Assembly: GCF_900766055.1 (NCBI RefSeq)
Contig: NZ_CAAFTZ010000002.1
Source: an uncultured Parasutterella sp.
GTDB taxonomy: Bacteria > Pseudomonadota > Gammaproteobacteria > Burkholderiales > Burkholderiaceae_F
DNA length: 64,000 nucleotides
Reading direction: 5' to 3' (one strand)
Under the pieces are notes generated by a model that ran no database searches, was not told the origin of the DNA, and worked only from the letters and a program-made list of their open reading frames with translations. Both the position numbers and the translations under genes were made by a program. Positions 1 to 64,000 of this stretch are shown here, piece after piece (the stretch's first letter is position 1; each line of letters opens with the position of its first letter).

Positions 1-175
1 TCATTCCATGATCGCGCCGCTTCGCAAGACGGATCCGGGCCCCGCTTTCGACTGGCTTATGTATGAGAGTCTCTGCAAGACCGGTAAGCCGTTGTGTTTT
101 CCTTACGTTTAAACGTCTAATTGAGCGGTTCAGGCCAAAATTCTCCATAGTTGGCCGCCTCCTCATTTAGAATGA

Positions 176-742
176 TTGACGACAAAACAAATAAAACGAG
201 AGGATCAGAAAGTGTCCGCGATTTTTTTATTAACCCTTAGACTTCTCTGCACGGTTTTCGCGTGCCTGCTCTTATTAAGAGCTTATTTAAAGTTTTTGCG
301 TGCTCCCGGAAACGATCCGATCACTTCTTTTGCCTATACTACGACGCAGTGGGCTGTCGGTTCTGTTTCTAGATTTATTCCGAGAACACCGACCATTGAC
401 TGGCCTTCCATTTTTGTCTGCTATTTAGTCGCCGTTATCTATCAGTTTTTCCATTGGCTGATGGGCTCGGGCGCCGGCGGGTTCTTTCCGTTCTTCTTGG
501 GTTCTGCCGTCCTCGTCGTCTACTGGGCGATTGAGCTTGCAATGTTTGCCGCATTGCTTTTCTGCATTCTCTCTTGGGTGAACCAAACAAGTGCTTTGTA
601 CCGTACGCTGAGCTATCTTTGCTATCCTTTCCTGGCTCCGATTAAGAAATTTATCCCAGTTTGGAAGAATATTGATTTTTCTGCGATCGTCTTCTTCTTG
701 GTTGCCAATATTGTTTTAGCGCTGCTCGCTCCCTTGACCTAA
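176..742 (+). CDS. yggT: YggT-family integral membrane protein
   Basis: 188-aa ORF, about 4 TM segments, duplicated R/KxIP...IDxS motif (RFIPRTPTIDWPS and KKFIPVWKNIDFS) typical of the YGGT/Ycf19 family; true start may be downstream. Confidence 0.6.
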   Translation: MTTKQIKREDQKVSAIFLLTLRLLCTVFACLLLLRAYLKFLRAPGNDPITSFAYTTTQWAVGSVSRFIPRTPTIDWPSIFVCYLVAVIYQFFHWLMGSGAGGFFPFFLGSAVLVVYWAIELAMFAALLFCILSWVNQTSALYRTLSYLCYPFLAPIKKFIPVWKNIDFSAIVFFLVANIVLALLAPLT

Positions 743-1131
743 TTTCTGTTGATGACTGTTCTGTCCGCTGTTTGATGTTCTATGGAGACAGTCATCGACA
801 AAAGCTAAATTCCCGTTCAGATTACAGAAGGCTCTGAGCGGGAATTTTGTTTTGGCTGGAGTCGGAGAAGGACGCTCTTCCAATTTTCCCTCTATAACAG
901 AGTTGTTTTTCGAGACATTTGTATGTTGTCCAGTGACAGCAAAGAGCTTCAAGCCATCTCTCTAAAAATCATCTCCAGTGGCTCGATGATGGGCCGAAAG
1001 AGCTTTAAAGAGAAAACAACGGTTTGCAGTCGCGGGCTTTTTAATTGATGAGTTGGAGATGCTGAATCCGGAAATTCTCAGCCAGGAATAGTCTGGCAGA
1101 AGGCTCAGTGTTTCTAAGCAACCTAAACGAA

Positions 1132-1166
1132 ACGGCCTTCACTTTTTAGGCGAAGGCCGTAATTTT
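1132..1166. terminator. bidirectional rho-independent terminator between yggT and cstA
   Basis: perfect 9-bp stem ACGGCCTTC/GAAGGCCGT (1132-1140 and 1152-1160) with T-runs on both strands. Confidence 0.6.
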
Positions 1167-1186
1167 AGGAGTGAGTAACTACTGAC

Positions 1187-2851
1187 TTACTCTTGATTTT
1201 GAGCTTGAAGGTTACTCGGGATCTGACCTTTGTCGTTGCTGAAGACTCTGTAGGCTTCAATGAACAGAGCTGCAGACAGAACAGCCAGACCGGCGGAGAT
1301 GCCGACGATCAGCCAGTTCTTGCCGAGGTTGGCGTAGATCAGCTGACCAAGAGAGCAGAAGGTGACGGCAAACATGAAGTACATTGGGATCGTGACCATG
1401 AATGTCTTTCTGTTTTCTTTTCTGAGCCATGCGGCGATAGCGAGCAGAGACAGAGCGGCAAGCATCTGGTTTGCAGTACCGAAAATCGGCCAAATCGTGA
1501 GGTAAGAACCGATGGACATGTACCAGGCTAGAGCGATCGTGATCGCCGTTGCGACGTAACGGTTGCCGAGGAAAGCAGCGATGGGTTGTTCCTTACCGCC
1601 GTTGCGGCTTTCGACAGGACGTGTAACCAGTTCTTGGAAGATGAAGCGGCCGAGACGGGTTGCGGTGTCAAGAGTAGTGAGCGCAAAGGCAGAAATCGTC
1701 AGAGCAACGAACTCCTTAGACAGATTGAAATCAAGACCCAGCGCTGTCATGAAGGTTGCAGTGCCTTGAGAGAAGGCGTTGACCGGGCCGCCGGCTTTCA
1801 GGAGAGCCGGCAGTTTGTCAGCGGCAACGTAAGCGACGGAAATGATGGCGCAGATTGCCAGGAGGCCTTCAATCAGCATGGAGCCGTAGCCGATGAGCTT
1901 GGCGTTCTTTTCGTTATCAAGCTGCTTGGAGCTGGTACCGGAGCTAACCAGAGAATGGAAGCCGGAAATCGCACCGCAGGCAACGGTAACGAACAGAACC
2001 GGGAAGAGCCACTGACCGTGCCCGAGATCAAAGCCTACAAACGGAGAAATCTCCATGGTCGGCTGATAGAAGCAGATGCCGAGGAAGGCGGCAATGATCA
2101 TCAGATAAAGCAGGAAGGAGTTCAGGTAATCGCGAGGCTGCAGAAGAATCCAAACCGGTGCGATGGAGGCAACAAAGATGTAGCCCATCATGATCACGAG
2201 CCACATGTCTTTAGACAGGACGATCGGGAAGATATGACCGATGTAGAAAGCGGCAGCCATACCGATGAGGCCCAGAACTGTACCGAGGAAAAGAGACATG
2301 CCGGTACGGTAGACGAGTAGGCCGAAAGCGACAGCAAGCAGAATGAAGAGCAGGGAGGATGTGCCGGCGCTGGGGTTGGCCACGAAAGTAGCAGCAACGA
2401 TGTTGGCGAAGGCTGCAATCACAACCAGCAATGTAATCCAGGCAAAGATGGCGAAGAGAATCTTGGCTCTTTCACCGATGTTGGCTTCGATAATTTGGCC
2501 GATACTCTTGCCTTTATGGCGCAAAGAAGCCACCAAAGAACCGTAGTCATGCACGCCGCCGAAGAAAACGCTGCCGACGATAATCCACAGTGTGACGGGA
2601 ACCCATCCGAAAACAGCCGCGGTAATCGGGCCGACAATCGGGCCGGCGCCTGCAATTGAAGAGAAGTGGTGACCGAGAAGAACAGCCGGTTTTGTCGGAA
2701 GGTAGTCAATGCCGTCCTTCTGAGTTTCTGCCGGTGTTTTGCGTTTCGGGTCGATGCCCCATTGCTTGGCAAGCCAGGAGCCGTAAACGACATAGGCGAT
2801 CAGAAAGATGACCGCTGAGCCGATAAGTAAGGTAAAACCGTTCATTTCCAT
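1187..2851 (-). CDS. cstA: carbon starvation protein A family transporter (CstA-like)
   Basis: 554-aa polytopic ORF; N-terminus MEMNGFTLLIGSAVIFLIAYVVYGSWLAKQWGIDP...SIAGAGPIVGPITAAVFGWVPV matches the CstA family. Confidence 0.8.
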   Translation of the reverse strand: MEMNGFTLLIGSAVIFLIAYVVYGSWLAKQWGIDPKRKTPAETQKDGIDYLPTKPAVLLGHHFSSIAGAGPIVGPITAAVFGWVPVTLWIIVGSVFFGGVHDYGSLVASLRHKGKSIGQIIEANIGERAKILFAIFAWITLLVVIAAFANIVAATFVANPSAGTSSLLFILLAVAFGLLVYRTGMSLFLGTVLGLIGMAAAFYIGHIFPIVLSKDMWLVIMMGYIFVASIAPVWILLQPRDYLNSFLLYLMIIAAFLGICFYQPTMEISPFVGFDLGHGQWLFPVLFVTVACGAISGFHSLVSSGTSSKQLDNEKNAKLIGYGSMLIEGLLAICAIISVAYVAADKLPALLKAGGPVNAFSQGTATFMTALGLDFNLSKEFVALTISAFALTTLDTATRLGRFIFQELVTRPVESRNGGKEQPIAAFLGNRYVATAITIALAWYMSIGSYLTIWPIFGTANQMLAALSLLAIAAWLRKENRKTFMVTIPMYFMFAVTFCSLGQLIYANLGKNWLIVGISAGLAVLSAALFIEAYRVFSNDKGQIPSNLQAQNQE

Positions 2852-2884
2852 TCCTAGGTGTTTGAGATAAATTAAATAAAGCTA

Positions 2885-3394
2885 TTAGTCAGACTTCTTG
2901 GGGAATCCGAAGTTTCTAACAGTCCTTTTGCCGAACGAATTGGAATAAATCTTTTCGTTTTTAAGATCGACCAAAATGAAGGCTAGATCGGCCCAACCGC
3001 GAAGAGAGAACCAAAAGTCTTTATGAAACTTTTTGGCAGACGCCGTCTCAACAATCTTCGGGTCAATTTCCTCTTCGGAAATCAACGCCGCAGTGAAAAT
3101 TGAGGACATATGCTTTTCGTCCGTCGGTAGTTCCGAAATCAGTCTTTTGAACTGTTCGAAAACGGCTTCGATGTCTGTTTCCTTGATTTTGTCAGTACAG
3201 CCATAAAGCCCGACATACTCGTCATTGTTCACTGTGTATAACGAGATGCTTTTTGAGAGGAAGTACTTTTCTGAAGTTCGATTATGTACTGCCCAAAGCG
3301 CCGGCTGAGGATTGAGTCCTTGAGGCGGCTCTTTGAAATCGAAAGCTGCGGTGAGTCGATCCCTCATCAAAGTTAAATATTCAGATGTATTCAT
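2885..3394 (-). CDS. hypothetical cytosolic protein (169 aa), family not recognised
   Basis: clean ORF with normal codon usage, divergent from the psiF-like gene; no recognisable motif. Confidence 0.45.
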   Translation of the reverse strand: MNTSEYLTLMRDRLTAAFDFKEPPQGLNPQPALWAVHNRTSEKYFLSKSISLYTVNNDEYVGLYGCTDKIKETDIEAVFEQFKRLISELPTDEKHMSSIFTAALISEEEIDPKIVETASAKKFHKDFWFSLRGWADLAFILVDLKNEKIYSNSFGKRTVRNFGFPKKSD

Positions 3395-3668
3395 TGGTTA
3401 TCCGTAAAAATGCCTGCGGTTCGCCGAGAACACGCGCTGAACATGAGCTTATTTTAGAGAGAAAAAACCGCTGATTTTCGGAGAAGAGACAGAAAAAAAC
3501 GATAGTTAGAGGTAGGACTACTAGGCAAAGGAAGGAAATTACCCGTCTTGGCAAGAAGATGAACTCGGAAGTTTTCATGCTCAATCTTGGATTTTTGCCT
3601 AAAGCTTTTACTTCTAAAGAGTTATAAAAGAGATACCAACTTCTTTGCAACCTTTTAAGGGACTGATT

Positions 3669-3989
3669 ATGAAACGTTTGGTTTTGATTGCCTCTCTCCT
3701 GGGTTTTGCCGTATGTATGAATCCGGCCATCGCAAAAGACACTTCGGAACATCTCACCGCTCAGCAAAATAAGATGTCTTACTGCAGCAAAGAAGCTGCG
3801 GCTAAGGATCTTCACGGCGATAAGCGTAAGGAATTCATGAAGGAGTGCTTGTCCAAGAAAGTTGATGACGGAAAAAAGAAACTTACCAAACAGCAGGAAA
3901 AAATGGTCAAGTGCAGCAAGGAGGCTAAAGAGAAAGCACTGAAAGGCGAGCTTCGCAAGAAGTTTATGTCTGATTGTCTGAAGGATTAA
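3669..3989 (+). CDS. psiF: PsiF-like repeat periplasmic protein (phosphate-starvation-inducible PsiF family)
   Basis: signal peptide MKRLVLIASLLGFAVCMNPAIA, then two repeats K(M)xxCSKEA...LKGxxRKxFMxxCLK as in E. coli PsiF; SD AAGGGA before the ATG at 3669 (the ORF track starts at 3645). Confidence 0.7.
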   Translation: MKRLVLIASLLGFAVCMNPAIAKDTSEHLTAQQNKMSYCSKEAAAKDLHGDKRKEFMKECLSKKVDDGKKKLTKQQEKMVKCSKEAKEKALKGELRKKFMSDCLKD

Positions 3990-4081
3990 TCTCAGGATTC
4001 CGATGGGCCGTCCGTCTAAACACGGGCGGCTCGATTTCGGCTTGAGAAAGCGGAGTCGGTGCGAACCGATTTTGGCAAAAG

Positions 4082-4109
4082 AAAAGCGCATTCTTTACGA
4101 TGCGCTTTT
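4082..4109. terminator. bidirectional hairpin terminator (psiF, and the tRNA-Asn operon on the other strand)
   Basis: perfect 9-bp stem AAAAGCGCA/TGCGCTTTT with an A-run and a T-run flanking. Confidence 0.65.
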
Positions 4110-4117
4110 CAGAATTC

Positions 4118-4194
4118 TGGCTCCCCGAGTTGGACTTGAACCAACGACCTGCGGATTAACAGTCCGTCGCTCTACCGACTGAGCTATCGGGGAA
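4118..4194 (-). tRNA. tRNA-Asn (anticodon GTT)
   Basis: reverse complement folds as a cloverleaf; anticodon loop CTGTTAA; near-identical to E. coli tRNA-Asn; CCA encoded. Confidence 0.9.
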
Positions 4195-4254
4195 TCGTGA
4201 AATTGTCGTTTTCTCTGAGAAAACAAAACCGCTTTCGCGGCTCTAATTTTTGAT

Positions 4255-4331
4255 TGGCTCCCCGAGTTGGACTTGAACCAACGACCTGCGGATTAACAGT
4301 CCGTCGCTCTACCGACTGAGCTATCGGGGAA
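4255..4331 (-). tRNA. tRNA-Asn (anticodon GTT), second copy
   Basis: identical 77-nt sequence to the first copy, 60-nt spacer. Confidence 0.9.
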
Positions 4332-4456
4332 TCAACAAGACGAGACTATATACAAGTTTTTGAAGTCGTGCAAATCAAAAACTAAAAATTTTTTCATTCT
4401 TTTTCGTTTTTATATTCACTCTCTCATGAACTCCTTGATTCAAAAGGAAATTTAAA

Positions 4457-4489
4457 AATGTAAAAAGGCTCCGATTTTTTCGGAGCCTT
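4457..4489 (-). terminator. rho-independent terminator downstream of the aminotransferase gene
   Basis: 10-bp stem AAGGCTCCGA/TCGGAGCCTT with a U-run on the minus strand. Confidence 0.65.
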
Positions 4490-4513
4490 CTGTAGAAACG
4501 CGTAGTTGCGAGC

Positions 4514-5716
4514 TTAGAGCACTTCTTTAATGGCTTCTGCCGTGTATTTTACGTTGTCTTTGTTCAAAGAAGCAACACACATACGGCCGCTCTTAACGAT
4601 GTAGACGCCGAATTCGTCTTTCAGACGCTGAACCTGTTCGGGGTTCAGGCCAGAGAAGGAGAACATGCCCTTCTGCTGAGTGACAAAGTCAAAGTCTTTC
4701 TTGGCGCCGAGTGCTTTGAGCTCGGAAGCCAGATCCTTACGCATCTCTTTGATACGTTCGCGCATTTCGCCCAAATCTTCATGCCACTGCTTCATGAGTT
4801 CAGGATCATTGAGTACCTGAGCAACAATCTTGGCGCCGTGGGCGGGAGGATTGGAGTAGTTGGCACGAATCAAAGCTTTCAGTTTGCTCAGGACGCGGGA
4901 GGCTTCTTCCTGGTCTTTGCAGACGACGGTCAGTGCACCGATACGTTCGCCGTAAAGAGAGAAGGACTTGGAGAAAGAGCTGGAGACGAAGAAGGGAATG
5001 CCTGCATCAGCAAATTGACGGATGGAGCCGGCATCCTCTTCAAGACCGTCACCGAAGCCCTGGTAAGCAATATCGAGGAACGGAATCAGCTTGTTCTTAA
5101 CGCAGACGTCAACAACCTGGGCCCATTGTTCTTGAGTCAGGTCATAGCCTGTGGGATTGTGGCAGCAGGCATGCAGAATCACAACGGTGTTTTCTTTCAA
5201 ACCGCTGAGGCTCTTGAGCATGGCAGGGAAGTCGACGCCGTTGTTTTCTTTGTCATAGTACGGGTATTTGCCGACCTTGAATCCGGCCTGTTCAAAAATC
5301 GCAACGTGGTTCTGCCATGTCGGTGTGCTGACCACGGCTTCCGGATCTTTAAGAATGGCGGCGAGGAAGTCTGCGCCGACTTTAAGAGCTCCGGTTCCGC
5401 CGAGAGATTGAACGGTAACAGCACGCTTTTCTTTGATGATCGGAGAATCGGCACCGAAAATCAGCTTCTGAACGCCGGCGTTAAAAGCAGGGATACCGGA
5501 GATCGGAAGATAAGTATGAGGCTCGCCGGCTTCAAGAATTCTCTTTTCGGCTTCGGCAACGACGCGCAGCAGAGGCACTTTGCCGTCTTCGGTGCTGTAT
5601 ACGCCGATACTCAGGTTAACTTTCTTGTCGCGAGGATCGGATTTGAAAGCTTCGTTGAGGCCGAGAATGGGATCGTCGGGGGCTTGTCCGACTACATCAA
5701 AAATGGATTTGGACAT
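4514..5716 (-). CDS. aspC: aspartate/aromatic amino acid aminotransferase (AspC/TyrB family, PLP fold type I)
   Basis: 400 aa, collinear with E. coli AspC (ADPILGL, GIGVY, SFSKxFxLYGERIG, ANYSNPPAHGA motifs). Confidence 0.85.
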   Translation of the reverse strand: MSKSIFDVVGQAPDDPILGLNEAFKSDPRDKKVNLSIGVYSTEDGKVPLLRVVAEAEKRILEAGEPHTYLPISGIPAFNAGVQKLIFGADSPIIKEKRAVTVQSLGGTGALKVGADFLAAILKDPEAVVSTPTWQNHVAIFEQAGFKVGKYPYYDKENNGVDFPAMLKSLSGLKENTVVILHACCHNPTGYDLTQEQWAQVVDVCVKNKLIPFLDIAYQGFGDGLEEDAGSIRQFADAGIPFFVSSSFSKSFSLYGERIGALTVVCKDQEEASRVLSKLKALIRANYSNPPAHGAKIVAQVLNDPELMKQWHEDLGEMRERIKEMRKDLASELKALGAKKDFDFVTQQKGMFSFSGLNPEQVQRLKDEFGVYIVKSGRMCVASLNKDNVKYTAEAIKEVL

Positions 5717-5822
5717 GAGATTCTCTAGAGGTGTTAAAAAATGTCAATTACTTAGCCTAATTCAAAATTGGCGGCAAAATCGTTTTTCTAACGAAATATT
5801 TAAACTCCTGAATCTGTGAGAC

Positions 5823-5859
5823 CGCAAATAAAAAGGACCGCCGCACCGGGCAGTCCTTT
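5823..5859 (-). terminator. rho-independent terminator after potE
   Basis: stem AAAGGAC/GTCCTTT followed by TTTTTATTTG on the minus strand. Confidence 0.55.
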
Positions 5860-5878
5860 AACTGAGAGCAAATTGCTA

Positions 5879-7189
5879 TCAAGCTTCGTTGTTGGCGAAT
5901 CTAGGTGCAATCAGTCCCCAAAGCGTCCACCCGAGGAATGTGGCTAAAGAGCCGTAGAAAACTTCTGTGATTCCGGTAGAGAAGAGTGCGTAGAAGCTGT
6001 AGATGGCGCCGATGATTGCAATGACGTTGTAAAGTTTGGCCTTGGAGGGATCCACTTTTGCGACTTTCATGATGACGGCAACAGCAGCCATTGACAGCAG
6101 ATAAGGCATGATATTGGTGACTACGGCGAGGTCTACCAACCGGTTGAATTGTTTGAACAGTTCGGGGCTAATCGTCATGAAACAAAAGCCGGTTTGAATG
6201 GCCGTAATGATGATCATGCCAAGTACCGGAGCTTTCCATTTGTTGACTTTAGCAAAGCACTTCGGGAAGAAACCGTCGATTGCAGACTGCTGAAATACCT
6301 TAGCAATCGTGAACTGCCAACCCAGAGTAGAGCCTGCGCAGGAAAGAACAAGGAGGAAAGTGACGATCTTGCCGATGGTAGAGTTGAACATCATGGTAAA
6401 GGTCAGGCCGAAGGGAGCATTTGATTTAACCAACTCGGCATTCGGAACGATACCCGCGATGATATTGGTGGAGACAATATAGATAATAGCAACACCAATG
6501 GTAGCGGCCAGCACGGCAATAGGAACATTCTTCTCGGGATTGTCAACGGCATCACTGTTGGCACAGGCGCTCTCAAGTCCCAAGAAGGCCCATAGCGTCA
6601 TAGAGATTGAAGCCCCGACAGCGGAGAAGAAAGGTTCGTTGTGCGGATTCCAGGCTTCGACATACATCGTAGGACTGAACCAGAACCAGCCGATAACGGT
6701 TAAAAGCAACACGGGAAGGATGACGCACCAAACGGCTAAGGCACTAAATTTTCCGGTGAGCGAGGCCCCCATAAAGTTTGCGGACGTACAGATCCAAAGT
6801 ACGACGATCGTAGAAAGGCAAACTTGAACCGGGGTTAGTTCAATTTCCAAAAATTCGGCTCCATAGCCGACACAGGTAATCGCGATAGCGATGTTGGCAA
6901 AAAGAAGCGAAACACCATAAGTGTAGTTAGCCATGAAGTTGCCGGCTTTGCCGAAGGCATATTCAGAATAGCCGCCCATACCCGGACGTTTACTAAACAT
7001 GCCGCACTTGGCAAAGGCATAGGCTAAACACAAGGAGCCCACGGCAGTGATGAGCCAGGAAAGAATAGAAATTGTTCCAATTTCAGCCAGTTTGGTCGGC
7101 AGCATGACGATGCCGGAGCCCATCATATTAATAGCAGTGAGAAGAGTCAGCTGAGTGACTGACATCTTGGTACGGTTTTGCTGAGACAT
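5879..7189 (-). CDS. potE: putrescine-ornithine antiporter (APC family, PotE-like)
   Basis: 436 aa, near-collinear with E. coli PotE (MSxxxxxKMxVxQLTxLTxxNMMGSGIxMLPTKLAE...); lies directly downstream of the decarboxylase gene. Confidence 0.8.
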   Translation of the reverse strand: MSQQNRTKMSVTQLTLLTAINMMGSGIVMLPTKLAEIGTISILSWLITAVGSLCLAYAFAKCGMFSKRPGMGGYSEYAFGKAGNFMANYTYGVSLLFANIAIAITCVGYGAEFLEIELTPVQVCLSTIVVLWICTSANFMGASLTGKFSALAVWCVILPVLLLTVIGWFWFSPTMYVEAWNPHNEPFFSAVGASISMTLWAFLGLESACANSDAVDNPEKNVPIAVLAATIGVAIIYIVSTNIIAGIVPNAELVKSNAPFGLTFTMMFNSTIGKIVTFLLVLSCAGSTLGWQFTIAKVFQQSAIDGFFPKCFAKVNKWKAPVLGMIIITAIQTGFCFMTISPELFKQFNRLVDLAVVTNIMPYLLSMAAVAVIMKVAKVDPSKAKLYNVIAIIGAIYSFYALFSTGITEVFYGSLATFLGWTLWGLIAPRFANNEA

Positions 7190-7226
7190 AAAAATATCCT
7201 CAAGTATGTTCTGTGTAGAGAGGCAG

Positions 7227-7248
7227 CGCGGAAGCGCGAACTTCCGCG
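7227..7248 (-). other. GC-rich intercistronic stem-loop between speF and potE
   Basis: 8-bp stem CGCGGAAG/CTTCCGCG, no U tract. Confidence 0.4.
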
Positions 7249-7256
7249 CACGCGGC

Positions 7257-9452
7257 TTATTTACCTTTAGCAGTCAGACGTTCGACAGCATCTTCTTTTA
7301 GTACATAGCAGTAAACTTGTTTACCGCCCCTGCCGTTGTCTTCGACATAAACACCTTGAAGTTCGGGTGCAAATCCAGGCATCCGTCCCATGGCTTCCTG
7401 CCAAGCTAAGAAATACTTGAGCACGGGCCCGCCCCAAACTTCACCCGGGAAGCAGCACAAGACTCCCGGTGGGTAGGGCAGAGCGCCTTCAGCAGCAACT
7501 CTTCCTTCTGCATCTTCCAGACGGACGAGCTCGGCTTGGCCGCGCAGGAATGCAAAGTGGGCTTCTTGAGGATTAATGACGCTCTTGGGCATGAATTCGG
7601 TGCGGAACATTTCCTTTTGAATCTCTTTAATATTCCGCTCCTTGTAGAAGTCATGCATTTCTTGGCAGAGCTGACGGATGGAATAGTTGCGGTAGCGAGA
7701 TTCGTAAGCTTTGTAAAGATTGGGCAGCACCTCTTCTAAGGGAGCGTCATCATCGAGGTATTTTTCAAAGCGAGCGATCTGGCTAACCAGGTGATCCATT
7801 TTTTCTTTATTTTCTGCGGGAGTCATGAGGAAAAGAATGGAATTGAGGTCGTTCTTTTCGGGGATGATGCCGTTATCGCGCAAGTAATTAGCCAAAATCG
7901 TTGCCGGAACGCCAAAATCTTCGTATTCGCCGGTCTCAACATTGATGCCCGGAGTCGTCAGCATAAATTTGCAGGGATCTACAAAATATTGGTTCTCCCC
8001 ATACCCTTCGAAAGAATGCCATTTCTGACCCGGAACAAATTTGAAGAATTCCAGGTCTTGGGCAATCAAATCTGTTGGGTAAGATTTCCAATCGGAGCCG
8101 CGAACTTTAGAAGGAATAAACGGTTTGATGTAGTGACAGGTTTCAAGCAGTAATTTGCGAGCATCAATAACTGTCTTAACGCAGTCAGCCCAAAGTCTCC
8201 TGCCGGCTTCTCCTTCTTGGATTTTTGCGTTGACGTCCAAGGATGCAAACAGCGGGTAGAACGGACTGGTTGATGCATGCATCATGAAGGCGTTATTCAA
8301 CACTTTGTGAGGAATATAACGGTCTTGTCCCTTAATGTGAGAGTCTTTTTTGTGAATTTGTGAAGTCTGAGAAAAACCTGCTTGCTGCTTATGAACGGAC
8401 TGAGTGACGAAGATGCCGGGGTCTTCCGGTCCTAACTCGAGAAGAAGCGGGGAACAGTCACGCATCATTGGAATGAATTGTTCGTAGCCTACCCATGCGG
8501 AGTCGAAGAGGATGTAATCACAAAGGTGACCGATTTTGTCCACAACTTGTCGAGCGTTATAAATCGTGCCGTCATAAGTGCCGAGTTGGATGACTGCAAG
8601 ACGGAAGGGACGCTTGGCATCCGCTTTTTCAGGACATTTTTCTCTAACTAGGCTGCGGAGATACTCTTCGTCAAAACATTTTTCGTCAATGCCGCCGATA
8701 AATCCGAAGGGGTTGCGGGCAGTTTCAAGATAAATCGGAGTAGCGCCGGCTTGCAACAGAGCTCCGTGGTTAATTGACTTGTGGTTATTTCGATCATACA
8801 AAACCAAGTCACCGGGAGTTAAAGCCGCATTTAATACAACTTTGTTAGAGGCGGAGGTTCCGTTCAAAACGAAATAAGTCTTATCGGCATTGAATACCTT
8901 AGCGGCAGCTTTTTGAGCGGTTAGCGGTGCACCTTCATGAATTAAAAGGTCGCCCATCGCAACGTCAGCATTGCAAAGGTCAGAGCGGAAAAGCTCTTCA
9001 CCGAAAAAGTCATAGAATGCGCGGCCGGCCGGATGGCGGCGGAAGTATGCGCCTCCCTGATGTCCCGGGCAGTCAAACTGGGACTTTCCTTTGTATACGT
9101 ATTGGGCGAGGGCACCGAAGAAAGGAGGAAGGAGCTTGTCTTCGTAGCGTTTGGCAGCTTCATCGATTTGACGGCCGAAAAGACGTCTGTCTGTGAGGTC
9201 ATCGTTGATCACACCGACCACGTGACCGACGAGTTCTTCAGGAGTGGTGTCTTCATCGCGGAGATAAAGAAAAACGGGGATTTCCAAGGCGGTGGCATTA
9301 ACCTTGTTTAATCCGCCTTTCCGATAGTCTTCAATGTCGATAACAACAGCGGAGACTTCAGTAAAGTCAGCATTTGAGAGGCAAACGACTTCACGTTCAA
9401 CCTGAAGTTTATCTTTTAGTAGTGCAGAAGCTGCGACTTTAAGTTTTTGCAT
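7257..9452 (-). CDS. speF: ornithine decarboxylase, inducible type (SpeF/SpeC family)
   Basis: 731 aa, strongly collinear with E. coli ornithine decarboxylase (FxCPGHQxGAxF, KVFxADKTYFVLNGTSAxNKVV, EGALPYPPGVLC); operon order decarboxylase then antiporter as in speF-potE; SD GGAGGA. Confidence 0.85.
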   Translation of the reverse strand: MQKLKVAASALLKDKLQVEREVVCLSNADFTEVSAVVIDIEDYRKGGLNKVNATALEIPVFLYLRDEDTTPEELVGHVVGVINDDLTDRRLFGRQIDEAAKRYEDKLLPPFFGALAQYVYKGKSQFDCPGHQGGAYFRRHPAGRAFYDFFGEELFRSDLCNADVAMGDLLIHEGAPLTAQKAAAKVFNADKTYFVLNGTSASNKVVLNAALTPGDLVLYDRNNHKSINHGALLQAGATPIYLETARNPFGFIGGIDEKCFDEEYLRSLVREKCPEKADAKRPFRLAVIQLGTYDGTIYNARQVVDKIGHLCDYILFDSAWVGYEQFIPMMRDCSPLLLELGPEDPGIFVTQSVHKQQAGFSQTSQIHKKDSHIKGQDRYIPHKVLNNAFMMHASTSPFYPLFASLDVNAKIQEGEAGRRLWADCVKTVIDARKLLLETCHYIKPFIPSKVRGSDWKSYPTDLIAQDLEFFKFVPGQKWHSFEGYGENQYFVDPCKFMLTTPGINVETGEYEDFGVPATILANYLRDNGIIPEKNDLNSILFLMTPAENKEKMDHLVSQIARFEKYLDDDAPLEEVLPNLYKAYESRYRNYSIRQLCQEMHDFYKERNIKEIQKEMFRTEFMPKSVINPQEAHFAFLRGQAELVRLEDAEGRVAAEGALPYPPGVLCCFPGEVWGGPVLKYFLAWQEAMGRMPGFAPELQGVYVEDNGRGGKQVYCYVLKEDAVERLTAKGK

Positions 9453-9644
9453 AATAATAGTCCTCCGGATTTATTTAATAAGGTGAATAAATCCGCAACA
9501 TAATTAAATGAATTGTGGGTTGGCTTTTCTCGGCAATAAAACCCCCTGAACAAGCGCTAAAAAGGCTTGAGCACTGAGAGACTTCGCGGAAGAAATTTAG
9601 AGAAAAGCAATTCGAGCCGAACCGATAAAGAATCGGCCGGAGGA

Positions 9645-9770
9645 CTAGATGTCGGATTCGGAGAGGAACTTATTGAAGGAGAAGCAATCACGCATCGTAA
9701 ACCGCGTGAGGTGTAACGTGCGGCGCATGCCTATATTGAATAGGCACTTGCCAATGTTAAATATACACAT
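9645..9770 (-). CDS. speFL: putative SpeFL-like leader/arrest peptide upstream of speF (core MRRTLHLTRFTMRDCFSFNKFLSESDI; start codon ambiguous: 9728, 9770 or 9791)
   Basis: small same-strand ORF 193 nt upstream of speF; core aligns without gaps to E. coli SpeFL (HIRRTTHIMKFAHRNSFDFHFF, recalled from memory). Confidence 0.4.
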   Translation of the reverse strand: MCIFNIGKCLFNIGMRRTLHLTRFTMRDCFSFNKFLSESDI

Positions 9771-10375
9771 AGCAGTAATCCCAATTGTCATGTCTGTCAA
9801 ACAACAGACATAAGCATTCTGACAGTAAAATTTCTAGAAGTCAATAGATTGTTACGAAATTTAGAGAAGATGAAAATTCTTATAAATTAGCTAGTTAGCA
9901 AAAAATAAACTCAAAATGGGATTCTATAATTAGAGGGGTTGACGATAATGGTTGATAAATATTAAACAAAGATTAAATTTGGAATAGAGAGGATTTTTTA
10001 AGGATATATCCTTCTAGAAAGTTAAGGAGTTGTTTCAGACCGATGTTTTACTTTTTCCGAAAACGAACCTCATCAGCTTATGTAATGTGCTAACTTTTAT
10101 TCTATTCCGAGAGCGTCCAGCCAAGGGTGATTTTATAAATTTGAATTATTGATATTTAAATCACCCTGCGTGCTTAAGAAAAATAAGGTGCCGAAGCTTA
10201 ATTGAGGGGGGTTGGTTTGAAAGTGAACTGAGAATGGATGTGTCCTTAGAACTCATCTAAAGCAGAGAAGACTGACGTCGAGGTAATCTGACCAGATCGG
10301 ATGATCGGAAAACCGATGTCTTAGGATTCGTTCTAAACTTTTCAAATTCAAAGGATTCTTTAGGCAGACACCACC

Positions 10376-12430
10376 TTGAAAATCATCAGATTCCCCAATT
10401 CTCCGTTTGAACTGCATCAGCCATTTGAGGCGGCCGGAGATCAGCCTCAGGCAATCAAAGAACTCGTCGAAGGTATTGAGGACGGCCTGACGGCCCAGAC
10501 GCTGCTTGGCGTGACGGGCAGCGGCAAAACCTACACCATGGCGAACGTTATCGCCCGAACCGGGCTGCCGACGCTCATCATGGCGCCGAATAAAACCCTT
10601 GCCGCTCAGCTCTACGCGGAAATGAGGGACTTTTTCCCAAACAACGCGGTGGAGTATTTCGTCAGTTACTACGACTACTATCAGCCCGAAGCTTACGTCC
10701 CTCAGCGGGATCTGTTTATTGAAAAAGATTCTGCCATCAATGAACACATCGAGCAGATGCGTCTGTCGGCTTCAAAGAGCGTGCTCGAACGCCGTGATGT
10801 GATCATTGTCGCGACCGTGTCTGCCATCTACGGTATCGGTAAGCCGGAGTCCTATACCGAGATGCGTCTTATCCTGAAAGTCGGTGACAAGATTGAACAG
10901 CGCGACTTGATCTCGCACTTGGTCCGCATCCAGTACGAACGCAACGACATGGAATTTACGCGAGGTAAGTTCCGCGTCCGCGGTGACACGATTGACGTGT
11001 TTCCGGCCGAACACTCGGAAATGGCACTCCGTATCGAACTCTTCGATGACGAAATCGAAGCAATGTATTTCTTCGATCCGCTGACCGGTAAAACACGCCA
11101 GAAGGTAGACCGCTTCGCGATCTATCCGACGTCTAACTATGTCACGCCGAGAAACGATATTCTCCGAGCGATTGAAGCTATCAAGGATGAGCTCAGAGAC
11201 CAGGAGGCAAAATTCATCGAGAGCGGCAGGCTGCTTGAGGCGCAGCGCATCCGCGAAAGAACGCTCTTTGACTTAGAAATGCTCCACGAAGTGGGCTTCT
11301 GCAAAGGCATTGAGAACTACAGCCGCCACTTGGCCGGTGGTCTGCCCGGAGAGCCGCCTCCTACCTTGATCGACTATCTGCCGAAAGATGCGCTGATGTT
11401 CTTCGACGAATCTCACGTTCTGTTAGGTCAGATCGGCGGTATGTACCGCGGCGACAGTGCCAGAAAAGAAACCCTCGTCACCTACGGCTTCCGTCTTCCG
11501 AGCGCTAAAGACAATCGTCCGCTTCGTTTTGACGAATTCGAAAGCAAGATGCGCCGAGCGATCTTTGTCTCGGCCACTCCTGCAGACTACGAGCTGAATC
11601 ATTCTTCTCAGATCGTGGAGCAGGTGGTGCGCCCGACCGGCCTCGTGGACCCGGAAGTAGAAGTACGCCCGGCTACGACCCAGGTTGACGATGTGCTCGG
11701 CGAAATCAAAGAAAGAATTCCGAAGGGCCAGCGCATTCTGATTACAACGCTGACCAAGCGCATGGCAGAAGACTTAACCGACTTCCTGCAGGACAACGAT
11801 ATCAAGGTTCGTTACCTGCACTCGGACATCGATACGGTGGAACGCGTAGAAATTATTCGAGACCTTCGTGCCGGTGTCTTCGATGTTCTGATCGGCATTA
11901 ACTTACTGAGAGAAGGCTTGGATATTCCGGAAGTGGCACTGGTCGCGATCTTAGATGCTGATAAGGAAGGCTTCCTGCGAAGCGAACGTTCTCTCATTCA
12001 GACGATCGGCCGTGCCGCGCGAAACGTTGAAGGCAAAGCCATTCTATACGCTGATACGATTACGGACTCCATGCGCCGAGCGATGGACGAAACGGCTCGA
12101 CGCAGAGAAAAGCAGACTGCTTACAACGTGGCGCATAACATCACGCCGAAGAGCGTCAAGAAAGAAATCCGTGACATTATTGACGGTGTCTACAAGAGCG
12201 ATAACCTCGAAAATGAATTCGGACTGGTGGACGGTCAGGATTACGAAAAAATGGGTCCGAAGGAACTGGCACGCGAAATCAAACGGCTCGAAAACGAAAT
12301 GTTTGAGCATGCTAAGAATCTCGAATTCGAAAAAGCCTCGGAAGTCCGTGATAAATTGGCTTCAATTCGTAAACAAGTTTTCGGCGCAACGCCCGGAAAA
12401 GATGAGGAAGGCGCAAAAGAGAACGTATAG
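10376..12430 (+). CDS. uvrB: excinuclease ABC subunit B
   Basis: 684 aa, collinear with E. coli UvrB (GDQPx[10 protein letters not shown], helicase motifs, C-terminal UvrB/C interaction domain); apparent TTG start. Confidence 0.9.
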
Positions 12431-12573
12431 GTGCTCATTTTGAGTTGAATTGTTAGTAATTACCCTATACATTTTTGCAAAAAGCGTTTGGGGCTCGTAA
12501 GCTATTGCAACCTGCCTGCGGTGTACGCGAGAGAGGTGTGATTAATTCGGCAATTAAGAAGAATGCAAAAAAC

Positions 12574-13071
12574 ATGGTAAAAGTTTTATTTGTGTGCATG
12601 GGGAACATTTGTCGTTCCCCTACGGCTGAAGCAGTTTTTAAGAAAATGGTGAAGGAAGCCGGACTGACTGACAAAGTAATCGTGGATTCTGCCGGTACAC
12701 ATGGTTATCACGTCGGAGAGGCGCCGGACGTGCGCGCTCAGATTGCAGGCCGTAAGCGCGGATATGACTTATCCGAACTTAGGGCTCGTCAGATTACATC
12801 CGACGACTTTAGAGAGTGCGACTTCATTTTGGCGATGGACTGGGAAAATCTGACCGCCATGCAGCAGATCTGCCCTCCGATGTACAAACACAAGCTGGCG
12901 CTCCTGATGCGCTACGCAACCGAATATGACACAGCCGTGGTGCCTGATCCGTATTACGGCGGCAACGAAGGCTTCAACACGGTGCTTGATTACTGTGAGG
13001 ACGCCTGCGAAGGCCTGCTTGAAGTTGTTAAGAAACGCGCTTCCGTCTACATTCCCGGCTCAGCTTTGTAG
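12574..13071 (+). CDS. ptp: low-molecular-weight protein-tyrosine phosphatase
   Basis: MVKVLFVCMGNICRSP P-loop (CX5R) and DPYYG motif; the ORF track start at 12475 is an upstream extension. Confidence 0.75.
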   Translation: MVKVLFVCMGNICRSPTAEAVFKKMVKEAGLTDKVIVDSAGTHGYHVGEAPDVRAQIAGRKRGYDLSELRARQITSDDFRECDFILAMDWENLTAMQQICPPMYKHKLALLMRYATEYDTAVVPDPYYGGNEGFNTVLDYCEDACEGLLEVVKKRASVYIPGSAL

Positions 13072-13096
13072 CCGCTGAAAATTCATTTTCCTTCTT

Positions 13097-13118
13097 AGCC
13101 CTCTTTGGAGGGCTTTTT
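13097..13118 (+). terminator. rho-independent terminator after ptp
   Basis: stem AGCCCTC/GAGGGCT, loop TTTG, then TTTTT. Confidence 0.6.
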
Positions 13119-13120
13119 CA

Positions 13121-13182
13121 ATTCCGACTATTGCGCTCGGAAATAAAACGGTCTATTATTTCCGACTAAATGAATCGGAATA
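13121..13182 (+). promoter_or_regulatory. two IscR type-1-like boxes in the iscR promoter region
   Basis: ATTCCGACTATTGCGCTCGGAAAT and TTTCCGACTAAATGAATCGGAATAAA, each a CCGA...TCGG inverted repeat resembling the IscR type-1 consensus. Confidence 0.5.
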
Positions 13183-13185
13183 AAG

Positions 13186-13641
13186 ATGAAACTCACTACT
13201 AAAGGCCGTTTTGCCGTTACCGCAATGCTTGATATTGCTCTCCATGACCCGGAAGAGTACGTATCCATCGCTGCGATCGGGGACAGACGTCATCTTTCAA
13301 GTGCCTATCTTGAGCAGATCTTCGGAAAGCTGCGCAGGGCTGGTCTCCTTGAAGGTGTGCGCGGCCCTGCCGGTGGATACCGTTTGGCCAAACCTGCAGA
13401 TCAGATCACGGTGATCGATATTTTGGAAGCCGTGGACGACCCGCTCGAGAAAGCCAGCTGCGATAAAAACAGAGCCGTCTGCGACGGAGAAGGTGAGTGC
13501 ATCACATTCGATCTTTGGGAAAGCCTCAACGAGGAAATCCGTAAGTTCCTGAAAGGGATCTCGCTGAAAAACCTGGCTGACAAGAAAAAGCTCAAAGATC
13601 AGGGCTTAAGCCCCGTATCCATTATCAAACCGAAGGTTTAA
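13186..13641 (+). CDS. iscR: Fe-S cluster assembly transcriptional regulator IscR (Rrf2 family)
   Basis: Rrf2 HTH N-terminus; C-x6-C-x5-C cluster-ligand spacing ([14 protein letters not shown]); first gene of the isc operon. Confidence 0.85.
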
Positions 13642-13676
13642 TAAATCCCCAATTTATCTCTTCATTGGAGCTAATC

Positions 13677-14885
13677 ATGAAGTTCCCTATTTACCTTGAT
13701 TATTCTGCGACTACGCCTGTGGATCCTCGTGTCGTCGATAAGATGATTCCTTTCCTCTACGAGAATTTCGGCAACGCCGCCAGTACGAGCCACGAATACG
13801 GCTGGAAGGCTAAAGAAGCTGTTGAAAACGCTCGTGCCGAAGTTGCAGCTTTGATCAATGCCGATCCGAAAGAAATCGTCTGGACCAGCGGCGCTACCGA
13901 AAGCGACAACCTTGCGATCAAAGGTGCAGCTCGTTTCCATAAGGACAAAGGCAAGCATTTAATCACGGTAAAGACCGAACACAAAGCCGTGCTGGACTCC
14001 ATGCGAGAACTTGAACGCGAAGGCTTTGAAGTGACATACATGGACGTCGGCAAGGACGGCCTTTTGGACCTCGACGCTTTGGCCAAAGCCATGGGTCCGG
14101 ATACTACCTTGGTTTCCGTGATGGCCGTCAACAATGAAATCGGCGTCATTCAAGACATCGAAAAAATCGGTGAAATGTGCCGTGAACGCGGAATCCTGTT
14201 CCACGTCGACGCCACTCAGGCCGCCGGCAAGATCCCTCTGGATATGGAAAAACTCAAGGTTGATCTGATGAGCCTTTCCGCCCACAAGTTATACGGACCG
14301 AAGGGAATGGGCGCTCTTTATGTTCGCCGCAAACCGCGTGCTCGTATTGAAGCCATCATTCATGGCGGCGGTCACGAAAGAGGCATGCGCTCAGGCACAC
14401 TCGCCACACACCAGATCGTCGGTATGGGCGAAGCCTACAGACTGTGCCGCCTAGAAATGGACGAAGAAATGAAACGTATCGGCGCTCTTCGCGACAGACT
14501 TTGGAAAGGCTTGAGCGAAATCGAAGCCGTTCATGTTAACGGAAGCATGGAACACAGAGCACCTTTCAACCTCAACGTCAGCTTCGCGTTTGTTGAAGGT
14601 GAAGCCCTCATGGCCAGCTGCCCTGAAATCGCAGTTTCCTCCGGTTCTGCCTGTACCTCAGCCAGCTTGGAACCATCCTACGTTCTGCGTGCCCTCGGTA
14701 TTGATGACGAACTCGCTCACAGCTCCATCCGCTTCAGCTTAGGCCGCTTCACGACGGAAGAAGAGATTGACTACACCGTCAAGCTCATCAAAGAAAAGGT
14801 TGCACAGCTTCGTGAAATGTCCCCGCTTTGGGAAATGTACAAGGAAGGCGTGGACATGAAACAAGTTAAATGGACAGAACACTAA
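13677..14885 (+). CDS. iscS: cysteine desulfurase IscS
   Basis: [20 protein letters not shown]-terminus, PLP-lysine motif [12 protein letters not shown], active-site SSGSACTS. Confidence 0.9.
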
Positions 14886-14900
14886 TAAGGAAAGAAAAGA

Positions 14901-15296
14901 ATGCAATACAGCGATAAAGTGATGGATCATTTCCAGCACCCCAGAAATGTTGGCAGACTGGATAAAAACGATCCGAACGTCGGAACCGGTACACGCGGCG
15001 CCCCCGCCTGCGGCGACGTTTTAAGCCTGCAGATCAAGGTCAACGACAACGGCGTGATCGAAGACGCTAAGTTCAAAACCTACGGCTGCACCAGCGCCAT
15101 CGCTTCCAGCTCTTTGGTCACCGAACTGATCAAGGGCAAGACCTTGGAGGAAGCCGAACAGCTCAAAAATACGGCAATTGCCGAAGAACTCGAGCTTCCT
15201 CCCGTCAAAATCCACTGTTCCATTCTTGCGGAAGACGCCATCAAGGCCGCAGTGGAAGACTATCGCCAGAAACAGGCTCAGATTAAGGATAAATAA
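14901..15296 (+). CDS. iscU: Fe-S scaffold protein IscU
   Basis: GAPACGDV and [19 protein letters not shown] motifs. Confidence 0.9.
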
Positions 15297-15619
15297 TGTC
15301 GGTTACATTGACAGAAAAAGCAGCTTCTCACGTTGAAGAATTCCTTCGCAAACGCGGCAAAGGCGTTGGCCTCAGAGTCGGTGTCAAAACCAGCGGCTGC
15401 TCCGGTATGGCTTACGCCTTAGAGTTCGCAGACAAAATTGAACCCGAAGATCAGGTGTACGAAAGCTACGGGATCAAAGTAATTGTTGATCCCAAGAGCC
15501 TGCCTTATATCAACGGAACCGAATTGGACTTTGTCCGTGAAGGTCTCAATACCGGATTCAAATTCAAGAACCCGAACGAGAAAGAAAGCTGCGGCTGCGG
15601 CAAGTCTTTCCATGTCTAA
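15296..15619 (+). CDS. iscA: iron-binding A-type carrier IscA
   Basis: 107 aa, C-terminal CGCGxSF motif; TAATG overlap with iscU. Confidence 0.85.
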
Positions 15620-15635
15620 CTGAAACGGAGGCACT

Positions 15636-16136
15636 ATGGCGGCGATGAATCCTTTTGAAATTTTCGGTTTGAAACCACAGTTCAGAATCGATAAACAAAA
15701 GTTGGATGAAAAGTATTTTGAAATTCAAAAAAAGGTTCATCCCGACCGTTTTGCTTCGGCAAGCGATACTGAAAAGCGCGTTGCTCAGCAGTGGGCAACG
15801 GTGATTAATGACGCTTTTCAGAAGCTCAGCGATCCGATCCAGCGAGGTAAAGCCCTTTGCGCGCTGCGAGGACACCCCGTTGACGAAGACAGCAGCGGTT
15901 CGATTTCTGAAGAGTTTCTTCTTGAGCAGCTGGAACGCCGAGAGGCGATCTCAGATGCAAAGAATTCCGGGAATACGGCTGAGCTGGAAGTGCTGAAGAA
16001 AGCGATTGAAAAAGAAAAGGACGAGCTGCTCAACGAGGTGACAGACGCGTTCGATGTGAAATCTGATGTCTTGCTGGCGGCGGAGGATTTGAAAAAGGTC
16101 ATGTTTTTAAATCGCCAGCTACTGGATTTTGAATAA
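15636..16136 (+). CDS. hscB: co-chaperone HscB (J-domain)
   Basis: 166 aa, J-domain-like N-terminus with HPD motif, isc operon position; SD GGAGG. Confidence 0.8.
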
Positions 16137-17995
16137 TGTCACTTCTGCAAATTGCCGAACCGGGAATGTCGACAGCACCGCATGAAGAGCGGTTTGCTGT
16201 CGGTATTGATTTGGGCACCACGAATTCATTGGCGGCTACCGTTAGAAACGGTTCTCCCGAAGTTCTCGTTGACGAAAAGAATCAGAAACTGCTTCCTTCT
16301 GTTGTCCACTACGAAAAGAATGGAGGCGTGCTTGTTGGTGAAGAAGCCCGTTCACGTGCAGAAGCAGATCCGCTCAACACGATCTCAAGTGTCAAGCGTT
16401 TGATGGGCCGAAGCGCTTCTGAGCTGCAGAATAACCGCTACATGCCCTATGACTTCATCAAAGGCGAGGGTATGGTGAAGCTCAACACGGCACAAGGCGC
16501 GAAGAGTCCGGTTGAAGTATCAGCAGAAATCTTAAAAGTCCTCAAAAAACGCGCCGAAGACGCCTTAGGCGGCGAACTTGTCGGCGCTGTCGTGACGGTA
16601 CCGGCTTACTTTGATGACGCTCAGCGTCAGGCGACTAAAGACGCCGCTAAGCTTGCTGGTCTGAATGTTCTTCGTCTTTTGAGCGAGCCGACGGCGGCCG
16701 CTTTGGCTTACGGCCTCGATACCGGCGCCGAAGGTCTTTACATCGTTTATGACTTGGGCGGCGGCACGTTTGACATCTCCGTCCTCCGTCTGCGCAAAGG
16801 CGTTTTTGAGGTGCTCGCCACCGGCGGCAACAGCCAGTTAGGCGGCGATGATTTTGACCAGCGTCTCTACTGCTGGGTCATTGATCAGGCAGGTCGTCCG
16901 CTGCTGACGCATTCCGACAGCCGCATGCTGATGGCAAAAGCCAAGGCAGCCAAAGAAACGCTGACGACGGAAAAGAAAGCAACGATTCACGCCAAGATTT
17001 CCGGCGACAGAATCATCAATGTCACGATTACGCGCGAAGTCTTTGATTCGATCACGCACCACTTAGTAGCAAGAACCATCGAAGCCACGAAACAGACATT
17101 AAAGGACGCAGGTCTCAAACGCGATGAAGTAAAAGGTGTCGTGCTTGTCGGCGGCTCAACGCGCATGCCCTGCATCCGCAAGGCAGTGGCCGATTATTTT
17201 GACCGCGAACCGCTTACCGATATTGACCCGGATGAAGTGGTGGCAATCGGCGCTGCGCTTCAGGCAAACCTGCTTGCCGGCAACCGCAGCGACGAAGACT
17301 GGCTGCTTCTTGACGTCACGCCGCTTTCCTTGGGTCTTGAAACCATGGGCGGTCTCGTTGAAAAAGTCATTCCCCGCAACACGCCGATTCCTGTAGCCAT
17401 GGCTCAGGACTTCACAACTTTCAAGGACGGTCAGACCGCGATGTCGATCCATGTTCTTCAGGGTGAACGTGACTTGGTAGAAGAGTGCCGTTCTTTGGCC
17501 AAATTCTCTTTGCGCGGCATTCCGCCCAAAGTTGCAGGAGCTGCACGTATTCGTGTGACGTTCCAGGTGGATGCTGACGGACTGTTGTCGGTCACGGCCC
17601 GCGAACAAACCACGGGCGTGGAAGCATCTGTCACGGTCAAACCTTCTTACGGTCTGTCGGAAGATGAAATCAGCCGCATGCTGAAAGATTCCTTTGGTCA
17701 CGCCGAAGAAGATATGAAGCTTCGCGAATTACGCGAGCAGAAAGTTGAAGCCGCTCGCCTTTTGGAAAGCATTTACTCTGCACTGTCCTCGGACGCCGAC
17801 CTTCTCAATGAAGCCGAGCGCGCTCAGATCGACGCCAGGATTCAACATCTCGAGACAGTTCGCGCGCAAGATGACAAGGATGAATTAAAAAATTCGATTT
17901 CAGCGCTGTCCGAGGGAACGAAAGACTTTGCTGCACGTCGAATGAACCGTACGATCTTGGAAGCACTCCAAGGCAAATCTGTTGACGAGGTTTAA
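16136..17995 (+). CDS. hscA: Fe-S cluster chaperone HscA (Hsp70 family)
   Basis: [10 protein letters not shown]...[10 protein letters not shown]-terminus collinear with E. coli HscA. Confidence 0.9.
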
Positions 17996-17997
17996 AA

Positions 17998-18336
17998 ATG
18001 CCGAAAGTAACCGTTTTACCGCATCCCGGAATCTGTCCGAACGGGGCTGAGTTTGAAGTCCCCGAAGGTGCAAACTTAGCTAAAGCTTTGGTCGCAAACG
18101 GCGTCAATATTGACCACGCCTGCGAGTTCTCCTGCGCCTGCACGACTTGCCACTGCTACATTGACAAGGGCTTTGATTCTTTGGAACCGGCAGAAGACGA
18201 TGAAGAAGATCTGCTTGACCAGGCTTGGGGTCTGAAATCGAACTCACGCCTGACTTGCCAGACAAAAGTCGGCAAAGAAGACATTACCGTTGAAATTCCG
18301 AAATACTCCCGTAATCACGCCAGAGAGAACGAGTAA
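17998..18336 (+). CDS. fdx: [2Fe-2S] ferredoxin Fdx (isc type)
   Basis: 112 aa, CxxxxxC..C...C adrenodoxin-type cysteines. Confidence 0.85.
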
Positions 18337-18536
18337 TGAAGCTGACTTGGAAGGATCCGCGTGCGATTGCGGAAGAGCTGTATGGCGAAAATCCGGACTT
18401 AGATCCGCTGACGATCAGCTTTGAGAAGATGCATGCAATGATCGTCGCGCTTCCGGATTTTGATGATGATCCGGAAGCAAGCAACGAAAAAATACTGGAA
18501 GCCATCCTGGTCGCTTGGATGGACGAAAGAGATTAG
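18336..18536 (+). CDS. iscX: IscX (YfhJ) Fe-S assembly accessory protein
   Basis: 66-aa acidic protein [24 protein letters not shown], last gene of the isc operon. Confidence 0.8.
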
Positions 18537-18539
18537 TGT

Positions 18540-19379
18540 TTAGACGGCCGGCTGATCCAAAAGATCAAGCAGGCCTTCCTGCCAGGCTAAGCCGGCTAAA
18601 ACAGCAAGGGACGATTCGAATGTGAATCGTCCTTTTTCTATGCGCTCAATAATCGCTTCGGGTTCTAAGAGTTCAAAGCACTCGACCTCGCCGTCCATGT
18701 TGTGAGGATGGAAAGAGTCTTCAACATAAGCATTGCAGATGTAAGCGATTTCTCGCATCCAGCCTTCATGAACAGGACGCGAAATGATATTGCGCGCGCT
18801 AAAAGAGATTTCAAGGGAACCCGGTGTCACACCGGCTTCTTCAAATGCTTCGCGTTCCATGGCAAGTCCGAAAGGCTCGCCTGCTCCGACTAGACCTGCA
18901 GCACAGTTATCCCAATAACCAGGGCCGATCGCTTTCTTGAAAGAACGCTGAGCCACCCACATCCTGCCGTCACGCGTGAACGGATTCAGGTGAACGGCAA
19001 AGGTATTAAAGGCGAAGGGACGGCACATTGCACGCTCAATAACGATCAAAGGCGACTCGCAGGCAATGTCATCCGAAGCAGTAACGGAAAGCAGTTCATC
19101 TCGCCAGGCAAAGACTTTGTCCGCGCCTTTATAAAGGTGCGAAATCGCTGCCAGACGGCGCGAAGCCTGTCCGGAGTCTTCCGCGGTAAATACGAAAGTA
19201 TCCGGACGGATGTCACAGAAGCGAAAGGTACTCGCTAAAAACTCGGCATCAGTTCGTTCAATGTGCCCGGCTCGTACGTCGTTAAAGTAAAACGGAATAC
19301 GAGAGGAGGGCACGGGAACTTCGGCCATGCCGTAAAGCTCTTTTAACAGAGCGGCGATTTTCAGCTTCCTTTCGCTCAT
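18540..19379 (-). CDS. NUDIX hydrolase with N-terminal DUF4743-like domain
   Basis: NUDIX box GLVGAGEPFGLAMEREAFEEAGV; convergent with iscX with a 3-bp gap. Confidence 0.65.
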   Translation of the reverse strand: MSERKLKIAALLKELYGMAEVPVPSSRIPFYFNDVRAGHIERTDAEFLASTFRFCDIRPDTFVFTAEDSGQASRRLAAISHLYKGADKVFAWRDELLSVTASDDIACESPLIVIERAMCRPFAFNTFAVHLNPFTRDGRMWVAQRSFKKAIGPGYWDNCAAGLVGAGEPFGLAMEREAFEEAGVTPGSLEISFSARNIISRPVHEGWMREIAYICNAYVEDSFHPHNMDGEVECFELLEPEAIIERIEKGRFTFESSLAVLAGLAWQEGLLDLLDQPAV

Positions 19380-19384
19380 GATTC

Positions 19385-20920
19385 TTAGACCTCAGGACGC
19401 ATATGCGGGAAGAGCAGAACGTCACGGATGCTCGGAGAGTCGGTAAGCAGCATGACAAAGCGGTCTAAGCCCACGCCGCAGCCGCCTGTCGGAGGCAGAC
19501 CGTATTCCAGTGCGCGGACGTAGTCGGCGTCGTAGTACATGGCTTCATCATCGCCGCTGGCTTTCAGTTTTGCCTGAGCCATGAAGCGAGCAGCCTGGTC
19601 CTGCGGGTCGTTCAGCTCGGAGAAGCCGTTGGCGGTTTCGCGGCCGGCCATGAAGAGTTCGAAACGCTCGGTGATGCCGGGAACCTTGTCGGAGGCGCGA
19701 GCCAGCGGAGAAATCTCAACCGGGTAGTCAATGATGTAAGTCGGCTGAATGAGTTTGGATTCAGCAACGGCTTCAAACATGGCCATCTGCAGAGCGCCGA
19801 CGCCGGCGTCAGCCTTAGCAGGTTCACCCAGGCGCTTGAGTTCTTCCTGCATGAAGTCCTTGTCTTCGAGCTGCTCAGCGGTGTACTGAGGAGCGTACTT
19901 CAGAACGGCTTCCTTAGCAGTCAGGCGATCAAACGGTTTTGTGAGGTCGATGGTATGACCCTGATACTGAATGATAGCGGCACCGATAGTCTTTTCAGCG
20001 ACGGTGCGCAGAAGTTTTTCGGTGTAGTCCATGAGCCAGTGGTATTCCTTGTAGGCTGCATAGAACTCCATCATTGTGAATTCAGGGTTGTGGCGAACGT
20101 CAACGCCTTCGTTGCGGAAGGAGCGGTTGAGTTCAAAAACGCGTTCAAAGCCACCGACCACTAAGCGCTTCAGATAAAGTTCCGGAGCAATACGCAGATA
20201 CATATCCATGTCGAGCGCATTGTGGTGTGTGATGAACGGCTTAGCGTTCGCACCGCCGGGGATCGGATGGAGCATCGGAGTTTCCACTTCCATGAAGTGA
20301 TGTTCCATCATGAATTTACGGGTTTCGGCGATGGCCTTGGAACGGATCATGAAGGTGCGGCGTGTGCTTTCGTTCATGATCAGGTCAACATAGCGCTGAC
20401 GATAACGGGTTTCCGGATCGGAGAGACCGTGGAATTTGTCGGGAAGCGGACGAATGTTCTTGGTTAGCAGACGGAAGTTCTTAACGCGGACGGAAAGCTC
20501 TCCGGTTTTGGTGAAGAACAGTGTGCCTGTAGCGCCGACGATATCTCCGATATCAACCATTTTCTTGAAGAAGTCGTAAGTTTCATCGCCGACCTCAGCC
20601 TTGGTGATGAAGAACTGGATGTGATCGGTGCCGTCTTTAACGGTCAGGAAGCTGGCTTTGCCCATGACGCGCTTGAGCATGACGCGGCCGGCGACAGTGA
20701 CTTCGACCGGAGCAGCTTCAAGCTCTTCCGGAGTTTTGCTGCCGTTGGCAGCGCGCACTTCTTCAATGCGGTCTTTCTGAACGAAATCATTCGGATAAGC
20801 AACGCCTTCGGCTCTGAGTTTGTCGAGTTTGGCTAAGCGTTCGGCAATGATATGGTTCTCAGTCTCAAGAACGTCTTCTTTTTTGACGGTTTCTTTCTGG
20901 TTTTCCACTTTAGTCTCCAA
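19385..20920 (-). CDS. lysS: lysine--tRNA ligase (class II)
   Basis: 511 aa, collinear with E. coli LysS. Confidence 0.9.
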
Positions 20921-21683
20921 CAGAAATATTGCGAATATCCGAGATGGGCTCTTTGCCGAACTCGTCGCTGTTGAGGTAATTTAAAAGTCGTTTGGCAGTG
21001 TCTTCGGCGCTCTGAAGCTTTCCGTCTTTTGCTAAGTCGATAAACCGGTCAACGTTGGGAAAATCTTCCTTAGACGAAGCACGGATGCAGCCCTGCATGT
21101 CAGTGTTCACAACGCCCGGAGCGACGGCGCTCAGACGTGCGGGATTGGGTTTGCCAAGCTGATCTTCAGCTGTCACGGCGGTAAAGCGGTCAAGCGCTGC
21201 TTTGGTTGAACAGTACATGGCCCAGCCCGGAACGGACTTGCGGCCGGCGCCAGAAGAGATATTCATGACGCGGCGCTCGCCTTTCCAGCTGCGCGTTTCA
21301 TTCAGGAAAGCCTGAGTCAGAAGCACCGGGATTTCAAAGTTAACGCGAATGCAGTCAACGGCTGCCTGCGGGGATGCGTTTTCGATCGGACCGACAGGAC
21401 CGAGCACGCCGGCGTTGTTGATCAGAATCAGACGGTCATGTTCAGCGTATTCCTTATCGGAAAGCAGCCACATCAAAAGCTCGACGGCGCCTTTACGGTC
21501 AAGCAGGTCAGCCGTAAACTGGATGAAATTGCAGCCGATCTTATCGGCTTCTTCCACCAAAGCCTTGGAAGGACGGCGTTCCATCGTAACGACGGTGTCG
21601 CCGGCCTTAAGCGACTGACGGGTTAATTCAAAGCCGAGCCCTTTAGAGGCACCGGTAATAATGGTGAGAGTCTTCAAGCTCAA
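20910..21683 (-). CDS. short-chain dehydrogenase/reductase (sepiapterin-reductase-like SDR)
   Basis: ITGASKGLG cofactor motif, catalytic YxxxK (YCSTK); ATGA overlap with the prfB stop and an 11-nt overlap with the lysS start. Confidence 0.75.
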
Positions 21684-22784
21684 ACTCCTTGCTTGAGGCT
21701 GGCCTCGATAAAGGATTCCAAAGCACCGTCTAAAACGGCAGCCGTGTTGCCGGTTTCGACATTGGTACGCAGGTCTTTGACGCGGGACTGATCCAACACG
21801 TAAGAACGGATCTGGTGACCCCAGGAAATATCGCTCTTATTGTCTTCCAATGCCTGCTGGGTAGCCTGGCGTTTGCGGAGCTCGGCTTCATAAAGACGGC
21901 TCTTCAAAATCGTCATGGCCTCTTCCTTGTTCTGATGCTGGCTTCGGCTGGTCTGGCTGACAGCGACTATGCCGGTCGGAATATGCGTGATACGAACGGC
22001 GGAGTCGGTCTTCTGAATGTGCTGACCGCCGGCGCCGGAGGCGCGGAACGTGTCAATACGCAGATCGGCCGGATTGACTTCGACTTCAAAAGAATCGTCG
22101 ACTTCGGGAACGACGAACACAGAAGCAAAAGACGTATGACGGCGTGCGTTGGAGTCGAACGGGCTCTTACGGACTAAGCGGTGAATACCGGTCTCGGTTC
22201 TGAGCCATCCATAGGCATAGTCGCCAGTGATTTTGATCGTGCAGCCTTTAATGCCGGCCACATCGCCTTCGGTTTCTTCAACAATCTCGGGCTTAAAGCC
22301 TTGGCGTTCCGCAAACTTGATGTACATACGCTCAAGCATGCTCGCCCAGTCCTGCGCTTCGGTCCCGCCGGCGCCGGCCTGAATTTCCAGGAAGCAGTTG
22401 GCTTCGTCATGTTCCTGATTGAACATACGCTGGAATTCGAGATGTTCGACCGCTTTCTTGAGGTTGTTGATATCGGCTTCTACCGCTTCCAGAGACGCAT
22501 CATCGTTCTCTTCTTTGGCCATTTCAAATAATTCCAAAGCATCGGAAAGGCCGGTAGTTAAGTGTTTGATGGTAAGGACAACGTCTTCGAGACGTTTCTT
22601 TTCTTTGCTCAGCTGCTGAGCACGCTCTTGATCAGACCAGATGCTCGGGTCTTCGAGCGCTTGATTGACTTCTTCTAAACGACGCTCTTTCTGGTCGTAG
22701 TCAAAGATACCTCCGCAGCTCTTCGGTGCGAGCTTGAAGGTCCTCGGCGGTGGTGCCGATTAGGTTTAAACGTTCAACTTCCAT
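21680..22784 (-). CDS. prfB: peptide chain release factor 2, with programmed +1 ribosomal frameshift at CTT TGA C (22701-22706)
   Basis: ORF0 [27 protein letters not shown] ends at in-frame TGA preceded by SD-like GGAGG; the +1 frame joins ORF 21680-22537 (SPF peptidyl-tRNA hydrolysis motif, GGQHVNKTDSAVR-like region). Confidence 0.85.
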
Positions 22785-22916
22785 TTCTTAACGCGTTGAT
22801 ATTAAAAAGAACCTTCAATTATATAAGAGCGGACCCACTCCTTAACCCGTACAGCGGGCGGAAATGGGTCCGTTTTATCTCAATTGTGTAAGTTTGTTTG
22901 CACGACAGAAAAACCG

Positions 22917-24635
22917 CTAGGCCGTCCAGTCCTCAAACTCGTCTTCCATCCCTTCGATGATGAGCTGCACCGACTGACGTCCTCGGAAGTCATTGATGTC
23001 GAGCTTGTAAGCTAAACGCACGGTCGGAGGCAGTTCGCGTTTGTGGCGGAACCAAATGGCCTGAATCTCTCGGCCGTCGACTTCAAGAGAAAGTTTCAGA
23101 TGCTGATCCTTCAGGACTCTCTGAGAAAGTACCTTGAACTGATTGGCAAAGAGCGGTTCCGGGAAGGCCTGACCCCAGACGTGCTTGCGGATGGCTTCAA
23201 CGAGTTCAATGTTGAAGTCGGAAGCTCTAAGCTCGCCGTCTGTGACGATGTTGCGCTCGAACATTTCAGGATCGGAAAGCTCTTTAACGGCGCGGGCAAA
23301 GAGTTCTTTGAACTCATCAAAAGCATCTTTACGAATGGTGAGGCCCGCAGCCATGGCGTGACCGCCGAATTTCAGGATCAGCCCTGATTTGAGTTTGCTG
23401 ACGCGGTCTAAGGCATCGCGCAGATGAATGCCAGGGATGGAGCGCCCCGAGCCTTTAAGTACGTGTTCGCCGTTTTCTTCCGACGGAGCAAACGCAATGA
23501 CCGGGCGATAAGTTTGTTCTTTGATGCGGGAGGCTACTAAACCGATGATGCCGGCGTGCCAGTCGTCGCCCTTAAGAACGATGGAATTGCTGTCATCGAC
23601 GGAAATCGTCTGTAGGGACAGAATAGCGTCGGACTGCATGGATACTTCGCGGTTGCGGCGCTCGGCATTGATTTGGTCGAGCTCTTTTGCGTAAAAGAGC
23701 GCCGTGTTGTAGTCGTAGCTTGTCAGACACTCAACACCTTTGTTGATGCTGTCCAAACGACCTGCGGCGTTGATGCGGGGCCCGAGGATGTAGCCCAAGT
23801 CATTGGCACTGATGCGATGCGCATTCTTGCCTGCTACGGAGAGCAGGGCGCTCACGCCGGGCTGCATTTTGCCGGCGCGAATGCTGTCCAAGCCTTTGGA
23901 AACGAGGATTCGGTTGTTGCGGTCTAACGGGACAACGTCGGCAACCGTACCCAAGGCCACCAAATCAATGAGATGCTGAAGATTAGGCTGTTTTCCGTTC
24001 GGGTAAGCGCCTTTGGCGCGGAGTGCGGAGCGCACGGCGATTAACACGTAAAAGATGACGCCCACACCCGCTAAAGATTTGCTCGGGAAGGTGTCTCCGC
24101 GCTGATTCGGATTGACGACGAGGGTGTCGGGGATTTCATCACCAGGCAGGTGGTGGTCGGTAACGACGGTCTCGATTCCGAGGGCTTTAGCATGTTCAAC
24201 CGCAGCCACTGAAGAAATTCCGTTGTCTACGGTAATGATGAATTCGGCGCCGGCAGCGGCTGCTCGATCGACAAGCTGAGGAGACAGGCCGTAGCCGTCC
24301 TTGTCGCGGTCCGGGATTAAATAAGAGACATTGAAGGCGCCGAGCGCCTGCAGTCCCAGAATACCGACGGAAACAGCAGTCGCGCCGTCACAGTCGTAGT
24401 CCCCAATGATTACGATTTTTTTCTGCTTCCAGATCGCATTGGCAATCGCTTCTCCGGCTTCTCTGCAGTTTTTAAGGTCCCACGGAGAAAGCATTTCCTT
24501 GAATTCATAATCAAGGTCGGACGGGCTGGTGACGTGTCTGGCCGCTAAAGCGCGGGCCAGAGGTTCGGGAAAGCCGCGGTTGGTGAGCGCCTGAACGACA
24601 TTTCGGTCAAATCGGCGAATCGTTATTTTGGTCAT
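22917..24635 (-). CDS. recJ: single-stranded-DNA-specific exonuclease RecJ
   Basis: 572 aa, DHH and DHHA1 motifs (ITVDNG, TDHH, GGHAMAAG). Confidence 0.9.
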   Translation of the reverse strand: MTKITIRRFDRNVVQALTNRGFPEPLARALAARHVTSPSDLDYEFKEMLSPWDLKNCREAGEAIANAIWKQKKIVIIGDYDCDGATAVSVGILGLQALGAFNVSYLIPDRDKDGYGLSPQLVDRAAAAGAEFIITVDNGISSVAAVEHAKALGIETVVTDHHLPGDEIPDTLVVNPNQRGDTFPSKSLAGVGVIFYVLIAVRSALRAKGAYPNGKQPNLQHLIDLVALGTVADVVPLDRNNRILVSKGLDSIRAGKMQPGVSALLSVAGKNAHRISANDLGYILGPRINAAGRLDSINKGVECLTSYDYNTALFYAKELDQINAERRNREVSMQSDAILSLQTISVDDSNSIVLKGDDWHAGIIGLVASRIKEQTYRPVIAFAPSEENGEHVLKGSGRSIPGIHLRDALDRVSKLKSGLILKFGGHAMAAGLTIRKDAFDEFKELFARAVKELSDPEMFERNIVTDGELRASDFNIELVEAIRKHVWGQAFPEPLFANQFKVLSQRVLKDQHLKLSLEVDGREIQAIWFRHKRELPPTVRLAYKLDINDFRGRQSVQLIIEGMEDEFEDWTA

Positions 24636-24651
24636 AACTTTTTAGTGTTCT

Positions 24652-25695
24652 TTAGCGGTTGGAGCTCAGCCATGCTTCTGTGTAATTTTTTGGACTCTTC
24701 CAAAAGGCAAAAGAAGATTTTTGTTCCTGAAGTTTTTCAATGACGCTGACGCGCAGACCGTCGGAAGCGACCAGACGAGGATGATATTTCTCAAATCCTT
24801 TTGCCGTGGCGGTGAGATGCTCCATGCGCTCAACGGTGCGTGTCCAGGCGGCGTTCCAGCGAGCGGGATCTGTTTTGACAGTCGGATCGTTAAAGTCGTC
24901 AAGAATGCAGAAACGGTCGCCTTCCGGACAGTCAGGCCAAGCGGCCGTCGAAGATTTAATGTAGGCCCGTGCAATGCCCGCCGCCTCAGCGATGCCGCGA
25001 ATCGTGGGATCGCTTGTCAGAGCACAGCGAATCTGAGTGTAGGGAAGGAGCTGCTCTTCAAAAGCACCGCCGTTGATCCACAAACCTTCAACCGGTGGCC
25101 GTCCGGCTTTTGCTCGGAATTCATTGAAAGAGCTTTTTGCAAGGCTATCTTCAATGACTCGAGTGATTTCAGTCCATTGAGCGGCCTCGGGACCTGCCGG
25201 CTGTGCCGAGGGTTTGTTTTCCTGGGCAAGCCACGGAGCAATCAGAACCTGCCATGCTTTCTTGCGCGCGAGGAAAAAGCGCCCGTCCAAAACCTGCACT
25301 TCAAAATCGAACCGGCGAGCGATCGGGTTTAAAAGGTCCCTAAGGTCGCATTCTTCATCGATATCAAAGACGTCGCCGGCGCTCTGAAGCACGCCGTTTC
25401 CCTTGCGGTAGCCGTTTAGGGTCCAAAATTCCTGATGAACTTTCGGACCTCCGAGACCCTTCCAAAGATAAGGGGCAGTCGGGGCAAGATTTTCGCGCTG
25501 TGTCAGAAGCATCCATACCCATTGCATCGAGGCAAAGCCGCTGAGCGCAGGATTCTCAAAAATCGTGGCGACCTTCGGTTCTCCGAAACTTTCAAGGAAA
25601 TTCCGCAAAACGGGCGGATAGGCGTCCTTTCCTAACGCTTTAATTTCATTAGGAGAAGGCAGTGAATTGGGCAATAAAAATATACATGCGGGCAT
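24652..25695 (-). CDS. conserved hypothetical protein (347 aa), co-oriented immediately upstream of recJ
   Basis: long clean ORF, 17-bp gap to recJ; no recognisable catalytic motif. Confidence 0.5.
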   Translation of the reverse strand: MPACIFLLPNSLPSPNEIKALGKDAYPPVLRNFLESFGEPKVATIFENPALSGFASMQWVWMLLTQRENLAPTAPYLWKGLGGPKVHQEFWTLNGYRKGNGVLQSAGDVFDIDEECDLRDLLNPIARRFDFEVQVLDGRFFLARKKAWQVLIAPWLAQENKPSAQPAGPEAAQWTEITRVIEDSLAKSSFNEFRAKAGRPPVEGLWINGGAFEEQLLPYTQIRCALTSDPTIRGIAEAAGIARAYIKSSTAAWPDCPEGDRFCILDDFNDPTVKTDPARWNAAWTRTVERMEHLTATAKGFEKYHPRLVASDGLRVSVIEKLQEQKSSFAFWKSPKNYTEAWLSSNR

Positions 25696-25761
25696 AGCGT
25701 TAAATTCTAATTGTTTGATCTCACAGCTAGAATAGCCTGAACGTTTAGTTGGATAAAATTT

Positions 25762-27036
25762 GTGAAAAATAAACCTTTATCCGGTCTGCCCTTCGAGTGG
25801 ATGATCGGTTTGCGATACACACTGTCGCGCCGCAAAGGGCGCAGCGACGGATTCGTATCGTTCATATCAGCCATGTCGATGGCTTCCATAGCCTTGGGCG
25901 TCATGGCCCTCATCATAGTCTTATCCGTGATGAACGGTTTCCAGAAAGAAGTTCGAGACAAGATGCTCTCTGTGCTTTCGCATGCCGAAGTGCTTTCGAT
26001 CGGAGCTCCGATCCCGGACTGGCAAAAGACTGCCGCAGAACTGAAGAAGCAGCAGCCGGAGATCACCGGCGCAGCGCCTTTCTTAAGAGGGCAGGGACTG
26101 CTCACGAGCGGCACTAACGTGCGCGGTGTTCAGCTCAACGGTATTGATCCTGAGACGGAATCTCAGGTCAGCGACGTCGCAAAAAATATGAAGATCGGGC
26201 GCCTCTCTGACTTAAAGCCCGGCGAGTTCAAGATCATTCTTGGTACGGACTTAGCCAGAATGCTTGGCGTGATTCCCGGAGAAAAGGTAAACGTGATGGT
26301 GCCTCAGGGACAGTTCACGCCGGCCGGAACCATGCCTCGCATGCGTCAGTTCACGGTCGCAGGCGTCTTTAATTCCGGCCACTATGAGTTCGACAGCGCA
26401 ATGAGCTTCATCAATCTCACGGACGCCGAGAAACTCATGCGTACTCAAACACCCGGAGGCATTCGACTGAAGCTCTCCAATATGCAGGATGCACCGAGGG
26501 TCGCAGCTGAACTGAATAATCAAATGCCGCCGGGTCTTTTGGCAACCGATTGGTCCCGTCAGAACCGGACTTGGTTTGCGGCTGTTCAGGTTGAAAAACG
26601 CATGATGGGCATCATTCTGTTCCTGATCGTGCTGGTCGGAGCCTTCGGTCTGGTTTCCTCCTTGGTCATGACCGTTAACTCAAAACGCAGCGATATCGCA
26701 ATTCTGAGAACACAGGGTGCAACGCGCGGTTCGATCATGCGCATCTTTATGGTTCAGGGGGCTTTCATCGGAACGGCCGGTGTGCTGATCGGTGTCGGCG
26801 TGGGCCTTCTTATTGCCTGCAATGTGGGTTCCATCGTGGGCGCGATCGAACAGCTGTTCGGGGTTCAGTTCCTGCCCAAAGAAATCTACTTCATCTCCGC
26901 AATGCCGAGCGACCCGCGAGCCTCCGACGTGATTCCGATCGCCGTCTTTTCTTTCCTGCTGGCTCTTGCGGCCACTGTTTATCCAAGCTGGAGAGCGGCA
27001 AACATTCAACCGGCTGAGGCACTGAGATATGAATAA
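25762..27036 (+). CDS. lolC: lipoprotein-releasing system permease (LolC/LolE family)
   Basis: 424 aa, MacB/FtsX-like topology, N-terminus similar to E. coli LolC; GTG start. Confidence 0.85.
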   Translation: MKNKPLSGLPFEWMIGLRYTLSRRKGRSDGFVSFISAMSMASIALGVMALIIVLSVMNGFQKEVRDKMLSVLSHAEVLSIGAPIPDWQKTAAELKKQQPEITGAAPFLRGQGLLTSGTNVRGVQLNGIDPETESQVSDVAKNMKIGRLSDLKPGEFKIILGTDLARMLGVIPGEKVNVMVPQGQFTPAGTMPRMRQFTVAGVFNSGHYEFDSAMSFINLTDAEKLMRTQTPGGIRLKLSNMQDAPRVAAELNNQMPPGLLATDWSRQNRTWFAAVQVEKRMMGIILFLIVLVGAFGLVSSLVMTVNSKRSDIAILRTQGATRGSIMRIFMVQGAFIGTAGVLIGVGVGLLIACNVGSIVGAIEQLFGVQFLPKEIYFISAMPSDPRASDVIPIAVFSFLLALAATVYPSWRAANIQPAEALRYE

Positions 27037-27718
27037 CAACGTCGTATTAAAGGCTGTCGGCCTGCAGAAAAGTTATAAAGAAGGCGGACGTCTCCTGCAT
27101 GTCCTCAAAGACGTGAACTTGGAAGTTCACGCGGGCGAGTCCGTCGCAATCGTGGGAACCTCCGGCTCCGGTAAAACGACTTTGCTGCAGTGCATCGGCG
27201 GACTGGATCGTTTTGATAAAGGTTTGATTGAGATCGGCGGAGAAAACATCGCCGAACTCTCGGAGCAGCGCTTAACCGAGCTGCGCAACCGCAAACTCGG
27301 CTTTGTGTATCAGTTCCATCATTTATTGCCGGAATTTACGGCCATGGAAAACGTGGCGATGCCGCTCAAAATTCGCCGCGAAAAAGCTTCCGTCGCGCAA
27401 AAAAGAGCGGAAAGCCTGCTCAAAGCCATGGGTCTTGCCGACCGCGTGGATCATCTGCCGAGTCAGCTTTCCGGCGGCGAACGTCAGCGTGTCGCCATTG
27501 CCCGAGCCGTGAGCGGCTCTCCGCTGTGTCTTTTGGCCGACGAGCCCACCGGCAACCTGGACGGTGAGACGGCCGAAGTCGTTATCGACTATCTTCTCAA
27601 ATTGTCGTCCTCTCAGGGCCTTGCCTTGGTCATTGTGACGCATGATCCGGATATTGCCGCGCGATGCGATCGTGTTGTGCGTTTAAAGAACGGATGCGTC
27701 TTGCCTGAGGAAAACTAA
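27029..27718 (+). CDS. lolD: lipoprotein-releasing system ATP-binding protein LolD
   Basis: Walker A GTSGSGKTT, LSGGERQRVAIARA signature, Walker B LLADEPTGNLD. Confidence 0.9.
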   Translation: MNNNVVLKAVGLQKSYKEGGRLLHVLKDVNLEVHAGESVAIVGTSGSGKTTLLQCIGGLDRFDKGLIEIGGENIAELSEQRLTELRNRKLGFVYQFHHLLPEFTAMENVAMPLKIRREKASVAQKRAESLLKAMGLADRVDHLPSQLSGGERQRVAIARAVSGSPLCLLADEPTGNLDGETAEVVIDYLLKLSSSQGLALVIVTHDPDIAARCDRVVRLKNGCVLPEEN

Positions 27719-28531
27719 ATGCTTCGCTGGATTGACACCCATAACCACTTATTTGTTCTTCCCGAAGAACAGCAGAAAAAAGAAATTTCGGAGGCCCGCA
27801 AAGTCGGCGTCGTCTCTTCTTTGGTGTGTGCCAGCGGTGTCAGTAATCTGGAAGAGGCTCGGCGCTGTGCCTATGAACATGATCAAGCCTACGCCTGCGG
27901 CATTCATCCGCTTTACATCGGATACTCCTGGAAAGAAGATCTGACAGCGTTGGAAGCCTTTCTAGAAGAGCACAGAGAAGATCTTCGTCTGGCAGCGGTA
28001 GGCGAGTGCGGTCTGGATTTTTCTGCAGCCTGCAGCGTTCCGCATGACGTTCAGGAAGAAGTGTTTTCCACGCAGTTAAAACTTGCCCGCAAATATGGTC
28101 TCCCCCTGAGTCTTCACGGCCGTGAAGCGATGGATATCGTGCTTAAATACATTCGCCGTCTGCCCCCGCAGCTCGGCATCATTCATGCGTTTAACGGCAG
28201 TATGGCCCAGGCACAGGCTTTTCTGCAGAACGGTTTTAAGCTGGGCTACGGCGGAGCGATGTCCTATGACGGCTCTAAGCGCATCCGCAAAATCTTGTCT
28301 GAACTCCCGGATGACGCCTGGGTACTTGAGACGGATTGTCCGGATATGCCGCCGAGCTGGGTGCGCGAAGAAAACAAAGAGAACCCCGAAAGCACCCTTG
28401 CGGACACGGCCCGTTACGGCGCAGTTGCTGCGGAATTAAGAAATACGACGATAGAAAAAATCTCGGAACAGAGCATTCAAAACACAGTCAAAGCGATCCC
28501 GAAATTCGGAGTGTTAATTTCCGCCTCCTGA
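27719..28531 (+). CDS. TatD-family metal-dependent hydrolase
   Basis: IDTHNHL motif and overall TatD-like length and pattern. Confidence 0.75.
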   Translation: MLRWIDTHNHLFVLPEEQQKKEISEARKVGVVSSLVCASGVSNLEEARRCAYEHDQAYACGIHPLYIGYSWKEDLTALEAFLEEHREDLRLAAVGECGLDFSAACSVPHDVQEEVFSTQLKLARKYGLPLSLHGREAMDIVLKYIRRLPPQLGIIHAFNGSMAQAQAFLQNGFKLGYGGAMSYDGSKRIRKILSELPDDAWVLETDCPDMPPSWVREENKENPESTLADTARYGAVAAELRNTTIEKISEQSIQNTVKAIPKFGVLISAS

Positions 28532-28699
28532 GACGAAAAAAGTCATTTTGTTTCCTAAAAGAGGGCTTTTGCTTGGCTAATATAAAGACTGTCTCGACGA
28601 TTACGGTCGCCGAGTCGGGAGAATTTGTCCTTATAAATTGCCAAGATCGGAAATGACATCCGAGTCTGCGGCAAAAACTCATTCTTTTAGGAAATTAAC

Positions 28700-29281
28700 G
28701 TGAAGCGAATTTTAGTGGCTGTCACCGGTCCCGACAGCTTCGGTGTTGTTTACACGACCTCCGATACTCTGAACAAACTCGGCTGCTCCATCATCGATAT
28801 GGATCAAACGACGGTGAGAAACGAATACTCCGCCATCATGATCGTGGATAAGCCGGAGAGTGTTGGCGATGACGAAGTCGCAAAGATTATTAAAGAAGCA
28901 CTGAAGGGCAAAGGCTTCGATATGTCCGTCCTCGTCCGCGATTACGTTCCGGGCGAAGCTACCGTTACCCAAGGTGAACCGTTCGTTCTGACCGTGGACG
29001 GTACCGACAGCAGGGATATTCTGACGGCGTTTACCAGAGTGTTTTATGAAGGCCGCATCAACATCGACAGTTTCAGAACGATTGAAGTAAAACTGGACGA
29101 TGCCGGCAACCCTCTGCCGCAGCCGCGTGTTCTTCTGGTGTTTGAAGTCACTGTTCCTCCCGAAGTGGACAGAAAGGCTCTGAGCAGAACACTTTCCGAC
29201 ATCGCCCACGACCGTCATCTTTCCATGAGCATGCAGCACCGCCGAATTTTTGAAGCGGTTCATCGTGTGTCTATCGCTTAA
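28700..29281 (+). CDS. tandem ACT-domain protein
   Basis: two ACT-like segments (ILVAVTGPDSFGVV... and FVLTVDGTDSRDILTAF...); 21-bp gap to the UPF0210 gene. Confidence 0.55.
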   Translation: MKRILVAVTGPDSFGVVYTTSDTLNKLGCSIIDMDQTTVRNEYSAIMIVDKPESVGDDEVAKIIKEALKGKGFDMSVLVRDYVPGEATVTQGEPFVLTVDGTDSRDILTAFTRVFYEGRINIDSFRTIEVKLDDAGNPLPQPRVLLVFEVTVPPEVDRKALSRTLSDIAHDRHLSMSMQHRRIFEAVHRVSIA

Positions 29282-29301
29282 TTCAAAAAGGAATCAATCA
29301 A

Positions 29302-30675
29302 ATGCTTACAGAACGCGAGGTCATCTCCACGCTGGATATGCTCAGAAGCGAACATTTGGATGTTCGTACCGTGACCCTGGGCTTGAACTTATTCGATTGT
29401 GCAAGCGATAACTTCGACACCTTCGCTTACCGCGTCCGCTCCAAAATTAATCGCCATGCCAAGAACCTCGTTGCCATCTGCAACGAGGTCGGCGACCGCT
29501 ACGGTATTCCCGTTGTCAATAAGCGTATTACGGTCTCTCCGATCGGAACTGTCTGTGCCGGATACAGCCGTGACCAGATGGTCAAGGTCTGCAAACTCTT
29601 AGACGACTGCGCCACCGACGCCGGCGTCGACTTCTTGGGCGGCTTCGGCGCCTTGGTCGAAAAAGGCATTACGCAGGGAGAAAGAAACCTGATTGATGCG
29701 CTGCCTGAAGCTTTGGCAACCACGAACCACGTTTGCTCTTCCATCAACGTCGGCCGCACTCGCACCGGCATCAATATGGACGCAGTCAAACTGATGGGTC
29801 AAAGAGTGCTGGATGTGGCTGCTGCAACTGCTGACCGCGACGGTCTCGGCTGCTGCAAACTGGTTGTCTTCTGCAATATTCCGGAAGACGTACCCTTCAT
29901 GGCCGGCGGCTATCTCGGCGTCGGCGAAGCCGATGCGGTGATCAGCGTCGGTGTTTCCGGTCCGGGCGTTGTGAAAAAAGCAATTGACCGCGCCGTTCGC
30001 AGAAGAGGCGAGCAGGTCTCGATTACAGAAATTGCTGAAATCATTAAGACCACTGCTTTTAAGGTGACGAAGGTCGGTCAGCTGATCGGTACTGAAGTTG
30101 CCGAAAAAATGAATCTGCCTTTCGGTGTGGCTGACCTGTCTCTGGCCCCGACACCTGAGGTCGGCGACTCCGTCGGTGAAATCTTCCAGAGCGTTGGTTT
30201 GTCCTCTATCGGAGCTCCGGGGTCTACTGCCGTGCTCGCCATGCTGAACGATGCCGTGAAGAAGGGCGGTGTTTTTGCCTCCTCTTCCGTCGGCGGACTC
30301 TCCGGTGCCTTCATTCCCGTGAGTGAAGATGCGGCCATTGCCGATGCCGCCGCTAAAGGCCTCCTGACACTCGAAAAACTCGAAGCCATGACCTGCGTTT
30401 GCTCTGTCGGTCTCGATATGATCGCGATCCCGGGTGACACGCCGGCTGACGTCATCTCCGCCATCATCGCCGATGAAAGCGCAATCGGTATGATCAATGC
30501 CAAGACCACGGCTGTCCGTCTCATCCCCGTTCCCGACAAGACGGTCGGTGAACGCGCTGAATTCGGCGGCTTGCTCGGCGGCGCCGATATTATGGCTGTT
30601 CAAAAGGGTTCGGCTGCCGGCTTCATCAACCGCGGCGGACGCATCCCGGCCCCGATTCACAGCTTCAAGAACTAA
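29302..30675 (+). CDS. UPF0210 family protein (DUF711/COG2848), function unknown
   Basis: 457 aa, N-terminus MLTEREVISTLDMLRSEHLDVRTVTLGLNL characteristic of the UPF0210 family; conserved pairing with an ACT protein. Confidence 0.7.
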   Translation: MLTEREVISTLDMLRSEHLDVRTVTLGLNLFDCASDNFDTFAYRVRSKINRHAKNLVAICNEVGDRYGIPVVNKRITVSPIGTVCAGYSRDQMVKVCKLLDDCATDAGVDFLGGFGALVEKGITQGERNLIDALPEALATTNHVCSSINVGRTRTGINMDAVKLMGQRVLDVAAATADRDGLGCCKLVVFCNIPEDVPFMAGGYLGVGEADAVISVGVSGPGVVKKAIDRAVRRRGEQVSITEIAEIIKTTAFKVTKVGQLIGTEVAEKMNLPFGVADLSLAPTPEVGDSVGEIFQSVGLSSIGAPGSTAVLAMLNDAVKKGGVFASSSVGGLSGAFIPVSEDAAIADAAAKGLLTLEKLEAMTCVCSVGLDMIAIPGDTPADVISAIIADESAIGMINAKTTAVRLIPVPDKTVGERAEFGGLLGGADIMAVQKGSAAGFINRGGRIPAPIHSFKN

Positions 30676-30690
30676 GAGAAGGAAACCAAT

Positions 30691-31047
30691 ATGCCCGAGA
30701 TTAAACGTATCGAGCCCGGACGCCGCTTCAGCGAAGCGGTGGTCTGCGACGGAGTGGTCTATATCTCCGGACAAGTGGATTTAACCCGCAGCCGCGATCC
30801 GAAAGTACAGACCGCAGAAGTCCTCAAAACCATTGACGACCTGCTGGCCAAAGCCGGTTCGGACAAGGAGCACATTCTTCGCTGTACTGTCTATCTTTCG
30901 AATATGGGCTACTTTTCCGAGATGAATCAGGCTTGGGAAGAATGGGTGAGCAAAACCAATCCCCCGGCCCGATCCGTCCTCGAGTCTGCACTTCCCGATC
31001 CGTCCTGGAAAGTACAGATTTCAACAGTCGCAGTTGTAGTGGATTAA
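30691..31047 (+). CDS. ridA: RidA/YjgF-family reactive-intermediate deaminase
   Basis: 118 aa, YjgF/TdcF-like pattern (PARS motif region, C-terminal VAVVVD). Confidence 0.75.
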   Translation: MPEIKRIEPGRRFSEAVVCDGVVYISGQVDLTRSRDPKVQTAEVLKTIDDLLAKAGSDKEHILRCTVYLSNMGYFSEMNQAWEEWVSKTNPPARSVLESALPDPSWKVQISTVAVVVD

Positions 31048-31153
31048 CGAGCGAAAATTTAGACAAATCAGACAGATTCGGTAAAATTACGCATCCTTTT
31101 GTAGAAGGTAGTTTCTGTATCAGGACTGCCTTCTTTTGTTTAGTGGTAAAAGA

Positions 31154-33265
31154 ATGGAAGAATCTGCTCCGACTCTTAATTTGGCTGATGTCCGTCGTAT
31201 CATTGAGCCTCTTTACGAGGGTCAGAAACTTTTCACAGGCGAGTCCGTAATGGCTCATGCCGAGGGCGTCGTGGATATCCTTCGCGGCATTCGCGATGAC
31301 GATGACCTCCTGGCAGCAGCCTATCTTTTTTGTGTTTGGAACCAACTCAAAAATCCGAAAGAGTGGCTGACCAAACACTTCGGAAAACAAGTCTGCGAAC
31401 TTGTCGCAAATCTCAAAGTCGTTATTGACGTGAGCGAGAAGGCCCGCTCACGCGAGGGAGAGGCACGCATCAGTCAGCAGCCCGACGCCGTACGCCGTCT
31501 GCTGCTTGCTCTGTGTACCGATCTCCGCGTGGTATTGCTTCGCTTGGCTTCGCGTCTTCAGACGCTGCGCTATTTCGCAGCGACCAAAGCTCCGGGTGCA
31601 AAAGAATACGGTGCCGAGACTTTGGCGCTTTACGCTCCGCTTGCCAACCGTTTGGGTATTTGGCAGATGAAGTGGGAGCTTGAAGATCTGTCTCTGCGCT
31701 TTACCGAACCGGAAGTTTTTCACACGATCGCCAATAATCTTGAAGAAACCCGTGAAGAGCGTGTGGCTTCTATTCAGGAAGCAGTACGCAGAATTCAGGC
31801 ATTACTGGCCTCCCGCGGAATTCAGGCGTCTGTCTCCGGACGTCCGAAACACATCTATTCCATCTGGAAAAAGATGTGCAAGAAGAACCTGAAGTTCGAA
31901 CAGCTCTTTGACGTTCGGGCCATCCGTATCATCGTGGATTCAGTAGAAAAGTGCTACGAGACGCTTTCGCTGATTCAGGAATCTTTCGAAGTTCTTTCGA
32001 AAGAATTCGACGATTACATTGCAAAACCGAAACCCAACGGTTATCAGTCTTTGCACACCGTGATTGTCGGTTCCAGAGGAAAACCGCTCGAGATCCAGAT
32101 TCGAACCCGCGCGATGCACGAGTTCGCAGAACTCGGTGTGGCCGCACACTGGCGCTACAAAGAAGGCTCTAAACGCAAGGCCGGCGAACACGAAGAAGAT
32201 CGTGTGGCTTGGTTGCGCCAGATGCTGGCTTGGGAGAGTGACGTTCAGGCTGCTCCGACGCCGGAAGCCGCTAAAGACGAACATATCTACGTTCTGACGC
32301 CGCAGGGCAAAGTCCTTGATCTTCCTGCCGGCAGTACGCCGATCGACTTCGCCTACCTTCTGCATACCGAACTCGGCCACCGCTGCCGCGGCGCCAAGGT
32401 TGACGGTGTGATGGTTCCGCTGAATACCAAACTTCAGAGCGGCCAAACGGTTGAGATTATCGCGGCCAAAGTCGGAGCCCCGAGCCGAGACTGGTTAAAT
32501 CCGGATTTGGGCTTTACGGCTTCGCCGAGATCTCGTACGAAAGTTCGTCAGTGGTTCAATGCCCAGGAAATGGAGCAGGCGCTCACAGCAGGCCGTGAAA
32601 AAATTGACAAGGACTTGGCACGTTTGGGTAAAACGGCTGTCAAGCTTGAAGATTTGGCTAAGCGCTTGGGCTTTAGCACCGTTGATGACCTGTGTTTGGC
32701 TGCCGGAAAAGATGAACTCGGCCAAAAAGCGATTGAAAACGTTTTAGCGCCTCGTCCGCAGAAGAATCCGCAGGAAGAAGAAAAGCTGGAAACCGCGGCT
32801 CCGAAGAAAACCTCCGAGCACGAGAAAGGCAAGATTCTGGTGGTGGGCGTTGACTCACTGCTGACTCAGCTGGCTCGCTGCTGTCATCCGGTGCCGCCGG
32901 ATGAGATCGTCGGTTTCGTGACCCGCGGACGCGGCGTAACGGTGCACCGCGCCGACTGCCCGAACATTCGTTCTTTGGACGAAGAAGGCCGAGATCGTTT
33001 GATTGAAGTCTCCTGGACGCAGGACGAATCTTCCGTTTTCCCGGTCCAGATTTTGGTGATCGCAGCCGACCGTATGGGCCTGCTCAAAGATATCTCTGAA
33101 ATCCTTTCTCGGGAAAAACAGAGTATTTCTGCGATGCAGACTGTCCGCGTGAAAGGCGACGTGCACATGACATTCACGATCGAAATCCACGGTAAGGACG
33201 ATTTGAATCGTACTTTGGCCGCGATTCGCGAGGTTAAAGGCGTGTTTTCAGCAAGAAGAACGTAA
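31154..33265 (+). CDS. relA: GTP pyrophosphokinase RelA ((p)ppGpp synthetase I; degenerate HD domain)
   Basis: collinear with E. coli RelA (YAPLANRLGIWQMKWELEDL, DVRAIRIIV, TGD/ACT C-terminus GFVTRGRGVTVHRADCPNI); the HD hydrolase motif is absent; start ATG 31154 (alternative TTG 31136). Confidence 0.85.
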   Translation: MEESAPTLNLADVRRIIEPLYEGQKLFTGESVMAHAEGVVDILRGIRDDDDLLAAAYLFCVWNQLKNPKEWLTKHFGKQVCELVANLKVVIDVSEKARSREGEARISQQPDAVRRLLLALCTDLRVVLLRLASRLQTLRYFAATKAPGAKEYGAETLALYAPLANRLGIWQMKWELEDLSLRFTEPEVFHTIANNLEETREERVASIQEAVRRIQALLASRGIQASVSGRPKHIYSIWKKMCKKNLKFEQLFDVRAIRIIVDSVEKCYETLSLIQESFEVLSKEFDDYIAKPKPNGYQSLHTVIVGSRGKPLEIQIRTRAMHEFAELGVAAHWRYKEGSKRKAGEHEEDRVAWLRQMLAWESDVQAAPTPEAAKDEHIYVLTPQGKVLDLPAGSTPIDFAYLLHTELGHRCRGAKVDGVMVPLNTKLQSGQTVEIIAAKVGAPSRDWLNPDLGFTASPRSRTKVRQWFNAQEMEQALTAGREKIDKDLARLGKTAVKLEDLAKRLGFSTVDDLCLAAGKDELGQKAIENVLAPRPQKNPQEEEKLETAAPKKTSEHEKGKILVVGVDSLLTQLARCCHPVPPDEIVGFVTRGRGVTVHRADCPNIRSLDEEGRDRLIEVSWTQDESSVFPVQILVIAADRMGLLKDISEILSREKQSISAMQTVRVKGDVHMTFTIEIHGKDDLNRTLAAIREVKGVFSARRT

Positions 33266-33332
33266 GAGTTTGCAACAGCGTTGCCTTTGACTTGCACAAC
33301 TAAAAAAATGACTGTATAGTTTCGACTTCTTC

Positions 33333-33409
33333 AGGCACGTAGCTCAGCTGGTTAGAGCATCACCTTGACATGGTGGGGGTCGTTGGTTCGAGTCCAATCG
33401 TGCCTACCA
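33333..33409 (+). tRNA. tRNA-Val (anticodon GAC)
   Basis: cloverleaf with acceptor AGGCACG/CGTGCCT, anticodon loop TTGACAT, CCA encoded; candidate TTGCAC-17-TATAGT promoter upstream. Confidence 0.9.
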
Positions 33410-33463
33410 AAACTTCTTGTTCTGGTTTGAAGAAGCTGTCTCGCTTTAAGAGACGACAATTTT

Positions 33464-33540
33464 AGGCACATAGCTCAGCTGGTTAGAGCATCACCTTGAC
33501 ATGGTGGGGGTCGTTGGTTCGAGTCCAATTGTGCCTACCA
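33464..33540 (+). tRNA. tRNA-Val (anticodon GAC), second copy
   Basis: differs at one acceptor/T-arm base pair (compensatory change), 54-nt spacer. Confidence 0.9.
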
Positions 33541-33547
33541 AGATTTC

Positions 33548-33580
33548 GCCCGGTAGCGTAAGCTCCCGGGCATTTTCGTC
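33548..33580 (+). terminator. rho-independent terminator after the tRNA-Val pair
   Basis: stem GCCCGG/CCGGGC then ATTTTCGTCTTT. Confidence 0.6.
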
Positions 33581-33588
33581 TTTGCGGA

Positions 33589-34554
33589 TTATTCGGCCTT
33601 GGGGCCGGCGGGTGTGGTGGTTGGCTTGCCGTTTTGCTCGCGGATGATCGTCATCGCTGAAGCGACCATCGAGCCCATGTCGGCGAGGTTAGCTGGAAGA
33701 AGCAGCGTATTGCCTTCCTTAGCAATTTTTCCGAAAGCTTCCACATACTTTTCTGCGACCTGAAGGTTCACCGCCTGCATGCCCTGCGGTTCGCTGATAG
33801 CCTGAGCAACGGCACGAATGGCTTCCGCCTGTGCTTTGGCGACGGCTTCAATCGCGCGAGCTTCACCTTCGGCCTTGTTAATGGCAGCTTGCTTCTCGCC
33901 TTCGGACTGGGCGATCATGGCCGCTCTTTCGCCTTCTGCAATATTGATTTCTTTTTGCTTTTGGCCTTCCGAAGTGGCAATGACCGCGCGTTTTTCGCGC
34001 TCTGCCGTAATCTGCAGCTGCATCGCGCGCAGAATCTCTTTCGGTGGCGTCAGATCCTTAATTTCATAACGCAGGACTTTCACGCCCCAGGTCTGGGCGG
34101 CTTCGTCCACGGCCTGGACGACTCTGGCGTTGATCTCTTCACGTTCTTCGAACGTTTTGTCGAGCGACATCGTACCGATGACGCTTCTGAGAGATGTCTG
34201 CGCAAGCTGTGTAATGGCCATCACGAAGTCGGACGTTCCGTAGCTGGCAAGTTCCGGATTGGTGACCTGAAAGTAGAGGACACCGTCCACCTGCAGCTGA
34301 GTGTTGTCTTTGGTAATGCAGATTTGACTCGATGTGTCCATCGGAATTTCTTTGAGGGTCTGGCGATAGGCAACGCGGTCGATAATCGGAATGATGAAAT
34401 TCAGACCCGGCTGAAGCACGGTATGAAATTTTCCGAATCGCTCCACAACCCAGGCTTCCTGCTGGGGTACGACGCGAACTGATTTGGCAATGAAGATGAC
34501 AGCAAAGACCGCCAGCACGATGATAAATAAGGCGAACCCTCCGATCGCTTCCAT
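33589..34554 (-). CDS. qmcA: SPFH/band-7 (stomatin-like) membrane protein
   Basis: 321 aa, N-terminal TM plus SPFH domain, coiled-coil A/E-rich C-terminus; paired with an NfeD gene. Confidence 0.8.
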   Translation of the reverse strand: MEAIGGFALFIIVLAVFAVIFIAKSVRVVPQQEAWVVERFGKFHTVLQPGLNFIIPIIDRVAYRQTLKEIPMDTSSQICITKDNTQLQVDGVLYFQVTNPELASYGTSDFVMAITQLAQTSLRSVIGTMSLDKTFEEREEINARVVQAVDEAAQTWGVKVLRYEIKDLTPPKEILRAMQLQITAEREKRAVIATSEGQKQKEINIAEGERAAMIAQSEGEKQAAINKAEGEARAIEAVAKAQAEAIRAVAQAISEPQGMQAVNLQVAEKYVEAFGKIAKEGNTLLLPANLADMGSMVASAMTIIREQNGKPTTTPAGPKAE

Positions 34555-34555
34555 A

Positions 34556-34978
34556 TTATTTCTCCTGTTTGAGTTTGATGATTAAAGTATTTCCGCTCAT
34601 CCCGACGATCTCCCAAAGGCCGGGAACCACCGGGGAGCCTTTTTCCGGTTTTGCGTCCCAAACGGTTCCGCGGTAGAAAACTCGAGCTTTGCCGTTTTCT
34701 TTCCATTCCTTGACTTCGACGGAGTGTCCGTCGTTGATGTGCTGCAAATGGTCGGCATCCGTGCTTACGGAGTTTTTCCTTTTCCGATAGGACAGATAAA
34801 CACAGCCGGCAATGGCAAAGAGGGCAAACGCGAGCAGCTGAAACAGTATTCCTGCTCCGATCACGGCAAAGATAAAGGCGGCCAATGCGGCTGCACCAAT
34901 AATGAGCAGGTAGATCGTGCCGAGAAGAATGTCGGCGCCGGCTAATACGACGGCTCCGATCAGCCACAAATAAATCAT
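34556..34978 (-). CDS. ybbJ: NfeD-family membrane protein (YbbJ-like)
   Basis: N-terminal TM helices plus C-terminal OB-fold-like domain; 1-bp gap to qmcA; start probably the internal Met (the ORF track starts at 35023). Confidence 0.65.
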   Translation of the reverse strand: MIYLWLIGAVVLAGADILLGTIYLLIIGAAALAAFIFAVIGAGILFQLLAFALFAIAGCVYLSYRKRKNSVSTDADHLQHINDGHSVEVKEWKENGKARVFYRGTVWDAKPEKGSPVVPGLWEIVGMSGNTLIIKLKQEK

Positions 34979-35000
34979 AGAAAACACTTCATGCGCTCCT

Positions 35001-36254
35001 TTAGGCTTTGTCCAGAGGTGCAATAACGCCGTCTAATCCCGCAAGAACGGACAGCATCAGAATGGACTTCTGTTCGCAGGCATAGACGCCTTTCGGGTTG
35101 AACCATTCTTTAAGCGTATGGGTTCCGTATTCTTCGCCGCCGCGTCCGAGTGTCACGGCAGGGATGCCGCGCTCAATGGACATGTTGGTATTGGTGCAGC
35201 CGCCGGGCAGGAATTTGTAATTTCTGCCGACCGCCTGAGTGGCTAGTTTGGCAAGCTGAATGATCGGAGCGTCATCCGGCTGAGTTCCGGCCGGGACGTC
35301 CAGTGTCTTTTCGATCGAAAGACAGAGTTCTCCTTCGCTGCCTTCTTTCTTTTGTTCGATTTCAACGCCGCGGCGGGTGGCTTGATAGATTTGTTCTTCT
35401 ACTTCATTCAGTGCAGCCTGAGAATTTGAACGAGCATTGATCTTGAAGACTGCTTTCTGAGCGATGGCGTGAATTGCCTGACCGCCTTCGATCAAACTGA
35501 CGGTCAATGTTGTCTTAGGATCTTTCGGCGGAACGATCTTGGCGATTTCCGCGATGGCCAAGCCTGCGGCATGGATGGCGCTGACGCGCTCGCACGCTGT
35601 CCACGCGTGACCGCCTGGGCCTTCAATCGTGATCTCAAGGTCGATCATGCCGGTGGCGTTGGCGTAAAAAATTTCTGCCGTCGCGCCGTCAATAGAAATT
35701 GTGGTCAGCAGTTTGGTTTTGTCTTTGAGCTGGTCAAGCGTCCAGGCCATGCCTTTCATGCCTCCGAGACCTTCTTCGCAGACCGTACCGCAGAAGTAGA
35801 TATCGTGAACGGGTCGAAGATTTGCCGCTTTAAAAGCTCTCAGAACAGCGAGGTTGGCGGCGATGGCACGGGTGTCGTCGCAAATGCCGGGGCAGTGGAT
35901 ACGTCCTTCGGCATCTGTCTCAATCCCTTTGACGTCGCCGAATGAAAAGACGGTGTCCAAATGGCCTTCAAGTAAAACACTGCAGCCGGTATTGCCGGTC
36001 CCATGCAGTTTGCCGATGACGTTGAAGTGCTCGTCCATGTAGATGTCATCTAACCCGGCTTCGCGCAGCATACTGAGGTAACGCTCTGCTTTGGCCTTTT
36101 CGTGTCCGGTCGGCGCCTCAATCAGTACGAGTTCTTTTTGATCGCGAATCGTTTCGTCGAGATGATCCTTAACGTATTCGAGCGCCGTCTGTACGGATGG
36201 GTTGGTTTTAACGTGTTCTACAGCTTCCACAAGCTTGGGATTGAAGTGTTCCAT
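35001..36254 (-). CDS. M20-family metallopeptidase (ArgE/DapE/PepT-like)
   Basis: HLDTV and DDTRAIA metal-binding regions, EEGLGG; start probably MEHFNPK (the ORF track starts at 36311). Confidence 0.7.
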   Translation of the reverse strand: MEHFNPKLVEAVEHVKTNPSVQTALEYVKDHLDETIRDQKELVLIEAPTGHEKAKAERYLSMLREAGLDDIYMDEHFNVIGKLHGTGNTGCSVLLEGHLDTVFSFGDVKGIETDAEGRIHCPGICDDTRAIAANLAVLRAFKAANLRPVHDIYFCGTVCEEGLGGMKGMAWTLDQLKDKTKLLTTISIDGATAEIFYANATGMIDLEITIEGPGGHAWTACERVSAIHAAGLAIAEIAKIVPPKDPKTTLTVSLIEGGQAIHAIAQKAVFKINARSNSQAALNEVEEQIYQATRRGVEIEQKKEGSEGELCLSIEKTLDVPAGTQPDDAPIIQLAKLATQAVGRNYKFLPGGCTNTNMSIERGIPAVTLGRGGEEYGTHTLKEWFNPKGVYACEQKSILMLSVLAGLDGVIAPLDKA

Positions 36255-36338
36255 TTTCGGACCTTTTTGTAGTAATTGAAGATTTGGAATAGGTATCCTT
36301 GCAACATTCATATTAAGAAAATCGCATAAGGAGCGAAA

Positions 36339-36629
36339 GTGCTAATTTCATTTTTGACGCTGATTCTGTCGTTTTGCATCGGAATTCTGTCCGGTCTCTT
36401 TTTCCGGAAGAGGGTCCCTAATTTTCTCGGGGTGGTGTTGGCCGGTGTCATAGGAGCCTTCATCGGAATTTTGGCGACCTATCTCATCCTCAAAGGTCTT
36501 CTTTGGACCGAAGTTATCCGCTCAGTGAGTACCGACTGGTTTATTCGCCAATGTATTTGGCTTGCGGTTCTCGCGATTTTCGGCGTCATCCTCAGCGGGA
36601 AAGCGTTTAAGAATAAACCTGAGAAATAA
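36339..36629 (+). CDS. GlsB/YeaQ/YmgE-family small membrane protein
   Basis: 96 aa, three TM segments, GxxxG-rich motifs (GVVLAGVIGAFIG). Confidence 0.5.
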   Translation: MLISFLTLILSFCIGILSGLFFRKRVPNFLGVVLAGVIGAFIGILATYLILKGLLWTEVIRSVSTDWFIRQCIWLAVLAIFGVILSGKAFKNKPEK

Positions 36630-36794
36630 GTTCAAACGCTAATGAACAGAAGGCTGAAAAGCTGAAAAAGTAAGGCGTGACTAAGCATTAGGCTCCGGAT
36701 AGACGGTAAAATCTATTTTTTACGTTCGGCCGGGCCTTTTTGCGTCCGCGGTTGAACTAATCGAATAATTTGAAGAATTTTTGGAGAAAGATTA

Positions 36795-38720
36795 ATGATC
36801 GAAGTAACTCTGCCCGACGGCTCCAAACGTGAATTCAATTCACCGGTTACCGTAGGTGACGTTGCAGCCTCTATCGGCGCCGGCCTTGCTCGCGCTGCTT
36901 TGGCAGGTAAAGTTAACGGCAAACTCGTGGACCTGTCTCACCCGATTACCGAAAACAGTACGGTTTCGATTGTGACTGACAAAGACCCTGAGGGCCTTGA
37001 GATCATTCGTCATTCGACCTCTCACTTGATGGCTCAGGCAGTCAAAGAGCTGTACCCGCAGGCCCAGATCACGATCGGACCGGTGATTGAAAACGGTTTC
37101 TACTACGACTTCTCTCTGCCGAAACATCTGACCAACGAAGATCTGCCGCTCATCGAAAAGAAGATGGACGAGATCGTCAAACGCGATCTTCCGATCGTTC
37201 GTGAAGAGATGGACCGTGATGAGGCCGTCAAATACTTCAACTCCATCGGCGAGCATTACAAAGCCGAAATCATCGGCTCTATCCCTGCCGGTGAAACCAT
37301 TTCTCTGTACCGTCAGGGTGACTATGTCGACCTTTGCCGCGGACCTCACGTCCCGAGCACCGGTCGCCTGAAAGTCCATAAGCTGATGAAACTCGCCGGC
37401 GCTTACTGGAGAGGTGACAGCAAGAACGAAATGCTGCAGCGAATCTACGGTACCGCCTGGGCTAAGAAAGACGACATGGCTGCTTATCTCCACATGCTGG
37501 AAGAAGCAGAAAAACGCGACCATCGCCGCCTCGGCAAAGAACTCGATCTCTTCCATTTCCAGGAAGAAGCTCCCGGCCTGATTTTCTGGCATGCACGCGG
37601 CTGGGCACTCTGGCAGCAGGTCGAACAATACATGCGCCGTGTTTATCAGGATAACGGTTACCAGGAGGTTAAGGCACCTCAGCTGTTAGACCGTTCTCTG
37701 TGGGAAAAATCCGGCCACTGGTCTAAGTACAAAGAGAATATGTTCACGACAGAGTCGGAAAACCGCTACTACGCTCTGAAACCGATGAACTGCCCGGGCC
37801 ACATTCAGATCTTCAACAGCGCCGTTCGTTCTTACCGCGATCTGCCGATCCGCTACGGTGAGTTCGGCGCCTGCCACAGAAATGAACCGTCCGGCTCTCT
37901 GCACGGTTTGATGCGCGTCCGCGGCTTCACTCAGGACGACGGACATATCTTCTGTACCGAAGATCAGATTCTTTCCGAATGCACCGCTTACACCAAGCTC
38001 GTTCAGAAGGTCTATGCCGACTACGGCTTTACGGATATCTCTTACAAGATTGCAACACGTCCTGAAAAACGTATTGGCGATGATGCAACTTGGGACAAAG
38101 CAGAAAAAGCTCTGATGGATGCATTGGATGCTTCCGGCATCAAATATGACATCCTTCCGGGTGAAGGTGCATTCTACGGCCCGAAGATCGAATACCATCT
38201 GCGTGACTCCTTAGGCCGCGGCTGGCAGTGCGGTACGATCCAGGTTGACTTCCAGATGCCGTCTCGTCTCGGTGCCGAATATGTGACCGAAAGCAACGAC
38301 AGAGCCACTCCGGTCATGCTTCACCGCGCGATTGTCGGCAGCTTGGAACGCTTCATCGGCATGCTGCTCGAACACTATGCCGGTCAGCTTCCTCCGTGGC
38401 TCGCTCCGGTACAGGTCGCCGTTGCCAACATTACCGACGATCAGGCCGATTACGCTCAGGAAGTGGTTTCTATGCTCAAAAAGGCGGGTCTTCGCGCCGA
38501 AGCAGATTTGCGAAACGGCAAAATTACATATAAGATTCGCGAACTTAGCCTGCAGAAACTTCCTTACATCCTCGTTGTCGGAGCTAAGGAAAAGGCAGAA
38601 GGTAAAGTCGCGGTTCGAGTTCGCGGCGGCAAGGATCTTGGCGCCATGAGCGTGGAAGACTTTATTAAGCTCGTTCAGGAAGATGTGGCCACACGCCGCA
38701 ACGTGAACGAAATTGAATAA
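36795..38720 (+). CDS. thrS: threonine--tRNA ligase
   Basis: 641 aa, TGS, editing and class II core domains ([15 protein letters not shown]-terminus). Confidence 0.9.
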
Positions 38721-38736
38721 CTAATTGGAGACGAAA

Positions 38737-39258
38737 ATAGCTCAAGAACGTACACACCGGATCAATGGCGAGATCCGCGTCCCTGAAGTTCGCTTGACAG
38801 GTCTTGACGGCGAGATGATCGGTATCGTCAGGACCTCTCAGGCTTTAGCCATGGCCGAAGAGGCAGATGTTGACTTAGTGGAGGTCGCGCCGAACGCTCG
38901 CCCTCCGGTCTGCCGTCTGATGGATTACGGTAAATTCCGCTATCAGGAGCAGAAGAAGGCACAGGAACAGAAGGCCAAACAGAAGGTCATTCAGGTCAAG
39001 GAAGTGAAGTTCCGTCCGCAGACGGATAAAAACGACTACGACACGAAACTTCGTGCTTTGACCCGTTTCTTAGCCGACGGCAATAAAGCAAAGGTCACAC
39101 TGCGCTACAGAGGCCGTGAAATGGCTCACCAGGAATTTGGTACAGATCTCCTGAATAAAGTGAAGGAAGATTTGGCTGATATCGCTCAGGTCGAATCCTT
39201 TCCTAAACTTGAAGGCCGCCAGATGATTATGGTTCTGGCTCCTAAGAAAAAGAAATAA
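38737..39258 (+). CDS. infC: translation initiation factor IF-3 (non-AUG start: AUA at 38737 behind SD GGAGA; alternative TTG 38725)
   Basis: [19 protein letters not shown]... collinear with E. coli IF3; no in-frame AUG. Confidence 0.85.
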
Positions 39259-39397
39259 TATTCTTACAAATTAATGATTTGTTTTGGAGTATTATTACGA
39301 CCCTGCTTTCGGGCAGAAGATAAGTGAAATCAGGCTGAACAAGATCCTCACTGTCTGAGGGCGCCTGCAATCATCTAATAAAAGGAACTTAGGCAAA

Positions 39398-39595
39398 ATG
39401 CCCAAGATGAAAACTAAAAAAGCTGCGAGCAAGCGTTTTAAAGTTCGCTCCGGCGGCTCCATCAAGCGTGCACACGCTACCAAGCGTCATATTCTCACCA
39501 AGCGCACGACGAAGAACAAACGTCACCTGCGCGGCATGTTAACCATCAGCGAGTCGGATAAAAAAGAAATCCGCGCGATGATGCCTTACGCTTAA
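39398..39595 (+). CDS. rpmI: 50S ribosomal protein L35
   Basis: [20 protein letters not shown]... Confidence 0.9.
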
Positions 39596-39613
39596 TTTAG
39601 AGGAGAGAATAAG

Positions 39614-39970
39614 ATGCCCCGAGTAAAACGTGGTGTAACGGCTCGTGCCCGTCATAAGAAAGTATTTGCGCTGTCCAAGGGCTTTACCCTTCGCCGCAAT
39701 AATGTTTATCGTGTCGCTAAGCAGGCAGTTATGCGTGCCGGTCAGTACGCATACCGCGATCGCCGCAACAAGAAACGTGTATTCCGCCGTCTGTGGATTG
39801 CTCGTATCAACGCCGGTGCTCGTGCCAACGGCATGAACTACAGCCAGTTCATGAACGGCCTCAAGAAAGCCGGTATTGAACTCGACCGTAAAGTTCTGTC
39901 CAACATGGCCATCTTCGATAAAGAAGGTTTCGCCGCTGTTGTTGCCAAAGCTAAAGCTAGCCTTGCTTAA
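39614..39970 (+). CDS. rplT: 50S ribosomal protein L20
   Basis: [17 protein letters not shown]... Confidence 0.9.
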
Positions 39971-40032
39971 TTAGCTTCAGACACGCAGGTTTCAAGCCGA
40001 TTCCAGTGCTTTGAAACTGCTAAAATACCTAC

Positions 40033-40068
40033 AAAAGCCTGGTTTGATATGCCAGGCTTTTGTTTTTT
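40033..40068 (+). terminator. rho-independent terminator after rplT (preceded by a second hairpin 39989-40017)
   Basis: 10-bp stem AAAAGCCTGG/CCAGGCTTTT then GTTTTTT; pheS begins 30 nt later. Confidence 0.7.
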
Positions 40069-40097
40069 CAGGTTACTAAAAATCCAACTGACCCAAT

Positions 40098-41114
40098 ATG
40101 GAAGATCTCAGTCTAATCATTCAATCTGCCAAAGAGGCTTTTGATCAGGCCGCAACGGCGGCAGCCCTGGAAGACGCGAAAGCTGTCTATCTCGGCAAAA
40201 ACGGTTCTTTGACAGCATTGCTGAAGGGGATGGCAAAACTGTCCATCGAAGAAAAACGCGCTCGCGGAGCCGAAATCAATAAAGCCAAACGTGAAGTCGA
40301 AACGTTGCTCAATAATCGACGCGAAGCTTTGGCCCGCGAAGAACTTAACCGTAAATTGACCTCTGAATCGGTCGATATCACATTGCCGGGCCGCACATTC
40401 GGCAACGGCGGTATTTATCCGGTCATGAGAACCTGGATGCGCGTTGAAGAAATCTTTAAAACCATCGGCTTTGATGTTGCCGACGGCCCTGAAGTTGAAA
40501 ACGACTGGTACACCTTTACAGCCCTGAATAATCCGCCTAATCATCCGGCCCGCAGTATGCAGGATACGTTCTACGTTGACATGAAGGATGAAACTGACAA
40601 GCAGCTTCCGTTGAGACCGCACACCTCTCCGATGCAGGTTCGCTATGCCCGTCAGCATAAGCCGCCTATTAAAGTTATCGCTCCCGGAAGAACCTATCGT
40701 GTGGACTCTGACGCAACGCACTCTCCGATGTTCCATCAGGTCGAAGGTCTTTGGATCGACGAAAACATCAGTTTTGCCGACTTGAAGGGCGTATACGTTG
40801 ACTTCCTGAAGCGTTTCTTTGAAACGGACGACTTAATCGTTCGTTTCCGTCCGAGCTACTTCCCGTTCACTGAACCGAGCGCTGAAGTGGACATGATGTT
40901 CACCAGCGGCCCGAGAAAGGGGAAATGGCTGGAAATCAGCGGTTCTGGTGAGGTTCATCCGAATGTTGTCCGAAACTTCGGATTAGACCCAGAACGCTAC
41001 ATCGGTTTTGCCTTCGGCTCGGGCCTCGAAAGACTGACCATGCTCCGCTACGGAATCGACGACCTTCGCCTTTTCTTCGAAGGCGATCTCCGCTTCCTCA
41101 AACAGTTCAACTAA
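40098..41114 (+). CDS. pheS: phenylalanine--tRNA ligase alpha subunit
   Basis: 338 aa, class II motifs ([18 protein letters not shown]). Confidence 0.9.
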
Positions 41115-41131
41115 TCGGCGAAAGGATAAAA

Positions 41132-43543
41132 ATGTTATTTTCAGAAGAGTGGCTGCGCCATTACATCAATCCTGCCCTCAGCAGCGATGAGCTGTGCGAA
41201 ACCCTGACGATGGGCGGCCTGGAAATCGAAGGCGCAGAACCGATTGCGCCGGCCTTCACCGGTGTGGTCGTTGCTCAGGTATTGACCTGCGAACAGCACC
41301 CGAATGCAGACAAACTGCATGTCTGCACGGTGGATATCGGTAAAGAGGAACCTGTGCAAATCGTCTGTGGTGCTCCGAACGTTAAAGCCGGAGTCAAGGT
41401 TCCGTGCGCCACGATCGGCGCCGTGCTTCCGGGCGACTTTAAGATTAAAAAAGCCAAACTCCGCGGTGTCGAGAGCAACGGTATGCTTTGCTCCAGCAGA
41501 GAATTAGGCATCAGCGAAGATCATTCCGGTCTGTGGATTCTTCCGGAAGACGCTCCTGTCGGTGAAGACATTCGCGTTTACGAACGTCTTGACGACAAGA
41601 AGATTGAAGTCAAAGCAACTCCGAACCGCGGTGACGCTTTAAGCGTGATCGGTGTTGGCCGTGATTTGAGAGCGCTGACTGGTGCCGAGCTTTCCCTCCC
41701 GGATTTCTCTCCGGTTCCGGCTACCTGCGACTGCGTTCACGAAGTGCGCAATGAAGCTCCGAATCTTTGCGGACGCTTTGCCGGCCGCGTGGTCTGCGGC
41801 GTCAATGCCAAAGCCCCGACTCCGCAGTGGATGAAGGACCGTCTGGAGCGTTCCGGCCAGCGTTCGATTTCTGCGCTGGTGGACATCTCCAACTACGTGA
41901 TGCTGGAACTTGGCCGTCCGACTCATATTTTTGACCTTGATAAGCTTGGCGGTCCGCTGACCGTTCGCTGGGCTAAAGAAGGCGAGAAGGCTGAACTGCT
42001 GAATGGTCAGACCGTCGATATTGATCCGTATTTCGGCGTGATTAGTGACAACAACGGTATTGAAGCGATTGCCGGCATCATGGGCGGCGATCATGCCGCC
42101 GTCTCGCTGAACACGAAGAATGTATTCATTGAAGCGGCTTTCTGGTGGCCAAAAGCTATTCAGGGCCGCTGCAGAAAATTAAATTTCTCGACGGACGCTG
42201 CATACCGCTTTGAACGCGGCGTGGATTTCCAGTCCAATGTGGACCACATGGAATACATCACTCGTCTGATTCTTGAGATTTGCGGTACCGCAGAAACCAA
42301 GGTCGGTCCGGTTGTCGACGAAATCGAAGAGCTGCCGGTTCGCGAACCCGTTCGCATGAGAGCAGACCGCTGCAGAAAAGTTATCGGTGCCGATATCTCT
42401 GACGACAAAATGGCCGAGTGCTTCACTCGTTTAGGCTTCTCCTTCAAGAAGGAAGGAGGCACTTTCGTAGTGGACGTTCCGAGCTATCGTTTTGACATCG
42501 AGATTGAAGAAGATTTGATTGAAGAAGTCGCTCGTCTCTACGGCTATCAGAACCTGACGGAAATTCCTCCGCTGGCTCGCGTAGCCATGCTCGAACGTCC
42601 GGAAGCGAAACTCGATCGCCACGAACTTCGCAAGAAGATGGCCGGTTTAGGATTCCAGGAACTAATTAACTATTCCTTCATCAGTGAGGAAGCCGAAGCA
42701 GACTTTGCCGAAGTTAAGGATCCGATTAAAGTTTTGAATCCGATCGCTTCCCAGATGGCTGTCATGAGAACACAGCTGATCTCCGGCTTGGTGGATCGTC
42801 TTAAGTACAACCTCAATCGTAAAGCCGACAGAGCAGCCTTGTTTGAATTAGGTCGTATCTTCAGGCGTGATCCCTCCGTTAAGGGCTCCGACGCTGCCGT
42901 TGAAGGCGTGTATCAGCCGCTGCATCTTGCCGCTCTGGTATACGGCTCGGCTCGCCCGGCTCAGTGGGGAGAGAAGGCTAGAAACTTTGACTTCTTCGAC
43001 TTGAAGGGTGCGGTTGAGATGCTGCTTCCGGGCCGCAATCTCCGCTTTGAAAAATCCAATCATCCGGCACTTCATCCGGGACGCGCTGCCACCGTTTATC
43101 TCGACGGTGAAGAGATTGGATTTATCGGCGAACTGCATCCTGAGCTTGCTCATAAGTACGAGCTGCCGCACTCTCCGATTGTCTTCGAACTCAAGGAAGA
43201 AGCCCTTTTGGATGTCGGGGTTCCGGTTAACCGCAGCTTGTCTAAGTTCCAGCCGATGTCTCGCGATATTGCTGTCTTCATTGACGATGCCGTGCCGGTT
43301 CAGAAACTGATGGACGCCGTGCGAAAGGCCGCGAAGAAAGATCTGCGCCTGCTGAGTTTGTCATCTTTTAAACTCTTTGATCTTTACAAACCTCAGGATA
43401 GTGCTAATGTAGGGAAGAAGAGCCTTGCGTTTAATATGTTGCTTCAGCGCCCGGATGCACAGCTTTCTGAAGAAGAGGCTGACGAGGCCGTGGCGGCTGT
43501 GGTAGAAGCCCTCGGTAAAGAGGGTGCAGTCTTGAGAGATTAA
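41132..43543 (+). CDS. pheT: phenylalanine--tRNA ligase beta subunit
   Basis: 803 aa, tRNA-binding N-terminus, B3/4, B5 and FDX-ACB domains. Confidence 0.9.
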   Translation: MLFSEEWLRHYINPALSSDELCETLTMGGLEIEGAEPIAPAFTGVVVAQVLTCEQHPNADKLHVCTVDIGKEEPVQIVCGAPNVKAGVKVPCATIGAVLPGDFKIKKAKLRGVESNGMLCSSRELGISEDHSGLWILPEDAPVGEDIRVYERLDDKKIEVKATPNRGDALSVIGVGRDLRALTGAELSLPDFSPVPATCDCVHEVRNEAPNLCGRFAGRVVCGVNAKAPTPQWMKDRLERSGQRSISALVDISNYVMLELGRPTHIFDLDKLGGPLTVRWAKEGEKAELLNGQTVDIDPYFGVISDNNGIEAIAGIMGGDHAAVSLNTKNVFIEAAFWWPKAIQGRCRKLNFSTDAAYRFERGVDFQSNVDHMEYITRLILEICGTAETKVGPVVDEIEELPVREPVRMRADRCRKVIGADISDDKMAECFTRLGFSFKKEGGTFVVDVPSYRFDIEIEEDLIEEVARLYGYQNLTEIPPLARVAMLERPEAKLDRHELRKKMAGLGFQELINYSFISEEAEADFAEVKDPIKVLNPIASQMAVMRTQLISGLVDRLKYNLNRKADRAALFELGRIFRRDPSVKGSDAAVEGVYQPLHLAALVYGSARPAQWGEKARNFDFFDLKGAVEMLLPGRNLRFEKSNHPALHPGRAATVYLDGEEIGFIGELHPELAHKYELPHSPIVFELKEEALLDVGVPVNRSLSKFQPMSRDIAVFIDDAVPVQKLMDAVRKAAKKDLRLLSLSSFKLFDLYKPQDSANVGKKSLAFNMLLQRPDAQLSEEEADEAVAAVVEALGKEGAVLRD

Positions 43544-43615
43544 GGGGAAGTCATGGCAAACATTGGTCCTGACAATTTTGAACTCGTCAAAGAGTTGCTT
43601 GGGGATAAAAACACA

Positions 43616-43909
43616 ATGAACCGCAGCACGCTCGAAGAAGTTCTCTTCGAGGAGCTCGGGTTCAGCCGCGAGATGTCTCGAGTTTTTGTGACTCAGTTTT
43701 TCCAAACCATTTCGGACGTTTTGGCAACCGGAGAAGAGGTGAAACTGACGACCCTCGGCAGGTTTGAAATCTGCGGCAGAGCGTACAAAATGTTCTTTGA
43801 CCCGGAGGCCAAGGAGTGGTTTGATGCGCCGACCCGTTTGGATGTTTACTTCCATCCTTCCAAGAAACTGACGGACTTTATCGATTACAACTTACGTCCG
43901 AAGGCTTGA
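43616..43909 (+). CDS. ihfA: divergent IHF/HU-fold DNA-binding protein at the ihfA position (start may be 43553)
   Basis: MNRSTLEEVLFEELGFSREMSRVFVTQFFQTISDVLATGEEVKLTTLGRFEI aligns without gaps to IHF-alpha; the beta-arm carries the conserved Pro but lacks the basic [10 protein letters not shown] motif. Confidence 0.55.
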   Translation: MNRSTLEEVLFEELGFSREMSRVFVTQFFQTISDVLATGEEVKLTTLGRFEICGRAYKMFFDPEAKEWFDAPTRLDVYFHPSKKLTDFIDYNLRPKA

Positions 43910-43915
43910 TAGCGG

Positions 43916-44341
43916 ATGCCCAAAAAGAAGAAGCTTCCTGAATTGCCGCCGATACCTTCGAAAAGGTATTTCCCGATTCGGGAAGCGAGCTCACTTTGCG
44001 GTGTAAAAGATTATGTCCTGAGGTTTTGGGAAAAAGAATTTTCTCAGCTCAGACCAATGAAGCGCGGAAGCCAGCGTGCTTACCGCGCAAAAGATATTTT
44101 GATTGCCCGCAGGATACGAGAGCTTCTCTATGGGGACGGCTATCGGATTGATGCGGCAAGAGAAATTTTGAATAAAGAAGACAGAGAAGCAAAAGCCGGA
44201 GCTTCTGCGCCGCAGCTTCCGGAGACCTCTTTCCCCGGTTTTGAAGGAGCAGTAACCTTTTCTCAGCCGGAAATCGATTGGGAAGAATTTGATTCTGTCG
44301 TCTATAACTTGGAAAAAATCGAAGAGTTTTTGCACAATTAA
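43916..44341 (+). CDS. MerR-family transcriptional regulator
   Basis: N-terminal HTH ([25 protein letters not shown]), commonly found after ihfA. Confidence 0.7.
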
Positions 44342-44371
44342 AAAAAATCGTGTAATATCACGGTTCTTGAG

Positions 44372-44449
<78 letters not shown>

Positions 44450-44461
44450 GAAATTCCCGAA

Positions 44462-44495
44462 AGGTTGTCCGAGTGACAGCCTTTTTTGTTTTCTG
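44462..44495 (+). terminator. rho-independent terminator after tRNA-Pro
   Basis: stem GGTTGTC/GACAGCC (one G-U) then TTTTTTGTTTT. Confidence 0.6.
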
Positions 44496-44518
44496 CGGCC
44501 GTTACGGAGGAAGTCAGC

Positions 44519-45295
44519 ATGGCTTGTATTCTTTTTCCTTCACCAATTTTCGGACCGGTTCATTCCAGACGCTTAGGCACCTCTTTAGGCATCAATCTTT
44601 TGCCCGCTGAAGCTAAAGTCTGTTCTTTTGACTGCGTGTACTGCGAATGCGGCTTTAACAAAGACCACGACGCCAAGCGCAAACTTCCTACGCGGGAAGA
44701 GGTTCGAACCGCACTGGAAAAGAAACTCATTTATCTGCAGCAGACAGGTGTGGTACCGGATGTCTTTACGTTCGCCGGAAACGGAGAGCCGACTTCTCAT
44801 CCCGATTTTGACCTCATTATCGACGACACAATCGAGCTCAGAGACCGCTATTTTCCTAACGCAAAAATCAGTGTCTTAAGTAACTCTACTTTTCTAGCGC
44901 GTGACAAGGTCGTCAGGGCATTGGCAAAAGTGGACAACCCGATTATGAAGCTCGATACCGTCAACGCCGGGTACATCCGGCGCATTGATCGTCCGAACGC
45001 CAAGTACGATGTGAAGGATGTGATCGAAAAACTCAAAAACATGCCGGTCCGTCCGATTATCCAGACGATGTTCCTGAAAGGCGAGTTTGAAGGGCTGTCC
45101 GTGGATAACACGACAGACGAGTATGTAGATCCCTGGATTGACGTACTCGAAGAAATCAAACCTCGGGAAGTGATGATTTATACCCTTGACCGCGACACTC
45201 CGGCTGCAGGGTTAAAAAAGGCGGATAAGGAGTCTCTTTGTAAAATTCGCGACAAACTTGAAAAAAGAGGTTTCAGCGTCATGGTAACTGTTTAA
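44519..45295 (+). CDS. radical SAM domain protein (function not assigned)
   Basis: CSFDCVYC (CxxxCxxC) and GNGEPT SAM-binding motifs; SD GGAGGA; N-terminal [16 protein letters not shown]. Confidence 0.7.
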
Positions 45296-45329
45296 GTAAA
45301 AACACTTAATTTTGAAATATATGTCATTT

Positions 45330-45347
45330 TTGTCATTAAGCTGTCAT
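45330..45347 (+). promoter_or_regulatory. Pho-box-like direct repeat (TTGTCAT-TAAG-CTGTCAT), with a third TGTCAT at 45322
   Basis: matches the PhoB box consensus CTGTCAT-N4-CTGTCAY with 11-bp periodicity; possible -10 TACTAA 9 bp downstream. Confidence 0.3.
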
Positions 45348-45397
45348 ATTAGGTTACTAAATTGGAAGATGATTCCATAACAACCTTTGAGGACTAA

Positions 45398-45550
45398 ATG
45401 CCTGAATCTCTTCCGATGAAAACTCGTCTTTTATTAGCCGGGGCTTCCCTCCAATTGATCTCCCTTGCTAAAAAGTCTGAGAAAAAAGAGAAGAAGCAAA
45501 AAGTCGTTACTGTATCTGCAGGAATGACCCTGTCTAAGGCTACGGCCTAA
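45398..45550 (+). CDS. candidate 50-aa small secreted lysine-rich protein (MPESLPMKTRLLLAGASLQLISLAKKSEKKEKKQKVVTVSAGMTLSKATA)
   Basis: strong SD GAGGA 5 nt before the ATG; signal-peptide-like hydrophobic stretch; terminator 45604-45634 downstream; below the ORF-track size cutoff. Confidence 0.3.
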   Translation: MPESLPMKTRLLLAGASLQLISLAKKSEKKEKKQKVVTVSAGMTLSKATA

Positions 45551-45603
45551 TCAATTCGAGAGGACTGAAAATTTCGTCGGCCGATTGCCGACATTGATGC
45601 GCA

Positions 45604-45634
45604 GCCGTAGAGATTTAAAAAACTACGGCTTTTG
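45604..45634 (+). terminator. rho-independent terminator
   Basis: stem GCCGTAG/CTACGGC then TTTTG. Confidence 0.55.
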
Positions 45635-45763
45635 CCTTTCTTGTACCGGCCAGAATGCGCTTTTGCACGAACAGTCCTCGGTCTGCGCTCTCGTCATTGG
45701 CTAAGAAGCCGGAAAATCGCGATAATTGAAAGCTAAACACTTCGGCTATATTTGAGGAGAGCG

Positions 45764-46516
45764 ATGAATATTTTGATTTCAAACGACGACGGTTATTTAG
45801 CACCCGGAATTCAGGAACTCGCTCGTCGAATTCGCCGATTCGGCAATGTTACAGTGGTTGCACCCGAACAAAACCACAGCGGGGCCAGCAACTCCTTAAC
45901 GCTTAACCGTCCTCTTTCCGTACGCCAGGTCCAGGAAAACGTTTTCTTTGTGAACGGTACCCCGTCCGATTGTGTGCACATCGCTTTAACCGGTTTGCTG
46001 CCCCAAAAACCCGATATCGTTTTAAGCGGCATCAACTGCGGACAAAATATGGGCGACGATGTGCTTTATTCCGGTACTGTTGCAGCCGCCATGGAGGGTT
46101 TCTTATTTGGCTGCCCGTCCTTTGCTTTTTCTCAAGTGCATTCGGGTTGGTCCTGCTTGGATTCTGCCGCGGAGGTCGCTGAGTATATTGTGGACAACTT
46201 TATTAAAAATCCGCTTCCAGCACCGTTCCTGCTGAATGTCAATATTCCCAATACAACGATTGACCAGCTCTCCGGATTAGTCGTGACACGCCTTGGCCGC
46301 CGTCATGCAGCTCAGTCCGTGATTGAGCAGGTTAACCCGCGAGGCGAGACAATTTATTGGCTCGGTGCCGCCGGTGACGCCCGCGACAGCACTCAGGGTA
46401 CCGATTTTTGGGCCACATCTCACAACTACGTCAGCATGACGCCGCTCCAAGTGGATATGACCAATTACGGCATGCTGGATACCGTTCGCGCTTGGTGTAA
46501 CAGCTTTCAGTCCTGA
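45764..46516 (+). CDS. surE: 5'/3'-nucleotidase SurE
   Basis: MNILISNDDGY N-terminus; SD GAGGAGA. Confidence 0.9.
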   Translation: MNILISNDDGYLAPGIQELARRIRRFGNVTVVAPEQNHSGASNSLTLNRPLSVRQVQENVFFVNGTPSDCVHIALTGLLPQKPDIVLSGINCGQNMGDDVLYSGTVAAAMEGFLFGCPSFAFSQVHSGWSCLDSAAEVAEYIVDNFIKNPLPAPFLLNVNIPNTTIDQLSGLVVTRLGRRHAAQSVIEQVNPRGETIYWLGAAGDARDSTQGTDFWATSHNYVSMTPLQVDMTNYGMLDTVRAWCNSFQS

Positions 46517-46601
46517 GAATAATTTGATTTGTTCTGACGATTGAAGTCTTTTTACTTAAAATCTGCTCGGTAAAGAAATAAAAGAGGCTCATGGAGGAGT
46601 T

Positions 46602-47366
46602 ATGAATTGCAGTAAGTATCTTTGGCCGATGGTGTTTGCTTCGGTGATGGCCGGCTGTTCGTTTACCGGAGGCAATGCCCCGATATCGGACGGTTCGGCG
46701 ACGGCTTCCGTCTATACCGTTAAGCCAGGAGATACGCTGTATGCGATTTCCTCCCGCTACGGCCTTGATCCTGCTGTGGTTGCACGCGAGAATCATCTGA
46801 CGAACCCCTCTCATCTGTTGGTTGGTCAGAAACTCCGTTTGTCCGTGTCTTCTTCAACGGATGCCAATATTCGCAGAGTCGAAGCCAACACGAAGACACA
46901 GACGAGTTCGAGCAGCTCTGCTAAGACGTCGACTTCTTCAAGCACAGCTCCTGCCGCATCCGCAAGTAGTACCCAGACCGCTTCTTCAAGCAGCTCAGTC
47001 GGAAGCGCAAACGGTACTTACGGTTGGCCGGCTTCAGGAAAGATTATTCAGAATTTCGGCGGTATGAATAAAGGTATTGACATCGCCGGTTCTGAAGGTG
47101 AGAAAGTACATGCCGCCGTGAATGGAACGGTCCTTTTTGACGGCCAGGTTCAGGGTTACGGCAAAGTCGTGATGATTCGCGACAAAGACGGCTGTGTTTC
47201 TGTCTATGGCCGAGTCAAATCGATCTCGGTAAAACAGGGCGATCAGGTTCGTAAAGGACAGGCGATTGCCGTGATGGGGACGACGGATGTTTCTCCCCGT
47301 GTCCATTTTGAAATACGCAAAAACGGCAAACCCATCGATCCTCTTACAATGCTTCAAAAGCGCTAA
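46602..47366 (+). CDS. nlpD: NlpD-like lipoprotein (LysM plus degenerate M23 peptidase domain)
   Basis: lipobox MAGC, LysM (YTVKPGDTLYAISSRYG), Ser/Thr-rich linker, M23 domain lacking the catalytic His (murein hydrolase activator type). Confidence 0.8.
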   Translation: MNCSKYLWPMVFASVMAGCSFTGGNAPISDGSATASVYTVKPGDTLYAISSRYGLDPAVVARENHLTNPSHLLVGQKLRLSVSSSTDANIRRVEANTKTQTSSSSSAKTSTSSSTAPAASASSTQTASSSSSVGSANGTYGWPASGKIIQNFGGMNKGIDIAGSEGEKVHAAVNGTVLFDGQVQGYGKVVMIRDKDGCVSVYGRVKSISVKQGDQVRKGQAIAVMGTTDVSPRVHFEIRKNGKPIDPLTMLQKR

Positions 47367-47386
47367 GTTAGACGTTAGGAAAATTC

Positions 47387-48838
47387 ATGGCACGAGCTAA
47401 AAAAGAGCGGGCAAAATATGTCGCCGTTATTGAGTCCTTGGATCAGGAAGGCCGCGGAGTCGCACGCCGTGACGGTAAGGTCGTATTCATCGAAGGGGCG
47501 CTCCCTGGCGAAAAAGTAGAGTACGAGGTCTATCGCAGCAAACCTTCCTTCGAATTAGGTCTGACCACCGAAATTTATAAGGAGTCTCCGCTTCGCGTTA
47601 TGCCGAAGTGTCCTTACTTCGGGGTTAAGGACGGCAGCTGCGGCGGCTGCGCCATGCAGCACCTCGAAGCCCATGCTCAGGTTGCCATGAAACAAAAAGT
47701 TCTGATGGATGCTTTGTGGCACATCGGCAGAGTTCGACCTGAGCAGGTACTGGCGCCGATCTATGGCTCTGCATGGAGATATCGTCACCGCGCTCGTCTG
47801 TCCGTACGCGAAGTCGCCAAAAAGGGAACTGTGCTCGTCGGCTTCCATGAAAAGCGTTCAAGCTTTATCGCAGACATGAAGAGCTGCGAAATCCTGCCGA
47901 AGCGTGTCAGCGATCTTCTCATGCCGCTGCGCGAGCTTATCAACTCTTTAACGCTGCGTAAGAAGATTCCTCAGATTGAATTGGCTGTCACTGATGAAGC
48001 TTTGGCTTTGGTCCTTCGTGTCTTAGAAAAGCCGACGACTGAGGACGAAGCAAAACTCAGGCAGTTCCAGAAAGATTATAGTGTTGACTTTTGGTACCAG
48101 CCGAAGGGCCCGGATTCCATTTATCCGATGGATCCCGAAAATGCCAATCGACTGAAACTGCACCATCGGGAAACCGGTGTGGAAGTCGTCTTTAGACCTA
48201 CAGACTTTACGCAAGTAAACCATCGCTTGAACGAAGTGATGGTGACCAGAGCGCTTCGATTGCTGCATCTTGAACCCGCGTCTAGGGCCATCGATTTCTT
48301 CTGCGGGCTCGGCAACTTTACGCTGCCGCTGGCAACCAGAACAGCGAAAGTTCTTGGTATTGAAGGCAGCTCCGAGCTGGTCGAACGTGCACGTGCGGGC
48401 GCTAAAGACAATAACCTCGCGGATAAGACCGAATTTGAGGCTCGTAATCTGTTTGACTGGACACTGGACGATTGGGATGCCGTTTGGAATAAGCTCGGCA
48501 GTGTAGATCGAGTTCTTATCGACCCGCCGCGCGAAGGCGCAATGGCACTTTGCCGCTCGCTCGCTGACACGGACAAACGTCCTGCACGTCTGGTCTATGT
48601 TTCCTGTAATCCTGCAACGCTGGCGCGCGACGCTGCGCTGCTTGTCAGAGAAGGCGGCTGGAAGCTTCTGTCGGCCGGTGTGATGAATATGTTCCCGCAT
48701 ACAGCTCACGTCGAGAGTATCGCCGTCTTTGAACCGGGTCCCAAACCGGAAAAAGTCGACGAAATCGATGAACTCGAAATCAGCGGAATGACTGAAGAGG
48801 CTGAGCAGGAAGCTCGATCCGAGGAATCGAAGATTTAA
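47387..48838 (+). CDS. rlmD: 23S rRNA (uracil1939-C5)-methyltransferase RlmD (RumA)
   Basis: TRAM domain, Cys cluster (CPYFGxxxxSCGGCAMQH), SAM-MTase fold (DFFCGLGNFTLPLA, DPPR). Confidence 0.85.
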   Translation: MARAKKERAKYVAVIESLDQEGRGVARRDGKVVFIEGALPGEKVEYEVYRSKPSFELGLTTEIYKESPLRVMPKCPYFGVKDGSCGGCAMQHLEAHAQVAMKQKVLMDALWHIGRVRPEQVLAPIYGSAWRYRHRARLSVREVAKKGTVLVGFHEKRSSFIADMKSCEILPKRVSDLLMPLRELINSLTLRKKIPQIELAVTDEALALVLRVLEKPTTEDEAKLRQFQKDYSVDFWYQPKGPDSIYPMDPENANRLKLHHRETGVEVVFRPTDFTQVNHRLNEVMVTRALRLLHLEPASRAIDFFCGLGNFTLPLATRTAKVLGIEGSSELVERARAGAKDNNLADKTEFEARNLFDWTLDDWDAVWNKLGSVDRVLIDPPREGAMALCRSLADTDKRPARLVYVSCNPATLARDAALLVREGGWKLLSAGVMNMFPHTAHVESIAVFEPGPKPEKVDEIDELEISGMTEEAEQEARSEESKI

Positions 48839-48843
48839 CGGAA

Positions 48844-49383
48844 ATGGCGCCTTTGGTTTTTCAGATCGTAATTCTGTTTGTCAAAATTTTGGCTGAGCTG
48901 CTGCTCATCATTCTGGTGCCGGCCTTCGCCCTAAAATTTTTCAAGAAAGACTTAAGCTTCGGTTTGGCATTTTCTGCCTCTATCCTGATGATTTTGCTGC
49001 CGGTGCTCACATACGTAAATAACGCTGAACTCAACAACACCATGCTGCCGCTCACTGCGTGGGGTGTGGAGTCAGTATTGACGCTTTCGTGGATGAGCTG
49101 GGGGCTTTCGACCGGCGCCATCATCTCTTTTTTGTATGCTGCTTATCTCATTGTAGAAAGCCGAAGTTCCGAGACGATAAATCTAGTCCTGCTTTTCACG
49201 GGTATCGGCTACCTTTTAAATTTATTGTCACAGGCGGCTGCCCCCTATTTGTTGTTCGGGTCTTTCGGCGCAGGAGTTGCCAAAGATGACCTTCCGTTTT
49301 TATGCTTGTCGCTGGTACTTGCCTTAGGCATAGGTATCTATGTGCGGTATTCTGAGGCCGCTGGAAAAACATTCAGCAATTAA
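48844..49383 (+). CDS. hypothetical polytopic membrane protein A (179 aa)
   Basis: about 5 predicted TM helices; 5-bp gap to rlmD; no family motif recognised. Confidence 0.5.
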   Translation: MAPLVFQIVILFVKILAELLLIILVPAFALKFFKKDLSFGLAFSASILMILLPVLTYVNNAELNNTMLPLTAWGVESVLTLSWMSWGLSTGAIISFLYAAYLIVESRSSETINLVLLFTGIGYLLNLLSQAAAPYLLFGSFGAGVAKDDLPFLCLSLVLALGIGIYVRYSEAAGKTFSN

Positions 49384-49406
49384 TAACTAAAACTAAGGAG
49401 AATAGG

Positions 49407-50033
49407 GTGGAAGAAAGCGGAGTATTTGAGTACTGGTTTGCTTTTTTGTTTGCGTTGGGTTTCTGTGTCTGGTTTCCCACGTATGTTATCAAAACCAAAG
49501 GGCAGGGCATCTCGACTTGGGGATTGGCGCTTTGTATTGTCGTCCTGTTTATCGGACTGCCTCTGCTTTCGATTAGCTTGATCCGCGATGTTCTCCCTTC
49601 TCTGTGGCTGAGCTTTGTCAGTGCAAACTATGAGTCTCCGAGCATCTCCCTGCTTTACGGGACCATTCACAAGATGGCTACGCTGGATCAGCTTTACGTA
49701 GCGCTGGCCATGATTTGTATTTTGGTTGCCATCGGTCAAAGCGTTTTTGCTTCTTGGCTGCTTTATATCCGCCACAACCGCGAAAGTCTGGTTCGTGCTC
49801 TGAGAATCATGTGGTCCTCGGCTTTCTTTATTGTGTTGGCAGGCGGTATTCTGCCGCTCATTATTCTGGGCTCGCACGGATTTACGGTGGCGATTCCTGC
49901 CGGATATACGATGGGTGCTTACATCGCAGTGCTCATGGTGATCACTGCTTACCTGAGAATGAGTCCGCAGGTAGCGGATAATTATCCTATTAGCCACCAG
50001 CCGAAAAAAGATCGGGAAAAAAATAGGGGTTAA
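49407..50033 (+). CDS. hypothetical polytopic membrane protein B (208 aa)
   Basis: GTG start with SD AAGGAGA; similar architecture to A and C. Confidence 0.5.
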   Translation: MEESGVFEYWFAFLFALGFCVWFPTYVIKTKGQGISTWGLALCIVVLFIGLPLLSISLIRDVLPSLWLSFVSANYESPSISLLYGTIHKMATLDQLYVALAMICILVAIGQSVFASWLLYIRHNRESLVRALRIMWSSAFFIVLAGGILPLIILGSHGFTVAIPAGYTMGAYIAVLMVITAYLRMSPQVADNYPISHQPKKDREKNRG

Positions 50034-50036
50034 CGC

Positions 50037-50561
50037 ATGGAATTTCTTATGACTGTCCGCACACTGATTGCAACCACCGTGATGCTGTTTTGCTCATTAT
50101 GGCTGGCGTGGCAGTTAAAGATCCGTTGTCCCAAACTTCCCGTTTCTGCCGTTTTGATCTTGTCTTTGATCATGCTGTTTGAGCCGGGCATGCTGGCCTT
50201 CTTGGTTTGGGTAGTGCACGATATAGCATCCGTTAACGGGGGGCTGATGATTCATGCCTATACTTTTGTTAAGGCAGCGGTCGCGATTTATTTGCTTTTC
50301 ATTCTTCCGTCGATCTGGTTTGCCAGAAGCTTCTATGTTGAAAGCAAAATCGTGACTCTCAAAGCCTTGCGTTTCGCGATCATTCTTCCGGCAGCATTTA
50401 CAGCTGTCACATTTATTGAAGTTCCGAAAATGATCTGGCAGGACCGCGCTTCGGAGCTTGTTTCTTCCGGTTTGGAGACGTTCATCGTGGTGGCGGTGAT
50501 CAACCTTATCCTGCTTGCATTAACCTACCGGTTTAAGGCCCCGAATATACCTGCGCAGTGA
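50037..50561 (+). CDS. hypothetical polytopic membrane protein C (174 aa)
   Basis: 3-bp gap to B; TM1, basic loop (KIRCPK), further TM helices as in A and B. Confidence 0.5.
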   Translation: MEFLMTVRTLIATTVMLFCSLWLAWQLKIRCPKLPVSAVLILSLIMLFEPGMLAFLVWVVHDIASVNGGLMIHAYTFVKAAVAIYLLFILPSIWFARSFYVESKIVTLKALRFAIILPAAFTAVTFIEVPKMIWQDRASELVSSGLETFIVVAVINLILLALTYRFKAPNIPAQ

Positions 50562-50683
50562 CCGGTTGCCGGAAACGGTGCACGGCGTAAAACTAAGTAA
50601 TCAGGCGTTTCAGCCTCTCGTAAAACCTTAGTCCTAACTCCCTGCATGATAAAATCAACCGATTGTCTTGTAGACAAAAGAAG

Positions 50684-50712
50684 TGCGGAATCCTCCGCAT
50701 TTCTATTTTTTA
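50684..50712 (+). terminator. hairpin plus T-run immediately upstream of ndk
   Basis: stem TGCGGA/TCCGCA, loop ATCC, then TTTCTATTTTTTACTTTTATT. Confidence 0.5.
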
Positions 50713-50738
50713 CTTTTATTCGTTTTTAAGAGATTGAA

Positions 50739-51167
50739 ATGGCTATTGAACGCACACTTTCGATTATTAAACCCGATGCAGTTGCCAAAAACGTTATCGG
50801 TCAGATCTACTCCCGTTTTGAATCCAACAACCTCAAGATCGTTGCTTCCAAAATGAAGTGGCTTTCCCGTCAGGAAGCCGAAGCTTTCTACGCAGTTCAC
50901 CGTGAACGTCCCTTCTTCAAAGATCTGGTCGACTTTATGGTTTCCGGTCCCGTTCAGATTCAGGTTCTCGAAGGTGAAAATGCCATCATGAAGAATCGTG
51001 AACTCATGGGCGCAACCGATCCGAAGAAGGCTGCCAAGGGCACCATCAGAGCCGATTTCGCTCAGTCTATCGACGCTAACGCTGTTCACGGCTCCGACAG
51101 CCCCGAAACAGCCGCTGTTGAAATCGCTTTCTTCTTCCCGCAGATGGACATCTACGCCGGCCGTTAA
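50739..51167 (+). CDS. ndk: nucleoside diphosphate kinase
   Basis: 142 aa, [15 protein letters not shown] and catalytic NAVHGSD motifs. Confidence 0.9.
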
Positions 51168-51204
51168 TCGACCGCACTTGTAGTTTAGTTAGCGATGTAA
51201 AGAA

Positions 51205-51226
51205 TATCCCCGCGCAAGCGGGGATA
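51205..51226 (+). other. REP-like GC-rich stem-loop (GNRA loop) between ndk and rlmN
   Basis: 9-bp stem TATCCCCGC/GCGGGGATA, loop GCAA, no U tract. Confidence 0.45.
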
Positions 51227-51236
51227 ACACCCGAAT

Positions 51237-52409
51237 ATGACAGAAGAAAAGTTGCCTCAGAAAGTGAACCTCCTTGGATTTGATGCCGAGGGGCTGAAGA
51301 AGTTTTGTGAAGATCTCGGAGAGAAACCTTTCCGTGCCAAACAGCTTGAGCGTTGGATTCATCGCCGCGGAGCACACGATTTTTCTGAAATGACGGATCT
51401 TGCTAAATCTTTCCGAGCCAAACTCGAGAAAGTTGCCGAGATTCGGGGGCCCGAAATTATTCGGGATAAGACAGCCGCCGACGGAACTCGTAAGTGGCTG
51501 CTTGATGTCGGCAACGGCAACGCCGTTGAGATGGTTTACATTCCTCAGGACGGCCGCGGCACACTTTGTGTGTCTTCTCAGGCCGGCTGTGCGATGAACT
51601 GTTTGTTTTGTTCGACGGGTAAGCAGGGTTTCAACCGTAATTTGAAAGCATCGGAAATTATTGGCCAGCTTTGGCATGCCGAACATACTTTGAGAAAAGA
51701 TCTCGGCATTACCGATGAAAACGAAAGAGTAATTTCCAATGTTGTCATGATGGGTATGGGTGAACCGCTCCAAAATTTGGATGCCGTCATTCCGTCCCTA
51801 AAACTGATGCTCGACGATAACGCTTACGGCTTATCACGCCGACGTGTTACCGTCTCTACTTCCGGTCTGGTCAGGCAGATGGATAAGCTTGCCGAACAGT
51901 GCCCGGTCGCATTGGCGGTCAGCCTCCATGCTCCGAACAATGAGCTCAGAGATAAGATCATGCCGATTAACCGCAAGCATCCGCTCGAACAGCTGCTTGC
52001 GGCATGCAAGCGTTATTTGGAACACGCTCCGAGAGACTTCATCACGTTTGAATACATTCTCATCGGCGGCGTCAATGATTCACTCGCACAGGCTAAGGAA
52101 CTGATTACCTTAGTTCAGGACATTCCCTGCAAGTTCAACTTGATCCCCTTTAATCCTTTCCCTGGATCTGGTTTGGAACGTAGTAAGCCCGAAGCGGTCA
52201 AGGCTTTTGCCGACCGATTGAACGGTGCAGGTATTGTCACGACTGTAAGAAAGGTTCGCGGCGACGATATCGATGCGGCCTGCGGTCAGTTGGCCGGGGA
52301 AATTAAAGACCGTACCAAGCTCGCTGAAAAGAGAGCAAATCGCGAGATAATCATCAAAGAAATTTCAAAGAGCCCGGCGAAAGCAACAGGAGACGAGAAA
52401 AATGTCTGA
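51237..52409 (+). CDS. rlmN: 23S rRNA m2A2503 / tRNA m2A37 methyltransferase RlmN (radical SAM)
   Basis: CxxxCxxC (CAMNCLFC), collinear with E. coli RlmN. Confidence 0.9.
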
Positions 52410-53490
52410 GAACAATATCAGCCTGGAAGCCAAAGACCAGCCGTTCGAAGCAACGACATACGGCGGCTTGCTGCGTATTGCCCGTGAAAATAAAGATTTG
52501 AGTATCGATCAGGTGTCTTCTCAGCTGAGAATCTCACCGGATCAGATCGAAGGTTTGGAGTCGGATAACTATAAAGTTTTCCCGACGCCTGTTTATGCCC
52601 GCGCCCATCTCCGCAGCTATGCTCGTTTATTAGGTGTGGACGAAGCGAAGATTATTTCGCTCTTTAATGCGGCGCTGGCGCCGGACGATAAGGATCCCCG
52701 CACCTTTATTCGCCGTACAACTCAGGAGCTGGCGCCTTACCATGACGCTCAGCCGAAAAACTTTGTCGGTAAATTTATTGCCGGGCTGCTTTTCCTGGCG
52801 GTTGTGATTGCATTGGGTTGGATCGGCTACAACTACTACATGAATCAAAAAACGGAAAAAGCTGCCGAAGAACCTCAGGCAGAGATCTCTCAACCGGCTG
52901 AAACGCCGGCTCCGACCGCCGAACTCTCCAAGGCCTCTGAAGCAGCACCGGTTTTAGTGTCCAATACAACGGTAGAGCCTGCCGCTCAGCCTGAGGCTCC
53001 GGTCCCGGCTGCAGCAGAGACTCAGACTCAGGCTGATCGAGATGCTGCTTTGAAAGAAAAACTTCAGAAAGAGGCAGAAGCAGCCGCAGCCGCTAAAGTC
53101 GCTGAAGAAAAGCGTTTAGCAGAAGAGGCTAAGAAAACTGCTGCTGCCGCAGCTCCTTCTGTTGCCGCTCCTGCAAAGCCGCTGACACTGACTCACAATG
53201 AAGCCGAAGGCCGATGGGATCTCGTGGTACCGAAATCTGCGAACGGAACTTACAAAGTGACGATCGGTGCGGACGGCGGTGAATGCTGGTTCGGCGTCTA
53301 TCAAGATAAGAAACTTGTTCATAATGCCCAGTTAAAGAGCGGCGAAACTCGTGACTACGAAGTTCCGTATCCTTTTAAAGTCTCCGTCGGCAATCGTGCC
53401 AAGGGATTTGTGAAAGTTGACGGAGCGCCTGTTGATTTGAATATCAATAATCGCGCAGCTTCCACCGTGTTTACTTTGGTTCAGAAATAA
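52402..53490 (+). CDS. rodZ: cytoskeleton protein RodZ (HTH plus TM plus DUF4115)
   Basis: N-terminal XRE-type HTH, single TM, Pro/Ala-rich linker, C-terminal DUF4115-like domain; position rlmN-rodZ-ispG. Confidence 0.75.
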
Positions 53491-53493
53491 CGA

Positions 53494-54726
53494 ATGTCAT
53501 CTTCACAAAAAGAACCGATGATTGTCCGCTGGAAAGACAATATCGTTGAGATCGGCGCCGGCCGTCCCGTGGTGATTCAATCTATGACCAACACGGATAC
53601 GGCTGATGTCGAATCCTCGGTCAAACAAGTTTTAGAGCTCGCTCAGGCAGGAAGCGAGCTTGTTCGTCTTACGGTTAATACACCTGCGGCGGCAAAAGCC
53701 ATCCCTGAAATTCGTCGAAGACTCGATGAAGTCGGATGTTTTGTGCCTTTGGTCGGAGACTTCCATTACAACGGCCATAAACTTCTGACTGAATACCCCG
53801 GATGCGCCGAAGCACTTTCAAAGTACCGAATCAACCCAGGAAATGTCGGAAAAGGCGACAAGCAGGAAGAAAATTTCCGCACAATGATTGAGCTTGCGAA
53901 AAAGTATGACAAGCCGGTCCGAATCGGTGTGAATTGGGGTTCGCTGGATCAGGATCTTTTGGCCCGAATGATGTCGGAAAACCAAAAGCTTGAAAAACCG
54001 CTCGACGCGAAAGAGGTTCTGCGCGAAGCGTTGGTAAGGAGCGCTGTTGAGAATGCGGACCGAGCCGTTGAGCTCGGTATGAAGCCTTCTCAGGTGGCTA
54101 TTTCCGCGAAAGTAAGCGGCGTCAAAGATCTGATTGTCGTTTATCGTGAGCTTAAAGCACGCTGTGCGTATTCTCTGCACCTCGGTTTAACCGAGGCCGG
54201 GATGGGGCTTAAGGGAACAGTATCCACGACGGCAGCCTTGTCGGTTCTCCTATTGGAAAATATCGGAGATACGATCCGCGTTTCCCTGACTCCGGAGCCC
54301 GGTCAGTCCCGCACGGCCGAAGTAGAACTTGCCTGTGAAATCCTGCAGGCTTTAGGACTGCGGAACTTTACGCCGCAGGTCGTTTCCTGTCCCGGGTGCG
54401 GACGCACGACCAGCTGCCTCTTTCAGGAGCTGGCGAAAGAAACGCAGGATTTTATTAAGTTAAGAATGCCGGATTGGCGCAAGCACAATCCCGGTGTGGA
54501 AAACATGAATGTGGCGGTGATGGGCTGTGTCGTGAACGGTCCGGGAGAAAGCCGCCATGCAAACATCGGTATTTCTCTGCCCGGCTCAGGCGAGGCTCCG
54601 GTTTCTCCCGTCTTTATCGACGGCAAGAAATGGGGTTCTTTGAAAGGGCCGAAGATGAGCGAAGAGTTTCATTCGCTTATCGAAGAATACGTCCAGAAAA
54701 ATTACCAAAATGCGAAGGAACAATAA
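53494..54726 (+). CDS. ispG: 4-hydroxy-3-methylbut-2-enyl diphosphate synthase IspG
   Basis: VVIQSMTNT motif, C-terminal Cys ligands (SCPGCGRT...GCVVNGPGE). Confidence 0.9.
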
Positions 54727-56003
54727 TGGCGATTGAAAAGATTCAGGCAATTCGCGGCATGAGCGACATGCTGCCGGAAGATGCCCCTCTTTGGCACTTC
54801 TTTGAAAAAGAAGCTTCCTCTCTGGCAAAACTCTACGGTTATCAGCACATTCGTACTCCGATCGTCGAACAGACTCGTCTGTTCAAACGCGGCATCGGCG
54901 AAGTGACCGACATCGTTGAAAAGGAAATGTATTCTTTCGTGGATTCCTTAAACGGCGACGAATTGTCTCTGCGTCCGGAAAACACGGCTTCTGTCGTTCG
55001 CGCCTGTATTGAACACAACCTCCTTTATGAAGGACCGAAGCGTCTGTGGTACATGGGACCGATGTTCCGTCACGAACGTCCGCAGAGAGGCCGTTATCGC
55101 CAGTTCCATCAGTTCGGTATGGAAGCAATGGGCTTCAAGGGACCGGATACAGATGCCGAACAGCTTTTAATGCTGAACCGCCTCTGGAAGCGCCTCGGAA
55201 TCGCTCCCGTTCGTCTTGAACTCAACTGCTTAGGCCAGCTCGAAGATCGTAAAGCCTACAGAGAAGTGTTGATCAAATACTTCGAAGCGCACAAAGATGT
55301 CCTGGATGAAGATGCGACACGTCGTCTTTATTCCAACCCGCTTCGCATTCTCGACACCAAGAACCCCGACATGCAGGACTTGGTCAATAATGCACCGAAG
55401 CTCTATGACTCCTTGAGCGAAGAATCCAAACAATTCCTTGCGGATTTAGAAGCGATTCTGAAAGCCGAAGGCATCGATTATGTTGTGAACCCGAGATTGG
55501 TTCGCGGTCTTGACTACTACAACCTCACAGTTTTCGAATGGGTTACCGATAAGCTTGGCGCTCAGGGCACGATCTGCGGCGGCGGCCGTTATGACCCGCT
55601 TATCGGAATGCTCGGAGGCCGAGACGCTCCTGCCTGCGGTTTTGCGATGGGCATTGAACGCGTGCTCGAGTTGATGAAAGAATGCGGCGTTAAACCCGAA
55701 TTCAGAGAGTGCGATGTATATGTCGTTTGGGATAAGGCGCTGTACCTCAACGCACTTTCCGCCGCGGAAAGCCTCAGAGATGCCGATATTGCCGCGATCA
55801 TCCACAGCGGAAGCATGAAGTTCGGCAACCAGATGAAGCGTGCCGATGCTTCCGGGGCTCTTTATGCACTGGTGATCGGAGCTGATGAAGCCGCCGCCGG
55901 CAAGGTCGGTCTTAAGGCACTTCGTGAAAACCTCGAGGGTTACGGCGAACAGAAGACGCTGACTATCGATGAAGCGATCTCGTTCCTCGGACAGCACGTT
56001 TAA
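54726..56003 (+). CDS. hisS: histidine--tRNA ligase
   Basis: [15 protein letters not shown]-terminus, class II motifs; TAATG overlap with ispG (the ORF-track start at 54474 is a spurious extension). Confidence 0.9.
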
Positions 56004-56010
56004 GAAGAAG

Positions 56011-56040
56011 AGGGGACCGGCGTCCCCTTCCGTTTTACTT
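56011..56040 (+). terminator. rho-independent terminator after hisS
   Basis: stem AGGGGAC/GTCCCCT, loop CGGC, T-rich tail. Confidence 0.55.
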
Positions 56041-56092
56041 CTTTTTCAAGAATTGAAATTAGAACTTTTAAATAGACCGGGAGATACTTTAC

Positions 56093-56728
56093 ATGGCCTA
56101 TGACTTAGAAGAACAAGAGTCCCTTGCCGAGATCAAGGCTTGGTGGGAGAAATGGGGCAACTTAATTTTGACCGTTGTGACGGTCGCCTGCTTGTGCGCT
56201 GCCGGTTTTCAAGGCTGGCGCTGGTATCAGATGAAAGAATCCACAGACGCCGGTGTTCTGTATGCTCAGATGATTCAGGCAAGCAATATGAAGGATGAGG
56301 CTCGCGTACAGGCGATCGCCGGTCGTCTGCATGAAAGCTACGCATCGACGACTTATGCTGGGATGGGTGCTCTGCTTGCCGCGCATAACGCTGAAACCGC
56401 CGGTAAATATGCAGAAGCTGAAAAAGCGCTCAAGTGGATTGTAGAGTCTGATAAGTATCCTGAACTCAAACCGCTTGCTTCTGTCCGTTTGGCCGGTGTT
56501 TATCTCGATGAAGGTAAATACGATCAGGGCTTGGCAGTTCTCAACGCGGTTAAAGACGCCAAGGGCGAAGAAGTTCCGATTTATGACCGTATGGGCGACC
56601 TTTATCTTGCCAAAGGCGACGCCGTTGCCGCTCGCAAAAGCTGGGAAGACGCCTTGCGCCATGCTCCTATGAGCAATCCGTTGGTCGGTGTCATCGAAAT
56701 CAAATTAAATTCTTTACCCAAGGAATAA
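56093..56728 (+). CDS. yfgM: YfgM-family (UPF0070) TPR membrane protein
   Basis: N-terminal TM, TPR-like repeats, position hisS-yfgM-bamB. Confidence 0.75.
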   Translation: MAYDLEEQESLAEIKAWWEKWGNLILTVVTVACLCAAGFQGWRWYQMKESTDAGVLYAQMIQASNMKDEARVQAIAGRLHESYASTTYAGMGALLAAHNAETAGKYAEAEKALKWIVESDKYPELKPLASVRLAGVYLDEGKYDQGLAVLNAVKDAKGEEVPIYDRMGDLYLAKGDAVAARKSWEDALRHAPMSNPLVGVIEIKLNSLPKE

Positions 56729-56731
56729 TTC

Positions 56732-57847
56732 ATGAGTACAAAACTCAAGATTGCGGCCGCCGTTGCTGCAGCAGTTCTGCTTTCGGCTTGTTCCAGTCCT
56801 AAACATGAACCCATGCCGCTGGTAAGTTTCACACCGAGCATGGAGGTGACCGAAGTTTGGTCGAAAGGACTTTCGTCTGCTGAGGGCTTCTTAGTTCCCG
56901 CGGTATATGACGATATGGTGTTTGCCGCCGGCGGCAAGACCTTGACGCGTTTAAATGCCAGAACCGGCGAAACCGAGTGGTCGGTTTCTTTTGACAATCC
57001 CATTACCGGCGGTGTCGGCTCTGACGGCTACGTCACAGCTGTCGGTCTTTGGGACGGCAATCTGGAAGTCGTGGATGCCGAAGGCAAGGTCAGCTGGGAA
57101 AAGAAACTGACAACGGAATTGGCTTCTCCGCCTGTTGTTTCTCACGGTTTGGTCATTGCCCGCACCATGGACACCCGTGTGTCCGCATTTGAAGCTTCCT
57201 CCGGCGAACTGCAGTGGACATATCAGAAGAGTCAGCCCGCTTTGACGGTCCGTTTACCCACAAGAATGCTGGCTCATGATAACTTTTTGTTAGTCGGACA
57301 GCCGAACGGCCATATCGTGATTCTGGATATCGCCTCCGGTAAACCGGTGTTCGAATTCCAGGTTGCCCAAGCTAAGGGGGTCACGGAAGTCGAGCGTTTG
57401 GTTGACGTTGTCGGCGCCCCGGCCTTTAGCGAAAACTTAGTTTGCGCCGCCGCCTTCCAAGGCGCCGTAACCTGTGTTGACAGCACTAACGGGCAGACAA
57501 AATGGACGCAGAAGATTGACGCTGTTGCCGGTCCTGCTATTGACGAAGACAACGTTTATGCCGTCAGCGTCAACGGAGAAGTTCAGGCGTTCTATCGCGA
57601 AAGCGGTGAGCAGCGCTGGTCTAATAAGACCATGCTGTACCGCGGAGTTTCCGCACCGGTCGTTTTCCCGGGCGCCGTGGCTGTCGGTGACGAAGATGGT
57701 TACGTTCATTTCCTTTCACCGAGAACCGGTGAAGAAATGGCGCGCGTTCGTTTGAGCGGTCCGATCGTAACGCAGGCACAGCCTTTCAGTGCAGGCGCTA
57801 TTTTCCAAACCAGTAAAGGCGAAGTCGCTTATTTGTCGAATAGATAA
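56732..57847 (+). CDS. bamB: outer membrane protein assembly factor BamB (PQQ-repeat beta-propeller lipoprotein)
   Basis: lipobox LSAC, repeated PQQ-like blades. Confidence 0.85.
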
Positions 57848-57852
57848 AAATT

Positions 57853-59184
57853 ATGGTTCCAGTCATTGCGCTTGTTGGTCGTCCGAATGTCGGGAAATCG
57901 ACCTTGTTTAATCGCCTGACGCGTTCTAGAGACGCTTTAGTGGCGGACTTCCCGGGACTTACCCGAGATCGTCATTACGGCGACGGTCGTATCGGCGATA
58001 AACCTTACTTAGTCATCGATACGGGCGGTTTTGAGCCGATCCGCACCGAAGGCATCGTCAAAGAGATGACCGGACAGGCGCAATTGGCGATTACCGAATC
58101 CGACGCCGTCTTGTTCCTTGTTGACGGCCGTGCCGGTTTAACGCCGCAGGATCAGAGAATCGCTCAGAATCTGCGCGAATCCGGAAAGAAAACCTACCTC
58201 GTCGTCAATAAGGCCGAAGGTTTAACGGAAACAGCTAAAGCCGAATTCTATGAATTGGCTTTAGGCGAGCCTTACACCATTTCCGCAGCACACGGCGAAG
58301 GTGTTAAAGCCTTGATGGATCTGGTTCTTGAACCCTTCCCGACCGAAAAGGAAATCGATGAGGAAGAGGATTTCAAAAACAAGATTAAAGTTGCGATCGC
58401 CGGCCGTCCGAACGCAGGCAAGAGCACGCTGATCAATGCGCTGATCGGCGAAGATCGCCTGATCGCTTTTGACATGCCCGGGACTACGCGCGACGCCATC
58501 GAGGTCGAGTTCCAATATAAGGATCGCGATTACACCTTGATCGATACCGCTGGTCTGCGCCGCAAAGGTAAAGTGTTTGAGGCAATCGAAAAGTTCTCCG
58601 TTATTAAGACGCTTCAGGCAATCGAAAGTTCCAACGTGGTTGTGCTTCTTTTAGACGCCCACGCCGGTATTGCCGAGCAGGATGCCAACATTGCCGGCTA
58701 CATTCTGGAAAGCGGACGTGCCTTGGTTGTCGGTGTCAACAAATGGGACAGCTTGGACGATTACGAAAGACGCCGCGTGAAGGAAGAGCTTGAACGCAAG
58801 CTTCACTTTTTACGCTGGGCGAAGATCGTTTATATCTCCGCGCTTGAAAAGCGCGGTCTGCATCACTTGCTGAATGCGGTCAACGATGCTCACACAGCCG
58901 CGTTCATGAAGCTCTCCACACCGAAGCTGACCCGTGCTTTGATTGAAGCTACGACTCGTCAGCTGCCGCCGAGAGCCGGCGGAGGGCGTCCGAAGATGAG
59001 ATACGCCCACCAAGGCGGCCAGAATCCTCCTGTCATTGTGGTTCACGGCAACGCACTTCAGGATGTTCCGGAAAGCTACCGGCGATATCTGGAAGGATGG
59101 TTCAGAGATAAGTTCAAACTCGAGGGCACACCGCTCCGAATTGAATTTAGAACGAACAAAAATCCGTACGCCCAAAAGGCTTAA
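57853..59184 (+). CDS. der: ribosome biogenesis GTPase Der (EngA), tandem G domains
   Basis: two GRPNVGKST / [10 protein letters not shown]-loops, KH-like C-terminus. Confidence 0.9.
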
Positions 59185-59190
59185 TCGAGA

Positions 59191-59216
59191 AATTCCCGCC
59201 GTGCGCGGGAATTTTC
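59191..59216 (+). terminator. rho-independent terminator after der
   Basis: 9-bp stem AATTCCCGC/GCGGGAATT then TTTTCG. Confidence 0.7.
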
Positions 59217-59503
59217 GTATGGTGGCTCGGTTTTCGGACGTTGCACGATCTGCGCCTCAAATAAGCATTAACAATGATCTTTCCGGGCGGCATTTACCGC
59301 TAAAATAGTTACTGTAGTAAGAGAATCTGCTGCGGGAACGCAGCCCTTCAAGGGGGTTGTCGCCCAATAAGAGTCCTTCGATCATAGAAGTGCAGAAAAA
59401 TTAAATGTGCGCCCAAAATGATTAATACAAAGAACAATTTCGGTGTGCCGCAGCTAGAATTTAGTCAGATTTATGAGCGGAATTTTCCGTTTGGAGAAAA
59501 ACA

Positions 59504-59755
59504 ATGACAAAAGGGCAATTGTTACAAGACCCATTCTTAAACAGTCTTCGTAAGGGACGTATTCCTGTTTCCATCTACTTGGTGAACGGTATCAAACTGC
59601 AGGGCCAGATCGAATCCTTCGACCAGTATGTCGTTCTGCTTCGCAACACCGTAACCCAGATGGTTTATAAACACGCTATTAGCACTGTTGTTCCGGCTCG
59701 CGCCGTACCGCTGGGCAATGAACAGCAGGGAACTGAAGAAGCAGAAACCGTATAG
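59504..59755 (+). CDS. hfq: RNA chaperone Hfq
   Basis: [46 protein letters not shown] Sm motifs. Confidence 0.9.
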
Positions 59756-60918
59756 TGGATTATCAATATCAAAAGGGAGACGAGACACCCGGAAAGGTGT
59801 GGCTCGTCTCTGTCATTGTGGGCCGCGAAATTCATCGAGACGCGGCACTTGAATTATCAGAATTAGCGACATCCTGCGGCTTCCAAGTTGGGGGGCTGAC
59901 TGAAGCAAAGCGCGACCGTCCGGATCCTAAAACTTTTCTCGGAAGCGGCAAAATCGAAGAAATCAAAAATGAAGCGGCTACCGCTGGGGCAAAAGCGCTG
60001 ATTTTTGATGTCGCTTTATCTCCCGCGCAGCAGCGCAATATCGAAAAAGCCGTCGGACTGGAAGTACTTGACCGTACCAATCTGATTTTGGAGATTTTCC
60101 GTCAGAGAGCAAAGACCCGGGAAGGCCGGCTGCAAGTTGAACTTGCTCGACTGACCCACTTGTCAACACGTTTGGTTAGAGGCTGGACGCACTTGGAACG
60201 TCAGAGAGGCGGCTTGTCTAAAACCGGCGGTCCGGGTGAAAAGCAGATCGAACTTGACCGTCGAATGATTGCAACACGCGTCAAGGCGTTAAGAGAACAG
60301 CTTAAAAAACTCGAGCGTCAGCGCAACACCCAACGCAAATCTCGCCAAAGAGGCGAGGTGCTGACCGTCGCGCTTGTCGGCTATACCAACGCCGGTAAGT
60401 CAACGCTCTTTAATCGTCTGACGCGCGGCGGTGTGTATGCGGCCGATCAGTTGTTTGCAACTTTGGATACGACTGCGCGCAGATGTTTTGTCGGCGGAGA
60501 TGTGGAAGTTGTATTAAGTGACACGGTCGGCTTTATTCGCGGGCTGCCGCACCAGCTGATTGAGGCTTTCAAATCAACCTTGGATGAAGCGGCACAGGCC
60601 GATCTTCTGCTCCATGTTGTCGATTCATCAACGCCGGCCAGAGAAGAGCAGATGGCCGAAGTCAATAAAGTCCTAGAAGAAATCGGAGCCAAAGATATTC
60701 CGCAGCTGCTGGTTTTCAATAAGATTGACTTGGAAGGGAAGAGTCCGTTTATTACCTGTGCCGAAGACGGCACGCCGAAAGCAGTCGGCATCAGCGCCGC
60801 CAGCGGAGAAGGTATCGATCTTCTTAAAGATGCCATCCGTCAGATCGCAGAAAAAGAGCCGGAAGAGCCTCAAGAGACTCCCGATAATGAGGATTGGCTC
60901 GCAGAATTTGAACGTTAA
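59755..60918 (+). CDS. hflX: GTPase HflX
   Basis: collinear with E. coli HflX (LVGYTNAGKSTLFN, DTVGFI); apparent GTG start overlapping the hfq stop. Confidence 0.9.
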   Translation: MDYQYQKGDETPGKVWLVSVIVGREIHRDAALELSELATSCGFQVGGLTEAKRDRPDPKTFLGSGKIEEIKNEAATAGAKALIFDVALSPAQQRNIEKAVGLEVLDRTNLILEIFRQRAKTREGRLQVELARLTHLSTRLVRGWTHLERQRGGLSKTGGPGEKQIELDRRMIATRVKALREQLKKLERQRNTQRKSRQRGEVLTVALVGYTNAGKSTLFNRLTRGGVYAADQLFATLDTTARRCFVGGDVEVVLSDTVGFIRGLPHQLIEAFKSTLDEAAQADLLLHVVDSSTPAREEQMAEVNKVLEEIGAKDIPQLLVFNKIDLEGKSPFITCAEDGTPKAVGISAASGEGIDLLKDAIRQIAEKEPEEPQETPDNEDWLAEFER

Positions 60919-61091
60919 TGCTGAATGGGCCTTCTTCGAAGCGAAGGCCTTCAGCGAGCATTTTGATAAATGTAATAACTCTTATCACTAAAAATATTAT
61001 TATTTTTCAAGTGCTAAAATGCTCTGCTCTCTTGTCTAACTCATCCGGACAACCTATCTTTGTCCTGTGATTTTTAAGGAAATATTCGACA

Positions 61092-62594
61092 ATGTCGCTT
61101 AATGACCCCCGTTGGGGCCGAAAAGGCTCGGAGGACGATTCCTCCCAGAAAGAAAATGAAATCAAAGAGCCTCCCAAAGAGACTGATGAAGAACCGAGAA
61201 AAGCCGAACCGAGCAGAAACGAAATGCCTGGCCGCTTCACTCAGAACAACAATGACGGAGATTTAGAAGAACTTTGGAAACAGTTCAACGATCGTCTAAA
61301 TTCGATGTTGGGCGGCACCAAAGGCAATCAAAATCGTAATGCTCAGAAAGAAGAGCCGTCAGCATCTTCTCAGGCACAAAATCAGAAAAACGAAGACTAC
61401 GACTTCGACGAACCTCCGCTGCGCAAAGACCACGAATTCAAAAATCAGCAGAATTCGTTCGGCAACGGCGGCGGCAATGGCAACGGCGGTGGAAATCCTT
61501 TCCCGCAGTTTAAGGTTCCGTCTTCATTCTCCGGCGGAATGGCTGTTTCAGCCATTGTTATCGCTTTGGCCGCATGGCTGGCCTCCGGCTTTTATATCGT
61601 TCCGGAAGGTCAGAACGGCGTTGTGACCACTTTCGGACGTTACACCGAAAGCACGAATGCCGGTTTCCGCTGGCACCTGCCTTATCCGATCCAGGACGTT
61701 GCTTTAGTAGACGTTTCTTCTGTTCGTAAGGCCGAGATCGGTTTGAGAGGCGGTACACAGCGTCTTAAAGAAGCGCTCATGCTGACGGACGATGAGAACA
61801 TTGTTGACGTGATGTTCAATGTTCAGTACCGAATCAAGCAGGGCAACGGCGCTGAAGAATTCTTGTTCCGTACTCGCGATCCGATGGGTGCAGTTGTTCA
61901 GACCGCAGAATCCGCCATGCGTGAAGTAGTCGGTCGTAAGAAGATGGACAGTGTTTTGTTCGAGTCTAAGCAGGAAATTGCAGAAGAAGTTAAAAAACTG
62001 ATGCAGGAAATGCTTGACCGCTACCACTCCGGTATTCAGGTTCTGTCTGTTGCTATTCAGAACGCTCAGCCGCCAGAACAAGTTCAGGCTGCCTTCAACG
62101 ATGCCGTTAAGGCCGGCCAGGATCGCGAACGCCAGATTAATGAAGGCGAGGCTTATGCAAACGACGTTGTGCCTAAGGCACGGGGTCTGGCTGAACGTCT
62201 TCGCCAGGAAGCTGAAGCATACAAATCTCGTGTTGTCTCTCAGGCAGAGGGTGACGCAAACCGCTTCAATCAGGTCTACGCACAGTATGAGAAAGCTCCG
62301 AAGGTGACCCGCGACCGTATGTATGTGGACACCATGCAGCAGATCTTCAACAACACGACCAAGGTAATGGTTGATAACAAGTCTTCCAATAACTTGCTCT
62401 ACCTGCCGCTGGATCAGCTGGCTAAACGAGCCGCCTCGACGCAGGCTCCGGCAGCTTCGGCCGCGCCTGTGCAGCCGACTGTTCCTGCTTCATCTGCTCA
62501 CCAGACGCATAATCTGCCCGGCGGGGATCAGCCGCCTTTAACACCGGACGCGAGTCAGCCCACTTCCCGTCTTTTATCCCGTACTTTGAGATAA
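61092..62594 (+). CDS. hflK: FtsH protease modulator HflK (with extended low-complexity N-terminus)
   Basis: SPFH domain; 500 aa against 419 aa in E. coli because of a longer G/N/Q/E-rich N-terminal tail. Confidence 0.85.
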   Translation: MSLNDPRWGRKGSEDDSSQKENEIKEPPKETDEEPRKAEPSRNEMPGRFTQNNNDGDLEELWKQFNDRLNSMLGGTKGNQNRNAQKEEPSASSQAQNQKNEDYDFDEPPLRKDHEFKNQQNSFGNGGGNGNGGGNPFPQFKVPSSFSGGMAVSAIVIALAAWLASGFYIVPEGQNGVVTTFGRYTESTNAGFRWHLPYPIQDVALVDVSSVRKAEIGLRGGTQRLKEALMLTDDENIVDVMFNVQYRIKQGNGAEEFLFRTRDPMGAVVQTAESAMREVVGRKKMDSVLFESKQEIAEEVKKLMQEMLDRYHSGIQVLSVAIQNAQPPEQVQAAFNDAVKAGQDRERQINEGEAYANDVVPKARGLAERLRQEAEAYKSRVVSQAEGDANRFNQVYAQYEKAPKVTRDRMYVDTMQQIFNNTTKVMVDNKSSNNLLYLPLDQLAKRAASTQAPAASAAPVQPTVPASSAHQTHNLPGGDQPPLTPDASQPTSRLLSRTLR

Positions 62595-62604
62595 GGACAG
62601 AGAA

Positions 62605-63498
62605 ATGAAAAAATTACTTTCCTTAGTTATTGTTGTTCTCTTCGGCGCCTTGCTCGCGAGAACCTGCCTTTACACGGTAAACGAGCGTGAATACGCTCTG
62701 GTCTTCATGCTTGGTGAATTAAAGAGCGTTGTTTCTACACCCGGCCTGCATGTCAAGCTGCCGGCTCCGCTTCAGAACGTTGTCTATTTAGACAAACGTA
62801 TTCTTACGATCGATACGCCCGCAGCGGACTTGGTTCAAACCAGTGAGAAGAAAAACCTGATGATCGATTCCTATGTGAAGTGGCGCATCAACGATCCGCG
62901 CCGCTACTGGGTTTCTTTCCAAGGCAGCGAACGAGCCGCGGACGACCGTATGTCTGCGCTGCTTCGTGATGTTCTCAACCAGGTTGTGAACCGCCGCACG
63001 GTAAACGACATCACTTCTAGCGACAGAGCTCGCGCAATGGCAGAAATCTCTGAAGCTCTGCAGAAGCGTGTTTCTGATTTAGGCATTGAAGTTGTGGATG
63101 TCCGACTCAAACGAGTCGATTTCACACCGGAAATTTCCGAGTCTGTCTATCGCCGTATGGAAGCCGAACGTAAGCGGGTTGCCAGCGAAGAACGGTCCAA
63201 GGGTGCTGCTGAAGCCGAAAAGATCAAGGCCGACGCTGATCGTCAGAGAACCGTTGTTCTGGCGGAAGCTTATCGTGACGCTCAGAACATTAAAGGTTCC
63301 GGGGACGCCCAGGCCAACGAACTCTACGCCAAAGCATTCAGCAAAGATCCCGAATTTGCGAAGTTCTATCGCTCACTGGATGCTTACCGTCAGTCCTTCA
63401 ATAAACCTCAGGACATGATGGTGGTGGATCCGAGCAGCGAATTCTTTGACTATCTCAAGAGTTCCCGCGGTGAAGTCCAAGCTAATAAACAACCGTAA
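62605..63498 (+). CDS. hflC: FtsH protease modulator HflC
   Basis: N-terminal TM plus SPFH domain, 297 aa. Confidence 0.9.
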   Translation: MKKLLSLVIVVLFGALLARTCLYTVNEREYALVFMLGELKSVVSTPGLHVKLPAPLQNVVYLDKRILTIDTPAADLVQTSEKKNLMIDSYVKWRINDPRRYWVSFQGSERAADDRMSALLRDVLNQVVNRRTVNDITSSDRARAMAEISEALQKRVSDLGIEVVDVRLKRVDFTPEISESVYRRMEAERKRVASEERSKGAAEAEKIKADADRQRTVVLAEAYRDAQNIKGSGDAQANELYAKAFSKDPEFAKFYRSLDAYRQSFNKPQDMMVVDPSSEFFDYLKSSRGEVQANKQP

Positions 63499-63516
63499 TT
63501 TTTTGTGATCTAAACC

Positions 63517-63708
63517 ATGAAGGCCTTCTTGTACGTACTGGGTTTTTGCTTCGTACTTGAGGGCCTTTTACCTATGTTGGCTCCCGATTTATGGAAACGT
63601 GCCGTGAGATTTATCTCACGATTTCCTAGCGAGAAAATCCGTTATATCGGGTTAGAAAGTGTAGTCTTAGGGCTGGTGCTCGTTTGGGCCGGTTCATTGC
63701 TTTTTTAG
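63517..63708 (+). CDS. DUF2065 small membrane protein (YjeT-like)
   Basis: 63 aa, two TM helices, conserved position between hflC and hisZ/purA. Confidence 0.6.
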
Positions 63709-63719
63709 AAAGGATCTTT

Positions 63720-64000
63720 ATGTCAGTGTGGCTGTTACCTGAAAATATCGCGGATATGCTTCCACGAGAGGCGAGGGCCATAGAGCATCTTAGAAGTTCT
63801 TTCCTAAAACTGGTGACAAGCCATGGTTTTGAAGTCGTTCGTCCTCCTTTGGTGGAGTACGTTGACTCTCTTCTGACCGGAACGGGCGGAGATTTGGATC
63901 TCAGAACGTTCAAGATCGTCGATCAGGTCACGGGAAAAACGATGGGTATCCGGGCCGATATGACGCCTCAGGTTGCTCGAATCGATGCTCACATTCTCAA
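63720..64000 (+). CDS. hisZ: ATP phosphoribosyltransferase regulatory subunit HisZ (5' partial, runs off the window)
   Basis: [18 protein letters not shown]...[14 protein letters not shown] matches the HisZ N-terminus. Confidence 0.75.

What the first reader, a model, noticed from the sequence alone, without database searches (positions are those of the whole stretch)
9645..9791. Unannotated SpeFL-like ornithine-sensing leader peptide upstream of speF
A short ORF lies on the same strand 193 nt upstream of the ornithine decarboxylase gene. Its hand-verified minus-strand core is MRRTLHLTRFTMRDCFSFNKFLSESDI* (9728 to 9645), with in-frame upstream AUGs at 9770 and 9791. It aligns without gaps to the E. 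coli SpeFL arrest peptide as I recall it (MENNSRTMPHIRRTTHIMKFAHRNSFDFHFFNAR): RRTLH against RRTTH (the HIRRxxH ornithine-binding motif), LTRFTM against IMKFAH, and RDCFSFNKF against RNSFDFHFF. SpeFL stalls the ribosome in response to ornithine and relieves Rho-dependent termination. A homolog here would imply the same metabolite-sensing nascent-chain switch controls speF-potE in this lineage, with a divergent C-terminus and a different stop context. The start codon is ambiguous and none of the three candidates has a strong SD.
Basis: partly seen in the sequence, partly recalled or inferred. Interest (0 to 1): 0.68.

Follow-up and report, generated by a model that had tools for sequence, protein, structure and literature searches.

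The report
Divergent SpeFL leader peptide before speF
A 41-codon upstream reading frame in this gut Parasutterella genome is a real, strongly conserved, divergent relative of the E. coli ornithine-sensing leader peptide SpeFL. It probably switches the ornithine decarboxylase/antiporter operon on by parking a ribosome on a sequence that otherwise blocks the speF ribosome-binding site.

Summary
The ORF is real. Comparison fixes its start at ATG 9770, giving 41 aa (9770..9645, minus strand) 192 nt upstream of speF-potE. The window is from Sutterellaceae (beta-proteobacteria, Parasutterella); SpeFL has only been described in gamma-proteobacteria.

- **Homology:** a gamma-only SpeFL profile ranks this ORF first of 1,842 six-frame segments (E = 1.5e-5). 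Pfam's best hit is SpeFL, below threshold, and Sutterella relatives pass the threshold.
- **Selection:** the frame is under purifying selection (pN/pS 0.13; substitutions 34/32/164 by codon position). The peptide is invariant across about 20 leader haplotypes in human-gut metagenomes. The antisense ORF is broken in relatives.
- **Conserved residues (E. coli numbering):** R12, R13, H16, R23, F26, F31.
- **Differences from E. coli:** His10 is Gly, F30 is Lys, and the tail after F31 is 6 aa rather than 3. The Arg codons are common, and the N-terminus has a 7-aa tandem duplication.
- **New feature:** the stop codon plus 8 nt (UAGUCCUCCGG) is perfectly complementary to the speF ribosome-binding site. 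This pairing shows compensatory changes across relatives and parallels the proven Salmonella anti-SD.

Ornithine-dependent arrest and Rho involvement are inferred, not tested. Verdict: a new variant of a known kind, of moderate interest.

The parts
9816..9844 (-). Candidate sigma-70 promoter of the leader-speF-potE transcript: TTGACT, 17 nt, CAGAAT with an upstream TG. The predicted transcription start is near 9809, about 39 nt before ATG 9770.
   Evidence: Consensus scan. The -35 and -10 hexamers are conserved in the closest relative L001 (TTGACT ... CAAAAT). Function is not shown.
9645..9770 (-). Leader ORF of 41 codons plus TAG: MCIFNIGKCLFNIGMRRTLHLTRFTMRDCFSFNKFLSESDI*. This is the SpeFL-like peptide.
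   Evidence: ORF list and sequence. The conserved start with a Shine-Dalgarno sequence in relatives. pN/pS 0.13 and substitutions 34/32/164 by codon position. Within-species constraint. Gamma-only SpeFL profile E = 1.5e-5. Pfam SpeFL is the top hit.
9711..9731 (-). Codons 14-20, G-M-R-R-T-L-H. This is the counterpart of the E. coli HIRRxxH ornithine-recognition loop, with His10 replaced by Gly and Ile11 by Met. The Arg codons are CGC CGC.
   Evidence: Alignments. R12, R13 and H16 are invariant across beta and gamma sequences. CGC is the commonest Arg codon in the window, at 43%.
9666..9701 (-). Codons 24-35, F-T-M-R-D-C-F-S-F-N-K-F. This is the counterpart of the E. coli effector domain F20...F31. 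F20, R23, F26, F28 and F31 are kept; F30 is Lys.
   Evidence: The roles of these residues in E. coli come from 10.1101/604074.
9648..9665 (-). Variable C-terminal tail L-S-E-S-D-I, 6 residues where E. coli has 3. Tails are 5-12 residues and rich in S/A/T/G across Sutterellaceae.
9721..9753 (-). Stable hairpin inside the ORF (codons 6-17). Its 3' strand carries AUG-15 and the two Arg codons. The rare codons CTA (L10) and ATA (I13) are held by stem pairing.
   Evidence: Fold gives dG -17.2 kcal/mol, z = -4.1, with 0 of 200 shuffles as stable. The same codons are conserved in L001, L003 and L004. Rare-codon status. Function unknown.
9637..9647 (-). Anti-SD element UAGUCCUCCGG: the leader stop codon plus the next 8 nt.
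   Evidence: It forms an 11-nt perfect complement to the speF RBS. It is the best partner of the RBS among 278 windows of the leader, at -21.5 kcal/mol. There are no polymorphisms in 14 columns across 20 haplotypes. Covariation is documented.
9458..9468 (-). speF Shine-Dalgarno arm CCGGAGGACUA. It ends 5 nt before the speF ATG (9452..9450) and pairs with the anti-SD.
9546..9725 (-). C-rich, G-poor tract spanning the 3' two-thirds of the ORF and the first ~100 nt of the spacer. It is a candidate Rho-utilisation region.
   Evidence: C/G counts per 60 nt are 19/12 to 20/9, similar to the E. coli-type leader L025. This is composition only; Rho dependence was not tested.
7257..9452 (-). speF, the inducible ornithine decarboxylase and regulated gene.
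   Evidence: TIGR04301, 1393.8 bits against a cutoff of 1310.
5879..7189 (-). potE, the putrescine-ornithine antiporter and second gene of the operon.
   Evidence: NF007938, 707.9 bits; TIGR04299, 682.8 bits.

Best explanation
The 41-codon ORF 9770..9645 (-) is a translated cis-acting leader peptide homologous to SpeFL. It belongs to a Sutterellaceae (beta-proteobacterial) subfamily. The proposed mechanism has these steps:
1. Transcription starts about 39 nt upstream of the ORF and the leader is translated.
2. Inside the exit tunnel, the conserved N-x-G-[MIL]-R-R-x-x-H segment and the F...R.CF.F..F segment act as sensor and effector, as in E. coli SpeFL. With L-ornithine bound, the ribosome arrests at or just before the leader stop codon.
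3. Without arrest, the ribosome leaves. The stop codon plus 8 nt (UAGUCCUCCGG) then pairs with the speF Shine-Dalgarno region (CCGGAGGACUA) and blocks speF translation. The exposed C-rich leader probably also lets Rho terminate transcription.
4. An arrested ribosome physically covers the anti-SD and part of the C-rich tract, so the speF RBS stays free and speF-potE is expressed.

What is shown here: the ORF, its homology, its selection, its conserved position, and the covarying anti-SD/SD helix. What is inferred: that the peptide arrests the ribosome, that the ligand is ornithine, where exactly the ribosome stops, and any role of Rho.
For: **Homology**
- Pfam's best hit is PF10940 SpeFL, and the only PDB hit is SpeFL 6tbv.
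- A gamma-only profile gives E = 1.5e-5 and rank 1 of 1,842 segments.
- Sutterella homologues exceed Pfam's gathering score at 26-33 bits.
- R12, R13, H16, R23, F26 and F31 are invariant over beta and gamma sequences. These include the residues the SpeFL paper calls strictly conserved and essential.

**Position**
- A SpeFL-like ORF lies on the speF strand in 65 of 79 genome loci, and none on the opposite strand.
- speF follows the ORF in 74 of 76 metagenome loci.

**Translation and selection**
- The ATG is conserved with a Shine-Dalgarno sequence in relatives.
- pN/pS is 0.13, against 1.9-2.7 in four of the five other frames. The fifth, the wobble-sharing antisense frame, scores 0.24 but has stops in 3 of 5 relatives.
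- Within the species, ORF codon positions are 2.4/2.4/7.3% polymorphic, against 22-37% in flanking non-coding DNA.

**Anti-SD**
- It is an 11-nt perfect complement of the speF RBS and the best RBS partner in the leader for the window-type, T. muris-type and P. muris-type haplotypes.
- 77% of cells are paired, against 35-54% when the partner is slid. Six pairs carry compensatory changes (reached by 6 of 500 shuffles). The covariation score is 0.291 against 0.191 (reached by 1 of 500).
- The same scan recovers the published Salmonella/E. coli anti-SD at offset -23 as a positive control.
- Salmonella work proved by compensatory mutation that a CU-rich stretch at the end of orf34 sequesters the speF RBS (PMC6386406).

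**Composition**
- The C>G composition resembles that of the E. coli leader.
Against: - His10 of the HIRRxxH loop is Gly (Val in some Sutterella). H10A abolishes arrest in E. coli.
- F30 is Lys. F30A impairs arrest in E. coli, although gamma species naturally carry L, R or I there.
- The stop codon is 6 residues after F31, not 3, and tails vary from 5 to 12 residues. The E. coli geometry (Asn32 displacing U2585 with residue 34 in the P site) therefore cannot be copied exactly.
- The N-terminal segment is unrelated to that of E. coli, and deleting residues 1-7 kills arrest there.
- The two Arg codons are the commonest ones, so the rare-codon pacing proposed for enterobacteria is absent.
- The window peptide is below Pfam's gathering score.
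- The anti-SD pairing is weak in the closest sister clade (L001/L113/L121).
- No experiment or expression data were available.
Confidence: 0.65

Rival explanations
1. The ORF is a SpeFL homologue, but here it works without ligand-specific arrest. Ordinary translation of the leader, or pausing at the two Arg codons when arginine or charged tRNA-Arg is scarce, transiently opens the anti-SD/SD helix and shields the transcript from Rho. In this reading speF output follows leader translation rate, not ornithine.
For: - Ben-Zvi et al. showed in Salmonella that orf34 translation alone relieves Rho termination and unfolds the RBS-sequestering helix, and that the RR codons mediate an arginine response.
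- His10 and the E. coli N-terminal hairpin are missing here.
- A stable hairpin ends on the Arg codons and could itself pace the ribosome.
Against: - Selection preserves amino-acid identity at positions that have no role in simple transit: H16, R23, F26, F28, F31 and the N-x-G motif, with pN/pS 0.13.
- The Arg codons are the commonest in this genome.
Confidence: 0.15
2. It is a SpeFL-type arrest peptide whose altered sensor loop (N-I-G-M-R-R instead of M-P-H-I-R-R) recognises a ligand other than L-ornithine, or has a different affinity. Candidates are arginine, lysine, citrulline or a polyamine.
For: - The His10 position is G or V in all 14 Sutterellaceae genomes and H in all gamma sequences examined.
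- The N-terminal half is unrelated to E. coli and carries a lineage-specific 7-aa duplication.
Against: - In the E. coli structure, ornithine contacts mainly 23S rRNA plus R13, with P9 and R12 lining the pocket. R12 and R13 are kept here.
- The regulated genes are still an ornithine decarboxylase and an ornithine/putrescine antiporter, so ornithine remains the logical signal.
Confidence: 0.1
3. The conserved block is an RNA element such as a riboswitch-like structure, or the ORF is a chance open frame. Alternatively the opposite-strand 54-aa ORF (9649..9813 +) is the real gene.
For: - There are stable local hairpins inside the ORF.
- The 54-aa antisense ORF is open in the window and in L001.
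Against: - Substitutions fall on third codon positions of the minus-strand frame (34/32/164) and pN/pS is 0.13.
- The antisense frame has stops in 3 of 5 relatives.
- No Rfam family matches, including the alphaproteobacterial speF element.
- The peptide-level profile match has E = 1.5e-5.
Confidence: 0.02

Closest known systems
E. coli SpeFL / Salmonella orf34 (Pfam PF10940, formerly DUF2618), the ornithine-sensing arrest peptide upstream of speF-potE
   Same: - It is a short ORF on the same strand directly upstream of speF-potE.
- R12, R13, H16, F20, R23, F26, F28 and F31 are conserved in an ungapped alignment.
- The leader is C-rich.
- A CU-rich anti-SD next to the leader stop codon pairs with the speF RBS.
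   Different: - The host is beta-proteobacterial (Sutterellaceae), whereas the family was described as gamma-proteobacterial.
- His10 is Gly, Ile11 is Met and F30 is Lys.
- There are 15 residues before the RR pair rather than 11, unrelated in sequence and including a 7-aa tandem duplication.
- The tail after F31 is 6 aa, not 3.
- The Arg codons are common, not rare.
- The anti-SD overlaps and follows the stop codon, rather than lying at codons 27-31.
- The spacer to speF is 192 nt, against 257 nt in E. coli.
Vibrio/Shewanella-type SpeFL (for example MKKKSKIMAHIRRTRHIMMPSHRDYFDYSFFTQSTSHL; Pfam score 54.5)
   Same: It has a C-terminal extension of 7-8 residues beyond the F-core. A stop codon three residues after F31 is therefore not universal in the family.
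   Different: These sequences keep His10 (AHIRR) and the gamma-type N-terminus. They have P in place of F20. No stop-adjacent anti-SD was detected in them.
TnaC, the tryptophan-sensing arrest peptide of the tna operon
   Same: The logic is the same: a leader peptide senses a free amino acid in the exit tunnel, arrests at its stop codon and blocks Rho access (as summarised).
   Different: There is no sequence similarity, the ligand differs, and no RBS-sequestering helix is involved.
Erm/Cat-type translational attenuation leaders (ErmCL and similar)
   Same: A ribosome stalled on a leader ORF melts a helix that sequesters the downstream gene's Shine-Dalgarno sequence. This statement about ErmCL rests on established knowledge and was not tested here.
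   Different: Those leaders respond to antibiotics bound to the ribosome. Here the anti-SD is the stop codon region itself, and the presumed signal is a metabolite.
Alphaproteobacterial speF 5' element (Rfam speF RNA motif)
   Same: It is a cis-regulatory element upstream of an ornithine decarboxylase gene.
   Different: It is an RNA motif without a leader peptide. No Rfam family, that one included, matched the window leader at E <= 10 apart from two chance-level hits.

Membership tests
SpeFL / orf34 leader peptides (PF10940) | A short ORF immediately upstream of speF, on the same strand and in the same transcription unit | tested here: met
   The ORF is 9770..9645 (-), speF is 9452..7257 (-), and the spacer is 192 nt. 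The arrangement is the same in 74 of 76 metagenome loci.
SpeFL / orf34 leader peptides (PF10940) | Score at or above Pfam's gathering threshold (25 bits) for PF10940 | tested here: inconclusive
   The window peptide scores 14.3-15.0 bits (E 0.02-0.04), below threshold, but SpeFL is still the top hit of the library. The founding member, E. coli K-12 SpeFL, scores only 23.8. Sutterella homologues of the window peptide score 26.3-32.9 and Turicimonas 23.3. A gamma-only profile gives 21.2 bits, E = 1.5e-5, against the window's ORFs.
SpeFL / orf34 leader peptides (PF10940) | Strictly conserved consecutive arginines R12-R13, followed by H16 (the RRxxH part of HIRRxxH) | tested here: met
   R16, R17 and H20 of the window peptide are invariant in the 20-sequence beta+gamma alignment.
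SpeFL / orf34 leader peptides (PF10940) | His10 and Ile11 of the HIRRxxH ornithine-recognition loop (H10A and I11A abolish arrest in E. coli) | tested here: not met
   The window has Gly14-Met15. All Sutterellaceae have G or V at the His position and M, I or L at the Ile position. All gamma sequences examined have H. The requirement in E. coli is from 10.1101/604074.
SpeFL / orf34 leader peptides (PF10940) | Phenylalanine core of the effector domain: F20, F26 (strictly conserved), F28, F30 and F31 | tested here: met
   F24, F30, F32 and F35 correspond to E. coli F20, F26, F28 and F31. E. coli F30 is Lys34 here, but this position is also L, R or I in gamma species.
SpeFL / orf34 leader peptides (PF10940) | Stop codon three residues after F31, giving arrest at termination with residue 34 in the P site | tested here: not met
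   There are six residues (LSESDI) between F35 and TAG, and 5-12 in other Sutterellaceae. Vibrio and Shewanella members with high Pfam scores also have 7-8 residue tails, so this feature defines the enterobacterial subgroup rather than the whole family.
SpeFL / orf34 leader peptides (PF10940) | [quoted passage not shown] | tested here: not met
   The codons are CGC CGC. CGC accounts for 43% of Arg codons in 31 long ORFs of the window.
SpeFL / orf34 leader peptides (PF10940) | A CU-rich anti-SD at the 3' end of the leader ORF that sequesters the speF RBS (shown in Salmonella) | tested here: met
   UAGUCCUCCGG pairs with CCGGAGGACUA at -21.5 kcal/mol, the best partner in the leader. Covariation supports the helix. 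It lies at and after the stop codon, not at codons 27-31.
SpeFL / orf34 leader peptides (PF10940) | Purifying selection on the peptide sequence | tested here: met
   pN/pS is 0.13 and substitutions are 34/32/164 by codon position. Within-species polymorphism is 1, 1 and 3 of 41 columns by codon position.
SpeFL / orf34 leader peptides (PF10940) | L-ornithine-dependent, puromycin-resistant ribosome arrest | not testable with these tools
   This needs toeprinting or in vitro translation.
SpeFL / orf34 leader peptides (PF10940) | Rho-dependent premature termination that is relieved by the arrest | not testable with these tools
   Only composition could be examined. C/G reaches 20/9 per 60 nt, comparable to the E. 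coli-type leader. No convincing intrinsic terminator was found.

The most novel reading that the evidence does not exclude
Sutterellaceae carry a distinct SpeFL lineage that senses its ligand without His10 and without the E. coli N-terminal hairpin, and arrests with a longer, variable C-terminal tail. It would control speF mainly by translational attenuation, with the stop codon itself being part of the anti-SD, rather than by Rho. That would make it a natural second solution to ornithine capture in the ribosomal tunnel, possibly with altered ligand specificity.
Probability: 0.3. Interest if true: 0.6.

Novelty: new variant of a known kind. Interest (0 to 1): 0.42.

Why it matters
SpeFL is one of very few nascent peptides for which the capture of a small metabolite inside the ribosome is understood at atomic level, and it has been treated as a gamma-proteobacterial device.

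This beta-proteobacterial lineage is under strong selection. It keeps R12, R13, H16, R23, F26 and F31. It replaces His10, which is essential in E. coli, changes the N-terminal half and changes the spacing to the stop codon. That gives a natural test of which contacts are really needed for sensing and arrest.

The stop-codon-embedded anti-SD gives a simple, testable read-out. The host, Parasutterella, is a common human-gut commensal, so the element is also relevant to how gut bacteria couple ornithine availability to putrescine production. It could also serve as an alternative part for ornithine biosensors.

Tried and rejected
- **NCBIfam.** It has no SpeFL model; even E. coli SpeFL gets no hit. 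The absence of a hit for the window peptide is therefore uninformative.
- **Rfam.** The leader gave only two chance-level hits and the whole window gave only tRNAs, so no known RNA element is present.
- **Second profile hit.** The hit at 41638..41504 (-) lies antisense inside pheT, matches only RSCFDF and lacks RRxxH. It was rejected as chance.
- **Terminator-like hairpins.** The hairpins at 9709..9688 and 9624..9608 have weak stems or interrupted T-runs, and the surrounding spacer is not alignable between relatives. They were not adopted as intrinsic terminators.
- **Local hairpin after the stop.** It is no more stable than shuffled sequence (z = -0.5).
- **Alternative starts.** ATG 9791 and TTG 9800 are not conserved (ATA in L001) and would lie 8-19 nt from the predicted transcription start. 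ATG 9728 would remove the conserved N-x-G segment.
- **Rare Arg codons.** Not present.
- **Consensus folding of the whole leader.** Not attempted, because the spacer is essentially unalignable. A register-anchored two-arm alignment was used instead.
- **3D structure prediction.** Not run. An isolated 41-aa nascent chain has no meaningful free fold.
- **Divergent leader in other Sutterellaceae.** A search in loci without the ORF found nothing.
- **Literature.** No paper in the held library links SpeFL with Sutterellaceae or beta-proteobacteria.
Full report
**Observation.** On the minus strand, an ORF ending in TAG at 9647..9645 encodes ...MRRTLHLTRFTMRDCFSFNKFLSESDI*. In-frame ATGs lie at 9728, 9770 and 9791, and a TTG at 9800. 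It lies 192 nt upstream of a gene that NCBIfam identifies as inducible ornithine decarboxylase SpeF (7257..9452, TIGR04301, 1393.8 bits). speF is followed by the putrescine-ornithine antiporter potE (5879..7189). uvrB is divergent upstream (10376..12430).

**Is the resemblance more than chance?**
- Against all of Pfam, the best hit of the peptide is PF10940 'Leader peptide SpeFL' (E 0.022-0.037, 14-15 bits). This is below the 25-bit gathering score, but E. coli K-12 SpeFL itself reaches only 23.8 bits.
- Against 177,635 PDB sequences the only hit is SpeFL, aligned without gaps.
- I built a profile from 28 unique gamma-proteobacterial SpeFL peptides only and searched all 1,842 stop-to-stop segments in the six frames of the window. 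This ORF is the top hit (E = 1.5e-5).
- The runner-up lies antisense inside pheT and matches only six residues, so it is a chance hit.

**Where the window comes from.** The SpeF protein is 93% identical to Candidatus Parasutterella gallistercoris, 82-83% to Turicimonas and Parasutterella muris, about 70% to Sutterella species and 65-67% to Enterobacteriaceae. The exact leader peptide, together with a SpeF N-terminus 100% identical to the window's, occurs on about 30 human-gut metagenome contigs. Its 48-aa form is in NCBI nr as 'hypothetical protein [Parasutterella sp.]'. The host is therefore a Sutterellaceae beta-proteobacterium. Both SpeFL/orf34 papers describe the family as gamma-proteobacterial. 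No paper in the held library connects SpeFL with Sutterellaceae.

**Comparative evidence for the ORF.**
- In the 900 nt upstream of speF, a SpeFL-like ORF lies on the speF strand in 65 of 79 genome loci. The reverse strand gives nothing better than E = 0.2.
- Fourteen Sutterellaceae genomes carry it.
- Their peptides form a graded series to the curated family: five Sutterella peptides score 26.3-32.9 bits on PF10940, Turicimonas 23.3 and the window 15.
- In a 20-sequence beta+gamma alignment the invariant residues are, in E. coli numbering, R12, R13, H16, R23, F26 and F31. These include the residues that Herrero del Valle et al. found strictly conserved and essential.

**Start codon.** Only the ATG 15 codons before the RR pair (window 9770) is present in all five Parasutterella/Turicimonas genomes. 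It is preceded at a fixed distance by AGGA, AGGAG or GAGG in relatives and by GGGA in the window. The other Sutterella groups have ATGs with GGGGAGG or TAGGAGA. ATG 9791 is ATA in the closest relative. A promoter-like TTGACT-17-CAGAAT with an upstream TG (9844..9816) is conserved in that relative. It would place the transcription start about 39 nt before ATG 9770, leaving the 9791 and 9800 starts almost at the 5' end. The product is therefore the 41-aa peptide MCIFNIGKCLFNIGMRRTLHLTRFTMRDCFSFNKFLSESDI.

**Selection.**
- Over the 35-codon core in five genomes, pS is 0.72 and pN is 0.095 (ratio 0.13). Differences fall 34/32/164 on codon positions 1/2/3.
- Four of the five other frames give ratios of 1.9-2.7 with stop codons in most or all of the genomes. 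The wobble-sharing antisense frame, which holds the 54-aa opposite-strand ORF, gives 0.24 but has stops in three of five genomes.
- In a leader alignment, the ORF is an island of conservation in otherwise almost unalignable non-coding DNA.
- Among 20 distinct leader haplotypes of the window's own species, polymorphic columns number 1, 1 and 3 of 41 for codon positions 1, 2 and 3. This is like speF itself (0, 0 and 6 of 101). The figures are 37% for the 60 nt upstream and 22% for the spacer, both with indels.
- This excludes a chance ORF, a purely RNA-level element and the antisense ORF.

**How it differs from E. coli SpeFL.**
- The sensor loop reads N-I-G-M-R-R-T-L-H where E. coli has M-P-H-I-R-R-T-T-H. 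The His10 position is Gly or Val in every Sutterellaceae sequence and His in every gamma sequence. H10A abolishes arrest in E. coli.
- F30 is Lys. This position also varies in gamma species.
- The region before RR is unrelated in sequence. In the Parasutterella/Turicimonas clade it contains a tandem heptad duplication (CIFNIGK-CLFNIGM). One metagenome variant (L133) has a single copy, and Sutterella species have a single N-[IV]-G unit.
- After F31 there are six residues instead of three. Tails are 5-12 residues, rich in S/A/T/G and poorly conserved. Vibrio and Shewanella SpeFLs also have long tails.
- The Arg codons are CGC CGC, the commonest in this genome, so the rare-codon pacing proposed for enterobacteria is absent.

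- The minimum-energy fold of the leader pairs the sequence that starts at the leader stop codon with the speF ribosome-binding site.
- UAGUCCUCCGG (9647..9637) is an 11-nt perfect complement of CCGGAGGACUA (9468..9458, ending 5 nt before the speF ATG).
- I scanned every 16-nt window of the leader for duplex stability with the RBS. The stop-adjacent window is the best of 278 (-21.5 kcal/mol against a median of -5.6).
- The same holds for P. muris and T. muris. It is near-best in L002 and L016 and weak in L001.
- The scan recovers, at offset -23, the E. coli/Salmonella pairing between speFL codons 27-31 and the speF RBS. Ben-Zvi et al. proved that pairing by disruptive and compensatory mutations and proposed that it doubles as the rut site.
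- With metagenome haplotypes, 8 of 11 distinct anti-SD/SD combinations have the stop-adjacent segment as the best or near-best partner.
- I aligned the anti-SD arm at the stop codon and the SD arm at the SD core. In this alignment 76.9% of cells pair, against 35-54% when the partner is slid by 1-3 nt. Six of 11 pairs carry double-sided changes (expected 2.9; reached by 6 of 500 shuffles). The covariation score is 0.291 against 0.191 (reached by 1 of 500).
- Examples of compensatory changes are TAG to TAA paired with C to T in the SD flank (L142), and CUCC[G] to CUCU[G] paired with G to A (L134).
- The caveats are that the sequences are related, the helix was derived from the window sequence, and I chose the register of the SD arm.
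- Within the species, the stop codon and the 11 nt after it show no polymorphism.

**Most likely mechanism.**
1. The leader is translated.
2. If the nascent chain, probably with L-ornithine, arrests the ribosome at the end of the ORF, the ribosome covers the stop codon and roughly the next 10-12 nt. The anti-SD cannot then pair and speF-potE is translated.
3. If the ribosome terminates and leaves, the anti-SD sequesters the speF RBS. The C-rich, G-poor tract (C/G up to 20/9 per 60 nt, like the E. coli-type leader) is exposed for Rho.

The anti-SD is tied to the stop codon in clades with 5- and 6-residue tails alike. This argues that the relevant ribosome sits on the stop codon, as in E. coli, rather than three codons after F31. 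That point, the ligand and any Rho role are inferences. The rivals are:
- translation- or arginine-paced unfolding without ligand-specific arrest;
- altered ligand specificity because the sensor loop is changed;
- the now-contradicted RNA-only, chance or antisense readings.

**Comparison and novelty.** The element works like SpeFL/orf34 and is its homologue by profile similarity, synteny and a continuous chain of intermediates. It fails three features of the enterobacterial archetype: His10/Ile11, the three-residue spacing to the stop, and the rare Arg codons. Its anti-SD is placed differently. I therefore file it as a new variant (a beta-proteobacterial subfamily) of a known kind. It is not a plain new member and it is not something categorically new. 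Public annotation gives it no function. Interest is moderate. Its main value is as a natural variant for dissecting what ornithine capture in the tunnel really requires, and as a regulator of putrescine production in a common gut commensal.

Noticed in passing
window 9721..9753 (-): A very stable hairpin lies inside the leader ORF (dG -17.2 kcal/mol, z = -4.1). Its 3' strand contains AUG-15 and the two Arg codons. The third positions of the rare codons CTA (L10) and ATA (I13) pair within the stem, and these codons are conserved in L001, L003 and L004. It may pace the ribosome before the RR codons or hide the internal AUG. Its function is unknown.
   Followed up: partly
window 9729..9767 (-); L133:1501-1623: The N-terminus contains a 7-aa (21-nt) tandem duplication, CIFNIGK/CLFNIGM. 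One human-gut metagenome variant (L133) has only one copy (MCIFNIGMRR...), and Sutterella species have a single N-[IV]-G unit. The length of the segment before RR is therefore polymorphic.
   Followed up: partly
L003:2685-2807 (Turicimonas muris YL45): In the cultured strain YL45 the second, otherwise invariant arginine is Cys (MRCTRH), whereas metagenome relatives (L134-L136, L139) have RR. R13 substitutions abolish arrest in E. coli, so this strain may carry a defective sensor.
   Followed up: no
L123 (metagenome) and protein P0004: These are stop-loss or frameshift variants of the leader with 12-13 extra C-terminal residues. P0004 is ...FSGTGRYSSAPAAFSPPGS, with TAG read as Y. Such variants would displace the stop codon from the anti-SD.
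   Followed up: no
L005, L014, L015, L017-L019, L022, L030, L048, L061, L064: Sutterella wadsworthensis, Mesosutterella and several other Sutterellaceae have the SpeF-like decarboxylase but no detectable leader ORF. In several of them a same-strand upstream gene ends only 64-130 nt before it, so the operon context differs.
   Followed up: partly
L053, L055, L076 (Morganella, Plesiomonas, Shewanella) and Sutterellaceae loci: The post-stop context TA[AG]-TCC recurs after speFL in several gamma-proteobacteria as well as in Sutterellaceae, although no strong pairing with the speF RBS was found in those gamma loci. It may reflect a shared stop-context or rut requirement.
   Followed up: no
Pfam PF10940 model: The founding member, E. 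coli K-12 SpeFL, scores 23.8 bits. This is below the family's own 25-bit gathering score, whereas Vibrio SpeFL scores 54.5. NCBIfam has no SpeFL model at all. HMM-based annotation will therefore miss many true SpeFLs.
   Followed up: yes
window 41504..41638 (-): This segment lies antisense within pheT and contains RSCFDF. It gave a spurious SpeFL-profile hit (E = 0.0012). It has no RRxxH and no decarboxylase context.
   Followed up: yes
window 4121..4330 (-) and 33333..33537 (+): There are two pairs of tandem tRNA genes with near-identical Rfam scores within each pair, plus a single tRNA at 44373..44446. These are the only Rfam hits in the 64 kb.
   Followed up: no

What the first reader, a model, noticed from the sequence alone, without database searches (positions are those of the whole stretch)
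48844..50561. Tandem array of three paralogous small polytopic membrane proteins inserted between rlmD and ndk
Three back-to-back ORFs (179, 208 and 174 aa; gaps 5, 23 and 3 bp; each with its own SD-like sequence) encode membrane proteins with the same apparent layout. Each has an N-terminal TM, a short basic cytoplasmic loop (KFFKKD / KTKGQG / KIRCPK), then 3-4 more TM helices. Sampled GC is lower than the flanks (about 38-52%, mean about 45%). No motif of a known transporter or enzyme family is visible. They interrupt the otherwise conserved rlmD ... ndk-rlmN-rodZ-ispG order. A terminator-like hairpin (50684-50712) separates them from ndk. Tandem paralogous small membrane proteins without a catalytic signature are typical of immunity-protein arrays or lineage-specific envelope factors, so this is the best candidate in the window for an undescribed membrane module.
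Basis: partly seen in the sequence, partly recalled or inferred. Interest (0 to 1): 0.55.

Follow-up and report, generated by a model that had tools for sequence, protein, structure and literature searches.

The report
Clade-specific trio of small membrane proteins
Three real, conserved genes for small five-helix inner-membrane proteins sit between rlmD and ndk in the gut bacterium Parasutterella and its closest relatives only; they match no known family, show no sign of being immunity genes, and their function is still unknown.

Summary
All three are under purifying selection (dN/dS 0.04-0.11).

Each is predicted to have five transmembrane helices, with the N-terminus outside and the C-terminus inside.

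A and B are true but distant paralogs (hhalign 97% probability, E about 1e-11). C is at best a very remote relative (44-65% probability).

The array is not a recent insertion. rlmD-A-B-C-ndk synteny is kept from Parasutterella to Turicimonas and related gut Sutterellaceae genomes assembled from metagenomes. GC3 equals that of the flanks.

B is the constant and best-conserved member. One lineage lacks C, and one contig lacks A next to B.

A B profile searched against 1.84 billion representative proteins found only 15 true relatives. Pfam, NCBIfam, PADLOC, PHROGs, PDB sequences and Foldseek (PDB, BFVD) gave nothing.

No toxin, secretion or mobile genes lie nearby, so the immunity-array reading is not supported.

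Most likely this is a vertically inherited, clade-specific inner-membrane complex, built on a B core with a strongly conserved cytoplasmic RHNR loop and co-transcribed with rlmD. The complex and the co-transcription are inferred. The function remains unknown, and interest is modest.

The parts
48844..49383 (+). Gene A, 179 aa. Predicted 5-TM inner-membrane protein (N-out/C-in). A fast-evolving paralog of B.
   Evidence: ORF. Five hydrophobic segments and positive-inside bias. Orthologs of 20-31% identity sit in the same position in Turicimonas and the related metagenome-assembled genomes. dN/dS is 0.09-0.10. hhalign against B gives 97-98% probability, E 1e-10 to 5e-13, with reciprocal HMM hits. 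The start lies 5 bp after the rlmD stop and the SD is weak.
49407..50033 (+). Gene B, 208 aa, GTG start. Predicted 5-TM inner-membrane protein. The conserved core member, with an invariant cytoplasmic loop WLLY[IV]RHNRxSLxRAxRxMW (residues 117-136).
   Evidence: ORF. AAGGAG lies 6 nt before the GTG, and a conserved MEESG N-terminus in orthologs supports this start. Identity across the clade is 47-52%. dN/dS is 0.04-0.05. Loop 119-135 has mean pairwise identity 0.80 against 0.47 overall. B is present in every related locus, including those lacking A or C. The AF2 model has pLDDT 70 and pTM 0.68 and is all-helical. The profile search of 1.84 billion representative proteins listed 16 hits, 15 of them true relatives.
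50037..50561 (+). Gene C, 174 aa. Predicted 5-TM inner-membrane protein. Fast-evolving and dispensable in one lineage. Possibly a very remote relative of A/B.
   Evidence: ORF. Orthologs are 18-24% identical at the same position. dN/dS is 0.07-0.11. Conserved K109, P130 and W134, within the motif EAPKxxWP. Absent in L019. The merged A+B profile against C gives hhalign probability 44% (local) and 65% (global), with a score of 32.9 against a topology-preserving null of 15.5 +/- 3.5. The AF2 model has pLDDT 51 and is unusable.
50670..50714 (+). Intrinsic-terminator-like hairpin plus T-run ending the rlmD-A-B-C transcription unit, 25 nt upstream of the ndk start codon.
   Evidence: The terminator scan gives 11 stem pairs and tail ATTTTTT. 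The RNA fold gives -19.6 kcal/mol, z -6.8, and 0 of 200 shuffles fold as well.
47387..48838 (+). rlmD (23S rRNA U5-methyltransferase family), the upstream gene. It is probably co-transcribed with A and translationally coupled to it.
   Evidence: ORF. Pfam tRNA_U5-meth_tr hits the orthologous gene in related loci. The gap to A is 5 bp here and ranges from a 4-bp overlap to 22 bp in relatives. No terminator-like site lies between rlmD and A.

Best explanation
A, B and C are genuine, vertically inherited genes found only in the Parasutterella-Turicimonas branch of the Sutterellaceae. They encode three small inner-membrane proteins, each with five helices, the N-terminus in the periplasm and the C-terminus in the cytoplasm.

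B is the functional core. It is present in every lineage and evolves slowly. Its conservation is concentrated on the cytoplasmic face, in an Arg-rich RHNR loop between TM3 and TM4.

A arose by duplication of B's ancestor. It most likely pairs with B as a pseudo-symmetric heterodimer in the same orientation. C is a remote relative, or unrelated, and acts as a dispensable accessory subunit.

The genes are expressed constitutively as the tail of the nlpD/rlmD transcription unit, which ends at the hairpin before ndk.

The likely role is a housekeeping function at the cytoplasmic membrane: docking or regulating a cytoplasmic partner, or handling a cytoplasmic-side substrate. It is not defence or immunity.

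Shown: the genes are real, the predicted topology, A-B paralogy, synteny, narrow distribution, selection regime, and absence of known-family membership.

Inferred: co-transcription, complex formation, cytoplasmic-face function, and housekeeping role.
For: - Real genes: dN/dS is 0.04-0.11, with 42-75 synonymous changes per gene.
- Synteny: rlmD-A-B-C-ndk is conserved in Parasutterella, Turicimonas muris YL45 and rabbit, roe-deer, chicken and human gut metagenome-assembled genomes.
- B alone is universal. L019 has A-B only. L021 has B-C only.
- A-B homology: hhalign 97-98% probability, E 1e-10 to 5e-13, over 160-173 columns. Reversed controls give E 0.4-0.7. The score of 79 compares with a topology-preserving null of 13.9 +/- 2.8. 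HMM hits are reciprocal.
- Same N-out/C-in 5-TM layout in all three families.
- B's cytoplasmic loop 3 has identity 0.80, against 0.29-0.36 for its periplasmic loops.
- GC3 matches the flanks.
- Operon signals: 5/23/3-bp gaps, no internal terminator, and a strong hairpin after C.
- The neighbours are all housekeeping genes.
Against: - There is no direct evidence of any interaction between A, B and C, or of any function.
- A and C evolve two to five times faster than the flanking genes, which would also fit weakly constrained or partly redundant proteins.
- Loss of C in one lineage, and of A next to B in another, shows the trio is not obligatory.
- No conserved membrane-embedded charge or recognisable active site was found.
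- Only B was searched exhaustively. The wider distribution of the A and C families rests on synteny and one pattern scan.
Confidence: 0.45

Rival explanations
1. The proteins form a small heteromeric transporter or channel. A and B would be two homologous 5-TM halves, as in paired small transporters encoded by adjacent paralogous genes, moving a small solute or ion. C would be an auxiliary subunit.
For: Adjacent paralogous genes encode small polytopic proteins of equal topology. Prolines and glycines are conserved in the TM helices, and B has an invariant Gln111 in TM3. Gene spacing is tight and operon-like.
Against: No Pfam or NCBIfam transporter family is hit by any of the 35 members scanned. 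No membrane-embedded acidic or basic residue is conserved across orthologs in any of the three families. Conservation in B is concentrated in a cytoplasmic loop rather than in the helices. There are no Foldseek hits to solved transporters. No solute-binding protein or ATPase gene lies nearby.
Confidence: 0.2
2. The three genes are an immunity array against membrane-targeting toxins (pore-forming bacteriocins or T6SS/CDI effectors).
For: The proteins are small and polytopic, lie in tandem, and have no catalytic motif. A and C evolve fast: 18-31% identity between genera, where RlmD is 65-70% and Ndk 92-94%. Gene content varies a little between lineages.
Against: The array occupies a fixed housekeeping position and is inherited vertically across genera. 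dN/dS is 0.07-0.11, with no sign of diversifying selection at gene level. GC3 is native. No toxin, secretion, Rhs or mobile gene lies within about 6 kb in any locus. PADLOC, PHROGs and Pfam give nothing. The most conserved surface, in B, faces the cytoplasm. The genes are carried on hundreds of contigs as a core locus.
Confidence: 0.07
3. The genes are weakly constrained 'filler' membrane proteins with no specific function. They persist because they sit inside a housekeeping operon.
For: A and C evolve fast. C and A are each missing in one lineage. No motif or homolog exists outside the clade.
Against: dN/dS is well below 1 for all three genes. ORF lengths and the five-segment layout hold at about 20% identity. 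B has 26 invariant positions across 14 sequences, including a complete loop motif.
Confidence: 0.15

Closest known systems
DUF2569 (Pfam PF10754; E. coli YdgK)
   Same: A small polytopic inner-membrane protein of unknown function. It gave the only Pfam hit approaching relevance for B: E 0.11, 13.4 bits, against a gathering score of 26.5.
   Different: Only 1 of 14 B-family members gives the hit. hhalign of the B profile against E. coli YdgK gives 0.1% probability. By the E. coli annotation YdgK is 146 aa, shorter than B. B is not a member.
Immunity proteins of pore-forming colicins and bacteriocins, and T6SS membrane-effector immunity arrays (named from general knowledge)
   Same: Small inner-membrane proteins of about 110-180 aa without catalytic motifs. 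They are often in tandem and fast-evolving.
   Different: Those genes lie next to their toxin, on plasmids or islands, with variable copy number and patchy distribution. Here the position is fixed in a housekeeping operon, inheritance is vertical, there is no toxin gene, and selection is purifying. No Pfam immunity family is hit.
Heterodimeric small membrane transporters encoded by adjacent paralogous genes, such as paired SMR proteins (EbrAB, YkkCD), Fluc/CrcB pairs, and the 5+5-TM repeat logic of the DMT/EamA superfamily (named from general knowledge)
   Same: Two adjacent, distantly paralogous genes for small polytopic proteins of equal length and helix number (A and B). Five helices per unit, as in one EamA repeat.
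   Different: There is no sequence match to SMR, CrcB or EamA models. No membrane-embedded charge is conserved. Both partners are predicted to face the same way, whereas many such pairs are antiparallel. A third gene is present.

Membership tests
DUF2569 (PF10754) | Match to the Pfam model at or above the gathering score (26.5 bits) | tested here: not met
   13.4 bits, E 0.11, in 1 of 14 B-family members. hhalign of the B profile against E. coli YdgK gives 0.1% probability.
Bacteriocin/colicin or T6SS/CDI immunity proteins | Genetic linkage to a cognate toxin or effector gene | tested here: not met
   All genes within about 6 kb in 10 or more related loci are housekeeping: surE, nlpD, rlmD, ndk, rlmN, rodZ, ispG, hisS. 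An unlinked toxin elsewhere in the genome could not be searched for.
Bacteriocin/colicin or T6SS/CDI immunity proteins | Patchy, horizontally mobile distribution with atypical composition | tested here: not met
   Synteny is conserved across Parasutterella, Turicimonas and the related metagenome-assembled genomes. GC3 is 55-58%, equal to the flanks.
Bacteriocin/colicin or T6SS/CDI immunity proteins | Protection against a specific toxin | not testable with these tools
   This needs competition or toxin-challenge assays with deletion mutants.
Known anti-phage defence systems (PADLOC-DB) | Match to any PADLOC protein model | tested here: not met
   No hit at E <= 1 for A, B or C from the window or from Turicimonas muris.
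Small transporter families (SMR, DMT/EamA, CrcB, LysE and others in Pfam/NCBIfam) | Match to the family profile | tested here: not met
   No transporter family appears at E <= 1 for any of the 35 family members scanned. PDB profile searches gave no hit with E below 0.02.
Small transporter families (SMR, DMT/EamA, CrcB, LysE and others in Pfam/NCBIfam) | Conserved membrane-embedded charged or polar substrate-binding or coupling residue | tested here: inconclusive
   No charge is conserved within the TM cores across orthologs. B does have an invariant Gln111 in TM3 and a near-invariant Glu8 at the outer end of TM1.
   A-B is met: 97-98% probability, E 1e-10 to 5e-13, with reciprocal HMM hits. 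A or B alone against C gives E 0.01-0.26, which overlaps the reversed controls at E 0.10-0.31. The merged A+B profile against C gives 44-65% probability, about 5 sd above a topology-preserving null, with 0 of 40 shuffles reaching it.

The most novel reading that the evidence does not exclude
A-B(-C) is a previously unrecognised inner-membrane complex with its own fold, invented in the Parasutterella-Turicimonas lineage. B's invariant cytoplasmic RHNR loop would recruit or regulate a cytoplasmic housekeeping factor at the membrane. Candidates are a partner tied to the ribosome-modification genes (rlmD, rlmN) or the cell-envelope genes (nlpD, rodZ) it is embedded among. That would make it a lineage-specific adaptor important for the physiology of a core human gut bacterium.
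Probability: 0.12. Interest if true: 0.55.

Novelty: new variant of a known kind. Interest (0 to 1): 0.3.

Why it matters
Parasutterella is a common member of the human gut microbiota, and Turicimonas muris is a mouse gut isolate (general knowledge). This locus is a clean example of a clade-defining, purifying-selected membrane gene set with no relatives among billions of sequenced proteins. If it proves to be a complex with a defined role, it would add a new membrane protein family and could serve as a marker or handle for this clade's physiology. As things stand, it is one of many orphan membrane operons. It offers no mechanistic surprise and does not bear directly on any long-standing question.

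Tried and rejected
- Pairwise BLASTP among A, B and C found nothing significant. Shallow profiles built from close homologs were too weak: A-B E 0.008, Neff 1.3. Diverse orthologs taken from syntenic loci were needed.
- The DUF2569 lead for B was rejected.
- Pfam, NCBIfam, PADLOC and PHROGs gave only noise.
- PDB sequence-profile searches gave only compositional TM noise: ATP synthase subunit c, bacteriorhodopsin and cytochrome oxidase subunit III, at E 0.02-5.
- Foldseek of the B model against PDB and BFVD gave a best E of 0.27-0.47, to generic helical bundles.
- The AF2 model of C reached only pLDDT 51, so no fold search was attempted.
- Rfam found nothing in 48500-51000.
- Foreign origin was rejected on GC3.
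- An ICMT/PEMT-like 'RHPxY' resemblance of B's YxRHNR motif was considered from memory and dropped. No Pfam, PDB-profile or Foldseek support appeared.
- P0118, the only non-clade hit in the exhaustive search, is a repetitive artefact matching just the RRHNER string.
- Literature searches for the strain's locus-tag prefix and for Parasutterella/Turicimonas comparative genomics found nothing relevant.
A sub-alignment worked.

Full report
**Observation.** The window carries three consecutive + strand ORFs at exactly the reported coordinates: A 48844-49383 (179 aa), B 49407-50033 (208 aa, GTG start) and C 50037-50561 (174 aa). The gaps are 5 bp after rlmD, then 23 bp and 3 bp. B has a canonical AAGGAG 6 nt before its GTG. 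C has AGGGG 7 nt before its ATG. A has only a weak GGA next to its ATG, and is better explained by coupling to the rlmD stop. The hairpin before ndk is real and strong: 11 stem pairs followed by a T-run, -19.6 kcal/mol, z -6.8. No terminator-like site separates rlmD from A.

The reported GC dip is overstated. The array is 47.7% GC against 50.8 +/- 2.4% for windows of the same size, which is the 10th percentile. GC3 is 55-58%, the same as or above the flanking genes. The dip is therefore the usual T-rich second-codon-position effect of hydrophobic proteins, not a sign of foreign DNA.

**Source organism.** The window is about 99% identical (protein B) to a Sutterellaceae MAG (a genome assembled from a metagenome), and 97% identical to Parasutterella excrementihominis YIT 11859 (taxonomy).

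**Are they genes?** Yes. Against two other Parasutterella genomes (L009, L011), dN/dS is 0.09-0.10 for A, 0.04-0.05 for B and 0.07-0.11 for C. Each gene carries 42-75 synonymous differences. The flanking genes give 0.00-0.05. ORF lengths and the hydropathy layout are kept in orthologs that share only about 20% identity.

**Distribution and context.**
- The word-indexed homolog searches returned only close relatives, labelled where named as 'uncultured Parasutterella sp.' hypothetical proteins.
- Gene neighbourhoods of the most divergent B homologs all show the order (surE-)nlpD-rlmD-A-B-C-ndk-rlmN-rodZ-ispG-hisS. So do a scan of one genome per GTDB species and a metagenome scan.
- That order is found in Parasutterella, in Turicimonas muris YL45, and in uncultured Turicimonas and 'Burkholderiaceae' MAGs from human, mouse, rabbit, roe-deer and chicken gut (taxonomy).
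- Between Parasutterella and Turicimonas, protein identity is 94% for Ndk, 81% for RlmN, 67% for RlmD, 46% for NlpD and 43% for RodZ. It is 50% for B but only 28% for A and 23% for C.
- An exhaustive HMMER search of 1.84 billion representative proteins with the B profile listed only 16 proteins at E <= 1e-3. One of them, P0118, is a repetitive artefact that matches only the string RRHNER. The B family is therefore confined to this small clade of gut Sutterellaceae.
- Gene content varies slightly. L019 has rlmD-A-B-ndk with no C and a 206-bp gap. L021 has B-C-ndk preceded by a 530-bp AT-rich spacer and flavoprotein genes, with no A or rlmD remnant. L018 has an unrelated secreted-protein ORF between C and ndk. 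B is the only constant member.
- E. coli keeps ndk-rlmN-rodZ-ispG-hisS-yfgM but has pbpC, not rlmD, upstream. The trio therefore sits at the junction of two conserved blocks. It does not interrupt a universally conserved rlmD-ndk pair.

**Paralogy.** BLASTP between A, B and C is not significant, and profiles built from near-identical sequences were too shallow. Adding the divergent syntenic orthologs changed the picture for A and B:
- hhalign A against B gives 97.0-98.1% probability and E 1e-10 to 5e-13 over 160-173 collinear columns.
- Reversed-sequence controls give E 0.4-0.7.
- A null that shuffles columns only within each helix or loop, so that the topology is preserved, gives a score of 13.9 +/- 2.8 (maximum 21.4). 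The real score is 79.0.
- The A HMM hits every B ortholog and the B HMM hits every A ortholog. Neither hits anything else among 1,256 ORFs of the window and loci.
- Shared features include P-[AT]-[FY]-x-[LI]-K at the end of TM1, LP at the end of TM2, and P-x(3)-[LF]-G-x(2)-G after TM4.

C is different. C against A alone or B alone gives E 0.01-0.26, overlapping the reversed controls at E 0.10-0.31. The C HMM hits only C orthologs. A merged A+B profile aligns to C end to end with 44% probability (local, E 2e-4) or 65% (global, E 8e-6). The score of 32.9 compares with a topology-preserving null of 15.5 +/- 3.5, and 0 of 40 shuffles reach it. So A and B are paralogs, and C is possibly a very remote third member. 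The C link is not proven.

**Architecture.** Family-averaged hydropathy shows five conserved hydrophobic segments in each family at similar positions. Counts of Lys+Arg give the same N-out/C-in orientation for all three. The loops after TM1 and TM3 plus the C-tail, against the N-tail and the loops after TM2 and TM4, give 6.5 vs 0.8 (A), 11.0 vs 2.5 (B) and 8.5 vs 2.0 (C).

In B the most conserved region by far is the cytoplasmic TM3-TM4 loop, W-L-L-Y-[IV]-R-H-N-R-x-S-L-x-R-A-x-R-x-M-W. Its mean pairwise identity is 0.80 against 0.47 overall, and its periplasmic loops score 0.29-0.36. A and C have few invariant residues: L52, P53, W73 and F118 in A, and K109, P130 and W134 in C. These lie mostly at the periplasmic ends. 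No charged residue inside a helix is conserved across orthologs. No Cys pairs, His ligands or known catalytic motifs are conserved.

**Comparison with known families.**
- Nothing passes or approaches threshold in Pfam, NCBIfam, PADLOC or PHROGs, for the window proteins or for any of the 35 family members scanned.
- The one lead, DUF2569 for B (E 0.11), occurs in 1 of 14 members. A profile comparison with E. coli YdgK rejects it at 0.1% probability.
- Profile searches of all PDB sequences return only compositional noise.
- The AF2 model of B (pLDDT 70, pTM 0.68, all-helical) has no Foldseek match better than E 0.27-0.47 in PDB or BFVD.
- The C model was too poor to use.

**Interpretation.** The evidence fits a clade-specific, vertically inherited inner-membrane protein set expressed as the tail of the nlpD/rlmD operon. 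B would be the conserved core acting at the cytoplasmic face. A would be its diverged paralog and probable partner in the same orientation. C would be a dispensable accessory. Complex formation and function are inferences, and I put about 0.45 on this general picture.

A small heteromeric transporter is the main rival (about 0.2). It is weakened by the lack of any transporter signature or conserved intramembrane charge.

The immunity-array reading (about 0.07) is contradicted by several results:
- the fixed housekeeping position across genera;
- native codon composition;
- strong purifying selection;
- absence of any toxin, secretion or mobile gene nearby;
- the cytoplasm-facing conservation of B.

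A 'weakly constrained filler' reading (about 0.15) is contradicted by B's 26 invariant positions and by dN/dS well below 1.

**Verdict.** The 'three paralogs' claim is two-thirds confirmed. 'Undescribed lineage-specific membrane module' is fair, and 'immunity array' is not supported. These are new protein families (none in Pfam or NCBIfam) of an ordinary kind: orphan small membrane proteins in a housekeeping operon. No mechanism can yet be assigned, so interest is modest (0.3).

Noticed in passing
L021:3836-4366 and upstream (contig SKEB01000144.1): In this relative, B-C-ndk is preceded by a 530-bp AT-rich (38% GC) non-coding spacer. Upstream of that lie two FAD-dependent flavoprotein reductase-like genes and a LuxR-type response regulator, where nlpD-rlmD-A would be expected. 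No A remnant was detected. Whether rlmD-A sits elsewhere in that genome is unknown.
   Followed up: partly
L019:5370-6837 (GCA_965326405.1): This lineage has rlmD-A-B-ndk with no C gene, leaving a 206-bp gap. It also has an extra short LysM-only ORF (97 aa) in front of nlpD.
   Followed up: partly
L018:981-1568: An additional 195-aa ORF with a signal-peptide-like N-terminus lies between C and ndk in one Burkholderiales metagenome-assembled genome. It has no Pfam, PADLOC or PHROGs hit and is unrelated to A, B and C.
   Followed up: partly
L006:3340-4765 versus L007:1064-2488: rlmD is split into 391-aa and 87-aa ORFs in one metagenome contig but is intact (474 aa) in a near-identical contig. This is probably an assembly or sequencing frameshift. 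L025 shows similar splits of rlmD, A and rlmN.
   Followed up: no
P0026 (279 aa, Logan contig): One database protein fuses B to the N-terminal part of C. This fits a read-through or frameshift across the 3-bp B-C junction in that assembly.
   Followed up: no
window 50562-50738: The 177-bp C-ndk spacer places the terminator hairpin only 25 nt before the ndk start codon, so the ndk promoter and 5' UTR are unclear. The hairpin also scores as a terminator on the minus strand (50699-50684). No Rfam family matches.
   Followed up: partly
window 52402-52409: rlmN (51237-52409) and rodZ (52402-53490) overlap by 8 bp, which suggests translational coupling within the ndk-rlmN-rodZ-ispG cluster.
   Followed up: no
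P0118 (361 aa): The only non-clade hit of the exhaustive B-profile search is a protein made of five tandem repeats of about 65 aa, each containing AVRRHNERR. It is a spurious match to B's loop motif. Its origin was not examined.
   Followed up: partly
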